From NCBI GenBank assembly GCA_963823655.1, contig CAWGMK010000013.1, forward strand, positions 256,001 to 320,000: 64,000 nucleotides of DNA. Reading direction: 5' to 3'. Each line of letters opens with the position of its first letter. Position 1 is the stretch's first letter. The translations under genes and the position numbers were made by a program. Shown piece after piece: positions 1 through 64,000 of the stretch. The DNA is from an uncultured Bacillota bacterium (GTDB lineage: Bacteria; Bacillota; DTU025; MWDF01). The notes beneath the pieces are model-generated. The model had not been told where the DNA came from. It did not search any database and saw nothing but the letters and a program-made list of their open reading frames with translations.

Positions 1-1389
1 AACCTAACACCCAGAAAAGTAGTAGCAGAACTGGACAAGCACATAATCGGCCAGCATGACGCAAAGAAGGCCGTTGCCATTGCGCTTAGGAACAGGCTCA
101 GGCGCCTGAGGACAAGCGACGATATGAAGGATGAAATAACGCCGAAGAACATCCTTATGATAGGGCCGACGGGTGTCGGCAAGACAGAGATAGCAAGACG
201 GCTCGCAAGCCTCATAAAGGCCCCTTTTGTCAAGGTAGAGGCGACTAAGTTCACGGAAGTGGGCTATGTGGGCAGAGATGTAGATTCTATCATCAGGGAG
301 CTGGTGGAAGCCTCAATAAGGATGGTCCGCTCGGAGAAAACCGAGCTAGTGATGGAAAAAGCAGAGAAGGCCGCAGAAGAGAGGCTTGTAGATATCCTAG
401 CTCCAGTCCCTAAAAGGGAGAAGCCGGTGTCGAACCCGTTCGCGGCCCTCTTCGGCCAGGCTCCCAAGCCGGAACAGAACCCTGAGGATTTCGAGGAATC
501 AAAGCGCAAAGCCGAAACCAAAAGGGAGCAGGTTATCCGCCTTCTGCAAGAGGGCCAGCTCGAGGAGCAGGTAATCGAGCTTGATGTGAAGGACAGCTCT
601 CAGAAGCCGCTCGGCCTTTTCGGCGCTGGAGAGCCCAATGAGATGATGGTCGACATGTCGGGCATTCTGGGCGACATGCTGGGCAAGAAGACCGTAAGAA
701 GGAAGATGGCAGTCAAGGAAGCCCGCCGCCACCTGGTCGATGAAGAGGCCTCGAAACTGGTCGATTCCTTTGAAATCGAAACCGAGGCGATACGAAACGC
801 CGAGGAGAACGGCATAGTCTTCATAGACGAATTCGACAAGATAGCCGGCAGAAGCAGTATGAACGGACCCGATGTATCAAGGGAGGGCGTACAAAGGGAC
901 ATCCTTCCCATGGTTGAGGGCTCTACGGTTCAGACGAAGTACGGCCCTGTCCGCACAAGGCATATGCTTTTCATTGCGGCGGGCGCTTTCCATGTATCAC
1001 GGCCTTCGGATCTGATACCTGAGCTACAGGGCAGATTCCCCATAAGAGTGGAACTTCAGACGCTAACCGAGGAGGAGTTCAGGCGGATACTCACTGAACC
1101 CCAGGGCTCTCTTCTTAAGCAGTATAAAGCCCTTCTTGAAGCCGACGGGGTAGATCTCGATGTCACCGTCGATGGCATAGAGGAGATCGCGGCCACAGCT
1201 TACAGGATCAATTCGATTGGAGAGAACATAGGCGCGCGCCGCCTTCACACGGTAATGGAGAAGCTCCTTGAGGAAGTATCCTTCGAAGCTCCCGAGAAAT
1301 CCGGCAAAGTAGTTGTCGACAGGCCTTATGTAAAGGCGGTATTCGACAATCTCAACCTCGGCCAGGACCAGGTGACCATGATTCTTTAA
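1..1389 (+). CDS. hslU: ATP-dependent protease ATPase subunit HslU/ClpY (5' partial)
   Basis: Frame is open from base 1 (NLTPRKVVAELDKHIIGQ...). Walker A GPTGVGKT, KVEATKFTEVGYVG, DEFDK, ELQGRFP and NIGARRL motifs. Confidence 0.97.
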   Translation, partial: NLTPRKVVAELDKHIIGQHDAKKAVAIALRNRLRRLRTSDDMKDEITPKNILMIGPTGVGKTEIARRLASLIKAPFVKVEATKFTEVGYVGRDVDSIIRELVEASIRMVRSEKTELVMEKAEKAAEERLVDILAPVPKREKPVSNPFAALFGQAPKPEQNPEDFEESKRKAETKREQVIRLLQEGQLEEQVIELDVKDSSQKPLGLFGAGEPNEMMVDMSGILGDMLGKKTVRRKMAVKEARRHLVDEEASKLVDSFEIETEAIRNAEENGIVFIDEFDKIAGRSSMNGPDVSREGVQRDILPMVEGSTVQTKYGPVRTRHMLFIAAGAFHVSRPSDLIPELQGRFPIRVELQTLTEEEFRRILTEPQGSLLKQYKALLEADGVDLDVTVDGIEEIAATAYRINSIGENIGARRLHTVMEKLLEEVSFEAPEKSGKVVVDRPYVKAVFDNLNLGQDQVTMIL

Positions 1390-1429
1390 AACTATTTCTA
1401 TAGCAGTTCTTCATTTACAGGGATGAATA

Positions 1430-1458
1430 TTGATTAGATGAGGGACTTGTGGTAATAT
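1430..1458 (+). promoter_or_regulatory. sigma-A promoter of rpsB (TTGATT-17-TAATAT, extended -10 TGTGG)
   Basis: Consensus-like hexamers with 17-bp spacing directly upstream of the S2 leader. Confidence 0.7.
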
Positions 1459-1470
1459 TTTTAATTGCGA

Positions 1471-1553
1471 TTACACACGCTTTGCTGATTCCCAAGAGGC
1501 GGTGCCGCGAAAGCGGATCTTTCGGGGAAATGAAGCGGGCGGAGGTTAAACCG
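1471..1553 (+). ncRNA. rpsB 5' leader (S2 autoregulatory / t44-like RNA)
   Basis: Begins ACACACG, has a GGTGC-containing hairpin and ends GGAGGTTAAACC, resembling known rpsB leaders. Positioned directly before rpsB. Confidence 0.7.
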
Positions 1554-1575
1554 AAGCAGAGGGGAGGTGAACAAG

Positions 1576-2367
1576 ATGCCGGTGATTAGCATGAAACTGC
1601 TGTTGGAAGCGGGCGTACATTTCGGCCATCAGACAAGGCGCTGGAACCCCAAAATGGCAAAGTACATCTATACTTCCCGCAACGGCATATATATCATCGA
1701 CCTGCAGAAGACCGTCCGTAAGATAGACGAGGCCTATAACTTCGTTAAGTCCAAGTCCACTGACGGCGCCACACTGCTGTTCGTAGGCACCAAGAAACAG
1801 GCTCACGACGCCATTGCCGAGGAGGCTCAGCGTTGCGGAATGTACTGGGTGAACGAAAGATGGCTCGGCGGCATGCTCACGAATTTCTCTACCATTAGGA
1901 AGAGAGTCGACAGGATGAAGCAGCTCGAGCGCATGGAGCAGGACGGTTCATTCGAACAACTGCCTAAGAAGGAGGTACTTCTCCTTAAGGGTGAATACGC
2001 GAAGCTGGTGAAGAACCTGGCAGGTATCCGTGACATGGAGAAGCTTCCGGATATGATGTATGTCGTGGATCCCAAGAAGGAGCACATAGCGATCCTGGAG
2101 GCAAAGAGGCTCAGCATACCGATAGTAGGTATAGTTGATACCAATTGCGATCCCGATGAGGTCGACTACGTGATTCCCAGCAACGACGACGCGATAAGAG
2201 CCGTAAGGCTGCTTACCGCAAAGATGGCAGATGCCATTATCGAGGGACGCGAAGGCGTTGACGCACCTGTCGCCGTAAGCGACAAAGTAACGCCAGCCGA
2301 AATCGAGGAGGAAGAGGCAATAGCCCCCGAATCCGAGACACAGGTCGCGGAAGGCCTCATCAACTAA
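1576..2367 (+). CDS. rpsB: 30S ribosomal protein S2
   Basis: [28 protein letters not shown] and DTNCDPD motifs. SD GGAGGTG precedes the ATG at 1576. Confidence 0.99.
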
Positions 2368-2383
2368 TAAGGAGGAGCTCCAC

Positions 2384-3001
2384 ATGGCCGAGATTAAGGC
2401 ATCCGATGTGCAGAAGCTTCGCGAGGTATCGCAGGCCGGCATGATGGACTGCAAACGCGCTCTTGTAGAGTGCGAAGGCAATATGGAGAAGGCCGCCCAG
2501 TTCCTTAGGGAAAAGGGCCTTGCCAGAGCTGAAAAGCGCAGCGGCAGGGCGACGTCAGAGGGCGTAGTCGATTCTTACATCCATATGGGTGGAAGAATCG
2601 GTGTGCTCGTGGAAGTCAACTGCGAAACCGACTTCGTTGCCAAAAATGAGCAGTTCAAGACGCTCGTCAAGGAAATTGCAATGCAGATAGCGGCTCAAAA
2701 GCCGATATACGTAAAGCGCGAGGAGGTACCGACCTCCGTGATAGAAGCCGAGAAGGAAATCTACAAGCATCAGGCCGCAAACGAGGGCAAGAAGCCGGAG
2801 TTTGCGGACAAGATCGCAGAGGGCAGGCTGGAGAAGTATTTCAAGGAAGTCTGCCTAGTGGACCAGGCCTATATCAGGGAGCCGGCCAAGACCGTCGCTG
2901 ACGTGATCAAGGAGACTGCGGCAGTCCTCGGCGAGAACATACAGGTCAGGCGATTCGCGCGCTATGAGCGCGGCGAGGAACTTCAGACCGAAGCTGAGTA
3001 A
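2384..3001 (+). CDS. tsf: Elongation factor Ts (short ~200 aa form)
   Basis: AGMMDCKRAL and EVNCETDFVA motifs; follows rpsB. Confidence 0.98.
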   Translation: MAEIKASDVQKLREVSQAGMMDCKRALVECEGNMEKAAQFLREKGLARAEKRSGRATSEGVVDSYIHMGGRIGVLVEVNCETDFVAKNEQFKTLVKEIAMQIAAQKPIYVKREEVPTSVIEAEKEIYKHQAANEGKKPEFADKIAEGRLEKYFKEVCLVDQAYIREPAKTVADVIKETAAVLGENIQVRRFARYERGEELQTEAE

Positions 3002-3013
3002 GCAAATGCGAAT

Positions 3014-3050
3014 AACGGGGCCGACCGATGAGGTTGGGCCCCGTTTTTTT
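3014..3050 (+). terminator. Rho-independent terminator
   Basis: AACGGGGCCGACC...GGTTGGGCCCCGTT stem followed by a T-run. Confidence 0.85.
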
Positions 3051-3095
3051 ACAATCTTGGCCCTTGTAGTGGAAAGCGGCCCCTGCGGAGGTTAG

Positions 3096-3836
<741 letters not shown>

Positions 3837-3841
3837 TTTTC

Positions 3842-4403
3842 ATGTCTTATAAGGAAGTTATCACGAAATTCGAAGAGAAGATGAACGTAGTCATAGAGGT
3901 GGAGAAGAAGGAGTTCTCAGGAATTCGTACCGGAAGGGCGAACCCGGCCCTGCTGGATCGCATCCACGCGGACTATTACGGAACGCCCACGCCATTGCCT
4001 CAGATGGCGACGATAAGCACGCCGGATCCGAGGACACTGGTGGTCACCCCATGGGATAAGGGTATGCTGGGCAAGATCGAGAAGGCGATACTGGCCTCTG
4101 ATCTGGGCCTGACGCCGACAAACGACGGCAATCTCGATAAGGATGTCCTTGCCGCACCTTACAGAGGAGAGGCGCAAGGACCTCGTAAAGATGATAAAGA
4201 AGATCGCCGAGGACATGAGAGTCGCAGTTAGGAACGTAAGGCGGGATGCCGTCGAAGCCGTCAAGAAGATGGAGAAAGATGGAATCATCACCGAGGACGA
4301 TCTCAAGCGCGCCCAGGACGAGATACAGAAGGTAACCGATAAGCACATCGCCGACATCGACAAGCAGCTTTTGGCCAAGGAAACGGAGATAATGCAAGTA
4401 TAA
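3842..4403 (+). CDS. frr: Ribosome recycling factor (one apparent frameshift near 4130)
   Basis: [12 protein letters not shown] in ORF 3842-4231 and [11 protein letters not shown]...RNVRR in ORF 4143-4403. Confidence 0.95.
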
Positions 4404-5131
4404 TGACAAGCGATTTCTCCGCTGCCGGAGCCGCAATACCGGCGCATCTGGCCATTATCATGGATGGCAATGGCAGGTGGGCAAAAGCTCGTGGGCTGGA
4501 TCGAAGCGATGGGCACAGGGCCGGCGCATCAAATGTTATCAAACTTGCACAGGCTTGCCAGACAAGGGGCATAAGCGTTCTGTCCCTTTTCGCCTTCTCC
4601 ACCGAGAATTGGAAGAGGCCGAAATCCGAAATCGATGCCCTTTTCAGCATCGCGGCGGATTATTTCAGCAATAGCTTCTCGAAATTCCCCGGCATGGGCA
4701 TAAGACTGAAGGTCATAGGCGAAAGAAAAAACCTCCCTCGTGCTTTGAAGCTGATGATAGAGAAGGCGGAGAGGGCCAATCCCAAGGAGTATTCCCTTAC
4801 GCTGAATATGGCAGTCAACTACGGCGGCAAATGGGATATCGCGAAAGCCGCCGCTTCGCTTGCGGAGAAATGCTGCGCAGGCGATATGAAGCCCTCGGAT
4901 ATCAATGAGGCTTCAATGGATGCCCAGATAAGCACATCCGGGCAGCCGCCAGTGGACCTTCTCATACGTACCGGCGGGGAGCGCCGGATTTCGAACTTCC
5001 TTATATGGCAAAGCGCCTATTCGGAGCTATATTTCAGCGATAAGTACTGGCCCGATTTCGACGAGTCCGAGCTCGACCTTGCTTTGGGGGAGTTCGCCCG
5101 CAGGTCAAGGCGGTTCGGCGGGCTGGCATGA
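4403..5131 (+). CDS. uppS: Undecaprenyl diphosphate synthase
   Basis: HLAIIMDGNGRWA, FSTENWKRP and RTGGERRISNFLIWQ motifs. Confidence 0.98.
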   Translation: MTSDFSAAGAAIPAHLAIIMDGNGRWAKARGLDRSDGHRAGASNVIKLAQACQTRGISVLSLFAFSTENWKRPKSEIDALFSIAADYFSNSFSKFPGMGIRLKVIGERKNLPRALKLMIEKAERANPKEYSLTLNMAVNYGGKWDIAKAAASLAEKCCAGDMKPSDINEASMDAQISTSGQPPVDLLIRTGGERRISNFLIWQSAYSELYFSDKYWPDFDESELDLALGEFARRSRRFGGLA

Positions 5132-5143
5132 GGTTAAAGTAAT

Positions 5144-5966
5144 ATGCGAAAAAGGATAATCTCGGCGTTGATTGCACTACCGATAGTCCTCTTCCTGCTG
5201 TGGCTGGGGGGCTATTTCACACTTCTGCTGATTGCGGTTGTAGTAGTGATGGCAAACCTTGAGTACTACAAGCTCACAATGGGCAAGGGAATAGCCCATT
5301 GTCCGGCTATTGCAATAGGAATGAGCCTCGTTTACCTTCTTGACGCTTTCTACTTCTCAGGAAGGTATGCGCTGCCGCTGACGGCGATGCTGCTGGCGCT
5401 CTCGCTGATCAGGCCGGTACTGCGGGGCGAGCCCGCAGGATCCGTCGCCGGGACAGCGTCTACTACTTTCGCCGCTTTGTACTTCGGCTGGAGCCTTAGC
5501 CATGCGATACTCCTTAGGTCTTCTTCTCCCGGGCTTGAGGGCTTCGTACTGGTGCTTTCGCTGTTGGGGCTTGTATGGCTCCACGATACCGCAGCTCTTA
5601 TGTTCGGTATAGCGTTGAAAGGCAGGACTAAGATCGCCCCGAAGATCTCTCCTAAGAAGAGCCTCGAGGGAAGCATCGGTGGGTTCTTGACGCTCATAGC
5701 CCTGATGTTCCTGGTGTATCCTCAGCTGTCCTCAAGAGGCCTGCTGCCCGAGATAGACTTAATCGCAAAGATCATCCTGATAGTTGTCGCGGTCATATGC
5801 TGTAACTATGGGGACCTTGGCGAATCGGCCCTCAAAAGGGACACCGGCGTCAAGGACAGCGGCGTATTTCTGCCCGGGCACGGCGGCTTCATGGACAGGA
5901 TCGACTCTCTGTCTGCTGTTCGTACCCGCTTCATATTGGCTGTTCAAGCTTTTCCTTGGCTGGTAA
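5144..5966 (+). CDS. cdsA: Phosphatidate cytidylyltransferase (frameshift near 5910)
   Basis: ISPKKSLEG and GDLGESALKRDTGVKDSG..LPGHGG..DRIDS motifs. True C-terminus is in the frame ending at 5966. Confidence 0.93.
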
Positions 5967-5999
5967 TCGGGACTTTTCACATTTCCTTGGAGGTGGCTT

Positions 6000-7169
6000 T
6001 TGAAGCTATCGGTATTCGGAAGCACAGGCTCAATAGGCAAGCAGGCCCTTTCAATATCGGGCCAGCTTGGCATAAAGATTTTCGCCTTGACCGCCAACAA
6101 GGATGTCGAAACCATTCTGTCGCAGGTTTTAAAGTTCAATCCCAGCTTCGCTGCCATGGCGGACAGGGGCTCGGCCGTAAGGCTTAGAGAAGCGGTTAAG
6201 GCGCAAGGCTCGGACACCGTAGTCCTGGACTCAGACGGCGCGCTGGAGGAGCTGGCAGGGAATATAGATGCAGACAGAGTGTTGAATGCGGTCGTTGGGT
6301 CGGCGGGGCTTAAAGTCTCTTTGAAGGCGCTCGACGCCGGAGTTAGCCTGGCCCTTGCCAATAAGGAGAGCATGGTGGCGGCCGGCGAGCTAATGAACGA
6401 AGCCTCAAAGCGGAGCAAAACGCCGATACTGCCCGTAGATAGCGAGCACTCCGCCATTTGGCAGTGCATATGGGCATCTCGAGGAAGCGAAGTCGACGAG
6501 ATCATGCTGACTGCCTCAGGCGGGCCCTTCAGAGGAATGAAGGACTTGTACAGAGTCCGCCCGGAACAGGCGCTGAAGCATCCAAACTGGGTGATGGGCA
6601 GCAAGATTACCATAGACTCCGCCACCATGATTAACAAAGCCCTTGAGGTCATAGAGGCCCATTGGCTGTTCGGCTCGCCGCCCGAGCGGATAAAAGTGAT
6701 TGTACATCCCCAAAGCATCGTACACTCGGCCGTCAGGTTCAAGGACGGCTCCGTAATAGCTCAGATGGGGGTCCCCGATATGAGGCTTCCGATAATGACG
6801 GCCCTCAGTTATCCGGAAAGGTCCCCGTCGCCTCCTGAGGCAATGGCGCGGCTTGACCTTCTTTCTGCAGCCAGGCTTGATTTCGAGGCGCCGGATGAAA
6901 CCACATTCCCGGGCGTATTGCTTGGGCACAAAGCCCTTGCCATCGGCGGCGTAGCCCCTGCTATCATGTCGGCTGCAAATGAGGCCGCAGTTGAGGCTTT
7001 CCTGCACGGTTCTATACCGTTCACCATGATTTCAGAGCTTAGCGAGGATGCCATGGCCAACGGCCCAAGAGTCGGCGCCTCCTCCGCAGAAGCTGTACTT
7101 GAGGCCGATTCCTGGGCTAGATCCTATGTTGAAAGCAGGTGCGCGATTTGGCATTCTTGTCATTCCTGA
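6000..7169 (+). CDS. dxr: 1-deoxy-D-xylulose 5-phosphate reductoisomerase
   Basis: GSTGSIG, LANKES, PVDSEHSAI and HPNWVMGSKITIDSATM motifs. Confidence 0.98.
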   Translation: MKLSVFGSTGSIGKQALSISGQLGIKIFALTANKDVETILSQVLKFNPSFAAMADRGSAVRLREAVKAQGSDTVVLDSDGALEELAGNIDADRVLNAVVGSAGLKVSLKALDAGVSLALANKESMVAAGELMNEASKRSKTPILPVDSEHSAIWQCIWASRGSEVDEIMLTASGGPFRGMKDLYRVRPEQALKHPNWVMGSKITIDSATMINKALEVIEAHWLFGSPPERIKVIVHPQSIVHSAVRFKDGSVIAQMGVPDMRLPIMTALSYPERSPSPPEAMARLDLLSAARLDFEAPDETTFPGVLLGHKALAIGGVAPAIMSAANEAAVEAFLHGSIPFTMISELSEDAMANGPRVGASSAEAVLEADSWARSYVESRCAIWHSCHS

Positions 7170-8165
7170 TAGTCTTCGGAATAGTCAGCATAGTCCATGA
7201 GCTGGGGCATTTTCTCACCGGAAAGGCCTTCGGCTTTAGAATATTGGAGTTCGCCATCGGTTTCGGCCCCGCCCTTTTCAGGCGCAAGAAAGGCGAGACG
7301 GAGTACTGCCTTCGCGTCCTGCCTTTGGGAGGCTTGAACCGATTCGACGATGGGGAGGACGGCAGGACTGCGGATTCCCACAGCTTTACTAACAGGCCCT
7401 TCCTGCAGAGGTTCCTTGTGATCCTCTCAGGTTCCGCCATGAACATCCTGCTGGCAATATTGCTTGTGGCAATACTCTTCGCGGCGACCGGAACGCCTAC
7501 GATAAGCATAGCGGATACAGTGCCCGGCTCTCCGGCTGAAGCCGCAGGCATAGTAAAAGGCGACATAATTCTCGAAATAGAAGGCAAGGCTATGCTGACA
7601 TCCGAGTCAATTGTATCAGTGTTGTCTACATCGTCTGACAAGGAAGTTGACATAACTGTAGAACGTGCTGGCCAGATCGTCATCGTCACGGCCGTACCCA
7701 AGCAGGACCCGGCGGACGGAAGAGGCAAGATCGGAATATACATGGAGCAGGTCCTAAAAAAGACCGGCCCTATTAAGGCGCTTTCGAACGGAGTCAAATT
7801 CCTGTTCGAAATCGTAAAGCTTACTGTCGCGGCCTTGGGCCAGGTAATGGTAGGAAGGGGCCTCGACCAGATATCGGGGCCTGTGGGAATCGCTGTGGCA
7901 TCGGCGGAGGCAGCGAGGAACGGTATCTCGTCATTCGTGCTGCTTATTGCCCTGGTCTCAATTAGCCTTGGCGTTTTCAACCTGATCCCGTTGCCTATCC
8001 TGGATGGCGGTTGGCTGCTCTTCATGAGCTTTGAGAAGATAACAGGGAAGAAGATACCCGAGAAGCTGATGTACGCGCATGAAGCTTACGGGGATTGCCC
8101 TGTTCATCATGCTCGCCATTTACGCGACCTACAGCGATATTGCCAGGCTTATTGTCGGAAGGTGA
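7139..8165 (+). CDS. rseP: RIP metalloprotease RseP with PDZ domain (frameshift near 8078)
   Basis: HELGH, PDZ-like GSPAEAAG and NLIPLPILDGG motifs. The C-terminal TM helix (IALFIMLAIYATYSDIARL) continues in another frame to TGA 8165. Confidence 0.92.
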
Positions 8166-8170
8166 TTCCA

Positions 8171-9241
8171 TTGGCCATTGTAAGAAAGCAAACCAGGGAG
8201 GTCAGCGCCGCGGCCCTTAAGATCGGTGGCGGTTCCGCAATATCCGTCCAATCGATGTGCAACGCTGACACACGCGACATACTGTCAACGAAAGCCCAGA
8301 TAAAAAGGCTCAAGGAGGCCGGATGCGATCTTGTCAGGCTCGCGGTGCCCGACATGGAGGCGGCTGAGGCCTTAAAAGGGATAATCCCCGGCGCCGGCAT
8401 ACCGATTTGCGCCGACATCCACTTCGACTACAAGCTGGCGCTCAAATCGATCGATGCTGGGGTAGCAAAAGTAAGGATCAACCCGGGCAATATCGGTTCG
8501 GAGGAGAAGGTGGCGGCCGTAGTAGAAGCCTGTTCCTCAAAGGGGCTGCCGATTCGCATTGGAGTGAACTCTGGCTCCATTGCGCCGGGCATCCTTGCAA
8601 AGTACGGCAGAACTGCGAAGGCGCTGGCCGAAAGCGCCCTTTCAGAGCTTTCGGTGTTTGAAAGACACGGCTTTTATGATACTGTATTGTCTGTTAAATC
8701 CTCCGATGTACTGGAGACCGTTGAGGCCAACAGGTACATTTCGTCCAAGGTCGGATACCCCCTCCATCTGGGAGTAACAGAGGCGGGTCCACCCGATACC
8801 GGGATGATAAGATCGGCCGCCGCGATGGGCGCACTGCTCATGGAGGGCATCGGGGATACGATTAGGATTAGCCTGACAGCGGAGCCGGAAACCGAAGTAT
8901 ATGCCGGCATTGAGCTGCTTACAAGCCTTGGCCTCAGGAAAGGCCTGAGGATCATTTCCTGCCCTACGTGCGGAAGAAGCAGGGGCGATGTAAGCTCGAT
9001 CGTAGCTGAAGTGAGGAAGGGCCTTCTGGGAAGCGGCCTTGAGGCTACCGTGGCTGTCATGGGTTGCGAGGTAAACGGGCCGGGGGAGGCTGCCGGGGCG
9101 GACTATGCGATAGCCTGCGGCGCCAACCAGGCTGCGATTTTCATGCATGGGGAGATAGTCGCGAGAGTCCCCCTGGAGAGGGCGTCTTCGGCACTTCTTC
9201 AATTAATCGCGAAAGCTGTACCGGGAGCTGATAAAAGATGA
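8171..9241 (+). CDS. ispG: (E)-4-hydroxy-3-methylbut-2-enyl-diphosphate synthase
   Basis: VQSM, ADIHF, RINPGNIG, HLGVTEAG, GDTIRISL, CPTCGR and GCEVNGPGEA motifs. TTG start at 8171. Confidence 0.97.
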   Translation: MAIVRKQTREVSAAALKIGGGSAISVQSMCNADTRDILSTKAQIKRLKEAGCDLVRLAVPDMEAAEALKGIIPGAGIPICADIHFDYKLALKSIDAGVAKVRINPGNIGSEEKVAAVVEACSSKGLPIRIGVNSGSIAPGILAKYGRTAKALAESALSELSVFERHGFYDTVLSVKSSDVLETVEANRYISSKVGYPLHLGVTEAGPPDTGMIRSAAAMGALLMEGIGDTIRISLTAEPETEVYAGIELLTSLGLRKGLRIISCPTCGRSRGDVSSIVAEVRKGLLGSGLEATVAVMGCEVNGPGEAAGADYAIACGANQAAIFMHGEIVARVPLERASSALLQLIAKAVPGADKR

Positions 9242-10971
9242 GAATGACAGAGATGTTCGCGCCTACGCTGCGCGAAGTGCCTGCGGAGGCCGATATCGCC
9301 TCACACAAGCTGATGTTGAGGGCCGCCCTTATGAGAAAGACAATGGCAGGTGTATATACATATCTGCCGCTCGGCTGGAAGTCGATCAGGAAAGTCGAGC
9401 AGATCGTGCGCGAGGAGATGGACAGGCAGGGAGGCCAGGAGCTTTTCATGCCCGCCCTTCAGAATCCCGAACCGTGGCAGGTCACCGGAAGGTACGAAGA
9501 CTACGGCAGCGAGATGTTCAAATTCAAGGACAGGGGAGGCAGGGACGTCTGCCTCGGCCCTACACATGAGGAGAACATCACTTCGCATGTCGCGGATGAG
9601 GTGCGCTCCTACAGAGGCCTTCCCAAGCTGCTTTACCAGATACAGACCAAATTCAGGGATGAGATCAGGCCAAGGTACGGCGTAATGCGCGGCAGGGAAT
9701 TCATAATGAAGGACCTGTACAGCTTCGATGCCGGCCAAGAAGGGCTAGACAAGTCCTTCAATAAGATGTATGAGGCCTATTGCAGGGCATTTACCAGAAT
9801 GGGCCTGGAGTTTTTGGTCGTCGAGGCGGATTCGGGCGCCATCGGCGGAAAAGTATCCAAGGAATATATGGCCATCGCCGATATCGGTGAGGCCGACATC
9901 GTCGTTTGCGGTTCGTGCGGATACGGCGCAAACGTAGAGCGAGCCGAAATCAACCATGTGCCCGAGGAATGTTCGGCCGACGTTCCCGCGTACAGCAAAG
10001 TTGCCACACCTGATGCAAGGACGATAGAGCAGCTGGAGAACTTCCTTAAGATTCCTGCCTCCAGGATGATCAAGACCATGGTTTACCTGGCCGACGGCAA
10101 ACCCCTTGTGGCCCTCATCCGCGGGGACAGGGAGATGAACGAGCTCAAACTGAGGAAAGTGGCAGGTGCCAAGGAGATCGCCCTTGCCGATGAGGAGACT
10201 ATAAGACAGGTCACCGGCGCGCCGGTCGGGTTCGCAGGCCCGATAGGCATAAAATGCGACAGGGTGTTCGCAGACTTTGAGATACCTGCTATTTGTGGCG
10301 CCGTCTCCGGTGCCAACGAAAAGGACATGCACTTCATAAATGTAAAGTACGGCAGGGACTTTGCGCGCTTCCCGCTGGCAGATCTCAGAAATGCGGTCGA
10401 AGGCGACGCCTGCTGCGAGTGCAAGGCGCCCCTTATAGCAAAGAAGGGCATAGAGGTCGGACATCTCTTCAAGCTCGGGACGAAGTACAGCGTGCCTCTT
10501 GGCTGCAACTACCTTGACGACAAGGGTGAATCCCACCCTATGGTCATGGGCTGCTACGGAATCGGAATCACAAGGTGCGTAGCCGCCGTAATAGAGCAGC
10601 ACAGCGACGAGAAGGGCATAATATGGCCCATGTCGGTGGCTCCTGCTCACTGCATCATAGTCATTGTGAACACGACCGATGAAAGGCAGCGCGAAGCGGG
10701 AGAGTCGCTTTATTGCAGGATGAAGGAAGCCGGCATCGAAGTAATACTTGATGACAGGGACGAAAGACCCGGTGTGAAGTTCAACGATGCCGACCTGATA
10801 GGAATACCCATACGGATCACGATCGGCCCCAAAGCCTTGGATAAGGGTTGCTTCGAGCTTAAGGAGCGCCAGGACAAAGAGGCAAGGCTTGTCGAGACTG
10901 AAAAAGCAGTTGAAGAAGTGAAGACCCTTATAAGCAAGGGCCTAGACAAGTTGAATCCCGACAAGAGGTGA
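9238..10971 (+). CDS. proS: Prolyl-tRNA synthetase (with editing domain)
   Basis: LGPTHEE, KFRDEIRPRYGVMRGREF and MGCYGIG motifs. Confidence 0.99.
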   Translation: MRMTEMFAPTLREVPAEADIASHKLMLRAALMRKTMAGVYTYLPLGWKSIRKVEQIVREEMDRQGGQELFMPALQNPEPWQVTGRYEDYGSEMFKFKDRGGRDVCLGPTHEENITSHVADEVRSYRGLPKLLYQIQTKFRDEIRPRYGVMRGREFIMKDLYSFDAGQEGLDKSFNKMYEAYCRAFTRMGLEFLVVEADSGAIGGKVSKEYMAIADIGEADIVVCGSCGYGANVERAEINHVPEECSADVPAYSKVATPDARTIEQLENFLKIPASRMIKTMVYLADGKPLVALIRGDREMNELKLRKVAGAKEIALADEETIRQVTGAPVGFAGPIGIKCDRVFADFEIPAICGAVSGANEKDMHFINVKYGRDFARFPLADLRNAVEGDACCECKAPLIAKKGIEVGHLFKLGTKYSVPLGCNYLDDKGESHPMVMGCYGIGITRCVAAVIEQHSDEKGIIWPMSVAPAHCIIVIVNTTDERQREAGESLYCRMKEAGIEVILDDRDERPGVKFNDADLIGIPIRITIGPKALDKGCFELKERQDKEARLVETEKAVEEVKTLISKGLDKLNPDKR

Positions 10972-10975
10972 GGCT

Positions 10976-11618
10976 ATGAGAGTAGCTGCCATAGTCCCGG
11001 CGTTCAATGAGGGCCCGAGGATCGCCGCCGTAACATCTGTGCTTTCCAGGTGCGAGTTCCTTGATGAGATACTAGTGGTAGACGACGGCTCCTCCGACAA
11101 TACCGCGCAAGCAGCACGGGCGACCGGTGTTGAAGTCCTTTCCATGCCCTCTAACATGGGCAAAGGCGCAGCCGTCGCAAGAGGCATCGCGGCTACGTCC
11201 AGCGACATCGTGCTTCTGATGGACGCCGATCTGGTCGGGCCTCACCAGAAAGCATGTGGAGGATCTGCTTGATCCCGTCGCAAGAGGGGATGCGGATATG
11301 TCCATCGGCATCTTCAGAGGCGGCCGTGTCTTCACCGACCTCGCCCAGATGACGACGAGCTTCCTTTCAGGCCAGAGGGCGATTAACAGGAGCCTGCTTG
11401 AGCCCGATGAGCTTGCTGATACGAAATACGGCCTCGAGACGATACTCACACAGATAGCAAATGAGAGGTCCTTACGGGTGAAAAAGGTCTTCCTCGATGA
11501 TTTGACGCAAGTCATGAAAGAGGAGAAGATGGGGCTGGCAGAGGGCAGCAGGCTTCGTTTCAAGATGTACTGGCACGTGATAAAACAGGTTTTCAAGAGG
11601 CTGTTTCGCATTAAGTAG
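10976..11618 (+). CDS. Family 2 glycosyltransferase (frameshift near 11240)
   Basis: IVPAFNE, VVDDGSSD, GKG and DAD motifs; the second half (SGQRA..YGLE) is in the next frame. Confidence 0.85.
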
Positions 11619-11626
11619 CTTATGGA

Positions 11627-14600
11627 GTGATTCCCTTGCAATATTGCCTTTACCCCCAGGCGGGGGCCACCGACGCTAAAACCCTAATAGAGTGCATGAC
11701 GGGCGCGCCAGCTCATGAGGAGCTGGCGCTTTGCCGCATTGACGGCATTTCGGTAAATTCCACAGACGGCGCGTGGACTATCAGGGCAGGCGGTCCCAAC
11801 ACTCTGATGGAAACCTGCGTTACCTCTCTTATAAAGGCACTTGACGCCTATTGCCCGGACGTAAGAAGCGATGTATTCTTCATGCCGCTTCAGAAGGACG
11901 AGTGGATCAAGGCTTACTGGAAGTCCATAGCCAAAGAGGCATCGGCAGTATGCAAAGTGAACTTCGGCTCACTTCTATCCTGCGAGCCCTCCTGGAAGGA
12001 TGTCGTCAGCCTCTCCGTGCCGAGTGAACCCCAGCAGGCCGCCTTTCAAAGGAAGAGCCTTGCCGGAATCATCCAGGCACTTATCGCCAAGCAGACGGGC
12101 GCAAGGCCTGAAGTAAAACTTGAGGTGCATGAGCAAAGGCGCGTCGATTACTCCGATGCGCTGCCGGTTAGCCCGGCCGAAACCGAAAAGGAGCACATTG
12201 TCAGCAGATCTTCTGCTGCCCCGCTAGTCGGCGTCAACATCAACATCAAATGTACAGCGATTGGCTTGTCGCTCGAACCTTCGGATTATGTGGCCCTCGA
12301 GGGGTTCATAGTAAAGCCCGAAACTTATACTTCAAGGCGGAACAACCCCGTTTTGACTTTCGTACTGGCCGACGATTCCGGATCCGTCCTTTGCAAGTAT
12401 TCGGCAAAGGACGGCGAAGTGCTTCCTGAGCTTGAAGGCACATACAAGGTTGCAGGCAAAATGGCTCTGGACGAGCGCAGACAGGATGCGGGGCCGGCCG
12501 AACCCATACTCATGGTCGAGGACATCGAAGAGGTCCTTGCCGAGAGTGCGGAGGTACTAAGGATGTGCCAGAGGGTTGAGCTGCATTGTCACACTAAAAT
12601 GAGCGCATTGGATTCGGTATGCGATCCGGAGCAGATCATTACCGCCGCGAAAGAAATGGGGCATAAGTCGATAGCTGTCACTGACCACGGCGTAGTCTAC
12701 GCCTTCCCGGCATTCTACCAGGCGGCAAAAAAGAGCGGAATAAAAGCGGTATTGGGCATGGAAGGCTATCTCAAACAGGGCGAAGGCGACGAGACCAGCC
12801 ATTTTACCATTCTCGTTAAGGACAAGGCGGGGCTCACCAACCTTTACAGGATGGTTTCCAGCTCGCACCTTGACCATTTCAGGCGTCATCCCTTGGTGCC
12901 AAGGAAGCTTGCCTCAGAGCTGAGGAACGGCCTTTTGTATGGATCGGCTTGCGCGGGCGGCGAAATCTTCAGGATGGCGCTGAACGGCTCGGACGACAAG
13001 CAGATAGTCGATGCAATGGGTTTCTACGACTATATAGAGATAATGCCCGCCCAGAACAGCTCCTTTCTGCTTAGGGAGGGAAGGCTCCCGGACCTGGATG
13101 CGATAAGGGATATCAACAGGCGCATTGTCGCCCTGGCCAAGGAAGCAGGCAAGCCATTCATAGCAACCGGGGATGTCCATTACATCAGGCCCGCGGATGC
13201 CGTCTACAGGCAGGTCCTGCTCGCAGGCCAGGATTTCAAGGACGTTCAGGAGCAACCCCCTTTGCATTTGCGCACTACGGAGGAGATGCTCGACGAGTTC
13301 TCATACCTCGGGCAGGAGGATTGCCTTGAGGCCGTCGTACTTGCCCCCAACCGCATAGCCGATTCCGTTGATTCTCTCAAGCCTGTCCCGGACGGGCTGT
13401 TCACCCCGGTCCTCAAAGGCGCAGAAGAGCAGGTAAGAGACAAGACTATTAGCAGGGCGGAGTCCCTCTATGGCTCGCCTTTGCCTGCGGAAGTGGATGC
13501 CAGGATCAAAAAGGAGCTTCACTCCATCATAGACAACGGATTCGCCAGCATTTACCTGGTTGCGATGAAGCTGGTCGCAAAATCCCTGGAAGACGGCTAT
13601 CTTGTGGGCTCCAGAGGCTCGGTAGGATCCTCGCTTGTGGCGACTCTTCTTGGAATAACCGAGGTCAACCCCCTTGGACCGCATTACAGGTGCGGGTCCT
13701 GCAGTTTCTCGGATTTCGGCCCATTTCAAGCAAGTCACGGCTTCGACCTTCCTGAAAGGAAATGCCCCCGCTGCGGCATGGCGCTCAAAAGGGACGGCCA
13801 TGACATACCTTTCGAAGTGTTCCTCGGTTTCGAAGGAGACAAGGTGCCTGACATTGACCTCAACTTCTCGGGCGAGTACCAGCCAAGGATCCACAAATTC
13901 AGCGAGGAGATGTTCGGCTCGGACAATGTCTTCAGGGCAGGCACCATAGGGACCATAGCCGAAAAGACGGCATACGGCTTCGTTAGGGCATATGAGGAGC
14001 ATACAGGCGAGAAGGCGTCGAGAGCGCACTCCACCAGGCTTGCGGTGGGCGCAAGCGGCGTTAGAAGGACCACCGGGCAGCACCCGGGCGGCATCATTGT
14101 GCTGCCCGAGGGCTTGGATATCCATGACTTCACGCCGGTCCAGCATCCGGCCAATTCCAAGGAGAAGGGCATCATAACGACGCATTTCGAATACACTGCA
14201 CTGCACGACAACCTGCTCAAGCTCGACCTTCTAGGGCATGACGACCCTACGATGATAAAGATGCTCGAGGATGTAACGGGGCGATCCTTCAGGGACATCC
14301 CTTACGATGATGAGGCTACCATGTCCATTTTCTCCGGCATCGAGGCCCTGGGGCTGGACGGTTCGAAGTATGGGCAGGAAGTAGGCACGATCGGCATACC
14401 CGAGTTCGGGACGAGATTCGTACGCGGCATGCTGTCGGACACAAGGCCCAGGACTTTCGACGAGCTGGTAAGGATCTCCGGGCTTTCGCATGGCACCAAC
14501 GTCTGGCTTGATAATGCGCAGGAAGTGATCAGAAACGGTGACGGCACGCTCAAAGACGTGATATCCGTCCGCGACGATATAATGAACTACCTGATATCAA

Positions 14601-15265
14601 AGGGCATGGGGCCGAAATACGCCTTCCAGATCATGGAGAAGGTGAGGAAGGGAAAAGGCCTTTCTACTGAAGACGAGAAGGCCATGAATGGCTTCGGAGT
14701 CCCTGCATGGTATTCGGATTCATGCAACAAGATCAAATACATGTTCCCCAAGGCGCATGCATGCGCATATGTAATGATGGCGTTTCGCATTGCTTACGCC
14801 AAAGTGCATATGCCCGCCGCCTTCTACAGCGCGTATCTGAGCATAAGGGCTACGGATTTCGATCCTGCATTCGCCCGCATGGGGGTAAGGGAGCTTGAGA
14901 AGCTCATGCGCTCGATAGATTCGAATAAGGCCGCGACCCAGAAGGAGAAGGACACGGTCCCCATACTTGAAGTAATTCGCGAGGCGCTGATGAGAGGCAT
15001 CTCACTAAAGCCAGTTAACCTGGCGCTTTCCGACCCTTTGAAGTTCGTGGCCGAGGCAGATGGCATAAGAGCACCCCTTCTGTCGGTGGCAAGGCTCGGT
15101 CAGAAGCCTGCCCTTGCCATATCCGAAGCCCGCAATGATGCGCCGTTCGGCTCTGTCGAGGAGCTGAGGGAAAGGGCCAAGCTCGGCAAGGCACACATCG
15201 ATGCGCTAAGGGAAGCGGGAGCTCTTGAGGGCTTACGCGAGAGCATGCATATGGAATTGTTCTAA
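11627..15265 (+). CDS. polC: DNA polymerase III PolC-type, lacking the inserted exonuclease domain
   Basis: OB fold then PHP (HCH, TDH, GDVH), GSRGSVGSS, CxxC zinc finger, PDIDLNFSG, HPGG, KLDLLG and YMFPKAHA motifs. Confidence 0.97.
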   Translation: MIPLQYCLYPQAGATDAKTLIECMTGAPAHEELALCRIDGISVNSTDGAWTIRAGGPNTLMETCVTSLIKALDAYCPDVRSDVFFMPLQKDEWIKAYWKSIAKEASAVCKVNFGSLLSCEPSWKDVVSLSVPSEPQQAAFQRKSLAGIIQALIAKQTGARPEVKLEVHEQRRVDYSDALPVSPAETEKEHIVSRSSAAPLVGVNINIKCTAIGLSLEPSDYVALEGFIVKPETYTSRRNNPVLTFVLADDSGSVLCKYSAKDGEVLPELEGTYKVAGKMALDERRQDAGPAEPILMVEDIEEVLAESAEVLRMCQRVELHCHTKMSALDSVCDPEQIITAAKEMGHKSIAVTDHGVVYAFPAFYQAAKKSGIKAVLGMEGYLKQGEGDETSHFTILVKDKAGLTNLYRMVSSSHLDHFRRHPLVPRKLASELRNGLLYGSACAGGEIFRMALNGSDDKQIVDAMGFYDYIEIMPAQNSSFLLREGRLPDLDAIRDINRRIVALAKEAGKPFIATGDVHYIRPADAVYRQVLLAGQDFKDVQEQPPLHLRTTEEMLDEFSYLGQEDCLEAVVLAPNRIADSVDSLKPVPDGLFTPVLKGAEEQVRDKTISRAESLYGSPLPAEVDARIKKELHSIIDNGFASIYLVAMKLVAKSLEDGYLVGSRGSVGSSLVATLLGITEVNPLGPHYRCGSCSFSDFGPFQASHGFDLPERKCPRCGMALKRDGHDIPFEVFLGFEGDKVPDIDLNFSGEYQPRIHKFSEEMFGSDNVFRAGTIGTIAEKTAYGFVRAYEEHTGEKASRAHSTRLAVGASGVRRTTGQHPGGIIVLPEGLDIHDFTPVQHPANSKEKGIITTHFEYTALHDNLLKLDLLGHDDPTMIKMLEDVTGRSFRDIPYDDEATMSIFSGIEALGLDGSKYGQEVGTIGIPEFGTRFVRGMLSDTRPRTFDELVRISGLSHGTNVWLDNAQEVIRNGDGTLKDVISVRDDIMNYLISKGMGPKYAFQIMEKVRKGKGLSTEDEKAMNGFGVPAWYSDSCNKIKYMFPKAHACAYVMMAFRIAYAKVHMPAAFYSAYLSIRATDFDPAFARMGVRELEKLMRSIDSNKAATQKEKDTVPILEVIREALMRGISLKPVNLALSDPLKFVAEADGIRAPLLSVARLGQKPALAISEARNDAPFGSVEELRERAKLGKAHIDALREAGALEGLRESMHMELF

Positions 15266-15273
15266 AGGGCGGC

Positions 15274-15302
15274 TTGCATAACTTCCATACTTGTAGTAAT
15301 AT
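15274..15302 (+). promoter_or_regulatory. sigma-A promoter of the rimP-nusA-infB operon
   Basis: TTGCAT-17 bp-TAATAT. Confidence 0.7.
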
Positions 15303-15335
15303 TTCTGTGGTAGGTCAAGCTTTTGTTGTTTTCAG

Positions 15336-15354
15336 GAGTGGGATTTTCCCACTC
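15336..15354 (+). promoter_or_regulatory. rimP leader hairpin
   Basis: GAGTGGGA-TTT-TCCCACTC followed by TTT, the hairpin commonly found before rimP in Firmicutes. Confidence 0.7.
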
Positions 15355-15400
15355 TTTCGTGTTTAAGAGGCTGTAGAAGCCTTAGACGGGGGTTCTGGAA

Positions 15401-15860
15401 ATGGACGTCAGGGGAATAGAGTTGCAGGTGGCAAGGCTAACGGAGCCGATCGCCGAAAGTATGGGGCTCAGGTTGTTGGACGCGGAGCTTTCATACGAGA
15501 TGTCGAATTGGTATCTGCGACTATATATAGAAAAAGATGGGGGAGTGGGGATAGAGGATTGCTCGAAGCTGAGCGTCGAAGTGGACGCAAAGCTGGAGGC
15601 GGAGGATCCCATCCCGCAGGCCTATATCCTGGAGGTAACATCGTCCGGAGAGAAGCCTCTCAGATTCCCCGAGGAGTATACGAAGTTCGCAGGCAGGCAC
15701 ATCCAGGTTTCCACATACAAGCCCATTGAAGGGGCCAAGAAGCATGAGGGCTCCCTTGCTGGGGCTTATGGACGGAATAGTAAAGATTGACGTTGAGGGC
15801 AAGCAAGTTAGCATACCGCTGGAGATGGTGAGCAAAGCCAGGTTGGCTTTCAAGTATTAG
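15401..15860 (+). CDS. rimP: Ribosome maturation factor RimP (frameshift near 15765)
   Basis: LRLYIEK.GGV.IEDC and YILEVTS motifs. The C-terminal KARL lies in another frame ending at 15860. Confidence 0.93.
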
Positions 15861-15866
15861 GGGGTC

Positions 15867-16979
15867 GTGGAGAAAATGAGCCAGCAGATTGAGGGCAAGG
15901 AGATCATTAGCGCAATAAATGAGATAGAGCGTTCCAGAGGCATTTCTAAGGACGTTCTAATTCCTGCCTTGGAGACGGCGCTCAGCGCCGCATACAGGAA
16001 GCACTACAGCGGCCTTCATGCGAATGTGAAGGTCACGATAGACTCCCAAAGCGGCGAGCTTAGGGTAGCCTCTTTGAAGTCCGTAGTCGAGGAAGTCGCG
16101 GACGCCAGATCCGAGCTCACCTTCGAACAGGCCCAGGAGTACGGCGAATTCCTGGTGGGCGAAATTGTGGAGATCCCCGTGCCGATGGATGATTTCGGCA
16201 CCGGCAGGATCGCAGCCCAGACCGCCAAACAGGTAATCGTGCAGAAGATCCGCGAGGCAGAGCGCGGCATGATATATTCCGAGTTCGCCGACAGGGAGGG
16301 CGACATAATTACGGGCATGGTCCAGCGCGTGGACCCTCGTAACGTAGTCGTGGAGATAAACCACGTAGAAGCCTTCCTTCCCTCTCACGAGCAGATACCC
16401 AACGAAAGGTATATGGTCGGCTCAAGGATCAAATGCTACGTATTCGAGGTTAAGAAGCTCCAGAGGGGCTCCACAACGATACAGCTGTCCCGCACACACC
16501 CGAACCTCCTCAGGAAGCTTCTTGAGCTCGAGGTTCCGGAGATAAAAAGCGGTCTAGTAGAGATCAAGGCCATATCCAGGGAGGCCGGTTCGAGGTCCAA
16601 GGTCGCTGTCTACTCTCACGATCCCAATGTGGATCCGGTCGGCGCATGCGTAGGGGCCAAGGGCGCCCGCATCCAGAGCATCGTAAACGAGCTGTCAAAT
16701 GAGAAGATAGACATAATACCCTGGTCCGAGAACAACGCCGAGTACGTGGCGAACGCGCTAAGCCCGGCAAGGCCGACCAAGGTAATACCCGATATTCTCA
16801 CGAAGGTTGCGACAGTTATAGTCCCGACTACGCAGCTGTCCCTTGCCATCGGCAGGGAAGGCCAGAACGCAAGGCTTGCGGCCAAGCTCACCGGCTGGAA
16901 AGTGGACATCAAGAGCGAGGCCCAGATGGAAGAGAGCGGAGACTACGGCTTCGTAGGAGCCGGCAAAGTCGATTTTTAG
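15867..16979 (+). CDS. nusA: Transcription termination factor NusA
   Basis: RIAAQTAKQ, REAGSRSK, VGACVG and AIGREGQNARLA motifs. Confidence 0.99.
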   Translation: MEKMSQQIEGKEIISAINEIERSRGISKDVLIPALETALSAAYRKHYSGLHANVKVTIDSQSGELRVASLKSVVEEVADARSELTFEQAQEYGEFLVGEIVEIPVPMDDFGTGRIAAQTAKQVIVQKIREAERGMIYSEFADREGDIITGMVQRVDPRNVVVEINHVEAFLPSHEQIPNERYMVGSRIKCYVFEVKKLQRGSTTIQLSRTHPNLLRKLLELEVPEIKSGLVEIKAISREAGSRSKVAVYSHDPNVDPVGACVGAKGARIQSIVNELSNEKIDIIPWSENNAEYVANALSPARPTKVIPDILTKVATVIVPTTQLSLAIGREGQNARLAAKLTGWKVDIKSEAQMEESGDYGFVGAGKVDF

Positions 16980-16985
16980 GGAGGT

Positions 16986-17273
16986 TTGCGCTTGATTAAG
17001 GCAAGGAAGCAGCCCATGAGGACGTGCCTTGGTTGCGGCGGAGTATTCCCGAAGAAAGAACTTTTAAGGGTGGTGCGTACGCCCGGCGGCCAAGTCCTGA
17101 TCGATAAATCAGGCAAGCTTGCCGGAAGAGGTGCATATATTTGCAACAGCACGGAGTGCCTTGACAAGGCCGTGAAGGCCAAGAGGTTGGGGCGCTCACT
17201 TGAGACGGAAGTGGGACCCGATGTGATAGAACAACTCAGAGGGTCATTGGAGGTGCGCATTGGATCTGACTGA
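16986..17273 (+). CDS. ylxR: YlxR/RnpM family protein (DUF448)
   Basis: RTCLGC...LLRVV...GRGAYIC; nusA-infB synteny. Confidence 0.93.
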   Translation: MRLIKARKQPMRTCLGCGGVFPKKELLRVVRTPGGQVLIDKSGKLAGRGAYICNSTECLDKAVKAKRLGRSLETEVGPDVIEQLRGSLEVRIGSD

Positions 17274-17553
17274 AAACCTGGGCTTCATAGGCCTGGCCAG
17301 GAAGGCCGGCGCCCTGGAAATCGGGGCGGAGGCGGTCGAATGGGCGCTTTCAAAAGGAAAAGCAAAGATTTTGATACTTGCCTCAGATGCGGGCAGGAGC
17401 ACGGTGGGCAAATATACGTCCATGTGCGAGGAGAAGGGCATCCCGATTTTAAAGGCGACCGACAAGGAGTCCTTAGGAAGGATCCTTGGCAGGAGCCAGG
17501 TGGCAGTAGCAGCGGTTACAGAGAAGCATTTCGCAAAAAGGATGCTCAGTTGA
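17260..17553 (+). CDS. ylxQ: L7Ae-like RNA-binding protein (YlxQ)
   Basis: GLARKAG, ASDA and LGRILG motifs; synteny. Confidence 0.9.
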   Translation: MDLTENLGFIGLARKAGALEIGAEAVEWALSKGKAKILILASDAGRSTVGKYTSMCEEKGIPILKATDKESLGRILGRSQVAVAAVTEKHFAKRMLS

Positions 17554-17583
17554 TTTTCGGATTTCTCTTGGAGGTGCAGATAT

Positions 17584-20500
17584 TTGGGTAAAGTCAGAGT
17601 TTTCGAGCTTTCGAAGTTGGTGAACATACCTAGCAAGGACCTCGTCGACCTCTTGAACAAGTTGGGCGTTCCTACGGCCAACCACATGAGCGCAATAGAC
17701 GAGAACGCGGCGAAGTATGTGCTTAGGAAATACGGCCCCGATGCCGAAAAGGAGAAGGCAGCGCCTGCGAAGCAGAAGGCCAAGCAGAAGCCGCAGCCTA
17801 AACCGGCAGCATCCCAGGAGCCGCAGGCCGAGGCGAATATGTCCATAAGAGGCCCGCTTCCTAACCAGTCGAGGCTTCAGAGAAATATACCACAGCCTCA
17901 GCAGAGGCCCCAGATCCAGGCTAAACCCCTTCCGGGCCAGGCGCCCAGGGCAGCGGCTCTACAGCTGGCAGCAGCAAGGCTGCAGCAGGCTCAGGAGGAG
18001 CAGAAAGCCCTTGAGGCAAGACTTGCCATAGAAAGGGCGGAGGCTGAGAAGCTGGCAGCCGAAAGAGCGGCAGTGGAGGCTGAAGAGGCGAGGAAGGCCG
18101 AAGCCGCACTGAAAGCCGAAGCCGAGCTCGAAGAGAAGAAGAAGGCAGCCGATGCCCGCCACGAGGCCAAGAAGGCAAAATCGCACAAGAAGGACGAGGA
18201 AGCCCCGGTACTTGAGGCTACTGAGCCCAAGGTTGAAACAAAGGAGCCTCAGGCAGAAGCAACCGCACCAAAGCCGGAGCCCGCAGTAATCATCGCGGAA
18301 GAGGTTATTGAGAAGGCAGGCAGAGGCAGCACCAGTTGAGGAGCCCAAGGCACCGGTAGAACCGGCGCTTGTAATAAGCGCGCCTAAGCCGGCACCTCAG
18401 GTTCAGCCGCAACCTACGGCAGTCCCTTCGCCAAGGCCCCAGGTTGCAGCCCCTACGACGGGTGCTTACCCGCAGAGGCCGCAAGGAGTCGGTACCGGCA
18501 CTGCAACTTACAGGAACCAGCCGGGAGTTGGCACAGGCACCGCAACTTACAGGAACCAGCCCGGCGTTGGCACAGGCACCGCCACTTACAGGAACCAGCC
18601 GGGCGTTGGCACAGGTACTGCAACTTACAGGAACCAGCCCGGAGTTGGCACCGGCACCGCAACTTACAGAAACCAGCCCGGACAGGGTACCGGAACCGCT
18701 ACGTACAGGCAGAATACCGGCACCGGCAATTTCGCCCCAAGGCCTCAGGGAACGGGAAACTTCGCACCCAGGCCTCAGGGCACAGGCACGTTCGGTCCGA
18801 GGCCGCAGGGAGGCACCGGCGGTTTTGCTCCCAGAAGGCCGCAGACGGGTGCGGGTATAACAGTCCCGCCGCCCGCAACAGAGGCGCCCATCAGCAAAGG
18901 CAAGGGCAAATCATGGGGCAATACTGGCAAAGAGAGGCGCTTTACTTCCGAGGATGACAATATGCGCGGTCCTATCAAGGGCAAGGCCGCTCCGATAAAG
19001 AAGGGCAAGAAGGGCATGGGCCCCGATTCAATTCTCGACAAGAACCTCAGGAATGTGGACGTCGAGATGCTCGATGAGGACGGCAATGTAGTTCGCAAGT
19101 CGATCAAGAGAAGAGAGAAGGCCGTCAAAACTAAGAGGATCATCATCGAGCCTGTGATGACAGTAAGGGATCTGGCTTTGAAGATGGAAGTAACGCCGGG
19201 GGATCTCATAAGAAAGCTTATGTCTCTCGGGGTCATGTCCGGCATAAACCAGACTATAGACAGCGATACGGCCCAGATAGTCGCGTCGGAGTTCGGAATC
19301 GACACAGAGCTCAAATCGGAGGCTGATGTCAGGGAGACATCCCTTACCAAGCTTGAGGACAAGCCGGAGATGCTTAAAACCAGGCCCCCCGTGATAACGA
19401 TAATGGGCCATGTCGACCACGGCAAGACCACTCTGCTGGACGCAATCAGGAAGACCAATGTGGCAGCAGGTGAAGCCGGCGGCATAACCCAGGCGATAGG
19501 CGCCTACCAGGTGGAACTGAATGGCAGGAAGATCACTTTCATAGATACACCGGGACATGCGGCCTTCACTTCGATGAGGGCAAGAGGCGCCCAGGTAACG
19601 GACATTGTCGTACTTGTAGTTGCAGCCGACGACGGCGTGATGCCGCAGACCAGGGAGGCCTACAACCACGCCAGATCCGCAGGAGTGCCGATCATTGTCG
19701 CAGTAAACAAGATCGACAGGCCGAACGCCCAGCCGGACAGGGTGCTTCAGGAGCTCTCCGAATTGGGCCTTATATCTGAGAAGTGGGGCGGAGATACGGT
19801 AACTGTCGAAGTCTCGGCCATTCAGAAGAGGGGCATCAGCGAACTGCTTGAAATGATCCTTCTTGTAGCCGATATGAAGGACCTGAAGGCGAACCCGGAC
19901 AGGCCGGCCCAGGGAATAGTAATCGAGGCCGAGAACAAGGCCGGGCTGGGCCCGTTGGCCACCGTCATAATCAAGAACGGTACGCTCAAGAGGGGCCAAT
20001 ACTGCCTGGCAGGCGAGGTGTCCGGACGCGTAAGGGCTCTTATAAACGAGAAGGGCGAGAGGCTGGACGAAGCCGGCCCGTCCACACCGGTGCAAGTCGT
20101 TGGGCTTTCAGCGGTACCGCACGGAGGGGATCCCTTCGATGTGGTCACCGATGAGCGAGAGGCCAAGGCGGTCGCCCAGAGAAGGGCCGACATCAGAAGG
20201 TCAAGCGAGCTTGTCGAGGAGAAGAAGCCCATAACGCTTGAGGACTTCTTCGCTCAAAAGGAATTCGGAGTCGTAAAGGACCTCAATATAATCCTGAAGG
20301 CGGACGTACAAGGCTCTGTGGAGGCCGTAAAGAAGTCGCTTGAGGAGCTCTCCAACGCCGAAGTCAGGGTAGTGGTCGTGCACAGCGGCGTAGGCGCAGT
20401 CTCCGAAAACGACGTCATGCTAGCATCTACTTCGGACTCGATAATCATCGCGTTCAATGTCAGGCCGGACAGCATAGCAGCCAAAGAAGCCGATGAAGTC

Positions 20501-20902
20501 GGCGTAGACATAAAGAGCTACAGGATAATCTACGAAGCAATCAATGACGTGGCTTTGGCAATGGAAGGCCTGCTCGAACCGGAGTACAAGGAGATAAGCC
20601 TCGGAAAGGCCGAAGTCAGGGCCGTGTTCAGCGTCCCGAAGGCCGGCAATATCGCAGGCTCCTATGTAATATCGGGGAAGATCACCAGAAACTCCACCGC
20701 CAGGGTCGTGCGCGACGGCAAGATCATACACGAGGGCAAGGTAACATCCCTTAGAAGGTTCAAGGATGACGCCAAGGAAGTGCTCGAGGGCTTCGAGTGC
20801 GGAATCGGCTTCGAAAGCTTCAACGACATAAAAGAGGGCGACATAATCGAAGCTTTCGGCCAGGAGCTTGTTAAGAGGACTGTTCTTGTAGAGCAGAAGT
20901 GA
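17584..20902 (+). CDS. infB: Translation initiation factor IF-2, ~1100 aa (frameshift near 18320)
   Basis: N-terminal [11 protein letters not shown]2N domain in ORF 17584-18339; [14 protein letters not shown] and NKID motifs in ORF 18308-20902. Confidence 0.98.
18485..18718 (+). repeat. Coding tandem repeat, 6 x 39 bp ([13 protein letters not shown]) inside infB
   Basis: Five near-identical units at 18485-18679 differing mainly at third codon positions, plus one degenerate unit. Confidence 0.95.
18719..18844 (+). repeat. Coding tandem repeat, ~4 x 30-33 bp ([10 protein letters not shown]-like) inside infB
   Basis: [10 protein letters not shown] x2, then [10 protein letters not shown] and [12 protein letters not shown]. 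Confidence 0.85.
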
Positions 20903-21186
20903 GATCGTCTGCCTGCCTCATGACGCTTCGCGTAACCTTGAGCGAGTCGACTAGCCTCAAGGACAAACGTTCCGTGATCAGGGGGATAGTGGACAGGCTC
21001 GGCAGGTTGAAGAACGTGGCGATTGCCGAGACTGGCCTGAGAGACAGCTTGGCTTCGGCGGAGCTGACCATCGCGGTGGTTGGGGATTCCCCTACTTTCG
21101 TAGATGAGGCGATGGAAAATATCATTAATGACATCGATTCGGCGGACGAGTTAACAATTTCTGTCCTCCGAGTCGAGAGATACTAG
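20899..21186 (+). CDS. DUF503 (YlxP) protein
   Basis: SLKDKRSV and NVAIAE motifs; position between infB and rbfA. Confidence 0.88.
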   Translation: MRSSACLMTLRVTLSESTSLKDKRSVIRGIVDRLGRLKNVAIAETGLRDSLASAELTIAVVGDSPTFVDEAMENIINDIDSADELTISVLRVERY

Positions 21187-21202
21187 GAAGGTGCAGTGTC
21201 AA

Positions 21203-21562
21203 ATGTCCTTTAGAAGGAACAGGATGCAGGATGCTATAAGAGACGAGCTCTCCGTGATAATCTCCAAGGAGCTTGGAGACCCGAGGCTTGCTTTCGCAAG
21301 CGTCACGGCAGTCGAGCTCGCACAGGATATGGCCTTCGCCAAGGTCTTCATAAGCTCGTTCAAGAAGGAGCCGGATGCTGCGGACGCGGCAGCCGAAGCG
21401 CTTGAATCGGCAAAGGGCCGCATAAGAGGGGAGATCGGCAGGCGCCTTATGATGAGGCATGCCCCCGAGCTGACCTTCAGGCCCGACCATTCAATGGAGA
21501 AGGCAGCGAAAGTGCTCGAGATATTAAACGACATCAAGCAAGAAGCGGAGGAGCCCAAATGA
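21203..21562 (+). CDS. rbfA: Ribosome-binding factor A
   Basis: DPRL..VTAVE..AKVF and PELTF.PDHS motifs. Confidence 0.96.
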   Translation: MSFRRNRMQDAIRDELSVIISKELGDPRLAFASVTAVELAQDMAFAKVFISSFKKEPDAADAAAEALESAKGRIRGEIGRRLMMRHAPELTFRPDHSMEKAAKVLEILNDIKQEAEEPK

Positions 21563-22557
21563 GGGTCCCGGAGAATATAATCGCCGCCATACGCAGCGCC
21601 GAATCTGTGCTGGTTACGTCTCACATCGTCCCCGACGGCGATGCCATCGGTTCGGTGCTGGGGCTTGGCCTTTCCTTAAAGGAAGCAGGCAAGCGGGTAT
21701 ATCTGCTGGTAGACGGCGGGGCTCCGAGAAACCTGTCATTTCTTCCCGGTGCGTCCTATATACTCACGGACCCCGAGGAGATACCGGAAGGCCTCGACCT
21801 TGCGGTAATCCTGGATGTGGGCTCATACGACAGGATAGGAGTCGCAGAGGCTCCTGCAAAGTCGTGCAAATTGAAGGTGAACATCGACCACCATGCTACG
21901 AACTCCGGGTTCACCGAGCTTGCGTGGGTGGATACTTCGGCCCCTGCGACAGGCCTCATGGTGGCGGAGCTGGTCAAATCATTGGGGCTTCCTTTCAAAC
22001 CTGCCGCGGCGACTGCGATATTCTGCGCGATTTCAACAGATACCGGCTCTTTCAGGTATAGCAACACTAACTCGGCGTGCTTCAGGCTCGCGGCGGAGCT
22101 CATCGACGCAGGCGCAGATCCTTATGGAGTGTCCATGAACGTCTACGACAGCAGGCCTCTGGGCGCGGTAAAAGGGCTGGGCGCAGTGCTTTCCGAAATT
22201 GAGATAAAAGTCGGCGGCAAGCTTGCAGTAATGCAAATAAGGCGGGCTCTCATGCTCGAGTACGGCCTTAGCGAGAGCGACGTCGAGGGCTTCATCTCCT
22301 ACGGAAGGTCCATCGACGGCGTCGAAGTATGCGTAGCTTTCAAGGAGCTGGAAGACGGCGTAGTGAAAGTCGGATTCAGGTCCAAATCGCTTATTGACGT
22401 GTCCGTAATTGCCTCCGGGTTCGGAGGGGGCGGCCACAAGCGCGCATCGGGATGCACAGTTGAAGGCGGCCTTGACAGGGCCCTCGGGATGATCATCCCG
22501 GCAGTAGAACGGGCGATTGCGGAAGGGTATTCCCATGGACGGAATTCTAGGGATTGA
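21559..22557 (+). CDS. nrnA: DHH/DHHA1 phosphoesterase (NrnA-like nanoRNase/pAp phosphatase)
   Basis: HIVPDGDA, IDHH, TDTGSF and GGGGH motifs. Confidence 0.88.
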   Translation: MRVPENIIAAIRSAESVLVTSHIVPDGDAIGSVLGLGLSLKEAGKRVYLLVDGGAPRNLSFLPGASYILTDPEEIPEGLDLAVILDVGSYDRIGVAEAPAKSCKLKVNIDHHATNSGFTELAWVDTSAPATGLMVAELVKSLGLPFKPAAATAIFCAISTDTGSFRYSNTNSACFRLAAELIDAGADPYGVSMNVYDSRPLGAVKGLGAVLSEIEIKVGGKLAVMQIRRALMLEYGLSESDVEGFISYGRSIDGVEVCVAFKELEDGVVKVGFRSKSLIDVSVIASGFGGGGHKRASGCTVEGGLDRALGMIIPAVERAIAEGYSHGRNSRD

Positions 22558-23482
22558 CAAGCCCGCAGGCCTGACGTCCTTCGATGTTGTTGCAAGGATG
22601 CGGAGGGCTTCAAGGGAAAAGAGAATTGGCCATACAGGCACACTGGATCCGGAGGCAACAGGCGTGCTTGTAATCTGTATGGGGGCGGCCACAAGGCTTT
22701 CCTCAAGGCTTACCGAAAGCACCAAGTCTTACTCGGCCGGCCTTTCGCTTGGCAGGTCAACCGACACAGCCGACGCCTGGGGCCGGACTATCCGCGAGGA
22801 GGCCGGCTTTATTTTACGCCCTGCCGAGCTTATATCTTGCCTTGCGAGCTTCCAGGGTGAAATTCTTCAGGTACCTCCCATGTTCTCGGCTTTGAAAGTG
22901 GGCGGCAGGAAGCTTTACGATATGGCGAGAAACGGCGAGCAGGTAGAGAGGGCAGCGAGGAAAGTAACGATATCCTCGATATCAGCCAATATCCCGCCCG
23001 ACAAGGCAGAGCTCAAATTCGGCGATGTGGTGGAGATTTCGGTTGAGTGCTCAGCCGGCACCTATATCAGGACGCTTTGTGAGGATATCGGGAAGTGCCT
23101 CGGCATACCGTCGCACATGTCCAGCCTGAGAAGGACCTATGCATCGGGATTCGCAATAGAGCAGTGCCTGAAGCTGGAACAGGCGGAGAAGATCGCATCC
23201 TCCGGTGAGCTGCGATCCATTATCATACCGATAGAAAAGGCGCTTCCGTTGATGCCTCGCGTAATGCTTGAGGCATTCGATGCAAACAGGGCTTGCATGG
23301 GCAATGAGATATTGTATCCAGGTCATATCGACTCCGATGAGGCGATGCTGATCGGGCCTTCTGGCGAGGCGATAGCCATCGCGCTGGCAGATACAATTCC
23401 AGCTGATAATAACAGGACTATACTAAGGCCCAGGGTCGTTTTCAGAAGTTCGGAGGAAGTTTTCGCAAATGGCGCCAGGTAA
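22535..23482 (+). CDS. truB: tRNA pseudouridine(55) synthase
   Basis: GHTGTLDP, QVPPMFSA and GTYIRTL motifs. Confidence 0.97.
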   Translation: MDGILGIDKPAGLTSFDVVARMRRASREKRIGHTGTLDPEATGVLVICMGAATRLSSRLTESTKSYSAGLSLGRSTDTADAWGRTIREEAGFILRPAELISCLASFQGEILQVPPMFSALKVGGRKLYDMARNGEQVERAARKVTISSISANIPPDKAELKFGDVVEISVECSAGTYIRTLCEDIGKCLGIPSHMSSLRRTYASGFAIEQCLKLEQAEKIASSGELRSIIIPIEKALPLMPRVMLEAFDANRACMGNEILYPGHIDSDEAMLIGPSGEAIAIALADTIPADNNRTILRPRVVFRSSEEVFANGAR

Positions 23483-24248
23483 TATGAATGCAATAGCGCT
23501 CGGGACATTCGACGGCGTGCATATCGCCCACAGGATGCTCATCAAACAGGCACTTGCCGCGAAATCTGGCGGCAAGGTCATAGCCGTTACCTTCGACAGG
23601 ATCCCGGGTTCGATGTTCGGAAAAGACGGCAAGATGCGGCAGATTGTAGATTGCCAGGACAAGCTGCGCCTTTTGTATAACGCAGGGGCCGAGGAAGTGA
23701 AGCTTCTGGCCTTTGACGAGAAGCTCTACTCAATGAGCCCGGAGGCCTTCTTCGAAGAGATCATTGTAGGACGTTATGGCGCCGGGCTGCTGGCTGTCGG
23801 CCATGATTACAGGTTCGGCAGGGGAGGCAAAGGAGACGTAGACCTTCTTCAGAGGCTCTGTATAGAACAAGGCGTGCAGCTTCTGGTGCTCGGGGAGATG
23901 TCCATGGGGGATATCAGGATTTCGAGCTCGGAGATCAGGCGCAGGATAGCCTCCGGGCAGTCCTTGGAAGCCGCCGAAATGCTGGGCAGGGTGCATTCTT
24001 TCAAAGCCGTCGGAAGCGGCGGTTCCTATCTCGTGGATGAGGAGCTTGCGCTGCCGCCCGCAGGGATGAAGTTCAAAACCGCAGTATTCGACGATTTGCC
24101 CGATTTCGCAAGCTTCGATGAATACGATTCCATATTTTGGTTGGAGCAATCCCGGGACGGATATGTAATCAGGCTTCAGGGCAATGCTCCGATCCGGGGC
24201 AAAAGGGAGATCTATTTGCTCTTCGGCCCTCGGGCCGGCCAGGTTTAA
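23469..24248 (+). CDS. ribF: FAD synthetase-like protein (FMN adenylyltransferase domain; kinase domain degenerate)
   Basis: [18 protein letters not shown] and ISSSEIR motifs. The PTAN motif is absent. Confidence 0.8.
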
Positions 24249-24250
24249 GG

Positions 24251-24279
24251 TTTACAGGTCCAAGCTGCTCTGTTATACT
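24251..24279 (+). promoter_or_regulatory. sigma-A promoter of rpsO
   Basis: TTTACA-17 bp-TATACT with TG extension. Confidence 0.7.
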
Positions 24280-24294
24280 GTTATGTGTATTAAG

Positions 24295-24356
24295 CCAACC
24301 CATGCTCAGATGCTCGCAACTCCGGCGGCTTCCTAGCTTGGGGGGTCATAAAATGG
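24295..24356 (+). ncRNA. Probable S15 (rpsO) autoregulatory leader
   Basis: Pairing of ACCCATGCT with AGCTTGGGGGGT encloses an internal stem. It lies between the promoter and the rpsO SD, as in Firmicutes S15 leaders. Confidence 0.55.
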
Positions 24357-24367
24357 AGGAGAAAGAA

Positions 24368-24637
24368 ATGCCGCTAGATCTCGTAAAGAAGAGACAGATC
24401 ATCGATGAGTACAAACAACATGAAACAGACACCGGTTCGCCTGAAGTGCAGGTCGCGATGCTGACCGAGAGGATCAATTACCTCACAGAGCATCTAAAGG
24501 AGCACAAGAAGGACCATCACTCGCGCCGTGGGCTTTTGAAGATGGTCGGACAAAGGCGAAGCCTATTGAACTATCTGAAGGACCGCGATGTAGATCGCTA
24601 CCGCGCGATAGTCGAGAAGCTGGGTCTGCGCAAATAA
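24368..24637 (+). CDS. rpsO: 30S ribosomal protein S15
   Basis: [10 protein letters not shown] and [19 protein letters not shown] motifs. Confidence 0.99.
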
Positions 24638-24648
24638 TAGACGCATAT

Positions 24649-24693
24649 GGGAGCGTGGAGGCGAAGAAGGTCCTAACCGCGCTCCCTTATTTT
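24649..24693 (+). terminator. Hairpin between rpsO and pnp (terminator or processing stem)
   Basis: GGGAGCGTGG...CCGCGCTCCC followed by TTATTTT. Confidence 0.6.
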
Positions 24694-24715
24694 GAGGAGG
24701 AAGTGTAAAGAGAAG

Positions 24716-26956
24716 ATGCATCAAATTTTCACAATGGAAATTGGAGGGAAAACATTTACGGCCGAGACGGGCAAGTTCGCCAAGCAGGCATCAGGTTCGG
24801 TCCTTTGCCGTTATTCGGACACTGTGGTGCTGGTAACAGCCACGATGTCCAAGCAGCCCAGACTGGGAATAGATTTCTTCCCGCTCACGGTGGACTATGA
24901 AGAGAGGATGTATGCCGCAGGCAAGATACCCGGCGGCTTCATCAAGAGGGAAGGTAGGCCCAGCGAAGCAGCCATACTTGCAGGCAGGATGATAGACCGC
25001 CCTGTAAGGCCCCTTTTCCCGGAGGGCTTCAGAAACGACGTCCAGGTGGTAGCCACTGTTCTGTCAGTAGAGCAGGGCGTCGAACCCTCGCTAGTAGCGA
25101 TGAACGGCGCATCCATCGCCCTTTCGATCTCACCGACCCCCTTCCAGGGACCCATCGGCGGAGTGAAAGTGGGCAGGGTGGACGGCAAGTTCATAATCAA
25201 CCCCGACACTGAGCAGCAGAAGGCATCCGACATGTCCGTGGTTGTGGCAGGCACGCGCGACGCCATACTCATGGTAGAAGCCGGCGCCAACGAAGTCAGC
25301 GAGGCTGACATGCTCGAGGCCATTCTATTCGGCCACGAACAGATCAAGAAGATCATCGAATTCCAGGACGGGATCGTTGCCGCCGCTGGCGCCCCGAAGG
25401 TGGAGTTCAAGAACTTCGAGCCTGCAGCCGAAAAGATGGACATGGTGCGCTCATTCGGCGAGGCCATGCTTATAGAAGCCGTGAAGAACCCCGACAAGCT
25501 CTCCCGCGATGCGAAGATTGAGGAGGCGAAAGCCGCCATATACGAGCATTTCAGCGAGCAGATGGGCGAAGGCGCCGACCTCGGGGAGCTTTCATACATA
25601 GTCGATTTCCTGGAGAAGGAAGTCGTCCGCATGATGATCACAAGGGAGCACATGAGGCCCGACGGCCGTGCCCTTGACGAGATCAGGCCCTTGTACTGCG
25701 AAGTCGGCCTGCTTCCCAGAGTCCACGGATCCGGCCTTTTCCAGCGCGGCCAGACCCAGGTCCTGACAAGCTGCACGCTAGGTTCGGCAAGCGAGGAGCA
25801 GATCCTAGACGGCCTCGGACTTGAGGAATCGAAGAACTATATGCACCAGTACAACTTCCCGCCTTACTCGGTAGGCGAAGTAAAGCCCATGAGAGGCCCC
25901 GGCCGCCGCGAGATAGGGCACGGTGCCCTTGCAGAGCGCGCTCTTGTGCCTGTGATACCCCCTCAGGATGTCTTCCCTTACACCATAAGGATGGTATCCG
26001 AGGCTATCGAATCTAACGGCTCAACCAGCCAGGCATCGATATGCGGCAGCACCCTCGCCCTTATGAACGCGGGCGTGCCGATAAGGAAGCCCGTTGCCGG
26101 AGTAGCGATGGGACTCGTCAAATTCGGCGAGGACTACGCAATACTTACAGACATCCAGGGCATAGAGGACCATTTGGGCGACATGGACTTCAAAGTCGCG
26201 GGAACCGCAGACGGCATCACCGCCATTCAGATGGACATAAAGATCAAGGGCCTTTCCAAGGACATCCTCGAGAAGGCACTTGCCCAGGCGAAGAAGGGCA
26301 GACTGTTCATCCTGAAGACCATGCTCGAGTGCATCGACAAGCCCAACACAGAGCTTTCACCTTACGCGCCCAGGATAATCTCCTTCACCATCGACGTCGA
26401 CAAGATCAGGGAGGTAATTGGCCCTGGCGGCAAGATGATAAGGAAGATAATCGAGATGACAGGCGCCGGCATAGACATAGAGGATGACGGCCGCGTATTC
26501 GTGTCATCAGTAGGCCAGGAGGGCGCAATCAAGGCCGAGAACTACATCAAGGCACTTGTCAGCGACCCCGTGGTAGGCACGGTTTATAACGGCAAGGTCA
26601 CAAGGATAATGACTTTCGGAGCCTTTGTGGAGATCCTCCCGGGCAAGGAAGGCCTCGTACATATTTCCCAGCTGGCGGCCGATCGCGTTGCCAAGGTGGA
26701 GGACGTCGTCAAAGTGGGCGATGAGCTTTCAGTCAAGCTGATGGAGATCGACTCCCAGGGAAGGCTGAACCTATCGCACAAGGAGCTGCTGCCCAAGCCG
26801 GAAAGGCCAGCTGTTAGTCCGATCGAAAGGCCAATCGCCCCTCAGATCGAAAGACCGGCGGCAAAGCCGGTAGAGCAGGCGGAACCGGTAGAGCAGACAC
26901 AGAAGTCAGAAGATGACCTCGACGGCAAGTTCTACGCCAGGCCCAAGCGCAGCTAG
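24716..26956 (+). CDS. pnp: Polyribonucleotide nucleotidyltransferase
   Basis: [25 protein letters not shown] and [10 protein letters not shown] motifs; KH and S1 domains. Confidence 0.99.
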
Positions 26957-27004
26957 TAACAAGTACTTCAGCGCGAAAGGACCATGACAATACGGAGGTG
27001 CCTT

Positions 27005-28087
27005 ATGAGCAACGCAGGAAGAGGCCCGATTACCGTACTTGCTGTAAATCCGGGCTCGACTTCAACCAAGGCGGCCGTCTTCACTGACGGCAAGCTGTCG
27101 GAATCATTCAGCATAGAGCATGACAAAGCGGTCCTTGATTCGCTGGGGGCAATCAAGGACCAGCTCACATACAGACTGGATGGTATAAGAGCCGCCCTTG
27201 TCCACGACGCCGGATGCCTTGACGGGCTGAGCGCAGTAGTGGGAAGGGGCGGCCTTCTCAAACCTATGGAGGGCGGGGTGTATGAGGTCGGCCTCAAAAT
27301 GGTCGAAGATGCCCTGGAGCGCCCCATGGCGCAGCATGCGGCAAATCTCGGCTGTGCGCTTGCCTTCAACCTTGCAAAGGAGCACGGTGTGCCCGCCTAT
27401 ATAGTGGATGCCGTCTGTACGGACGAGTACGAGCCCGAAGCCCGCATATCGGGGCTTCCCGCGGTGCCCAGGATATCCTTCCTGCACGCCCTCTCTGCGA
27501 GGGCATCTGCCAGAAGGGCCGCCTCCGAGCTCGGCCTGGCCTTCGAAAAGGCGAGCTTCGTCGTAGCGCACATGGGAGGCGGGACCACAATCTGCTCGGT
27601 CAGGGGCGGAAGGCTAATCGATGCCAACAACTCAAATGACGAAGGACCTTTCACACCTGAAAGGACCGGCACTCTGCCGGCTGGCTCGGTTGTGGATATT
27701 TGTTATTCGGGCAAGTACACTAAGCAGCAGCTAAGAGACATATTCCTTCGCAAAAGCGGCCTGTTCGGATATACCGGCACCAATGACGCCAGGGAGATAA
27801 TCAAAAGGATTGAGGCCGGCGACGAGAAGGCGAGGGAAGTCATGTCAGCCATGGCATACCAGACAGCAAAAGAGATAGGCGCCTATGCCGCGGTCCTTTC
27901 CGGGAAACAGGACGCGGTCGTGCTGACCGGAGGCCTTGCTAACTGGTCCATGTTCGTCCAGGAGCTTACAGGATACATTTCATTTTTAGGCAAAATCCTT
28001 GTGTATCCGGGAGAGAATGAGATGCAGGCGCTTGGCGAAGGCGCAACGCTTGCCGTAATGGGCAAAGTGCCCGTGAAGAAATACTGA
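27005..28087 (+). CDS. buk: Butyrate/branched-chain carboxylate kinase (copy 1)
   Basis: NPGSTSTK, GRGGLL, HAANLG, HMGGG and GPFTPER motifs. Confidence 0.93.
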   Translation: MSNAGRGPITVLAVNPGSTSTKAAVFTDGKLSESFSIEHDKAVLDSLGAIKDQLTYRLDGIRAALVHDAGCLDGLSAVVGRGGLLKPMEGGVYEVGLKMVEDALERPMAQHAANLGCALAFNLAKEHGVPAYIVDAVCTDEYEPEARISGLPAVPRISFLHALSARASARRAASELGLAFEKASFVVAHMGGGTTICSVRGGRLIDANNSNDEGPFTPERTGTLPAGSVVDICYSGKYTKQQLRDIFLRKSGLFGYTGTNDAREIIKRIEAGDEKAREVMSAMAYQTAKEIGAYAAVLSGKQDAVVLTGGLANWSMFVQELTGYISFLGKILVYPGENEMQALGEGATLAVMGKVPVKKY

Positions 28088-28103
28088 TGAGGGGGGCTTT
28101 GGG

Positions 28104-29011
28104 ATGCTGAATACCTTCCAGCAGATTATCGATGAGGCAAAAAGGGGCGGCAAACAGCGAATAGCGATAGCCGCCGCAAATGACGCCGATGTCCTGGAGG
28201 CTGTCAAAATGGCGATGGAAATCGGGCTTGCCGATTTCACGCTGTTCGGGGACCTGGCCTCCATTAGGCAGACTGGCAAAGGAAGTCGGGCTGAGCCTTA
28301 AAGATGTAGAGATAGTCGACGAACCAATCCTTACAACCGCCGCGCTCAAAGCCGTGCAGCATGTCAGCTCCGGCAAGGCAGGAACCCTTATGAAGGGCCT
28401 AATAGGCACGTCCGATTTTCTAAGGGCAGTGCTCGACAAGGAAGTGGGCCTCCGGACAGGAAACCTCCTATCCCATGTGGCCGTCATCAAATCGTGCCAG
28501 GTTCGACAGGTTCTTCTACCTTACCGACGGGGGCATGAACATATCGCCCACGCTCGAGCAGAAGGTACAGATAATCGGAAACGCCGTTAAAGTGGCCCAT
28601 GCGCTGGGCAATCCGGAACCAAAGGTGGCCTGCATATCAGCGGTGGAGATTGTAAATCCCGACATTGCGGCCACGATGGATGCCGCACTTCTCGCGAAGA
28701 TGAGCGACAGGAAACAGATCAAAGGCTGCATAGTCGACGGCCCGTTCGGCCTGGATAATGCGGTTTCAGCTGAAGCGGCCAAACATAAGGGGGTAACAGG
28801 CCCTGTGGCCGGCCAGGCTGAGATTCTGATGTGCCCCGACATTAACACGGGAAATGTGATCTACAAGGCCCTGAGCTACTTCGCCGACATCGAATGCGGC
28901 GCAATGATCGCGGGGGCAAGGGCCCCGATAGTGCTCACCAGCAGGGCCGATTCGCCCAGGACCAAGCTTTTATCGATGGCGACTGCAGCAGCTGTTGCCC
29001 GCAACTCCTGA
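28104..29011 (+). CDS. ptb: Phosphate butyryltransferase (two frameshifts, ~28265 and ~28495)
   Basis: LMKG, LRTG.LLSH, TDGG.N, VDGPFGLDNA and LTSRAD motifs spread over three frames. Confidence 0.9.
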
Positions 29012-29033
29012 AAGTAAATCAAGGAGGTTCAAA

Positions 29034-30101
29034 ATGAGGCTCCTTATAATTAACCCCGGCTCGACTTCAACAAAGGTTGCCCTTTTCGAAGGCCTGAGCC
29101 AGACGGCGGCCGAGACTCTGAGGCATTCCCCGGAGCAGCTTTCCCCATACCCAACCATAGCCGACCAGCTCGATTTCAGGGCTGCCGAGGTCAGCGATTT
29201 CCTCATGGCCCAGGGCAACCCTCCTTTGGACGCAGTAATGGGAAGAGGCGGTCTGCTCCCACCAATGCCAAGCGGTGTCTATGAGGTTGATGATGCCCTC
29301 ATGGAGAAGCTGCTGCATCCTTCAGGCCAGCATGCATCCAACCTCGGGGGACTGATCGCAAAGAAGATCGCCGCCGAGAGGGGCATCCGTGCTTTCATTG
29401 CGGACAGCGTAACCACGGATGAGCTCTGCCCTCTGGCGAGATATTCGGGAAGCCCCCTAATTCAGAGGGTCAGCATCTTCCATGCGCTCAACCAGAAATC
29501 CATAGCAAGGCACGCCGCAAAGGACATGGGCAGGCCTTATGAGGAACTGAACCTGATAGTCTGCCACTTAGGAGGCGGCGTAAGCGTCGGAGCCCATCAC
29601 AATGGAAGGGTAGTAGACGTAAACAACGCGCTGGACGGCGACGGGCCGTTAGCCCCCGAAAGGGCAGGAACCTTACCTTTAAACGGCCTTTTAGACCTCT
29701 GCTATTCCGGGCAGTACACGCACTCCCAGGCAAGGAAGCTGCTAACTGGCGGCGGGGGTTTCGTAGCCCATTTGAGCACCAATTCGGGGACCAAGCTCGA
29801 AGAGATGGTTGCCGCGGGGGATAAGAAGGCTGAGCTCATCGAAAAAGCCTTCGCGTACACCCTGGCCAAAGAAGTGGGCCGCATGGCCGCCGTCTTGAAA
29901 GGTAAAGTCGACGCAATCATAATTACCGGCGGACTGGCCCATTCCGAGAGGATATGTTCTATGATAAAAGAGATGGTGGGAGCCTTCGGGGAAGTGAAAT
30001 GCTACCCCGGGGAGGATGAGATGAAAGCCTTGGCCGAGGCCGGCGAAAGGGTGCTCGGCTCTGCCCGCCAAATGCCACCGAAAGGAGGTCAGCCTTGTTG
30101 A
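29034..30101 (+). CDS. buk: Butyrate/branched-chain carboxylate kinase (copy 2)
   Basis: INPGSTSTK, HASNLG, FHALNQK and HLGGGVSV motifs. Confidence 0.95.
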   Translation: MRLLIINPGSTSTKVALFEGLSQTAAETLRHSPEQLSPYPTIADQLDFRAAEVSDFLMAQGNPPLDAVMGRGGLLPPMPSGVYEVDDALMEKLLHPSGQHASNLGGLIAKKIAAERGIRAFIADSVTTDELCPLARYSGSPLIQRVSIFHALNQKSIARHAAKDMGRPYEELNLIVCHLGGGVSVGAHHNGRVVDVNNALDGDGPLAPERAGTLPLNGLLDLCYSGQYTHSQARKLLTGGGGFVAHLSTNSGTKLEEMVAAGDKKAELIEKAFAYTLAKEVGRMAAVLKGKVDAIIITGGLAHSERICSMIKEMVGAFGEVKCYPGEDEMKALAEAGERVLGSARQMPPKGGQPC

Positions 30102-30304
30102 AGAAAGTCGTAATCGACATCGAACGCTGCAAGGGGTGCGAACTTTGCGTAAGGTACTGCCCCAAGGATGCCCTGGCAATTGATGAGACAACCAATTCGA
30201 AGGGATACCTTCCTGCCTTCCTCAAAGACGAGGAAGCGTGCATAAGCTGCGGAATTTGCGGGAAGATGTGCCCGGATTCCGCAATCGAAGTATTCAAGCC
30301 CTAG
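30095..30304 (+). CDS. 2x[4Fe-4S] ferredoxin, delta subunit of 2-oxoacid oxidoreductase
   Basis: CKGCELC...CP and CISCGIC...CP motifs. Confidence 0.93.
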   Translation: MLKKVVIDIERCKGCELCVRYCPKDALAIDETTNSKGYLPAFLKDEEACISCGICGKMCPDSAIEVFKP

Positions 30305-30331
30305 CGCAGTAAACTTAAGGAGGCATTTGAA

Positions 30332-31399
30332 GTGTCTGAGAAGAAGCTTTTCAAGGGCAATGAGGCCGTAGGCGAAGCCGCCATAAGGGCCGGCTGCCGC
30401 TATTTCTTCGGCTATCCCATAACTCCTCAGAACGAGATACCGGAATATATGTCCAGGAGGCTGCCTGAAGTGGGCGGCTGTTTCCTGCAGGCGGAAAGCG
30501 AAGTTGCCGCAATAAACATGGTATACGGCGCCGCTGCCGCAGGGGCAAGGGTCATGACCTCGTCATCGAGCCCGGGCATCTCATTGAAGATGGAGGGCAT
30601 ATCCTATATAGCAGGCTCTCTGCTGTCGCCGCTGATCGTCAACATGGTCCGCGGAGGACCGGGGCTTGGCGACATACAGCCATCTCAAAGCGACTATTTC
30701 CAGGCCACCAAAGGAGGCGGGCATGGGGACTACAAGCTGATTGTATTCACCCCCGCAAGCATACAGGAGATGGTGGACCTGATATACATATCCTTCGAGA
30801 CGGGTGAGAAGTACCTTATGCCGGTCATGATACTTGCCGACGGAGTGCTCGGCCAGATGATGGAATCGGTGGAGTTCCCCGAGATGAAGGAGCCTAATGA
30901 TCCCAATTCCAGTTCATTTGCCATTACCGGGGCTGCAGGAAGGCCAGCGAGGGTTGTCAAGGCCTTCGACCTGGATCCCGAGAAGATGTATCAGCTGAAC
31001 ATGGAGATGGCGGAGAGAAACAAGCTTGTAGAGAAGAATGAGACAAGGGTAGAAGAATACATGATGGACGATGCCGAGTTCGCGCTTGTGGCATACGGCA
31101 CCTCAAGCAGGATATGCCGCTCGGCTGTGGATAAGGCGAGGGCCGAAGGGCTGAAGCTTGGGCTTATCAGGCCGATAACGGTCTGGCCGTTCCCTTACGA
31201 GACGATAAGGAAAGCAGCCTCAAAGGTAAAGGGGTTCCTGGTAGTCGAGATGAGCCTGGGCCAATTCATAGAGGACGTCAGGCTCGCGGTAGAGGGAAAG
31301 AAGCCCGTCGCGCTGCACGCAATACCTGGAGGCCTCATCCCCAAGAGGGACGAAGTGCTTGCGCAGGTACATGGCATACTTGACGGGAAGGGGGTTTGA
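30332..31399 (+). CDS. 2-oxoisovalerate:ferredoxin oxidoreductase alpha-type subunit (VorB family)
   Basis: GYPITPQ, QAESE, SSSPG and RGGPGLG motifs. Confidence 0.92.
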   Translation: MSEKKLFKGNEAVGEAAIRAGCRYFFGYPITPQNEIPEYMSRRLPEVGGCFLQAESEVAAINMVYGAAAAGARVMTSSSSPGISLKMEGISYIAGSLLSPLIVNMVRGGPGLGDIQPSQSDYFQATKGGGHGDYKLIVFTPASIQEMVDLIYISFETGEKYLMPVMILADGVLGQMMESVEFPEMKEPNDPNSSSFAITGAAGRPARVVKAFDLDPEKMYQLNMEMAERNKLVEKNETRVEEYMMDDAEFALVAYGTSSRICRSAVDKARAEGLKLGLIRPITVWPFPYETIRKAASKVKGFLVVEMSLGQFIEDVRLAVEGKKPVALHAIPGGLIPKRDEVLAQVHGILDGKGV

Positions 31400-32148
31400 G
31401 CATGCAGGAGGTCTACAGGACAGCCAAGTCACTGACGAAAGCAACTATGCACTACTGCCCGGGTTGCACACATGGCATAATTCATAAGCTGGTGGCGGAG
31501 TCAATCGACGAGCTCGGTATTAGGGAGAAGACTATAGGCGTTGCCCCGGTGGGTTGCGCTGTGCTCGCCTACCAGTACATAGATACGGACTTCGCAGTAG
31601 CGGCCCACGGCAGGGCGCCTGCCATGGCCACAGGCATCAAAAGGGTGCACCCCGACAAGATCGTATTCACATATCAAGGTGACGGAGACCTAGCGTCCAT
31701 TGGCACGGCTGAGATCGTCCATGCCGCGATGAGGGGCGAGAAGATAACGGTAATTTTCGTAAACAACGCGATTTACGGCATGACGGGAGGACAGATGGCG
31801 CCGACCACGCTAGTTGGGCAGAAGACCAGCACATCTCCCTACGGCAGGCAGGTCGAGCACTGCGGCAGCCCCATAAGGATGTCGGAGCTTCTTGCAACGA
31901 TACCCGGAGCCTACTATGTCACAAGAGTATCGGTTACAACGCCCGCGGGCCTTGCAAAGGCCAAGCGTGCAATCAAGAGGGCATTCCAAAACCAGATCGA
32001 CGGCAAGGGGCTGAGCATTGTAGAAGTGCTCTCCACATGTCCTACGAACTGGGGCAGGGCGCCTTTTGAGTCCATGCGCTGGGTAGACGAGAACATGGCC
32101 CCCTATTTTCCGCTAGGAGACTACAAGACGGCGGAGGAGGCGAAATAG
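31396..32148 (+). CDS. 2-oxoacid:ferredoxin oxidoreductase beta (TPP-binding) subunit
   Basis: YCPGC, GDGD...NN and GMTGGQ motifs. Confidence 0.93.
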   Translation: MSMQEVYRTAKSLTKATMHYCPGCTHGIIHKLVAESIDELGIREKTIGVAPVGCAVLAYQYIDTDFAVAAHGRAPAMATGIKRVHPDKIVFTYQGDGDLASIGTAEIVHAAMRGEKITVIFVNNAIYGMTGGQMAPTTLVGQKTSTSPYGRQVEHCGSPIRMSELLATIPGAYYVTRVSVTTPAGLAKAKRAIKRAFQNQIDGKGLSIVEVLSTCPTNWGRAPFESMRWVDENMAPYFPLGDYKTAEEAK

Positions 32149-32685
32149 ATGCAAAAGGAGTATATTCTGTCGGGTTTCGGCGGCCAGGGATTGATGCTGG
32201 CAGGCATGCTTCTGTCCGAAGCCGGCATGCTAGAGGGCAAGAACGTTTCCTGGATACCCTCATACGGCCCCGAGATGAGAGGCGGCACCGCAAACTGCGC
32301 CGTAGTCGTCTCAGAGGAGCCCATAGGTTCCCCCATAGTGGATAATCCCGACGTGGTAGTAGCAATGAACCTGCCGTCCATGGACAAGTTCGAGCCCGCA
32401 ATAAAGAAGGGCGGCATCATGGTGTATAACTCAAGCCTTATAAAAAGGCCTCCTGCCAGGAAAGATATCACCTATATAGCAGCGCCCGCCAACGAGATCG
32501 CTGAGGCTCTGGGAAACGAGAAAGTCGCCAACATGGCGATGCTAGGAGCTATGTTTGCGGGAGATAAATGGGTGAAGGCCGAGTCTTTGGAGAAAGTCCT
32601 GTACAAGAAGATGACAGGTGCCAAGGCAAAGCTTATCCCGCTAAATATCGAGGCGATAAAGAGGGGTGCCGAGGCCTATAAATAG
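32149..32685 (+). CDS. 2-oxoacid:ferredoxin oxidoreductase gamma subunit
   Basis: GFGGQG and SYGPEMRGG motifs. Confidence 0.93.
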   Translation: MQKEYILSGFGGQGLMLAGMLLSEAGMLEGKNVSWIPSYGPEMRGGTANCAVVVSEEPIGSPIVDNPDVVVAMNLPSMDKFEPAIKKGGIMVYNSSLIKRPPARKDITYIAAPANEIAEALGNEKVANMAMLGAMFAGDKWVKAESLEKVLYKKMTGAKAKLIPLNIEAIKRGAEAYK

Positions 32686-32704
32686 CCTCACGCACTGGCA
32701 GACT

Positions 32705-32743
32705 ACCCGGGCGCTTCTTGCAATAAGGTGCGCCCGGGTTTTC
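32705..32743 (+). terminator. Rho-independent terminator
   Basis: ACCCGGGCGC...GCGCCCGGGT followed by TTTC. Confidence 0.75.
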
Positions 32744-32761
32744 AATTCGGAAGGGGGAATC

Positions 32762-33319
32762 ATGTTGAAGTGCTCGTGCGCGAAAACATCCAAAGAGGTA
32801 AGGCTCAGCGGGGGCACAGTCTTCCGGGGCAGAATAATGACGGTAGAAGAAGATAGCGTGCTTCTTCCAACGGGAGGCACTTCCACAAGGGAGGTAGTGC
32901 GCACCGCAGATTTGATATCGGCAGGGATAATCGACGCAGATGGCAAGATATGCCTCGTCAGGCAGTACAGATACCCTGCCGAGAGGCTTCTTTGGGAGAT
33001 ACCGGCAGGAAGGATAGAGCCCGGAGAGGAGCCGGAAGATGCCGCAGTGCGCGAAGCAGGCGAGGAGACCGGCCTTCGATGCGAGATAAAAAGCAAGATA
33101 GCGGGATTTTACCTTGCCGCGGGCTTTGCCACCGAGTATATGCATATGTACCTTATGGAGATCACCGGAAAGTCCGACGCGAAGCCGGACGAAGATGAGG
33201 ATATTGAAACCGCATTCTTCGGCGAAGCGGAGCTCATGCAAATGCTCGATGACGGCAGCATAGAAGATTCCAAGACGCTGATCTTCCTGAACTGGTATTT
33301 CAGAACCCGCCCCAGATGA
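32762..33319 (+). CDS. nudF: NUDIX hydrolase, ADP-ribose pyrophosphatase-like
   Basis: RQYRY, EIPAG...GE....A.RE..EETG Nudix box and DSKT; nudF-xerD synteny. Confidence 0.85.
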   Translation: MLKCSCAKTSKEVRLSGGTVFRGRIMTVEEDSVLLPTGGTSTREVVRTADLISAGIIDADGKICLVRQYRYPAERLLWEIPAGRIEPGEEPEDAAVREAGEETGLRCEIKSKIAGFYLAAGFATEYMHMYLMEITGKSDAKPDEDEDIETAFFGEAELMQMLDDGSIEDSKTLIFLNWYFRTRPR

Positions 33320-33331
33320 CGGCCGGCTAAG

Positions 33332-33360
33332 GCATGGTATAATATAATATTATGTAAACA
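33332..33360 (+). promoter_or_regulatory. xerD extended -10 promoter (TGGTATAAT) followed by a XerD-arm box TTATGTAAACA
   Basis: TG-G-TATAAT at 33335-33343. The box at 33350-33360 matches the B. subtilis dif XerD arm TTATGTAAACT at 10/11. Confidence 0.6.
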
Positions 33361-33378
33361 TGCAAGAGAGGTGCGCCG

Positions 33379-34284
33379 ATGCTGGAGGAGTTGGAGGACT
33401 ATCTGAATTTCCTTGCAGTGGAAAAGGGCCTTTCGGAGAACACCCTTTACTCCTATGCGAGGGACCTCATGGACTTTGAGCAGTTCCTCGCCGCGAAGTG
33501 CGGCGCTAAGTCCTGCTCTGCGGCCATGGTGCTGACTGCGGACGGTTCCACCGTGTCGGCTTTCGTGTCGCATTTGTCCGTAGCGGGGCTTTCTGCAGCC
33601 AGCGCATCCCGCAAGCTTACTACTATTAGGGGCCTCTATAAATACCTGCTGCGGCAGGGCGCCATGAAATCGGACCCGGCATCCAGCGTAGAGTCGATCA
33701 AGCAGCACAGGACGCTGCCCAAATGCCTTAGCATGGATGAGACCAAGTCGCTCATTGATTCTCTCAAGAAGAACAGCCCGAGAGAGCTGAGGGACCTGGC
33801 GATGCTTGAGGTGCTTTACGGCTGCGGGCTCAGGGTAAGCGAACTCGTCAACCTCAAGGTAGGCGATGTGAATACCGAGCACGGCTATGTAAGGTGCATC
33901 GGCAAGGGCTCAAAGGAAAGGATAGTCCCTTTAGGCTCGTTCGCGGCCAAGGCAGTTGACGATTATATGTCATACGGAAGGTCCGCAATTTGCAATATGA
34001 AGCCGAGCTCCTGGCTGTTCGTCACATCCGACGCCAGCCCGATGAGCAGGCAGGCTTTCTGGAAGAACCTGAAGAAAAGGTGCTTGGAGGCAGGCATCAG
34101 CTCAGAGGTTAGCCCCCACACCCTCAGGCACTCTTTTGCAACTCACCTTTTGGAAAATGGTGCGGATCTAAGATCGGTGCAGGAGATGCTAGGACATGCC
34201 GACATTGGCACGACGCAGATATATACTCATCTAACGAAGGCAAAGCTCAGGCAGGTATATGATAAGCATCACCCCAGATCGTGA
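33379..34284 (+). CDS. xerD: Tyrosine recombinase XerD
   Basis: GLRVSEL, GKGSKER, SRQ, HTLRHSFATHLL, LGH..TTQIY and HPR motifs; nudF-xerD-deoB synteny. Confidence 0.95.
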   Translation: MLEELEDYLNFLAVEKGLSENTLYSYARDLMDFEQFLAAKCGAKSCSAAMVLTADGSTVSAFVSHLSVAGLSAASASRKLTTIRGLYKYLLRQGAMKSDPASSVESIKQHRTLPKCLSMDETKSLIDSLKKNSPRELRDLAMLEVLYGCGLRVSELVNLKVGDVNTEHGYVRCIGKGSKERIVPLGSFAAKAVDDYMSYGRSAICNMKPSSWLFVTSDASPMSRQAFWKNLKKRCLEAGISSEVSPHTLRHSFATHLLENGADLRSVQEMLGHADIGTTQIYTHLTKAKLRQVYDKHHPRS

Positions 34285-34296
34285 CAGGAGGCAGGT

Positions 34297-35483
34297 ATGC
34301 TAGCGACTCAAGGAAAAGGGCGATTATATTGGTTCTGGACGGAGTAGGGGCCGGGCAGCTGCCGGACGCCGCCTTCTTATAATGACGAGGGCAGCAATAC
34401 GCTTGCCAACACCGCGCTTGCCGCAGGAGGCCTGAGCTTGCCTACACTTGGCTCCCTGGGCCTTGGAAATGCCGTAGGCCTTTCCGGGCGGAGCATGCTC
34501 GGCGTTGAACCGGCGGCAGCTCCTCTTGCCCGGTGGGGCCGCCTTGGCGAGCTGTCGCCTGGGAAAGACTCCACTACGGGGCATTGGGAGATGGCAGGAT
34601 GCGTACTTGAGAAGGCCTTCCCGCTCTATCCGAAGGGATTTCCAAAGGAGATACTCGACGAGTTCGTGAAGCAGACCGGCCGCGGCGTGCTCTGCAACCT
34701 CCCATATTCGGGGACTGATGTAATCCGCGATTACGGCGATGAGCATCTGGATACGGGCAAGCTGATAGTTTACACTTCTGGCGATTTTGTCTTCCAGATT
34801 GCGGCGCATACGGATATCGTCCCTCTGGAGGAGCTATATTCGGCATCTGTGAAAGCGCGACAGATACTAATCGGCGAGCATGAAGTCGGCAGGGTGATAG
34901 CGAGGCCTTTCGCAGGCCCTCGCGGAGCATATGTGCGGATCGGTGCCAAAAGGCGCGACTTTGCCATAGAGCCGCCCGTGCCCAACTCTACTGCAGCTTG
35001 TGAAGGACTCCGGGCTTAATGTCATGGGGTGCGGCAAGATCGATGATCTCTTCGCAAACAAAGGCTTGACCCATTCAAGGCATGTATCAGGCAACAAGGC
35101 GACGATGGAGGCCCTCATGCAGTTCATGGACGAGGGGCAAGCCGGGCTGATCTTCGCCAACTGCGTCGACTTCGACATGCTATACGGCCACAGGAATGAC
35201 TATCAAGGGCATGGCAAGCGCCCTTGAGGAAGTCGATGCCCTTATAGCCGATGTAATGGGCAGGATGGGGGAGTCGGACCTTATAATTATTACGGCCGAC
35301 CACGGAAACGACCCCACAACGCCAAGCACCGATCATAGCAGGGAGTATACTCCTGTTCTCGTTTGGGCGCCCGGCATTGATGCCTTAGGCATCGGAGACA
35401 GGAAGAGCTTCGCCGACGTCGGCGCCACCGTCGCCAAATGGCTGGGGGTTGGTTGGGGACTGCCCGGCGAGAGCATTGCTTAG
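34297..35483 (+). CDS. deoB: Phosphopentomutase (several frameshifts)
   Basis: VLDGVG, GKDSTTGHWE, GRVIARPF, DFDMLYGHRND and TADHGNDP..TDHSRE motifs across frames. Confidence 0.92.
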
Positions 35484-35504
35484 CCGAAAGGAGAGAGCGG
35501 ATCT

Positions 35505-36809
35505 ATGCTCATCCAGGATATAATCGCGAAGAAGAAAGTAGGATCCCGCCTTGAGAAAGACGAGATCGATTTCTTCATAAAAGGAATAGTCAGCGGCGAG
35601 ATCCCGGACTATCAGGCGACCGCCCTTCTTATGGCCATATGGATAAAAGGCATGGATGTGAAGGAGACGGTAGACCTTACCCTTTCCATGGCTGAATCTG
35701 GAGATATGCTGGACCTTTCGGAAATACCCGGCATAAAGCTGGATAAGCACTCAACAGGAGGAGTCGCGGATACGACGACTCTAATATTGGCCCCGCTTGT
35801 AGCGGCGCTCGGCTACCCTGTGGCGAAACTTTCCGGAAGAGGCTTAGGCCACACCGGAGGCACCCTGGACAAGCTGGAGTCTATCCCAGGTATGAGCGTC
35901 GATCTTTCCAAGAGGCAGTTCATAGAGCAGGTTAAAAGGATCGGCCTTGCCGTTTCAGGGCAGACTGCTGATATCGCCCCCGCCGACAAGATACTTTACT
36001 CGTTAAGGGATGTCACATCTACGACGGACAACATCGCGCTAATGGCGTCGAGCATAATGAGCAAGAAGCTTGCCTCGGGCTCAGATGCCATAGTGCTGGA
36101 TGTGAAGACGGGAAGAGGCGCCTTCCTGCCCGATGTGGCAAGCTCAACGGAGCTTGCGCGGCTCATGGTCGACATCGGAAGGGCTTCCGGGCGGAGGATG
36201 GCGGCGGTTGTTACGGACATGAACCAGCCTTTGGGCACTGCAATCGGAAATGCCCTTGAGATTATTGAGGCGGCCGAGATGCTGGCTAGTCCCAAACCCT
36301 CAAGGCTGCTTGACATAGTCATGCATCTTGCGACGCTTATGATAAGATGCGCCGGCGACACCAGAGACGAGAGCCTGATAAACCTGGACCTGCTCAAAGC
36401 GCTTGGGACTGGCAAAGCCCTGCAGAAGCTGTGCGAGATGGTGGAGTGCCAGGGAGGGGACCCTAGCTACATAGAGAATCCTTCCAAATTCGAGCTGGCC
36501 GGCAATGTCTTGGAAGTAAAAGCGCAGAAGGCAGGTTGGATCAGCTCTATAGATGGGCTTGAGCTGGGCAAAGCGTCAGTGGTAATCGGGGCGGGAAGGC
36601 GCCGCAAGGGCGATCCCGTAGATTTCGGTGTGGGCATGGTAATTTCAAAGCAGGTGGGCGACAGGATCGAGGCGGGGGAGCCTTTCGCGAAAGTGTACGC
36701 GAGGAACATCTCCGATCTAAATGCTGCGGCAGCATCCTGCATAAGTGCATTTGCGATATCGGAGACAAGCACGGCGAAGCCACCCCTTGTCTACGAAACC
36801 ATAGAGTGA
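35505..36809 (+). CDS. pdp: Pyrimidine-nucleoside/thymidine phosphorylase
   Basis: DKHSTGG, SGRGLGHTGGTLDKLESIPG and SIMSKK motifs. Confidence 0.96.
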   Translation: MLIQDIIAKKKVGSRLEKDEIDFFIKGIVSGEIPDYQATALLMAIWIKGMDVKETVDLTLSMAESGDMLDLSEIPGIKLDKHSTGGVADTTTLILAPLVAALGYPVAKLSGRGLGHTGGTLDKLESIPGMSVDLSKRQFIEQVKRIGLAVSGQTADIAPADKILYSLRDVTSTTDNIALMASSIMSKKLASGSDAIVLDVKTGRGAFLPDVASSTELARLMVDIGRASGRRMAAVVTDMNQPLGTAIGNALEIIEAAEMLASPKPSRLLDIVMHLATLMIRCAGDTRDESLINLDLLKALGTGKALQKLCEMVECQGGDPSYIENPSKFELAGNVLEVKAQKAGWISSIDGLELGKASVVIGAGRRRKGDPVDFGVGMVISKQVGDRIEAGEPFAKVYARNISDLNAAAASCISAFAISETSTAKPPLVYETIE

Positions 36810-36866
36810 TATACCATTTAAGGCACTTGGTTTAGAATAATACTACTCTGTTCTGGAGGTTTGTTT

Positions 36867-37847
36867 ATGAAGAAGGGGACAATTCTCAGCGGGATGAGGC
36901 CGACGGGCAAGCTGCATCTTGGAAACTACCTGACGCTTAGAAACTGGGTGAAGCTGCAGCGCGAATATGATTGTTTCTTTACTATCGTGGACTGGCACGC
37001 GCTGACGACCGGCTATGAGAATACAACCGAGCTGCCCCAGAACATCAAGGATATGGCGCTTGACTGGCTTGCGGCCGGCATTGACCCGGAGGCGGCGCCC
37101 GTCTTCGTTCAGTCCCAGGTAAAGCAGCACGCTGAGCTGCATTTGCTGCTATCCATGATAACCCCCCTCGGTTGGCTTGAGCGCTGCCCTACCTACAAGG
37201 AGCAGCTTAGACAGATTTCGGACAGGGAGATCCAGACATACGGCTTTCTCGGCTACCCCGTCTTGCAGGCGGCCGACATTGCGATATACATGGCTGACAC
37301 TGTGCCCGTCGGCCAGGACCAGGTCCCCCATATCGAGCTGGCAAGGGAAATCGTAAGGAGATTCAACTTCCTCTACGGCAATACCCTTGTGGAGCCGGCT
37401 GCGATCCTTAACAATGTGCCCCTTCTGCCTGGAACCGACGGAAGGAAGATGAGTAAAAGCTACGGCAATTACATAGCGCTCTCCGACGCTCCCGAGAAGG
37501 TAGCCCAATCCATCTCGCAGATGGTCACCGACCCTGCCAGGATAAAGAAGAGCGACCCGGGACATCCGGACATATGCACCGTTTTCGCTTACTATGCCGC
37601 ATTCTTCCCGGAGATGCTGGATGAGGTGCGCACGGAATGCGAAGGTGCGCAGATAGGCTGCGTCGCGTGCAAGAAACGCCTTTCGGCAAAGCTTCTGGAA
37701 GTGCTCTCCCCTATACACGAGAGGAGAAGCATGTTCGCCGCAGACCCCGACCTTGTAGACGGCATCCTTTTGAAGGGCGCTGCCTCGGCCGAAAAAACCG
37801 CGGAAGCTACGATGAAGCGCGTTAGGTCGGCGATCGGGCTGGCATGA
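36867..37847 (+). CDS. trpS: Tryptophanyl-tRNA synthetase
   Basis: PTGKLHLGN, YPVLQAADI, VPVGQDQ and KMSKS motifs. Confidence 0.98.
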   Translation: MKKGTILSGMRPTGKLHLGNYLTLRNWVKLQREYDCFFTIVDWHALTTGYENTTELPQNIKDMALDWLAAGIDPEAAPVFVQSQVKQHAELHLLLSMITPLGWLERCPTYKEQLRQISDREIQTYGFLGYPVLQAADIAIYMADTVPVGQDQVPHIELAREIVRRFNFLYGNTLVEPAAILNNVPLLPGTDGRKMSKSYGNYIALSDAPEKVAQSISQMVTDPARIKKSDPGHPDICTVFAYYAAFFPEMLDEVRTECEGAQIGCVACKKRLSAKLLEVLSPIHERRSMFAADPDLVDGILLKGAASAEKTAEATMKRVRSAIGLA

Positions 37848-38629
37848 TTGCACTCCCGGAGGCATCACATGATGCGGGCAGGTTCCAGGCGCAAGGATAC
37901 AGCGGGCCGCTGAATCTCCTGTTGGACCTCATTGAGCAGAGAAAGGTCGACATCTGCGAAGTATCGCTTGCCCAGATCACCGACGACTACTTGCAGAGGA
38001 TAAGCCTTGTGCAGTGGCCGGACCTTGAGGAATCCTCCCGCTTCCTGGTGATTGCGGCGACTCTTTTGTTCATTAAGGCACGGGTCCTTATGCCAAAGCG
38101 GAAGGACCTGGATGAGCCCGAAGAGATCGAAGAGGGAGAGGACCCTGCCGAGCTTCTGGTTAACAGGCTCAGGGCTTACAAGATATTTAGGGATGCGGCG
38201 AGGAAGCTTAGGCTGCTTGAAGCCGATGCCTCCCTGCATTTCCGAAGGGGAAGGTACGAGAAACTGGGCTCCAGGTGGCCCGGCAACCCTTTGGAGGGCA
38301 TGCTGCCTCAGGATTTCCTCGACATAATAACTCGGATCGCCGCAGAGAAGAAGCAGGGGGACATATCTGTACCTTACGAGGAGACCCCGCTTGAGGATTT
38401 CATGAACTCGCTAATCGGGGCGCTCAAGAGGAAAAGAAATGCGGATTTCCTTAAGGCGCTCGGTACAATAAAGGACAAGCAGGCCCTCATCGGCAGCCTT
38501 CTGGCCCTTCTGGAGCTTGCCAAGCTGGGGATAATATCGATAAGCCAAATGGGGCCGGGACAGCCGATCTGGATGTCCCTGAGGGAGGAGGGAATACATG
38601 GACCTGGTAAAGATGAAATCTTTGATTGA
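37844..38629 (+). CDS. scpA: Segregation and condensation protein A (kleisin)
   Basis: GPLNLLL.LI, FLVIAATLL.IKAR and LALLEL motifs. Confidence 0.93.
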   Translation: MIALPEASHDAGRFQAQGYSGPLNLLLDLIEQRKVDICEVSLAQITDDYLQRISLVQWPDLEESSRFLVIAATLLFIKARVLMPKRKDLDEPEEIEEGEDPAELLVNRLRAYKIFRDAARKLRLLEADASLHFRRGRYEKLGSRWPGNPLEGMLPQDFLDIITRIAAEKKQGDISVPYEETPLEDFMNSLIGALKRKRNADFLKALGTIKDKQALIGSLLALLELAKLGIISISQMGPGQPIWMSLREEGIHGPGKDEIFD

Positions 38630-39143
38630 AGCCGTGATATTCGCTTCACCCGAGCCCGTGGATATGCAAGACCTTGCCGCGTCATTGGGCATCGAAACAG
38701 GCACTATGTCAGCTCTGTTAAGAGATATCGAAGAGGAGCTGAACCGACCTGATTCGGGAATAAGGCTTTCTAAAGCGGGAGGCGGGGTCAGCATGGTGAC
38801 GAAGCCGGAGCTCGCTGACGAAATCTCACAGTACCTGGCGGCTATTCGGCATTCGGCGCTGACGGACGCTTCGCTTGAGACGCTTGCGATAATTGCGTAC
38901 AAGCAGCCAATAACCAAGGCAGAAATCGAGCAGATCAGAGGAGTCGGGGCAGAATCCGCGCTGATCACCCTCGCTCAAAGAGGGCTGATAGCCGAAAGGG
39001 GCCGCAAGAGCGCCCCGGGACGCCCCATTTTGTACGGGACAACTAAGGATTTTCTAGTATACTTGGGTTTGCCGGACATAGCATCGCTTCCGGGCATTGA
39101 AATGGAAACCGACGAGGGGCAGAAGCTTCCGGGTTTAGATTAG
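38598..39143 (+). CDS. scpB: Segregation and condensation protein B
   Basis: LETLAIIAYKQP.T..EIE.IRGV and GRP.LYGTT motifs. Confidence 0.96.
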   Translation: MDLVKMKSLIEAVIFASPEPVDMQDLAASLGIETGTMSALLRDIEEELNRPDSGIRLSKAGGGVSMVTKPELADEISQYLAAIRHSALTDASLETLAIIAYKQPITKAEIEQIRGVGAESALITLAQRGLIAERGRKSAPGRPILYGTTKDFLVYLGLPDIASLPGIEMETDEGQKLPGLD

Positions 39144-39175
39144 GGCAGCGCAGTTAGCGCTCAGAGGTGTTTATT

Positions 39176-39817
39176 ATGGTAGTAGCAGTGATTGGTCTCG
39201 GAGTATTCGGCGTTTCAGTTGCCTTAAAGCTCGCATATGAAGGCGCCGAAGTATTCGCCATCGACAAGGAAGAGGAAAAGGTCAAGAAGTACGCAAATTT
39301 CGTTACTCATGCCGTTTCGGCTGACGTTACCGATAGGGACGCCATGGAGAGCATCGGCATCAGGAACGTGGACGTGGCCGTCATAACGACCGCCTCCGAT
39401 ATAACGATGTCGGTCGTGGGAACCATGGTGCTCAAGGAGCTGGGTATCCCCAGGGTAATCGCGAAGGCGAAGGATGAGATGCACGGCAGAATTTTGCAGG
39501 CTGTCGGCGCCAGCCGCGTTGTCTACCCCGAGAAGGAGGCCGGCGAGAGGCTGGCCCACTCCATACTCTCGAACAACTTCATCGATCTCATTGAACTCGA
39601 TCCTAGGTTCTCAATTCTCGAGATCAAGGCGCCGGAGAAGATTGTGGGCAGGACACTCAAGCAGATAGACGTAAGGGCCAAGTACGGCGTTAACATAGTA
39701 GCCGTCAAATCGGCGGACAAATGGATACTGACGCCGGGGGCCAACGATGTAATAAAGCAGAATGACATTCTAGTCACCATAGGCTCGAACGAGGATTTGG
39801 AGAAGTTCAAGGAATGA
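39176..39817 (+). CDS. KtrA/TrkA family K+ uptake regulatory subunit
   Basis: IGLGVFG Rossmann motif, VVYPE.E and a C-terminal RCK_C domain. Confidence 0.9.
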   Translation: MVVAVIGLGVFGVSVALKLAYEGAEVFAIDKEEEKVKKYANFVTHAVSADVTDRDAMESIGIRNVDVAVITTASDITMSVVGTMVLKELGIPRVIAKAKDEMHGRILQAVGASRVVYPEKEAGERLAHSILSNNFIDLIELDPRFSILEIKAPEKIVGRTLKQIDVRAKYGVNIVAVKSADKWILTPGANDVIKQNDILVTIGSNEDLEKFKE

Positions 39818-40576
39818 CAGAACAGAGGATATCCAAATATCTCGCCTATTGCGGCATCGCCTCCAGACGCAAGTCGGAGGCTTTCGTCACATCGGGCAGA
39901 GTCAGCGTAAACGGCGAGACCATCACGGATTTAGCCTACAAAGTGAACCCTGATGACAAGGTTTGCCTTGATGGCCGGCCGATCACTCCTGCGGGCAACT
40001 TCATCTATATCATGTTGAATAAACCCAGGGGCTACCTTACCACAGCATCGGACGATCGCGGCCGCAAGACCGTAATGTCCCTTATAGAGCCCGGAGAGCA
40101 TAGGGTTTTCCCTGTCGGCAGGCTAGATCTGGATTCGGAAGGCCTTCTTTTGCTGACAGACGACGGCGACCTGGCGTTCCGGCTAACACACCCGGGAAAG
40201 AATATAGACAAGAAATATGTGGCGGCACTTAGCAATCCTATAAAAGAGGATTTCTTACAGATTTTGCGAATAGGTATTATGTTAGACGAGACTTTGACCT
40301 CACCGGCAAAGGTTAGGAAGGTGCACCCTTCCGGCCTCATAATTGAGGTTGTGATCCATGAGGGCAGGAAGCGGCAGGTTAGGCGCATGGTAGAGGCAGC
40401 AGGTAGCAGGGTATCTCTCACTGAAGCGCACCGAACTGGGGCCCTTGCAGCTGGGTTCGCTGAAAACCGGTGAATGGAGATATCTGACTGAGGACGAGGT
40501 TCTGAACCTTAGGCAATTAGGAGACAAAGTCCCCGAAAGGAGGGCCGGCGATGATAAAGAGGATCAAGAACAATAG
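39814..40576 (+). CDS. rluB: 23S rRNA pseudouridine synthase RluB-like (frameshift near 40420)
   Basis: S4 domain, NKPRG, VGRLD and EGRKRQVRRM motifs. The LKR..G.L...G.WR.L tail is in another frame ending at 40576. Confidence 0.9.
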
Positions 40577-40892
40577 TGGCTTAACGGCAGTCGAGGTAAT
40601 CGTTGCCGCCGTAATCCTCGTTATTGCATCTGTATCCCTGCTTGGGCTCTATAACAGCAATTTCGGCTGGATTATTGGGGCCGGTTTCAGGACAGAGGCC
40701 GTTGATAAGGCAAAGGCATTGATTGATGCGAAAATCGCGGCCGGGGCAGCTACAGGTTCGACCGGCCAGCTGGTAATAAGCTTCACGGGAACTGATGACG
40801 TTATTGTAGAGGGCGAGTTCGTCAGGTTCACAGGAACAGACGGCCCTAACGACTCAACATCGGTGACTCTTAATACATTCATCCCTAAGTAG
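40551..40892 (+). CDS. Prepilin-type minor pilin (PilV-like)
   Basis: Basic leader MIKRIKNNSG, then LTAVEV and a hydrophobic helix (class III signal, Glu at +5). Confidence 0.8.
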   Translation: MIKRIKNNSGLTAVEVIVAAVILVIASVSLLGLYNSNFGWIIGAGFRTEAVDKAKALIDAKIAAGAATGSTGQLVISFTGTDDVIVEGEFVRFTGTDGPNDSTSVTLNTFIPK

Positions 40893-40912
40893 ACAGAAAG
40901 GAGGAGGCGCTA

Positions 40913-41445
40913 GTGCTCTTACGCAGGCTGAGAAATCAAAAAGGCGTGACTCTGGTCGAGCTTATTCTTGTCATTGCAGTGCTCGGATTTGTGATGGCTG
41001 CCGCGCTCTCCTTCTTCTTGATTGGGCACCAGGACATTTTCTTTGGGAAGCAGCCAGGCTAAGGTACAGCAGGAAGCAAGGCTGGCTACGACTATAGTCA
41101 GCGGCGATTTGAGGACTTCCTTGAACGTACGCGCCTATTTCCCGGGGGACACATGGGTTGCAGATTTAGACGACTATGTAGTGCAGAGGATAGGGACTGA
41201 GGCTCCTTTCTCGCTGATGTATACGAGGCCTAGCGGCAATTTGGAGACAGATTCAGTATTTACGAGCCTGGTTTTCAACGTTGTTACAGATGCAAACGGA
41301 AAGAGGTTCATCGTTTTCGAAGCAACAGGCGTGGATAGGGCAAAGGCAATATACAATTAATTCTTCCATGTTGCTCGAAAACTATAATAAGCATCCATTA
41401 CTCGCAGATGGCGAGGGCTATACAGTTATTGTCTTCGACAAGTAA
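40913..41445 (+). CDS. Prepilin-type minor pilin (PilW/PulJ-like), 1-2 frameshifts
   Basis: GTG start after GGAGGAGG gives MLLRRLRNQKG|VTLVELILVIAVLG. It continues in ORF 41022-41360 (QQEARLA..I..DLR) and probably on to the stop at 41445. Confidence 0.75.
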
Positions 41446-41467
41446 GTAGCTTTGAAGGAGGGGCGAC

Positions 41468-42939
41468 ATGAGGCATCTAAAAAGCCAGAAGGGCATCGCT
41501 CTCCCTATGGTGTTGCTCATAATAATCGTTCTGATATTGCTGGGTTTCGCACTTTCGGTGTTCGGTTATTACGAGGCTACATCCGCCATAAGGGAAGAGC
41601 ACCTAGCAAAGGCATACTACTCTGCACGAGGCAGCGTGGCTGCCCTTGCCAAGTATTTGACTACAGTGCCGGCAGACGAGGCTGAGGAACAGGTAATCGC
41701 AAATTATGTGACTACGATCGCCACCGATGGCGTAAGCGCCGCGGGTACAATCGAAGGTGTGCCATATAATCTTGTTGTGACCCAGGCAAACGATTTCGGT
41801 TCTGATCCGCCGTTCGGAGTTCTGACATTGACTTCTACAGGGACTTCAGGACAAGTTCTCCAAGAGCGCGGTAATACAGATCGGTTATAACCTTACAGAG
41901 TATATGAACGACGGCCCATTCGGAATAGTCGACAGCGCTTTGTACTCCTTCAACGAGGCTACTTCCGGCGGGACATTGTCGGATTATAAAGCAAATGCCA
42001 ATGGCTTGGTCAAGACAGCACTTGGATCCAGCAGGCATGCAAGTGGACGTAATGGTTGATCCTTTTGATACCCATACTCCAACCCAGGGACTACCCGATG
42101 CCTAACGAACCCGAATTTCCTACTACATTGGAGAACAGGAACGAGTTCTTAGTTGACGACGATACCGCGCCTGACGGAAGTTTCGTCTCTACATCTGTGA
42201 TTACTATCAACCCCGCAGTAAATTACGATGGCAACAATGACAGGGCCGTAATAGTAGACGGGGCAGGCGTAATTACCACGATTGTTAATAAAGGGACTCC
42301 TACATATATCAAAGTAGCAGGCCTGAACATCACGAAACCTCTGCTTTTCGACGGTAACGCTCCAGTTTATCTATTGGTTGAGAATTTCCTGAACATCGGA
42401 GCCGACGTCGGCTGCTCAAGCAAATGCAAAGAGCATTGCTGGAGTCTATACACATGATGCAGAATGCTGGCTCGGTCGCGTGAACATAATATATACTGGA
42501 TCCGATCCAATAACAGTTTCGGGGAATATTCGTATCAGGGCGAATATCGTCTCTTTGCAGGGATCGATAAAGGCGATTGACATTTCAATCGGCGGCAACG
42601 TCATAATGAGCGGCCATATCATTTGCGGCGGCGACGAAATCAAGCTGCACGGCGTTTTCGAGGCTGATAAGACGATGATCTACGCTCCGCTGGCATTGGT
42701 AGAGGTTAAAGGCTCTGCCGCATCAAATGACGATGAATACCATATAACAGGGGCGATTGTCGCCAACCACTTCAATGCAACCGCCTATTTCAATATTGAG
42801 TACGCGGCAATTACACGCGCGTCATTGCCATTGTGGTTCGACGCCGAAGACAGCGGCGGGAACTTAGGGCGACGAAACGCAAATTGGTACCGGCGAGTAT
42901 TATCCCAGCAACTTCGCGTTCACACGTTGGTTGAAGTAG
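41468..42939 (+). CDS. Large PilX-like pilin with C-terminal beta-rich domain, ~5 frameshifts
   Basis: MRHLKSQKG|IALPMVL (no Glu+5, PilX-type) and AYYSARG. Fragments 42056-42457 and 42480- carry IYAP..GAIVAN. Likely true end is ...FTRWLK* at 42939. Confidence 0.65.
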
Positions 42940-42975
42940 CAAGTAATAGGCTATTTTGTGAAAATTCGAAGCAGC

Positions 42976-43004
42976 GGCCGGACAGAAATGTCCGGCCCTA
43001 TTTG
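42976..43004 (+). terminator. Probable terminator after the pilin cassette
   Basis: GGCCGGACA-GAAA-TGTCCGGCC followed by CTATTTG. Confidence 0.6.
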
Positions 43005-43065
43005 TTATAAAACCCGTTTTGTGTTAACTTATTTTTGTGATAATTCTTTTACGAAGGTTTTGCCA

Positions 43066-43752
43066 ATGCCTCTGATAAGCTCGATAGCAATAGACGGACC
43101 TGCTGGTTCAGGCAAAAGCACAATAGCGAAGATGCTTTCGGCGGCCACTGGCCTTCCCTATCTAAGCACGGGGGAGATGTACAGGGCCATTGCTTTATGC
43201 ACTCTAAGGGCCGGAGTCTCGCCTGATGATGCACTTGCTGTCCTTGATTGCGCAAAGAAGGCAATGATAGGCGCAAGGCCGGACGGCTCAGGCGGTTTCA
43301 GGATCTTCTGCGGCGAAGAGGACGTAACCCCGCTTCTGAGGTCTGCGGAAGTAAGCAGGCTTTCATCCCCCGTGGCGGTCCATGAAGCCGTTCGGAAGCT
43401 CATGGTAGAGCTTCAGAGGAATATCGCAATCGAGAACGATGTAATAATGGACGGCAGGGACATCGGCACCGTAGTGCTGAAGGAATCCCAGAATAAGATC
43501 TATCTTGACGCATCCGTCGAAGTACGGGCCCGAAGGCGCCTTCTTGACTACAAGGATAAGGACATCAGCTATGAAGAAGTCCTAAGGGATCTAAAGGAGC
43601 GCGACAGGCGCGACAGCACAAGGCTCGTCGATCCTTTAAGGCCTGCAGAAGACGCCCTGATTATCGACTCTTCAGATATGAGTCCGTCAGAGGTAATTGA
43701 AAGCATTTTGACATCATATAGGCTTTTCTACTGGGGGGAGACAACTTGCTGA
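43066..43752 (+). CDS. cmk: Cytidylate kinase
   Basis: IDGPAGSGKST, TGEMYRA, MDGRDIGTVV and RDRRD motifs. Confidence 0.97.
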   Translation: MPLISSIAIDGPAGSGKSTIAKMLSAATGLPYLSTGEMYRAIALCTLRAGVSPDDALAVLDCAKKAMIGARPDGSGGFRIFCGEEDVTPLLRSAEVSRLSSPVAVHEAVRKLMVELQRNIAIENDVIMDGRDIGTVVLKESQNKIYLDASVEVRARRRLLDYKDKDISYEEVLRDLKERDRRDSTRLVDPLRPAEDALIIDSSDMSPSEVIESILTSYRLFYWGETTC

Positions 43753-44378
43753 ATAGACCGCTAGCTTTGTTTATATGGCTATACATCAAGATATTCCACC
43801 GCTTCCGCTGCTACGGCCCGGAAAAGGTGCCGATGAGCGGACCTGTGATAGTAGTCGCCAACCATGCAAGCTTCATCGATCCGGGGCTTATCGCCTTCAA
43901 TGTAAAAAGACCGATGTTCTATATGGCAAAAGCCGAGCTATTCAAGAATCCGGTACTTGCGTTCCTTCTGAAGCTTGTCAACACTTATCCCGTTAAGAGG
44001 ACAGGCGCAGACAGGGCCGCGATGAACCATTCTATAAAGCTTTTAAATGAGGGCAAAGGGCTTTGCCTTTTCCCTGAGGGCACCCGTACACTAGACGGCA
44101 ATCTAGGTGAGTTCAAATCCGGTGCTGCGTACCTTGCCATGGTGACGGGCGCAACGATTGTTCCTGTTGCATTATCGGGCACTTATGAAGCTTACAAGAA
44201 GGGGACGAAGAAGATACATTTCGTTCCGTTTAAATCCGTATTCTCCGACCCGATTAAAGTAGAGAAGGTAGACACCCACGATATCGAGACGCTCAGGACG
44301 GGTTCCTTGGAGCTTACCGAGAGAGTCAAGGCGATAATTCAGGTGCTTCTAGACAAGCAGAAGGGGGGATTAGCATGA
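43746..44378 (+). CDS. plsC: 1-acyl-sn-glycerol-3-phosphate acyltransferase
   Basis: NHASFID, AKAELF and FPEGTR motifs. Confidence 0.93.
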   Translation: MLNRPLALFIWLYIKIFHRFRCYGPEKVPMSGPVIVVANHASFIDPGLIAFNVKRPMFYMAKAELFKNPVLAFLLKLVNTYPVKRTGADRAAMNHSIKLLNEGKGLCLFPEGTRTLDGNLGEFKSGAAYLAMVTGATIVPVALSGTYEAYKKGTKKIHFVPFKSVFSDPIKVEKVDTHDIETLRTGSLELTERVKAIIQVLLDKQKGGLA

Positions 44379-45022
44379 AGCTGTTCATCGACACGGCCAA
44401 TTTAGAGGAGATCCTCACTGTCGACAGTATGGGCATCATCTGCGGCGTAACTACTAACCCCACGCTTATAGCGCGCGAAGGCCATGACCCCGACACAATG
44501 GCAATGAAGATAGCCGAGTCGGTCAGTGGCCCCGTCAGCTATGAGGCCGTATCCTTCGATGCCGAGGGCATAGTCAGGGAGGGCCGGGCGATAGCTGCCA
44601 TGGCTCCCAATATGGTCGTCAAGGTCCCGCTCACAATAGAGGGCCTTAAGGCAATAAAGACCTTGTCGCAGTACGGCATCAGGACAAACGCCACCCTCAT
44701 TTTCAATGAGAACCAGGCATTGCTTGCGGCACGCGCAGGGGCCACATATGTAAGCCTTTTCATCGGCAGGCTTGTCGACAAGGGAGTCGACGCCATGGCC
44801 ATCGTACGCAATACCAGGAGCATATTAGATATGAACGACCTGGATGCGGAGATTATTGCCGCATCCATCAGAAATACGGAACAGGTGACGCAGTGCGCGC
44901 TTGCCGGCTCGCACATTGCCACTGTGCCCTACAAGATCCTTATGGAAATGGTCGAGCACCCCATGACTACGGCTGGCATAGAGAAGTTCATGGATGACTG
45001 GAAGAAGGTCTTCGGCAAGTAG
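44375..45022 (+). CDS. tal: Transaldolase (short Tal/Fsa family)
   Basis: DTAN, GVTTNPTL, VVKVP (Schiff-base Lys), TNATL, FIGR (Phe typical of transaldolases) and AASIR motifs. Confidence 0.88.
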   Translation: MKLFIDTANLEEILTVDSMGIICGVTTNPTLIAREGHDPDTMAMKIAESVSGPVSYEAVSFDAEGIVREGRAIAAMAPNMVVKVPLTIEGLKAIKTLSQYGIRTNATLIFNENQALLAARAGATYVSLFIGRLVDKGVDAMAIVRNTRSILDMNDLDAEIIAASIRNTEQVTQCALAGSHIATVPYKILMEMVEHPMTTAGIEKFMDDWKKVFGK

Positions 45023-47070
45023 TGGAGATCATTGTCGCAAAAACTGCAGGCTTCTGTGCCGGCGTCAGGCGGGCGGTCGACATCGCCCTCACTGCTTCTT
45101 CAAAAGCGCCTGATGAAGGCTGCAAAGACTGCGTTTCTATAGGGCCTCTGATCCACAATGAGGACATGGTACGCGAGCTTGAAAGCAAAGGCGTCCATGT
45201 GATAGCTGACATCGACGAAGTGTCAGGCAGGCCCTTGATCATCCCGTCGCACGGCACCAGCAAAATGGTATCTGTGCATGCAGAGGAACTTGGTTTGCGC
45301 ATAATCGACGCAACGTGCCCGCATGTCATAAAGCTCAAGCAGTTGGCAATTGAATGGGAACAGGCAGGCGGGGTCGCCGTAATTGCAGGCGATAAAGGGC
45401 ATCCGGAGCTCAAAGGGGTAGCCTCATATCTTAATGATCCGATAATCGGCAACGACACAGGCGAGCTAATGAAAGAGATGGCGGCCCTCCCGGGAAGGCG
45501 ATTCCTTTTGCTTTCGCAGACAACCGGAATTGCCGAAGATATGGATGCCATGTACGCCACCATGAAGGCGGCGGGAATTGATGTAGAATACTGCCGCACG
45601 GTCTGCCCTGCCACGCAGCAAAGACAAGCCGAGGTAAGGGCTCTGGCAAATGACACTGATGCTATGATAGTCCTCGGCGGCAGAAAGAGCGCAAACACCA
45701 ACAGGCTTGAGCAAATTGCGAAAAACTCAGGAAAACCTGTATATAGAGCGGCAAATCTGTCAGAATTGAATTTGGGCGAAATTAAGTCCGCAGGTTTTAG
45801 GAAACTTGGCATAACTGCAGGGGCATCGACCCCAAACAGCATTATCGAGGAGGTCGTCAGAGCAATGATTGAATCCGGCGCAGAGAAAGAGCTCACAATG
45901 GCAGAGCTGGAGAAGCTCTATCCCGAGAAAAAAGAAGAAGTCCAGGCAGCACCGAAGAAGAAGGATCTGCAGGTAGTAACGGGCAAGGTGACGCTTGTTA
46001 CGGAAGATGAGGTGCTGGCGGACGTGGGGCAGGGCTCGGATGTGCACATACCGAAGAACCAGCTCACCTTCTCAAAGGCTGTATCACCGCTGAAGATGTT
46101 CCAGCTGGGCGATCCCATTACCGTTGCAATAGAGGAGTATGATGCCACCAAGGACGTGCAGTACGCCTCCAAGCTGAAGGCAGATGCATTGACCGCATGG
46201 CAGAAGGCTCAGGACGCTTTCGAATCCGGCGAGGCCATAGAAGGCGTAATAGTCGAAGCCGTAAAAGGCGGAGTGGTAGTGGACATGGGTATTAGGGGCT
46301 TCATGCCCGCCTCCCAGATAGGGTCCAGGGTTGAGGACCTCAACACACTAATCGGCACCAAGGTCAAGGCAAAGGTCATAGAGCTGGAGGAATCAAGGAA
46401 GGGCGCAGTGCTATCCACCCGCGCGCTTGCCGAGTCGGAAAATGCCAAGCAAAGGCAGGAGAATATCGACAAGGTACAGGTAGATGCCATATTCGAAGGC
46501 ACCGTAAGGAAGCTTATGCCCTTTGGAGCATTCGTCAACCTGCTGCCCGGAATAGACGGCCTGCTGCACGTATCCGAACTCTCCTGGCAGAGGATCGGCA
46601 ACCCCTCCGAAGTGCTGAGCGAAGGCATGAAAGTTCAAGTGAAAGTAATCTCAGTGGATAGCGCCAGGGGGAAAATTTCGCTGAGCATGAAACAGTTGAG
46701 CGAGAGGCCTCGTTCTAAGACAGTGACGGCCGATTTGTCGGAAGGCGCTGTATATAAGGGAACAGTAGTGAAGCTGATGAACTTCGGCGCATTCGTGAAG
46801 ATGGAAAACGGCGCCGAGGGCCTCGTGCACGTCTCCCAGATCTCGGAGAAGAGGGTGCAGACCCCGGACGAGATCCTATCGGTAGGCCAGGAAGTCAAGG
46901 TGAAAGTCCTGTCAGTAAACGAGGAGAACGGACGTATCAGCTTATCGATAAAAGACGCTGAGCTCAAAGAGCAGAGGGACGAATTCGAAGGCTATATGAA
47001 ATCCGCCGAGGAAGACTTCCAGATTACGATAGCCGACAGGATAAGAATCAAAGGTGAACAGAAGCGTTAA
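45022..47070 (+). CDS. ispH: Bifunctional IspH (LytB) / 30S ribosomal protein S1 fusion
   Basis: GFCAGV, IHN, DATCP, GHPE, TVCPAT and GITAGASTP motifs followed by four S1 domains (FGAFV...GL.HVS). Confidence 0.95.
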   Translation: MEIIVAKTAGFCAGVRRAVDIALTASSKAPDEGCKDCVSIGPLIHNEDMVRELESKGVHVIADIDEVSGRPLIIPSHGTSKMVSVHAEELGLRIIDATCPHVIKLKQLAIEWEQAGGVAVIAGDKGHPELKGVASYLNDPIIGNDTGELMKEMAALPGRRFLLLSQTTGIAEDMDAMYATMKAAGIDVEYCRTVCPATQQRQAEVRALANDTDAMIVLGGRKSANTNRLEQIAKNSGKPVYRAANLSELNLGEIKSAGFRKLGITAGASTPNSIIEEVVRAMIESGAEKELTMAELEKLYPEKKEEVQAAPKKKDLQVVTGKVTLVTEDEVLADVGQGSDVHIPKNQLTFSKAVSPLKMFQLGDPITVAIEEYDATKDVQYASKLKADALTAWQKAQDAFESGEAIEGVIVEAVKGGVVVDMGIRGFMPASQIGSRVEDLNTLIGTKVKAKVIELEESRKGAVLSTRALAESENAKQRQENIDKVQVDAIFEGTVRKLMPFGAFVNLLPGIDGLLHVSELSWQRIGNPSEVLSEGMKVQVKVISVDSARGKISLSMKQLSERPRSKTVTADLSEGAVYKGTVVKLMNFGAFVKMENGAEGLVHVSQISEKRVQTPDEILSVGQEVKVKVLSVNEENGRISLSIKDAELKEQRDEFEGYMKSAEEDFQITIADRIRIKGEQKR

Positions 47071-47144
47071 TATTCTTTTATCAGCGAATATAGTATAATA
47101 TTTGTGTTTATTCGAATCTCTTAAGCATGAAAGGGGCATAACCT

Positions 47145-48048
47145 ATGGAGAAGAGCGTGAAGAAGTCCTATATCATTCTGGCAGCGATTGTTGCCGTCGT
47201 AGTCATCGCAGCTGCGGCATGGATCATTTTCAACAAGTCTACAGCGATAGCGATCGTCAACGGCGAGAGGATAACCAGGAAAGAGTTCCTCGATAAGATG
47301 GAGAGCCAGGCAGGCATGCAGATCCTCCAGGAGATGATCAATGCGAAGCTGGTAGCCCAGGAAGCTGCGAAGGCCGGCATCGAAGTGACCACCGAGAGGG
47401 TAGACGAAGAAATGGTGAAGATCAAGGAGAACCTCGGCGACCAGTACGATTACATGCTCAGCATGTATGGCATGACTGAAGACAGCCTGAGGAAGACCCT
47501 TGAGCAGAACCTGCTTGCTTACGAGATATCGACGAAGGATATCGTAGTCACGGATGAGCAGATTGCCACCGACTACACCGAGAATAAGGATATGTATCTC
47601 GAGCCGGCTCAGGTAAAGGCAAGCCACATACTAGTTCGTACGAAGGAAGAGGCCCAGGCTATCCTAGATGAGCTCAAGGGCGGCGCCGATTTCGTAGAGC
47701 TGGCGAAGTCCAAGTCCATAGACACAGGCACCGCTGAGGCGGGTGGCGACCTTGGTTTCTTCGGCAGCCGGTGAAATGACCGAGGTATTTGAAAATGCAG
47801 CCTTCGCGCTGGCAGTAGGGCAGCTTTCAGGCATTGTTGAGTCCGAGTACGGCTTCCACGTGATCTTGTGCACAGACAAGAAGGCCGAGTTCATGCCGAC
47901 GCTCGAAGAAGCCCGCGAAGCCGTTATCGAGAAGATAAAGGGCGAGCAGGCAAAGAACATCGACACGCTGCTTCTCGAGATCAAGGACAAGTCGACTGTG
48001 ACAGTAACCGACGAGAAATATAACAGCCTCGCGGTTTCTACCCAGTAG
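47145..48048 (+). CDS. PrsA/SurA-like parvulin peptidyl-prolyl isomerase (frameshift near 47765)
   Basis: N-terminal TM segment and ASHILV, GGDLG, FENAAF and YGFHVI motifs. Confidence 0.9.
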
Positions 48049-48064
48049 GAAATCTTGCCACTTC

Positions 48065-48105
48065 ACGGGGAAAGGCCTTCTTCGGGGGCTTTTCTCCGTT
48101 TTTTT
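48065..48105 (+). terminator. Rho-independent terminator
   Basis: ACGGGGAAAGGCC...GGCTTTTCTCCGT followed by a T-run. Confidence 0.85.
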
Positions 48106-48124
48106 CATTAGAAGGGGATATTGA

Positions 48125-49468
48125 GTGAGGAAGATTAAGGCAATAGTAAAGAGCATTTTAGCTGGCAGCCCTGCTGAAAAGGCCGGCCTTAAGGCCGGAG
48201 ACCTGATCGAGGGCGTGGACGGCTACGCCATGCTCGACATATTGGACTGGAGATATCTTACCTCGGATTACACTTTCGTGCTTCAAGTGCTGAGAAACGG
48301 CGAGGAATTGGAACTTGAGGTAGTCCGGCAGGAGATGTCGGAGCTGGGAGTCGAATTCGAAGATATCCTTTTCGATGGCATTAGGGAGTGCGCCAATAAG
48401 TGCATCTTCTGTTTTGTCGACCAGCTGCCGGGAGGAGTAAGGGATACTCTTTGTCTGAAAGACGATGATTACAGGCTCTCCTTTCTGCAAGGCAACTTCG
48501 TCACCTTGACCAACTGTTCGCAGCGGACGCTGGATCGCATCGTAGAATTCAGGATGTCGCCCTTGTATGTATCAGTGCATGCGACCGATCCTGAAGTCAG
48601 AAACAGGTTGCTTGGGAGAAAGACTACAAAGCCCATTATGGATGTACTGTCATACCTCGGAGAAAACGGCATAGAAGTCCACACACAGATTGTAGTCGTA
48701 CCGGGCGTCAACGATTCCGAAGTGCTAAGAAGAAGCCTTAATGACCTGGCAGGCCTGTTCCCTGTCGTCAAGTCCATAGGTGTAGTACCTGTCGGGCTTA
48801 CAAAGCACAGGTCCGATGCCGACGGTATAAGACCTGTTAGCCCAGATGAAGCTAGAATTACTTTAGAGATTATCGATGAGGCCCAGCGGCTTTTCCGGTC
48901 TTTGCACAAGACGAGGCTCGTTTGGGCTGCAGACGAGTATTATATCCGCGCAGGAAGGCCTTTCCCGGCCAGCGCGGAATATGAAGGCTATGTTCAATTG
49001 GAAAATGGTATCGGGCTTGCCCGGTCGCTATATGATGATATCGAAGCGTCGCTTGAAGGGCGGGAAATGGCCCTCGCGGCGGATATTTCAAGGGATCTGA
49101 TTATTACAGGCGCGGACGGAGCGATTGTGGTTCAGCCGATTTTCGACTCCTTCAGGAAGCAATACGGCTTCGGACCCAAGCTGCTGCCCGTTGAAAACGC
49201 CTATTTCGGTAGCTCGGTTACGGTAACAGGGTTGATAGTCGGACGTGATATCATAGATGCCGTCAAGTCGGCCGGCAGGCATGCCGGCAATACTCGCAAA
49301 GTTATCATCCCCGATATAATGCTCAGGCGCGGCGATGCCGTTCTTTTAGACGGCATGACCCCTGAGGAAGTCGGGGCGGCAATAGGAATTGAGACGGAAG
49401 TAGTAGGCACAGGCGCAGAAGGATTGCTCAAAGCAGCAGGACTGACGCCGAAAGGTGGAACAAAATGA
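48125..49468 (+). CDS. PDZ + radical SAM-like DUF512 protein
   Basis: GSPAEKAG PDZ, CANKCIFC, KDDDYRLSF and QLENGIG motifs; conserved position before der. Confidence 0.9.
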   Translation: MRKIKAIVKSILAGSPAEKAGLKAGDLIEGVDGYAMLDILDWRYLTSDYTFVLQVLRNGEELELEVVRQEMSELGVEFEDILFDGIRECANKCIFCFVDQLPGGVRDTLCLKDDDYRLSFLQGNFVTLTNCSQRTLDRIVEFRMSPLYVSVHATDPEVRNRLLGRKTTKPIMDVLSYLGENGIEVHTQIVVVPGVNDSEVLRRSLNDLAGLFPVVKSIGVVPVGLTKHRSDADGIRPVSPDEARITLEIIDEAQRLFRSLHKTRLVWAADEYYIRAGRPFPASAEYEGYVQLENGIGLARSLYDDIEASLEGREMALAADISRDLIITGADGAIVVQPIFDSFRKQYGFGPKLLPVENAYFGSSVTVTGLIVGRDIIDAVKSAGRHAGNTRKVIIPDIMLRRGDAVLLDGMTPEEVGAAIGIETEVVGTGAEGLLKAAGLTPKGGTK

Positions 49469-50793
49469 CAGCTAGACCAATCGTTGCAATCGTAGGAAGG
49501 CCGAATGTGGGCAAATCTGCCCTCTTCAACAGGATAATCAAGAGCAGGACTTCGATAGTGGAAAGCCAGCCAGGTGTGACCAGGGATAGGATTTACGCCG
49601 ATTCCGAGTGGGAGGGCACTGAATTCGTGCTCGTCGACACAGGCGGCATCACCATGAGCGATGTCGACCCTTTTAATGAGTTGGTCAGAGGGCAGGCGGA
49701 GATCGCGGTCGACCAGGCTACAGTCATCATATTCGTCCTGGATGCCAAGGCAGGGCTAATGGCAGAGGACGAGGAAGTAGCCAACATCATAAGAAAAAGC
49801 AGGAAGCCCTGCGTATTATGCATAAACAAGGTCGATGACCCGAGGCATATGGACTACTCTTTCTGGTCGCTCGGTTTAGGCGAGCCATTGCCAGTCACCG
49901 CAGCTCATGGGACCGGCGTGGCGGAGATGCTCGACGCCGTTGTCGAAGAGATAAAGAAACAGCGGCCGGAGGAACCCGCAGTCGAGGAGCCAGGGACCGA
50001 AAAGCCCATCAAAGTGGCGTTTGTAGGCAAACCGAACGTTGGCAAGTCCTCGATAGTGAACAAGTACCTCGGCTACGAGAGGAGCATCGTCAGCGAAATC
50101 CCCGGAACGACTCGCGACGCGATCGATACGGACATGACGATGAACGGCAAAGCCTTCACCTTCATAGATACTGCGGGCATCAGGCGCAAGCCCCGCATCG
50201 ATTCGGATGTGGAGTTCTATTCCGTCGTCAGGAGCATGTCGGCGATTGAAAGAAGCGATGTCGCGGTTATAGTCCTTGACGGTACGGATGATATCTCGGA
50301 GCAAGATGTGCGCATAGCGGGCTTCGCGCATGAGGCCGGCAAGGCGGTCGTCGTTGCCGTCAATAAGTGGGACGCCATGGAAAGGGAGGAAGGCTACTTC
50401 AAGGAGCTTACGGAGACGATCAAGGAGAAGCTCTCTTTCATGGATTACGCGAAGATCATCATGGTCTCGGCCAAGCTGGGCAGGCATTTAAACGAGCTGC
50501 TGGATGCGATCATTAAAGCTTACGATGCCAACAGGAGGCGCATAAGCACCGGCGAGATGAACAGGCTGCTTGAGGAAGCCGTGCTGAGGTTCCCGCCTCC
50601 GGGCGAAAAGGGCAGGCAGCCTAAGCTTTACTATATGTCGCAGGTCAGAGTCGAGCCTCCGACTTTCGTCATATTCACCAATTCTCCCGAGCTGGTCCAT
50701 TTCTCCTACTTAAGGTATCTGGAGAACCTTATCAGGGGAGCCTACGACTTCGCGGGTACGCCTATACTGCTTCACTTGAAGAAGAGGAGTTAA
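49465..50793 (+). CDS. der: Ribosome biogenesis GTPase Der/EngA
   Basis: Two G domains (GRPNVGKS and GKPNVGKSS) and a KH-like C-terminus. Confidence 0.99.
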   Translation: MTARPIVAIVGRPNVGKSALFNRIIKSRTSIVESQPGVTRDRIYADSEWEGTEFVLVDTGGITMSDVDPFNELVRGQAEIAVDQATVIIFVLDAKAGLMAEDEEVANIIRKSRKPCVLCINKVDDPRHMDYSFWSLGLGEPLPVTAAHGTGVAEMLDAVVEEIKKQRPEEPAVEEPGTEKPIKVAFVGKPNVGKSSIVNKYLGYERSIVSEIPGTTRDAIDTDMTMNGKAFTFIDTAGIRRKPRIDSDVEFYSVVRSMSAIERSDVAVIVLDGTDDISEQDVRIAGFAHEAGKAVVVAVNKWDAMEREEGYFKELTETIKEKLSFMDYAKIIMVSAKLGRHLNELLDAIIKAYDANRRRISTGEMNRLLEEAVLRFPPPGEKGRQPKLYYMSQVRVEPPTFVIFTNSPELVHFSYLRYLENLIRGAYDFAGTPILLHLKKRS

Positions 50794-50798
50794 CTTCC

Positions 50799-51410
50799 AT
50801 GGGTATCTTATCCGTAATCCTGGGATATGCGATAGGTGCTTTGCCTTTCGGAATAATACTGACAAAGCTGGTCATCGGAGTTGACATCAGGACAGTGGGC
50901 TCGGGGGCCACAGGCACTACGAACGTAACCAGAGCCCTTGGGATAGGTTATGGCGCGATAAACGCCGTCCTTGATATATCTAAAGGCATCGCCCCTGTGC
51001 TCATCGCCAGGGCCTTCGGGCTGCCTCTAATATGGCAGGTCGCATCGGCCCTCGCCGCGGTCATCGGGCACAACTGGCCCGTATATGCCAGCTTCAAGGG
51101 CGGAAAGGGCATAGCGACCAGCTTCGGAGCTCTTGTTGTGCTCGAACCAAGGTTTGCTTTTGTCGTTCCAGTTTTTGTTATAATTGTTCTTGTAACCAAG
51201 ATCAAATCTATTGCATCTATCACCTCAGCTGCGCTTATGGTAGTCCTGGCGCTCATACTCCGCGAACCTTGGGAGATTGTGGCGCTCACAGTTGCCATCA
51301 GCGCCCTTGCTCTGTACAGGCATAAGGACAACATCAAAAGGCTGATGAACGGCAAGGAGAATAAAGTATCTTACGGCCTGAAACCGGACAGATCGCTCAA
51401 GCAAAGATGA
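50799..51410 (+). CDS. plsY: Glycerol-3-phosphate acyltransferase PlsY
   Basis: GSGATGTTN, GHNWPV..FKGGKG and HKDNIKRL motifs. Confidence 0.96.
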   Translation: MGILSVILGYAIGALPFGIILTKLVIGVDIRTVGSGATGTTNVTRALGIGYGAINAVLDISKGIAPVLIARAFGLPLIWQVASALAAVIGHNWPVYASFKGGKGIATSFGALVVLEPRFAFVVPVFVIIVLVTKIKSIASITSAALMVVLALILREPWEIVALTVAISALALYRHKDNIKRLMNGKENKVSYGLKPDRSLKQR

Positions 51411-51426
51411 TTTAGGATGTGGAATC

Positions 51427-52108
51427 ATGCTTCTGGTAGAGTGGAAAGCCTTTCTTGTTGATGCAGGATTAATACTGTTGTCCGTGGTCCTGGGCTCCAT
51501 GATCGGTTTCGAGAGGGAGGCACAGGGCAAATCCGCGGGCCTGCGCACTCACGTGCTGGTATGCGTAGGCGCGACGTTGATGTCCATTATATCGATGAGA
51601 GGGCTTCGGCGCCTGGGAGGACGGGCTAAGAGACCCCGGTCGGATGATAGGATATCTAGTCGCGGGCATCGGCTTCCTTGGCGCGGGAACAATACTAAGA
51701 GACGGCTTTAGCATCAAGGGGCTGACAACGGCGGCGAGCCTGTGGGCAACATGCATGGTTGGAATCACCGTAGGATCGGGCCTTGTGCTTTACGCCATCT
51801 TTACGACGGTGATCATCGTCATTATCCTGAGCCAGTTCAGCAAGATAGAGCGTTCAGTCGCAGTGAGGGCGTCTTCGATGCTGAAAATAAGCGCAGTAGA
51901 CCGACCCGGTTTGCTCGGAGATATCGCCGCCCTGTTCGGGCGGCATTCCATAAGCATAAAGAAGAGCGATATCAATACGGACCTCAAGACCGGCTTGGTC
52001 ACCATTGAATTCGAGCTTGAGAAGGTTTCGAAGGAAAGAAGGGTCTGCGATGTCGCATTCGAGCTGAACGATATCGAAGGCATCTGCAAATATGAGGTCA
52101 AGGAATAG
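51427..52108 (+). CDS. MgtC/SapB family protein with C-terminal ACT domain, copy 1 (frameshift near 51602)
   Basis: IGFERE, AGLRTH, GIGFLGAG, GLTTAASLW and DRPGLL motifs. Confidence 0.9.
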
Positions 52109-52187
52109 CTGCAAAACTTGATTTGCAGCAGTTTGGCCGTGCGGCAACTACTCTTTTTGATTGGGTTTGATTAGAAAGCGAGGGCGA

Positions 52188-52869
52188 ATGTTGTTGATCG
52201 ACTGGAGATTTCTCATTAGTCGATATGGGGCTTATCGTCCTTTCGTTGATCCTGGGCTCAGGCATAGGATACGAGAGGGAGGCCCATGGCAAGTCGGCTG
52301 GCCTTCGGACGCATGCCTTGGTCAGCGTGGGAGCAACATTGCTAACGATAGTATCAATGAGGGGATTCGGCGCCTGGGAGGGCGGCCTCAGGGATCCGGT
52401 GAGGATAGTCGGTCAGATTGTAGCCGGCATTGGTTTCCTTTGCGCAGGCACGATACTCCGAGACGGACTTAGCGTTAAGGGCCTTACAACGGCAGCCAGC
52501 CTTTGGACTACATGCATGATAGGCATTGTTGTGGGTACCGGGCTTATACAATACGGGATTCTTGGCGCTGTTATTGTTGTTCTGGTGCTTGGCCAGTTCA
52601 GCAAGATCGAATCAAGGATTTCGGTAAGAAGCATCTCCATGCTCAAGGTCGTAGCGACCGACAGGCCGGGCCTTCTGGGAGATATCGGACTTATACTAGG
52701 CAAATACCAAATTGGAATCAGCAAAAGCGAAATTAACTCGGATGTAAATTCCGGCCTTGTAAGCATAGATATGGAGCTGCGGAAACCTTCCAAGGACGTA
52801 AGCTTGTCGACGGCTGCGCTTGAGCTGAATTCTGTTCGCGGCATCCGCGATTATGAGATACATGAATAG
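52188..52869 (+). CDS. MgtC/SapB family protein with C-terminal ACT domain, copy 2 (frameshift near 52210)
   Basis: Same motifs as copy 1. The N-terminus MLLIDWR aligns with copy 1 MLLVEWK. Confidence 0.9.
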
Positions 52870-52876
52870 GAGCAAT

Positions 52877-53654
52877 ATGAAAGTATTAGTATCCAATGAC
52901 GACGGAATCCACGCTGAAGGGCTGGCGTCATTATGCAATTCGCTGAGCTCACTTAACCTTGAAGTATATGTGTGTGCGCCGGACAGGGAAAGAAGCGCTG
53001 CCAGCCATGCGCTGACGATGTACACTCCCTTGAGGTGCCATAGCTGTTGATTCCCCCGGCTTCCAGGCGAAGAAAGCATGGACTGCCGACGGAACGCCCG
53101 CAGATTGCGTCAAAATCGCCCTGGAACTGCTTATGAAGGATGACCTTCCCGATTTTGTAGTATCAGGTATCAACCGCGGGCCGAACCTCGGAAACGACAT
53201 CCTTTACTCCGGAACGGTAGCTGCGGCAGCTGAAGGCTGCTTCTTCGGCATTCCTTCAATGGCAGTGTCATGCACAGCCAAAAGGAAGCCCGACTATAAC
53301 GCCGCTTCGGCCTTCATAACCGACCACTTTCTAGGGCTTATGGAGAACGGCTTGCCTCAGGGCACAATGCTAAACGTGAACGTACCGCCGGAGGCCAAGA
53401 CCGAGGCGGGGAAGGCAGTCCTAAGGTTCACAAAAGCAGGGACCATGAAATATGCAGACATCTTTGAAGTCAGGAATGATCCGAGAGGTAAGCAATACCT
53501 ATGGATGTCCGGCGAGCCTGTTGAGGTGGATACCGACCCAACCTTCGATACGGTAACGATAAGGAATGGGTATGTATCAGTAACACCAGTAAGGTTTGAA
53601 CTCACTGATGATGAGTATTTAAATAGCCTGAGGGACAACAATCGAGAGAAGTAA
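52877..53654 (+). CDS. surE: 5'/3'-nucleotidase SurE (frameshift near 53045)
   Basis: SNDDG, GTPADCV, SGINRGPN and YSGTV motifs. Confidence 0.95.
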
Positions 53655-53681
53655 GTTTACGTACATATTATTATGTCAACT
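53654..53681 (+). other. Second dif-like 11-6-11 site (AGTTTACGTAC-ATATTA-TTATGTCAACT)
   Basis: Right arm is XerD-arm-like. The reverse complement of the left arm, GTACGTAAACT, also resembles the XerD arm. Confidence 0.5.
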
Positions 53682-53698
53682 TGGCGGTTATAGAATAA

Positions 53699-53774
53699 TG
53701 GCAGGGGAGACAGGACTTGAACCCGCAACCCTCGGTTTTGGAGACCGATGCTCTGCCAGTTGAGCTACTCCCCT
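53699..53774 (-). tRNA. tRNA-Trp(CCA)
   Basis: Cloverleaf AGGGGAG...CTCCCCTGCCA with anticodon loop CT-CCA-AA. Its own promoter TTGACA-17-TAGAAT lies at 53830-53802. Confidence 0.97.
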
Positions 53775-53867
53775 GCGATGGCATATTTGCTTGCAATATG
53801 TATTCTACCTAGTATAAGTCTTAGTGTCAATTCGATAACTCATTATAAGTGCATGGAGGTAGACAAA

Positions 53868-54446
53868 ATGGATGAGTTCAAGGTACCGGTAGGAATATCC
53901 AACAGGCATCTTCACCTGAGCGAGGCGGATCTTCATACTCTTTTCGGAGATGGATCTTGCTTGACCGTAAAGAAGCCGCTTTCACAGAAGGGGCAATACG
54001 CCTGTGAGGAGCTAGTTACTATAGTAGGACCCAAGGGAAGCCTCAGCAATGTTAGGGTTCTCGGACCTACAAGGAAGCAGACCCAGGTGGAAGTCTCCAA
54101 TACAGACGCAAGAGGGCTGGGCCTTGAGCCACCGGTAAGGGACAGCGCAGATCTTGCAGGAAGCGCGTCCGTAAAGCTTGTAGGGCCCAAGGGCGAGCTT
54201 ACGTTGCCAGAGGGTTGCATCATTGCCAAGCGCCACATCCATATAAACGACGAAGATGCAGCAAAGCTTGGCTTGAAGGACAGACAGCTAGTTAAGGCAA
54301 AGGTCGCCGGCAACCGTGGGCTGGTCTTTGATGAAGTTCTAATCAGGGTGCATCCGACATTCGTGCTCGAAATGCACTTGGATACGGATGAGGCTAATGC
54401 ATGCTCTTTGAAGAACGGCGAGACAGTCACCCTTATAACAGGCTAA
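53868..54446 (+). CDS. pduL: Phosphate propanoyl/acetyltransferase, PduL family
   Basis: SNRHLHL, RVLGP.R..QVE, RHIH and MHLDTDEANA motifs. No N-terminal encapsulation peptide. Confidence 0.93.
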   Translation: MDEFKVPVGISNRHLHLSEADLHTLFGDGSCLTVKKPLSQKGQYACEELVTIVGPKGSLSNVRVLGPTRKQTQVEVSNTDARGLGLEPPVRDSADLAGSASVKLVGPKGELTLPEGCIIAKRHIHINDEDAAKLGLKDRQLVKAKVAGNRGLVFDEVLIRVHPTFVLEMHLDTDEANACSLKNGETVTLITG

Positions 54447-54466
54447 TCAGGGGTGGCGAGCGTCTT

Positions 54467-54897
54467 GTGTTGCTGGAAGGCCCTAATGTAAAGACCTGGC
54501 TCCATTTCGAAGGCGAAATGGAGTCGGGTTCATCTTCATCGCTAGTCATTGCCATGCTGGGTGGACGCATCGTCCTTGTCTATAATGTGGCAAGAGGCGG
54601 CTGGGAGATACCCGGTGGTAAGCAAGAAGATGGTGAATCGCAGCTGGAATGCGCCCAAAGGGAGCTGCTACGAAGAAACCGGCCTGTTATCAGGTGAAAT
54701 GGTCCTTATATGCAGCTATCTGGTAGAAAAAGACGGCCGCCAGATGAAGGGCAACATCTTCGGATGCGAAATTAGCGGCCTTTGAACCGGTCCCGGACGG
54801 CGCTGAAACATCCGGAGTCGGGCTCTTTAAGGATTGCCCTTCAAAAGTAACCATGGACGATGGTTTCCTCCAATACATTTTCAAGAAGCTCTTATAA
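54467..54897 (+). CDS. NUDIX hydrolase (MutT/YtkD-like), two frameshifts
   Basis: WEIPGGK.E.GES..E.A.RE followed by EETG in the next frame. Confidence 0.75.
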
Positions 54898-54915
54898 GAT
54901 ATCAGGGGTGAGATT

Positions 54916-55128
54916 ATGCCAATATTCGAATTTAAGTGTGAGGACTGCTGCAATCAATTCGAGACATTAGCCAAGAAGGACGAACAAGTAAGTTGCCCAA
55001 AATGCCAATCCAAGAACACCAGGAAGCTGCTTTCGAAATTCGGTTTTGCTTCTGGCGCGGGTTTTAGATCATCTGTGGGAAGCGGCGACTGCGGAAGTTG
55101 CAGCAGCACGTCATGCACACCGACTTGA
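54916..55128 (+). CDS. FmdB family zinc-ribbon protein
   Basis: MPIFEFKC..C...FE......CPKC motif and a Cys-rich tail. Confidence 0.9.
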   Translation: MPIFEFKCEDCCNQFETLAKKDEQVSCPKCQSKNTRKLLSKFGFASGAGFRSSVGSGDCGSCSSTSCTPT

Positions 55129-55172
55129 GGACATTCACATTAGGGGCCAGTTTGGCTCCTTCTATATATAAT

Positions 55173-55200
55173 GGTTAACATAATGTGTATTATGCGACAT
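55173..55200 (-). other. Chromosome dimer resolution site dif
   Basis: Minus strand reads ATGTCGCATAA-TACACA-TTATGTTAACC, versus E. coli dif GGTGCGCATAA-TGTATA-TTATGTTAAAT. Intergenic and located at the gene-orientation switch. Confidence 0.88.
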
Positions 55201-55273
55201 CATATATAAGAGTAAAGGGCCCTCTCCCGGGGCCCCGATTATTTGCAGAACGTCATGCACATGACTTCGTGGA

Positions 55274-55640
55274 TCAAGACGTTACTATCTTCTTTCGTAA
55301 GCTATTGTCACTGGCCAGTACGGCATCCCTTACCGGTATCGACAATCTCATACCCGGGAATATCATTCCGTCCTGAATCCCGTTCTTTTTAATTGTCTCT
55401 TCTACGATACCTCTAATATCTTCGGTATCCCCGTATATGGATCTTACGCATTCCCAAACGGTATCTCCGGCCTTCACTTCAACGCTGTAGTAATCAAGCA
55501 TCTCCCCATCATTGCGCGCCAGAGGAGCTGAATACCAGACCAAGCATCAATGTCACAAGCGATATAGCTGTTATGAATATTACCAGCTTATCGGGGCTGT
55601 ACCTCTTGATCTTCGCGGTATAGTGGACGACTCCTAACAT
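55274..55640 (-). CDS. YneA-like LysM-domain SOS cell-division inhibitor (frameshift near 55520)
   Basis: ATG at 55640 after GGAGG, a TM helix, then the LysM motif VKAGDTVW...N.I....I.PG..L.IP. Divergent from lexA. Confidence 0.8.
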
Positions 55641-55658
55641 GTTGCCGCACCTCCTACC

Positions 55659-55670
55659 GAACATATGTTC
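55659..55670. promoter_or_regulatory. LexA (Cheo) box GAAC-ATAT-GTTC
   Basis: Perfect Firmicutes GAAC-N4-GTTC just downstream of the minus-strand TATAAT (55678-55683) of the yneA-like gene. Confidence 0.9.
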
Positions 55671-55716
55671 TGTTTTGATTATAGAGCCACTTTCGGTCAG
55701 GCAGTCAAGAGGAATC

Positions 55717-55755
55717 GAACAAATGTTTGTATCATATGCATTGTTCTGATATATT
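55717..55755 (+). promoter_or_regulatory. lexA promoter (TTGTAT-17-TATATT) overlapped by LexA box GAAC-AAAT-GTTT
   Basis: The box at 55717-55728 overlaps the -35 hexamer at 55727-55732. Confidence 0.8.
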
Positions 55756-55783
55756 AGGATTATAAAAACAAAGGGGTGTTAAA

Positions 55784-56399
55784 ATGCAGAGCCTTAACGA
55801 TAGAGAAGCAAGGATACTTAACTTCATATGCAATGAGGCTTCCGAAAAGGGCTTCCCCCCATCCGTAAGGGAGATTTGCGCAGCTGTAGGTCTGAAGTCC
55901 ACCTCGACTGTACATGGCTATCTAAATGCCCTTGAGAAGAAGGGCTTTATAAAGAGGGATTTGACCAAGCCTCGGGCTATAGATGTCCTTCAGAATTCCA
56001 GCGATTCGCAGAATATGAGAAGGATAGCGAAAAGCGTCCCGCTCATCGGCGCCGTTACTGCGGGCCTCCCTATCCTGGCGACGGAGAACATTACCGACTA
56101 TATTCCCCTGCCTAAGGAATGGGTCGGTGAGGACAAGGTCTTCATGTTGAAGTGTTAAAGGCGACAGCATGATCAATGCAGGCATATTCGATTCCGATAT
56201 GCTGGTGGTTAGAAGCCAGTCGGACGCCGAGAACGGCGACATCGTCGTGGCTATGATTGAAGACGAAGCAACGGTCAAACGCATGTACAAATCCAAAGGG
56301 CGCATCGAACTGCATCCGGAAAACCCATCCTATAGCGTGATAATCTCGGATTCAACCCAAGTATTGGGCAAGGTAATAGGCCTTATGAGGAAAATATAA
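55784..56399 (+). CDS. lexA: SOS repressor LexA (frameshift near 56155)
   Basis: PPSVREIC, STSTVHGYL, VTAGLP (Ala-Gly cleavage site), GDSM and ATVKR motifs. Confidence 0.96.
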
Positions 56400-56400
56400 G

Positions 56401-56426
56401 GCCCCGCCGTTAAGCGGGGCAATTTT
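56401..56426. terminator. Hairpin terminator between convergent genes
   Basis: GCCCCGC-CGTTAA-GCGGGGC followed by AATTTT. Confidence 0.7.
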
Positions 56427-56458
56427 CAATATTCAATTGGATACGCCCATCTTCGCTC

Positions 56459-56824
56459 CTACATCTTCGTTCCTATCGATGAAGTATCCTTCATATCCTT
56501 CTTCTCAACGCCACACGCCTTAAAGAAAATCTCCAAGGCCTGTTTGGCACCCCGATCCTCGGGGCTGCTCATCTGCGGCTTGTCATACAGTGTCGGCAGT
56601 TGCTGGTACCATTGCTTGGCAAGCAGGATCGCTCCTTCGACTCCTTCTCCACCTACGACGCCGATAAGTCGGTCATAAGTGTTCCTTCTTGCTGTCGCTT
56701 GCTTCGCCCAGAAATCGGGGTTCTCAGTCAACTGCGCAGCGAGGAAATCTTGTTTCGCGATGGCCCTGAAGCTTTCGAGCCCCCGCAGAATATCCTCGCT
56801 CGATATGAGGTTCATGGCACTCAC
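56459..56824 (-). CDS. Hypothetical protein (~120 aa)
   Basis: Clean ORF with a SD (AAGGAAAGGTG) and an upstream TATAAT; no recognisable motif. Confidence 0.65.
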   Translation of the reverse strand: MSAMNLISSEDILRGLESFRAIAKQDFLAAQLTENPDFWAKQATARRNTYDRLIGVVGGEGVEGAILLAKQWYQQLPTLYDKPQMSSPEDRGAKQALEIFFKACGVEKKDMKDTSSIGTKM

Positions 56825-56872
56825 ACCTTTCCTTGTTAATGAACCGTCCCTACTTAATTATACGATATTATC

Positions 56873-57506
56873 TCAAGATTCCTCACTAAGTAAAGACAAT
56901 ACTTTCTTCATGTCCGCCCATACATCCGCCTTCTTGGAAGGATCCCTCAGCAAGGCCGCCGGATGGAAGGTCGGCAGATAAGTCATTTCGTTATGGATCA
57001 GCACCTTCCCCCTCGCTTTGGTGATGCCGTCCTTGGTATCGGGGAATATGGACTTATAAGCAGTGGAACCGAGCAACACAATGACCTTCGGCTTTATTAT
57101 ATCAATCTGCCTGTTCAGATATCCTATACAGCTTTCGACCTCATCCTTCTCGGGCAAACGGTTCGCAGGGGGCCTGCACTTCACGATGTTGCCGATGTAT
57201 ACCTCTTCCCTGCTCATTCCCATAGCGGCGATGATATTGTCCAGCAGGTGGCCCGCAGCACCGATGAATGGCCTTCCCTTTGCGTCCTCGTCCGCCCCCG
57301 GCCCCTCGCCTATGAACATCAGCTTCGCTTCGATGTTGCCCTCTCCAGGCACAGTATTTGTCCTGGTTAAATGCAATCTGCATCTCGTGCACTTGGCCAC
57401 TTCGGCCTCTATAGCCCGCCATAAGAAGCTTCCTGTCGTAGATCTTAGTCACGATTTCGTCGGATTTCTCCTGCTCAGAGCCGAAAAGGCTAAACTGGAC
57501 ATCCAA
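56873..57506 (-). CDS. Family 4 uracil-DNA glycosylase ([4Fe-4S]) (frameshift near 57415)
   Basis: CTRC, GEGPG..ED..G.PF.G, NIVKCRPP and TFHPA motifs. The N-terminus MDVQFSLF... is in the adjacent frame. Confidence 0.92.
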
Positions 57507-57587
57507 TTGGCAGCACGCCCTTCCATGTAGAAAGTAATTGCAGATGAAAAGCTTCTGTTATATTATATTTATTGTCTGATTAGCAGT

Positions 57588-57664
57588 CGAGGTGTAGCGC
57601 AGTTTGGTAGCGCGCTTGGTTCGGGACCAAGAGGCCCCGGGTTCAAGTCCCGGCACCTCGACCA
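57588..57664 (+). tRNA. tRNA-Pro(CGG)
   Basis: CGAGGTG...CACCTCGACCA with anticodon loop TT-CGG-GA. Promoter TTGCAG-17-TATTAT at 57538-57566. Confidence 0.97.
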
Positions 57665-57670
57665 ATTTTT

Positions 57671-57754
57671 GCGAGAGTGGCGGAACGGCAGACGCACCAG
57701 ACTTAGGATCTGGCGGGGTGACTCGTGCGGGTTCAAGTCCCGCCTCTCGCACCA
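57671..57754 (+). tRNA. tRNA-Leu(TAG)
   Basis: GCGAGAG...CTCTCGCACCA with anticodon loop CT-TAG-GA and a long variable arm. Confidence 0.97.
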
Positions 57755-57778
57755 ATTCCCTTAATCATAAGGATTCTT

Positions 57779-57805
57779 GCGGCCATGGGCCGCTTTTTCT
57801 TTTTT
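57779..57805 (+). terminator. Terminator after the tRNA pair
   Basis: GCGGCC-ATG-GGCCGC followed by a T-rich tail. Confidence 0.75.
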
Positions 57806-57811
57806 ACCCCG

Positions 57812-58699
57812 CTACTCCTGCCGATTTCCATAGATTTGCTGATTTATCTCATCCAGCGACTCCATGGTGGCCTTTAGCCCTTTCTCTATGATCTCCTCCG
57901 CCTTGAAGAACTCGTGAGCCAGATAGCCCTCAATGGCTGGCCTGATTTTAACATCGGCATGATGGACGACCATCTTCACAAGCCTCTCCTGGAATATGTC
58001 AAAGCTGTTTAGCAGCACTGTTATCATATTGGGTGCGCCTTTGATGTTCGTTTTCGACACATCCGGAACAACGTCAACTCCTATAACAATATCGATGCCG
58101 ATCGCAGTCAAGTAGTCGCTTGGCACCGGATTTGACACGGCGCCATCAACGTAGTATTCCTCCTCAATCATATGAGGCACGAACACGCCTGGAATTGAAA
58201 TCGACGCTCTGACGGCGCTCCAGACGGCTCCTGTGTCGAATGCTTTCTCTTCGCCTGTCTTAATATTGGTTGATATTGCGATGAAAGGCATCTTCGTCTC
58301 GGCGAAAGTGCAATTATTCGTCAGCTTCATTATTAGCTTGTTGATCCTGCTGCCCCTCATCAAGCCAGACCTGCCCGTAATGCCAAGATCCAGGTACTTG
58401 ATTATGTCGGCCTGCCCTATAGATACCGCAAGCTCCGCCATCTCTCTCGTAGAAGTGCCACAAGCGTACGCTCCGCCCACAAGAGCGCCTGCGCTGCAGC
58501 CGACTATTGCGTCAATCGGGATATTGTTGTCCTCCAGGACCTTAAGAACGCCGATATGTGCAAGGCCCCTCGCAGCGCCCGAACCCAGCGCCAAACCTAC
58601 TGTCTTTCTGCCCAGGCCCTGCTTCAGAACGGTAATCCTTCCTCTTGGCTCCTTCAGGAATTCTTCGTCAGCCAGCACCCTGGCAATGCTGTCTAGCAT
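57812..58699 (-). CDS. Patatin-like phospholipase (RssA/NTE family)
   Basis: GSGAARG, GCSAG, AVRAS..PG and DGA motifs. Confidence 0.92.
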   Translation of the reverse strand: MLDSIARVLADEEFLKEPRGRITVLKQGLGRKTVGLALGSGAARGLAHIGVLKVLEDNNIPIDAIVGCSAGALVGGAYACGTSTREMAELAVSIGQADIIKYLDLGITGRSGLMRGSRINKLIMKLTNNCTFAETKMPFIAISTNIKTGEEKAFDTGAVWSAVRASISIPGVFVPHMIEEEYYVDGAVSNPVPSDYLTAIGIDIVIGVDVVPDVSKTNIKGAPNMITVLLNSFDIFQERLVKMVVHHADVKIRPAIEGYLAHEFFKAEEIIEKGLKATMESLDEINQQIYGNRQE

Positions 58700-58790
58700 A
58701 TGCTCACCTCACAAGTTCAAAAGAAAGTATGACAATGATATTTTCCTCTAAGTATGGACTCATTCCTTCTTGTCACTATCCACCGAAGGC

Positions 58791-58829
58791 AAAAAAATAT
58801 GGGGCCATCCTATGAAGGACAACCCCATT
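58791..58829 (-). terminator. Terminator after tRNA-Pro(GGG)
   Basis: Minus-strand ATGGGG..GTCC...GGAT..CCCCAT followed by a T-run. Confidence 0.7.
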
Positions 58830-58907
58830 TGGTCGGAGCGGGGAGACTTGAACTCCCGACCTCTTGCACCCCAAGCAAGCGCGCTAGCCAAACTGCGCCA
58901 CGCCCCG
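58830..58907 (-). tRNA. tRNA-Pro(GGG)
   Basis: CGGGGCG...CGCTCCGACCA with anticodon loop TT-GGG-GT. Promoter TTGAAA-17-TATTAT at 58951-58923. Confidence 0.96.
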
Positions 58908-59053
58908 TCGCTAACAATCAATATAATACCAGCATCTCTCCACCCTTTCAATACATTCCTGTTCAAAGAATTGCATCCCGATGCCAATCTTACATATGTC
59001 AACTAAATGGATTATACATTGCTATTCATCACCGTATACCCAGTTATAAAGCA

Positions 59054-59082
59054 AAAAGTAGACATTTATTATGTCTACTTTT
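59054..59082. repeat. Perfect 12-bp inverted repeat AAAAGTAGACAT-N5-ATGTCTACTTTT (terminator and/or binding site)
   Basis: Seen directly, just downstream of the minus-strand YprB-like gene. Confidence 0.75.
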
Positions 59083-59097
59083 AGTGCGATACCTTAT

Positions 59098-59760
59098 TTA
59101 CGGCCTCATGAATATGTTCCAGAGCCGGGCCGTTGATACAAGATCCATGATGTTATGGCGAATAATCGGAAGGAGCAAATCGTAATTGCGGCTATTTACA
59201 TATTCCCAATAGACCCTTGGAATTTTGCCGCCGGGGATATCGTCTTCCCTATTCCAGTCGGAGAGGCCCAGGATGTTTCGTTCAAGAGACTGCAAAGAGC
59301 AACTTGCAAGTTTATCCTTGTATCTCTTCCTCGCGGGTTTAAGAAGATCCACAGAGACGATGTCCGGAAGAGTGATGTTGCAGTAGCTCATCCTTTTCTC
59401 GATATAAGGGATGTCGAAGCTGTCGCCGTTGAAAGTCATCACTGCCGAGCGGTCCTTGACATGCGAGAGAAGCTGGTAGAGAACTGCCGGCTCCTCGGAG
59501 GGAGTGCGCGCCAGCAGCTGCGTGCACGATAGGCCGTCTTCCCGGGCGCTAAGAAGCCCTATTAGGAAAAGAGGCTGGTCTATGCCGGAAAGGCCCGTGG
59601 TTTCAATGTCCAGGAAATTGATGCCGAAGTAGTCCTCATATCTGATTTCTTTCACACAGGGAAGGGAGTTCTCGATGATGCTGCAGATGCCGAAGTCATT
59701 TCGCACGTCCTCGCCAACCAGCCTGGCCCCTGATACCAAATGTTCGTAGTCAGTCATCAT
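59098..59760 (-). CDS. YprB/MrfB-like RNase H-fold (DEDD) exonuclease
   Basis: FLDIETTGL, TFNG.SFD.P, DIPG..IP and HN..D motifs. Confidence 0.85.
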   Translation of the reverse strand: MMTDYEHLVSGARLVGEDVRNDFGICSIIENSLPCVKEIRYEDYFGINFLDIETTGLSGIDQPLFLIGLLSAREDGLSCTQLLARTPSEEPAVLYQLLSHVKDRSAVMTFNGDSFDIPYIEKRMSYCNITLPDIVSVDLLKPARKRYKDKLASCSLQSLERNILGLSDWNREDDIPGGKIPRVYWEYVNSRNYDLLLPIIRHNIMDLVSTARLWNIFMRP

Positions 59761-60982
59761 TTGGAGTAGGTATACCTCACTTTATACATCTGGGTTACCG
59801 TACCCTTCGCAGGCACAATAAGCCTTATAACTGCGGTGTTGCCCTCTTTTCGCTGCCAATCCGCGCCCGTGTTGTTTATGAGCTCCCAGTCGCCCGGGAA
59901 GCTCTCAATCAATTGGACTTCGGTTGCGGTAATCGAGGCAGACCTTACGATTATCCTGAATGATTCCTCATACGAGCTGGTCCCTACTGACTTGCTCTCC
60001 GTCTTTTCGATCTCGGCGGAAATTTCGGCGGCAGAGTCAATCTTTACGAGCATTCTTCCTCCGCTAACGCTAATATTCGCAGAATCAACGGATTTGGCCG
60101 GTACCATCCCGTTTTGTGCATCCTGCAGATATACTGCCATCTTTATTGTGCTCGAAGGCAGGCTCTCAAGCGCCGGAGACGACGAGGTCTCCATGAATAT
60201 GTCCAGTTTTATCTGCTCTTTCACAGCCTGCTTGCCCATGTAACCTTTAAGTCCCGAGCCGATGAGCCGCCTACGAAGACTCTATAAGGGACTGAAGCCA
60301 GCTCGGCGACCAGCAACTGAAGTTGGCTGTTGCCTGCAAGGTCAATGGACTGGCCAACGGGCTTTATCGCCTTCCACAGCTCAACTCCGCTGACAAGCCC
60401 CTGCGCAGATGGCAGGGATCCCCCGGGGCCGAACAGCAGGAACTCGGCATCGGTGAAATCGACAGAAGACAGGTTGCGTATGTTCAGGAAAAGCTGCGCA
60501 TCCAGGCTCATCGCAACCCCAGCGTTTATGTGCCCGGACACAGCCCAGCTGATGCTCCTTGTAAGGTATGTGATCTGGAATACCACAGGCCCGCCGTCCT
60601 TGGAAAAGGCCTTCCAGGAGAGCATTGAAGGAGCGTTCACCGCATTGCCGATAATAATGGACTCTATGCTGCAGCTGCCCTCAACCACCTTAATAAGAAG
60701 GCTGCCGTCTACAAGGCCTGAATCTGACTGCGCGCCGGTTACTAAGGAGATGCCCGGGCTCAACTCCGCACTTGCCACATAAGTGACCATTGCAAGGCCC
60801 TGGCTGCCCCCTAATATCTTCAGGTCCGACACAACGGCAGTTATACCGTCCTGGGCCCCTTGCGTCGGCGGTATGCCCTGCAAGGGTTGTGCCGAGGCGT
60901 TAAATGACGGCAAAGCCATGAATGCCGAAAGCAGCAGCATCGCTGACAACAGGTAAGTCCTATTTGTTCTGCGACGTATCAT
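59757..60982 (-). CDS. Secreted DUF4139-like protein (frameshift near 60240)
   Basis: Sec-type signal peptide, TYLT..ISW motif and C-terminal VPA.G....Y.V pattern. Confidence 0.6.
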
Positions 60983-60986
60983 GTGC

Positions 60987-62246
60987 CTAACCCCTTCCTA
61001 TGACCATTTCAGCGAAACCCATAAGTGTCGTCTCCATCTGATGCCTGCTCAGGCCGCCTTGCATGTAAGCCGTAAACGGCGGCCTCATTGGTGCATCAGC
61101 TGAAAGCTCTATCGACGATCCCTGTATGAACGCGCCCGCCGCCATAACGACATCGTCCGAATAACCCGGCATGAACCCGGGTTCAGGTGTTGCCTTGGCA
61201 TCAACCGGCGAGCCTCCCTGAACTGCCTTCATGAAACTCAGTAAGGCCTCTTTATTACCCAATTCTACGCGCACTACCGAATCCCCCCTGCCCTGCCTCG
61301 GCCCAGGATCCGTCTTGAAGCCCAATCTGGCAAGGAAGCAGGAGGCGAAGGCGGATGCGCACATTGCCTCGCATGTGATCATCGGGGCGAAGTACAGCCC
61401 CTGCGCGATGAGACGATTCATGCCTAGCGTTGGTCCGCAGTGCGAGCCCAATCCCGGTGCCGTAAGTCTTGATGCCGCCTTTTCGACAAGATCGGCCCGT
61501 CCTGCGACATATCCTCCCGCCGGCGCGATTCCGCCTCCAGGATTCTTTATGAGAGAGCCTGCTATAAGGTGAGCCCCCGCCGCGGTAGGCTCTTGTGTAT
61601 CGGTGAACTCTCCGTAGCAATTGTCCACTATTACGACAGCCTCGGGATTTGACGAGCCCACTACCTCGCAGATTCGTCCTATCTCGCCGATGCTGAGCGG
61701 TTTTCTTGTGGAATATCCCCTGGACCTCTGGACAAGCACAGCATCGGCCGACTTGGCGGCGGCCGATATGGCATCGTAGTCTGGCTCCCCGTCGCTTGCG
61801 GGCTCAACCTGAATGTAGCCTATGCCCAGCTCTGCAAGAGAGCCATGGCCCTCTTTCCCGCCTATTATCCCGTCCAATGTATCGTATGGCTTGCCGAAAG
61901 CAGCAAGCAATTTGCCCCCCGGCCTTAAAACCCCGAAAAGCGCCAATGAGATCGCATGGGTGCCGGAGACAATCTGATGCCTTACCAAAGAGGCCTCAGA
62001 GCCGGCAATCACCGAGAATGCCGCTTCGATTGCCTGTCTGCCTGCATCATTGTAGCCGTAGCCGGTAGTCCCGCCGAATTGATAGTCCGAAAGACCTGCC
62101 GATTTGAATGCGGCAAGTACGCGGGCCATATTGACCCGTCTTATCCCCTCATAGGCAGCCTGCTGGCCTCGGCATTCCTCAAGCGAGGCCTCTGCCATCT
62201 CCACAACCCGGCTGCTGTATTGTCCCAAATTATCGAAAGCTCCCAT
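60987..62246 (-). CDS. YnbB-like PLP protein (methionine gamma-lyase / aluminium-resistance family)
   Basis: GYGYND.GR, SGTHA, QRSRGY, DNCYGEF, GSLIKNPGG and SIELSAD motifs. Confidence 0.92.
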   Translation of the reverse strand: MGAFDNLGQYSSRVVEMAEASLEECRGQQAAYEGIRRVNMARVLAAFKSAGLSDYQFGGTTGYGYNDAGRQAIEAAFSVIAGSEASLVRHQIVSGTHAISLALFGVLRPGGKLLAAFGKPYDTLDGIIGGKEGHGSLAELGIGYIQVEPASDGEPDYDAISAAAKSADAVLVQRSRGYSTRKPLSIGEIGRICEVVGSSNPEAVVIVDNCYGEFTDTQEPTAAGAHLIAGSLIKNPGGGIAPAGGYVAGRADLVEKAASRLTAPGLGSHCGPTLGMNRLIAQGLYFAPMITCEAMCASAFASCFLARLGFKTDPGPRQGRGDSVVRVELGNKEALLSFMKAVQGGSPVDAKATPEPGFMPGYSDDVVMAAGAFIQGSSIELSADAPMRPPFTAYMQGGLSRHQMETTLMGFAEMVIGRG

Positions 62247-62253
62247 CCTGCCC

Positions 62254-63193
62254 CTATTCCATTCCCTTCTGCTCATAATCCCTGCTGATAGACTCCGCGA
62301 TCTCGGCCGGATCCATGAGCCCCGAATCAAACCAGGTTATGTCTTTATGCCTTCTAAACCAGGTCATCTGCCTTTTGGAGTACTTCCTGGTCTCGGCCTT
62401 TATGCTGTCAACGGCGGCCTCTTTCGAGATCCCGCCCTCCAGGTACCTGATCAGCTCTTTATACCCAATTGCCTGCAATGCGACTTTATTGGCTGCGAAT
62501 CCTCCGGCCACAAGGCCGATTACCTCTTCAAGCAGGCCCTGTTCCATCATGCGGTCGACTCTTGCCTCTATCCTTGCGACAAGCAATGCCCTATCCATAT
62601 TAACGCCGTAGAAAACCGCAGGGATGCAAGGCCCTGAAACGGATACCTTCTGAAGCTCGCTGATGGGCCTTCCGGCGTTGCTGAAGACCTCAAGGGCCCT
62701 CACTATCCTTCTTGTGTCATTGGAGTGGATCCTGGAGGCAGCCAGCGGATCTACGGCTTCAAGCTGCCTGTGCAGGGCGTTTGAACCTTCGGCATCGGCG
62801 CGGGCGTAAAGCTCCGCCCTCAGCTTCTCGTCCGCCTGCTTGTCCGGGAACAGGAACCCTCTAGTGGCCGCGTCCACATAAAGGCCTGTACCGCCCGCGA
62901 TGATCGACACTTTTCCCCTTGAAGAAATCTCGTCATAGGCGGCTTCGGCAAGCTCGCAATACCTTGCTACCGACATGGGCTCGTCCGGCCCGCAAACATC
63001 GATCAAGTGGTGCCTTACCAGCTGTGCATCCTCTGCCGTAGGCTTGGCGGTACCTATGTTCATTCCTTTGTAGACTTGCATGGAAATCGGCGGAGATGAT
63101 CTCCCCTCCAAGTAACTGCGCAAGCCTCATAGCCACATCCGATTTCCCGGAGGCGGTGGGACCGACTATGGCAATTGCCTTCCTTCTTGGCAT
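62254..63193 (-). CDS. miaA: tRNA dimethylallyltransferase (frameshift near 63085)
   Basis: GPTASGKS, ISAD/SMQVY, IGTAKP, GGTGLY, IGYKE and KRQMTWF motifs. Confidence 0.97.
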
Positions 63194-63200
63194 CTGCAAG

Positions 63201-64000
63201 CTATACCGCCTTCTCGAATCCCACGTACTCGACTGCGCCGGACGCGCCGGAGTGGAACACCCTGTAGCCTTTCATCCTGCAAATGAACGAGAGGTCCTCG
63301 CCCTTGCTTACTTTCATCACGAAGCGCCTTTTTGCAGCCCTGAACGCCGCCTTGATGTCTTCTGCTCCGGGCATTCCCCTGACTGACCATGCCCTAATGG
63401 CGTCCATCGGAGTCGCATGCGCGAAAGGTTCGGTGAACATCGGATCCATGTAGACGATATCGAAGCTTCCCTCCGGGCATCCGCCAAGCAATTGCCTGAA
63501 GTCCGCATGCCTTCTCTCGATCCTGGAAATTGCGGCTTCTACCGGTCCGTCGCCCTTATATGCCCTCATACCGAGGTCGACCACTTCGAATATCGCCTTC
63601 GAAGCCTCAAGAGCCAGCACTCTTCCTTTGGCCGAGACCACCGAAGACGCCACTATGGAGTCTGAACCCAGGCCCATGGTGCAATCCAGAAAGCTGTCCC
63701 CGGGCAACAGGCCCAGAGCCTCTACAAAAGCGTCCTTGCCGCCGTCAGCGATGCTTTTAAGCCTCAATAGGGACGAGCTCGGGTGGAAACGCATGCTATT
63801 GGCAGCGCGCCCCCCGCAATATCTCCTAAGGCTAACGCCGGACTCCTCGAATACTAAGACATCGGCAACGTCCAGATCAGAGATCCTGCCTGACAATTGT
63901 GCCCTGCTAACGAACTCCCATCCGATCCTCGCGCTCTCGCCAATAGCCCCATCCAACTTATCGCCGCCGCTCTTGCCGATCGCTATGGATGTAGTGATGA
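63201..64000 (-). CDS. Class I SAM-dependent methyltransferase (RsmJ-like), 5' partial
   Basis: FHPS, LDCTMGLGSD and DIVYMDPMF motifs. The frame stays open to the window edge; a typical upstream neighbour of miaA. Confidence 0.85.
   Translation of the reverse strand, partial: ITTSIAIGKSGGDKLDGAIGESARIGWEFVSRAQLSGRISDLDVADVLVFEESGVSLRRYCGGRAANSMRFHPSSSLLRLKSIADGGKDAFVEALGLLPGDSFLDCTMGLGSDSIVASSVVSAKGRVLALEASKAIFEVVDLGMRAYKGDGPVEAAISRIERRHADFRQLLGGCPEGSFDIVYMDPMFTEPFAHATPMDAIRAWSVRGMPGAEDIKAAFRAAKRRFVMKVSKGEDLSFICRMKGYRVFHSGASGAVEYVGFEKAV

Follow-up and report, generated by a model that had tools for sequence, protein, structure and literature searches.

Does the spacer between the last genes of the left and right replichores, near position 55,190 of this DNA, hold the chromosomal dif site of the genome? 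The window, by which we mean the whole analysed stretch of 64,000 nt, belongs to contig C13 (530,911 bp) of the 13-contig assembly of an uncultured Bacillota bacterium. A preliminary description had reported a 28-bp site with an 11-6-11 layout in this spacer and had read it as the chromosomal dif at the terminus. Our analysis supports that reading. Uniqueness, consensus score, conservation, and coincidence with the GC skew maximum make 55173-55200 (minus strand) very probably the chromosomal dif of this genome, of the classical XerCD type, and the reading survived a check of skew, a search for a better dif elsewhere, and a check for misassembly.

Sequence of the candidate dif and its match to published sites

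The site reads ATGTCGCATAA-TACACA-TTATGTTAACC on the minus strand, exactly as previously described, and GGTTAACATAA TGTGTA TTATGCGACAT on the plus strand. The arm ATGTCGCATAA (55190-55200, minus strand), which XerC would bind judging from its alignment to published dif sites, is followed by the central 6-bp strand-exchange region TACACA (55184-55189, minus strand; TGTGTA on the plus strand) and the putative XerD-binding arm TTATGTTAACC (55173-55183, minus strand). The inner core is palindromic (CATAA-N6-TTATG), and the arms have partial dyad symmetry around the 6-bp centre. The range originally given for the feature, 55160-55212, does contain the 28-mer but also takes in an outer AT-rich repeat. 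That longer, imperfect inverted repeat is present here (55163-55173 and 55198-55208, 11 nt, 91% complementary) but absent from five other species of the genus, and we therefore treat it as incidental AT-rich flank.

Counted against the E. coli dif in Table S1 of Kono et al. (2011, BMC Genomics 12:19), identity was 7/11 in the XerC arm and 9/11 in the XerD arm, in agreement with the earlier counts, and the centre differed (TGTATA in E. coli, TACACA here). Counted on published strings, identity to the B. subtilis dif was 6/11 in the XerC arm and 9/11 in the XerD arm. The earlier remark that the XerC arm is more like that of E. coli than that of B. subtilis is thus numerically true (7/11 vs 6/11) but trivial, since arms of this kind are found across many phyla, which makes the "E. 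coli-like" arm the common type and B. subtilis the outlier. The XerC-arm type ending in TCGCATAA also occurs among Firmicutes in the accessible part of Table S1 of Kono et al. (2011). Genomes of many phyla contain the arm pair GTCGCATAA ... TTATGTWA, in at least 120 stretches, and among 80 listed loci the full 28-mers were identical to the site at 18-25 of 28 positions, with up to 25/28 in distant phyla.

In the part of Table S1 of Kono et al. (2011) available for comparison, the predicted dif of Heliobacterium modesticaldum matched the site at 10/11 positions in the XerC arm and 9/11 in the XerD arm, that of Desulfotomaculum reducens at 10/11 in the XerD arm, and that of Lactobacillus casei at 9/11 in the XerC arm. 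The Clostridia rows mostly have T at position five of the centre (TAAGTA, TAGATA, TACATA), unlike the TACACA found here, and the present uncultured lineage is absent from the same accessible rows. By the same criteria, the available portion of that study gives dif predictions for 578 of 592 genomes. The candidate falls inside the published dif range, and prediction of dif from such criteria is already established.

From the Clostridia rows in the accessible part of Table S1 (Kono et al. 2011) we derived a consensus with 26 scored positions and scanned the genome with it (~4.6 million positions). The candidate scored 22/26 and was the sole outlier: no position scored 20 or 21, and the runner-up score of 19/26 was reached at five positions, one of them the same site on the other strand. 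The profile scan that had been suggested as a check therefore returned the site as the best single match genome-wide, with no better candidate elsewhere. When five published dif 28-mers were compared singly by Hamming distance, four had the site as their top match, with margins of only 1-2 positions, and we preferred the consensus scan because its separation was better. The 28-mer had no second copy in the genome at up to eight mismatches, and of the four places with the inner core CATAA-N6-TTATG, only the one at 55173-55200 extends into an XerD-type arm. The short generic core pattern ATAA-N6-TTATGTWAA is not decisive alone, as its reversed control also matches this genome once; it matched 51 of 61 genomes of the phylum. 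Its reversed control matched many low-GC genomes too, so we did not take the phylum-wide matches as evidence for dif.

Conservation, neighbourhood, and assembly of the locus

At up to three mismatches, the site was present in exactly one copy in 17 of 31 sampled genomes (this genome and each of 16 matching relatives), and the reversed control gave 0 matches. Across the order it was found at this threshold in 19 of 21 genomes; the two with no match were G005 (77% complete) and G015 (97% complete). The XerC arm was invariant in the six genus genomes that hold the site and read ACGTCGCATAA in the sister families. Most changes within the order fell in the centre (TGTGTA, TGTGCA, TGTACA, or TATATA on the plus strand), and a few fell at outer positions of the XerD arm. 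Judged from these alignments, near-constant arms around a variable centre are the pattern expected of a Xer core. The site forms a conserved island of ~26 nt whose flanks are unalignable between families, and within the genus the right flank diverges immediately past it.

A looser 27-nt pattern identified an extra copy in the sister-family relative G009, on a plasmid-like contig of 60.8 kb (G009:C90, locus L041, positions 2250-2276), with the centre TGACTA. This copy is located between convergent genes, adjoins HTH_36 Rep-like and ParA genes, and is not syntenic with the dif locus of the chromosome. It resembles a site for resolving plasmid dimers, one that would borrow the host XerCD.

Two terminator-like hairpins enclose the dif candidate. 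The left one (55142-55160, plus strand) follows the fmdB-like gene, with a predicted fold of -12.6 kcal/mol for a 48-nt stretch, and its stem is kept by differing sequences in six species of the genus (by eye). The right one follows the LysM (yneA-like) gene and precedes a T-rich tail; it is located at 55216-55236 on the minus strand (55214-55234 in the preliminary description). Both hairpins are real, their fold z-scores are modest (-1.8 left, -1.3 right), and they look like the intrinsic terminators of the two convergent genes, fmdB-like and LysM. A site between two such hairpins could instead be a palindromic operator that is conserved, or could belong to a bidirectional terminator, in either case unrelated to Xer, with its skew position a by-product of the convergent genes, and AT-rich palindromes are indeed common in such spacers. 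We find this explanation hardly credible. The site matches published dif far better than does anything else in the genome, it is identical at 25/28 positions to sites of unrelated phyla, and its constant arms and variable centre follow the pattern of a recombination core. Furthermore, the adjacent hairpins change freely and the site does not, and an Rfam scan of 53400-56000 returned tRNA only, with no Rfam family at the site.

The flanking genes were identical on both sides of the candidate dif in all six independently assembled relatives compared, which represent two families. One side carries the fmdB-like gene and pduL, and the other carries LysM, lexA, a 121-aa protein of unknown function, uracil-DNA glycosylase, and patatin. 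Since these genes are the same, so is the orientation of the site relative to its neighbours in all six. The last gene of the left replichore encodes an FmdB-family zinc-ribbon protein (54916-55128, plus strand; TIGR02605, 52.3 bits, cut-off 31.3). The last of the right replichore is the LysM/yneA-like gene (55274-55664, minus strand), for which the best NCBIfam match, to YneA, fell short of the cut-off of 60 with 33.4 bits.

The dif candidate thus adjoins the yneA-like LysM gene, from which lexA diverges (55274-56399), a neighbourhood kept in 6/6 relatives from two families. This divergent pair has the layout that B. subtilis shows for its SOS division inhibitor. The 121-aa protein (56459-56824, minus strand) had no NCBIfam match and adjoins lexA and the uracil-DNA glycosylase gene in 6/6 relatives, with 54-87% identity.

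Contigs from public sequencing runs were compared over the 2-kb stretch 54200-56200; none of the runs contained as much as half of the sampled words, and those with shares below 0.2 were left unused. One contig of 946 nt, from a run that may be the source sample, bridges 54975-55921. Another of 141 nt, from runs that may include the source sample, covers 55067-55207 with zero differing letters. Some public contigs track the window to ~55202-55212 and then switch to the right flank of other species of the genus. No joints were reported in the public-run contigs over 54200-56200, a stretch that no single listed contig spans in full. A misassembly junction at the site, which had been named as a way for the dif reading to fail, is rejected by the synteny in 6/6 relatives together with the bridging 946-nt contig.

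The same public contigs were one letter short relative to the window at 54669, 54779, 55301, 55522, 55698, and 56152. The LysM gene lies in two frames (55274-55543 and 55509-55664), and with the missing letter at 55522 it is apparently split by a 1-nt error. Positions of missing letters coincide with frame splits, so the frameshifts in NUDIX, LysM, and lexA are probably assembly errors. The reading frame of surE (52853-53654) is also split.

The replication terminus and a second dif-like site

We analysed GC skew contig by contig, on contigs >20 kb of the 13-contig assembly. Skew was about +0.09 on the left side of the candidate dif and -0.10 on its right side, over more than 100 kb in each direction. 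The cumulative skew of C13 had its maximum at C13:311219 (window position 55219), 19 nt from the site, confirming the change from G-rich to C-rich sequence that had been noticed by eye. This is the sole switch from plus to minus skew in the genome. The sole switch in the opposite direction is at C7:101379, 1.5 kb from dnaA (C7:102846-104207). The candidate dif was at the plus-to-minus switch in 7/7 genomes examined (this genome and six relatives), and in one of these relatives (G012) the skew peak and the site were ~600 nt apart, which makes the closeness seen here (19 nt) partly a matter of luck. Similarly small distances between dif and skew shift are given for Desulfitobacterium and Symbiobacterium in the accessible part of Table S1 of Kono et al. 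(2011). On the right replichore, outside the window, ~40 kb (C13:440001-480000) had skew near zero (0.000, -0.012) between neighbours near -0.10, and may be an island or an inversion.

Gene orientation switched at the same place, bearing out the replichore strand bias in the preliminary description. Counting stop-to-stop frames of 150 codons or more, we found 40 on the plus and two on the minus strand to the left of the candidate within the window, and zero and seven, respectively, to its right; for the whole of C13 the plus:minus counts were 178:58 left of it and 41:150 right of it. Three tRNA genes are exceptions that had been missed: tRNA-Trp (53699-53774) runs on the minus strand, and tRNA-Pro and tRNA-Leu (57588-57754) run on the plus strand. 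The genome contains PolC, which fits a strong leading-strand gene bias.

A degenerate dif-like site, AGTTTACGTAC ATATTA TTATGTCAACT, was found at 53654-53681 (plus strand), inverted relative to the dif candidate, between the surE stop and the 3' end of tRNA-Trp, such that the XerD-like arms of both sites face inward. It scored 19/26 against the consensus and has lost the inner ATAA on one arm. Chance occurrence was first suggested by 0 matches at up to three mismatches in 30 relatives, and this was overturned when homologues differing by more than three letters were found. All five genus members with enough flank had the homologous site 1503-1519 nt from dif, with scores of 19, 23, 22, 22, and 21 of 26, the copy in the present genome being the most degenerate of the genus. 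The best of them, in G001 (G001:C24:122114-122141), scored 23/26, equal to the primary site of G001 by our own count, and has homologues in G002, G003, and G004. No such site was found within 9-21 kb of dif in four sister-family genomes, and between species the second site was far more variable than the primary one. The second site may belong to the Xer system. Its centre differs from that of the primary site, and recombination between the two is consequently unlikely.

The near-constant spacing in 5/5 genus members and the score of the G001 copy, which equals that of its primary site, could mean that the second site is the functional dimer-resolution site, or that both are used and 55173-55200 is secondary or accessory. 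We regard this as very unlikely: in the present genome the second site is degenerate (19/26, with one inner ATAA lost), it varies much more between species, it is missing from the surroundings of dif in the four sister-family genomes that keep the primary site almost unchanged, and the skew maximum is at the primary site.

Two Xer-like sites 1.5 kb apart, together with a relative that has dif-like arms on a plasmid-like contig, also bring to mind a mobile element that exploits Xer (IMEX) or a dif module, with the site as its attachment scar or junction in place of a native dif. The Acinetobacter dif modules described in the available parts of two reports (PMC6449649, PMC12907356) resemble the present arrangement in being blocks bounded by inverted sites (XerC/D and XerD/C in the modules, Xer-like sites with 1.5 kb between them here); unlike those modules, the block in this genome holds conserved chromosomal-type genes, is fixed in 5/5 species without signs of mobility, and has sites with differing centres. 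The block contains tRNA-Trp, pduL, NUDIX, and fmdB, and pduL and fmdB were on that side in both genus relatives tested. A mobile origin of 55173-55200 seems extremely improbable to us, given that the two sites are inverted and not direct and have different centres, that the genes of the block are of chromosomal type, and that pduL and fmdB keep the same side in 6/6 relatives, four of which revealed no second site. No integrase, phage, or plasmid gene was found among the frames of 52000-58000 (three of which were scanned against the family library), and instead of the variable presence of accessory or mobile cargo we found a near-constant distance of 1503-1519 nt in 5/5 species. A native chromosomal dif at 55173-55200 is the reading that we carry forward.

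Xer and FtsK genes, a proposed pathway, and a motif upstream of xerD

Genes for a Xer recombination machinery are present in the genome. xerD is located in the window at 33379-34284 (plus strand; TIGR02225, 358 bits, cut-off 329.6), and a paralogue that scores best as XerC lies just upstream of the window at C13:254540-255439, directly after trmFO. The XerC-like protein scored 330.3 bits, 5 bits short of the XerC equivalog cut-off of 335.15, and passed the NF001399 tyrosine recombinase subfamily model. Both translations contain the catalytic motifs R, K, HxxR, H, and Y (by eye). No Xer-type matches beyond these two genes were reported in the genome, which also has one gene with an FtsK gamma domain (PF09397, 96.1 bits, in a 793-aa open frame, at C13:419683-419862). 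We searched for polar KOPS/SRS motifs in the contig and in 2.25 Mb assigned to leading strands, using guide motifs of known systems. No clearly polar KOPS-like word was found there; the most skewed 8-mers were G-rich, with 75-85% of occurrences on the leading strand (GGGNAGGG at 307:109 and GAGAAGGG at 149:53), a bias that base skew and gene orientation could explain.

The system resembles the E. coli dif/XerC-XerD/FtsK system in its 28-bp 11-6-11 site, its location at the skew switch, and its set of xerD, xerC-like, and gamma-domain ftsK genes. Likenesses to the B. subtilis system (CodV = XerC, RipX = XerD) include a PolC host, strong leading-strand bias, the XerD arm at 9/11, and the xerC-like gene directly downstream of trmFO, where codV also lies in B. 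subtilis. Differences from B. subtilis are the XerC arm at 6/11, a single gamma-domain translocase, and the RTP gene, for which no PF02334 match was present in this 97%-complete genome in a search whose control finds B. subtilis. The B. subtilis translocases are SpoIIIE and SftA.

By analogy with E. coli and B. subtilis, we infer a binding pattern, an order of strand exchange, and a dependence on FtsK at this site. XerC would sit on ATGTCGCATAA and XerD on TTATGTTAACC, flanking the 6-bp centre TACACA. When sister chromosomes are dimeric after replication, the septal translocase FtsK would pair the two dif copies and activate XerD, which would exchange the first pair of strands where the centre begins. 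The Holliday junction would then be resolved by XerC, yielding two monomers.

A further XerD-arm-like motif, TTATGTAAACA, is located at 33350-33360, 19 nt before the start codon of xerD (33379). It was present upstream of xerD in 4/4 genus genomes inspected (this genome, G001, G003, and G004) and absent there in 2/2 sister-family genomes (G009 and G012), and it had a full 11-6-11 appearance in G001 and G003 only. The G001 genome had exactly three matches to ATAA-N6-TTATGTWAA: dif, the second site, and the region upstream of xerD. The motif may be an XerD operator or merely the -10/+1 part of the xerD promoter. One tentative extension is that XerD in this genus has three targets, namely dif, the inverted second site, and the motif upstream of xerD, which could serve self-repression or tuning, a decoy beside dif, or both. 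We rate this arrangement as improbable, and to our knowledge such a regulatory layer is undescribed for Xer systems.

As a dif, 55173-55200 is an ordinary and well-known feature that leaves knowledge of dimer resolution unchanged. Its value is that it gives the replication map of an uncultured genome of the PolC type (Bacillota-like) an anchor, placing the terminus at C13:311 kb and the origin next to dnaA on C7. Such a placement helps to order contigs, to annotate genes with regard to replichore, and to estimate growth rates from read depth. The catalogue of Xer sites also gains one well-supported dif variant, with the centre TACACA, that is nearly invariant across an order. If XerD binds the second site and the motif upstream of xerD, this would point to autoregulation or decoy binding.
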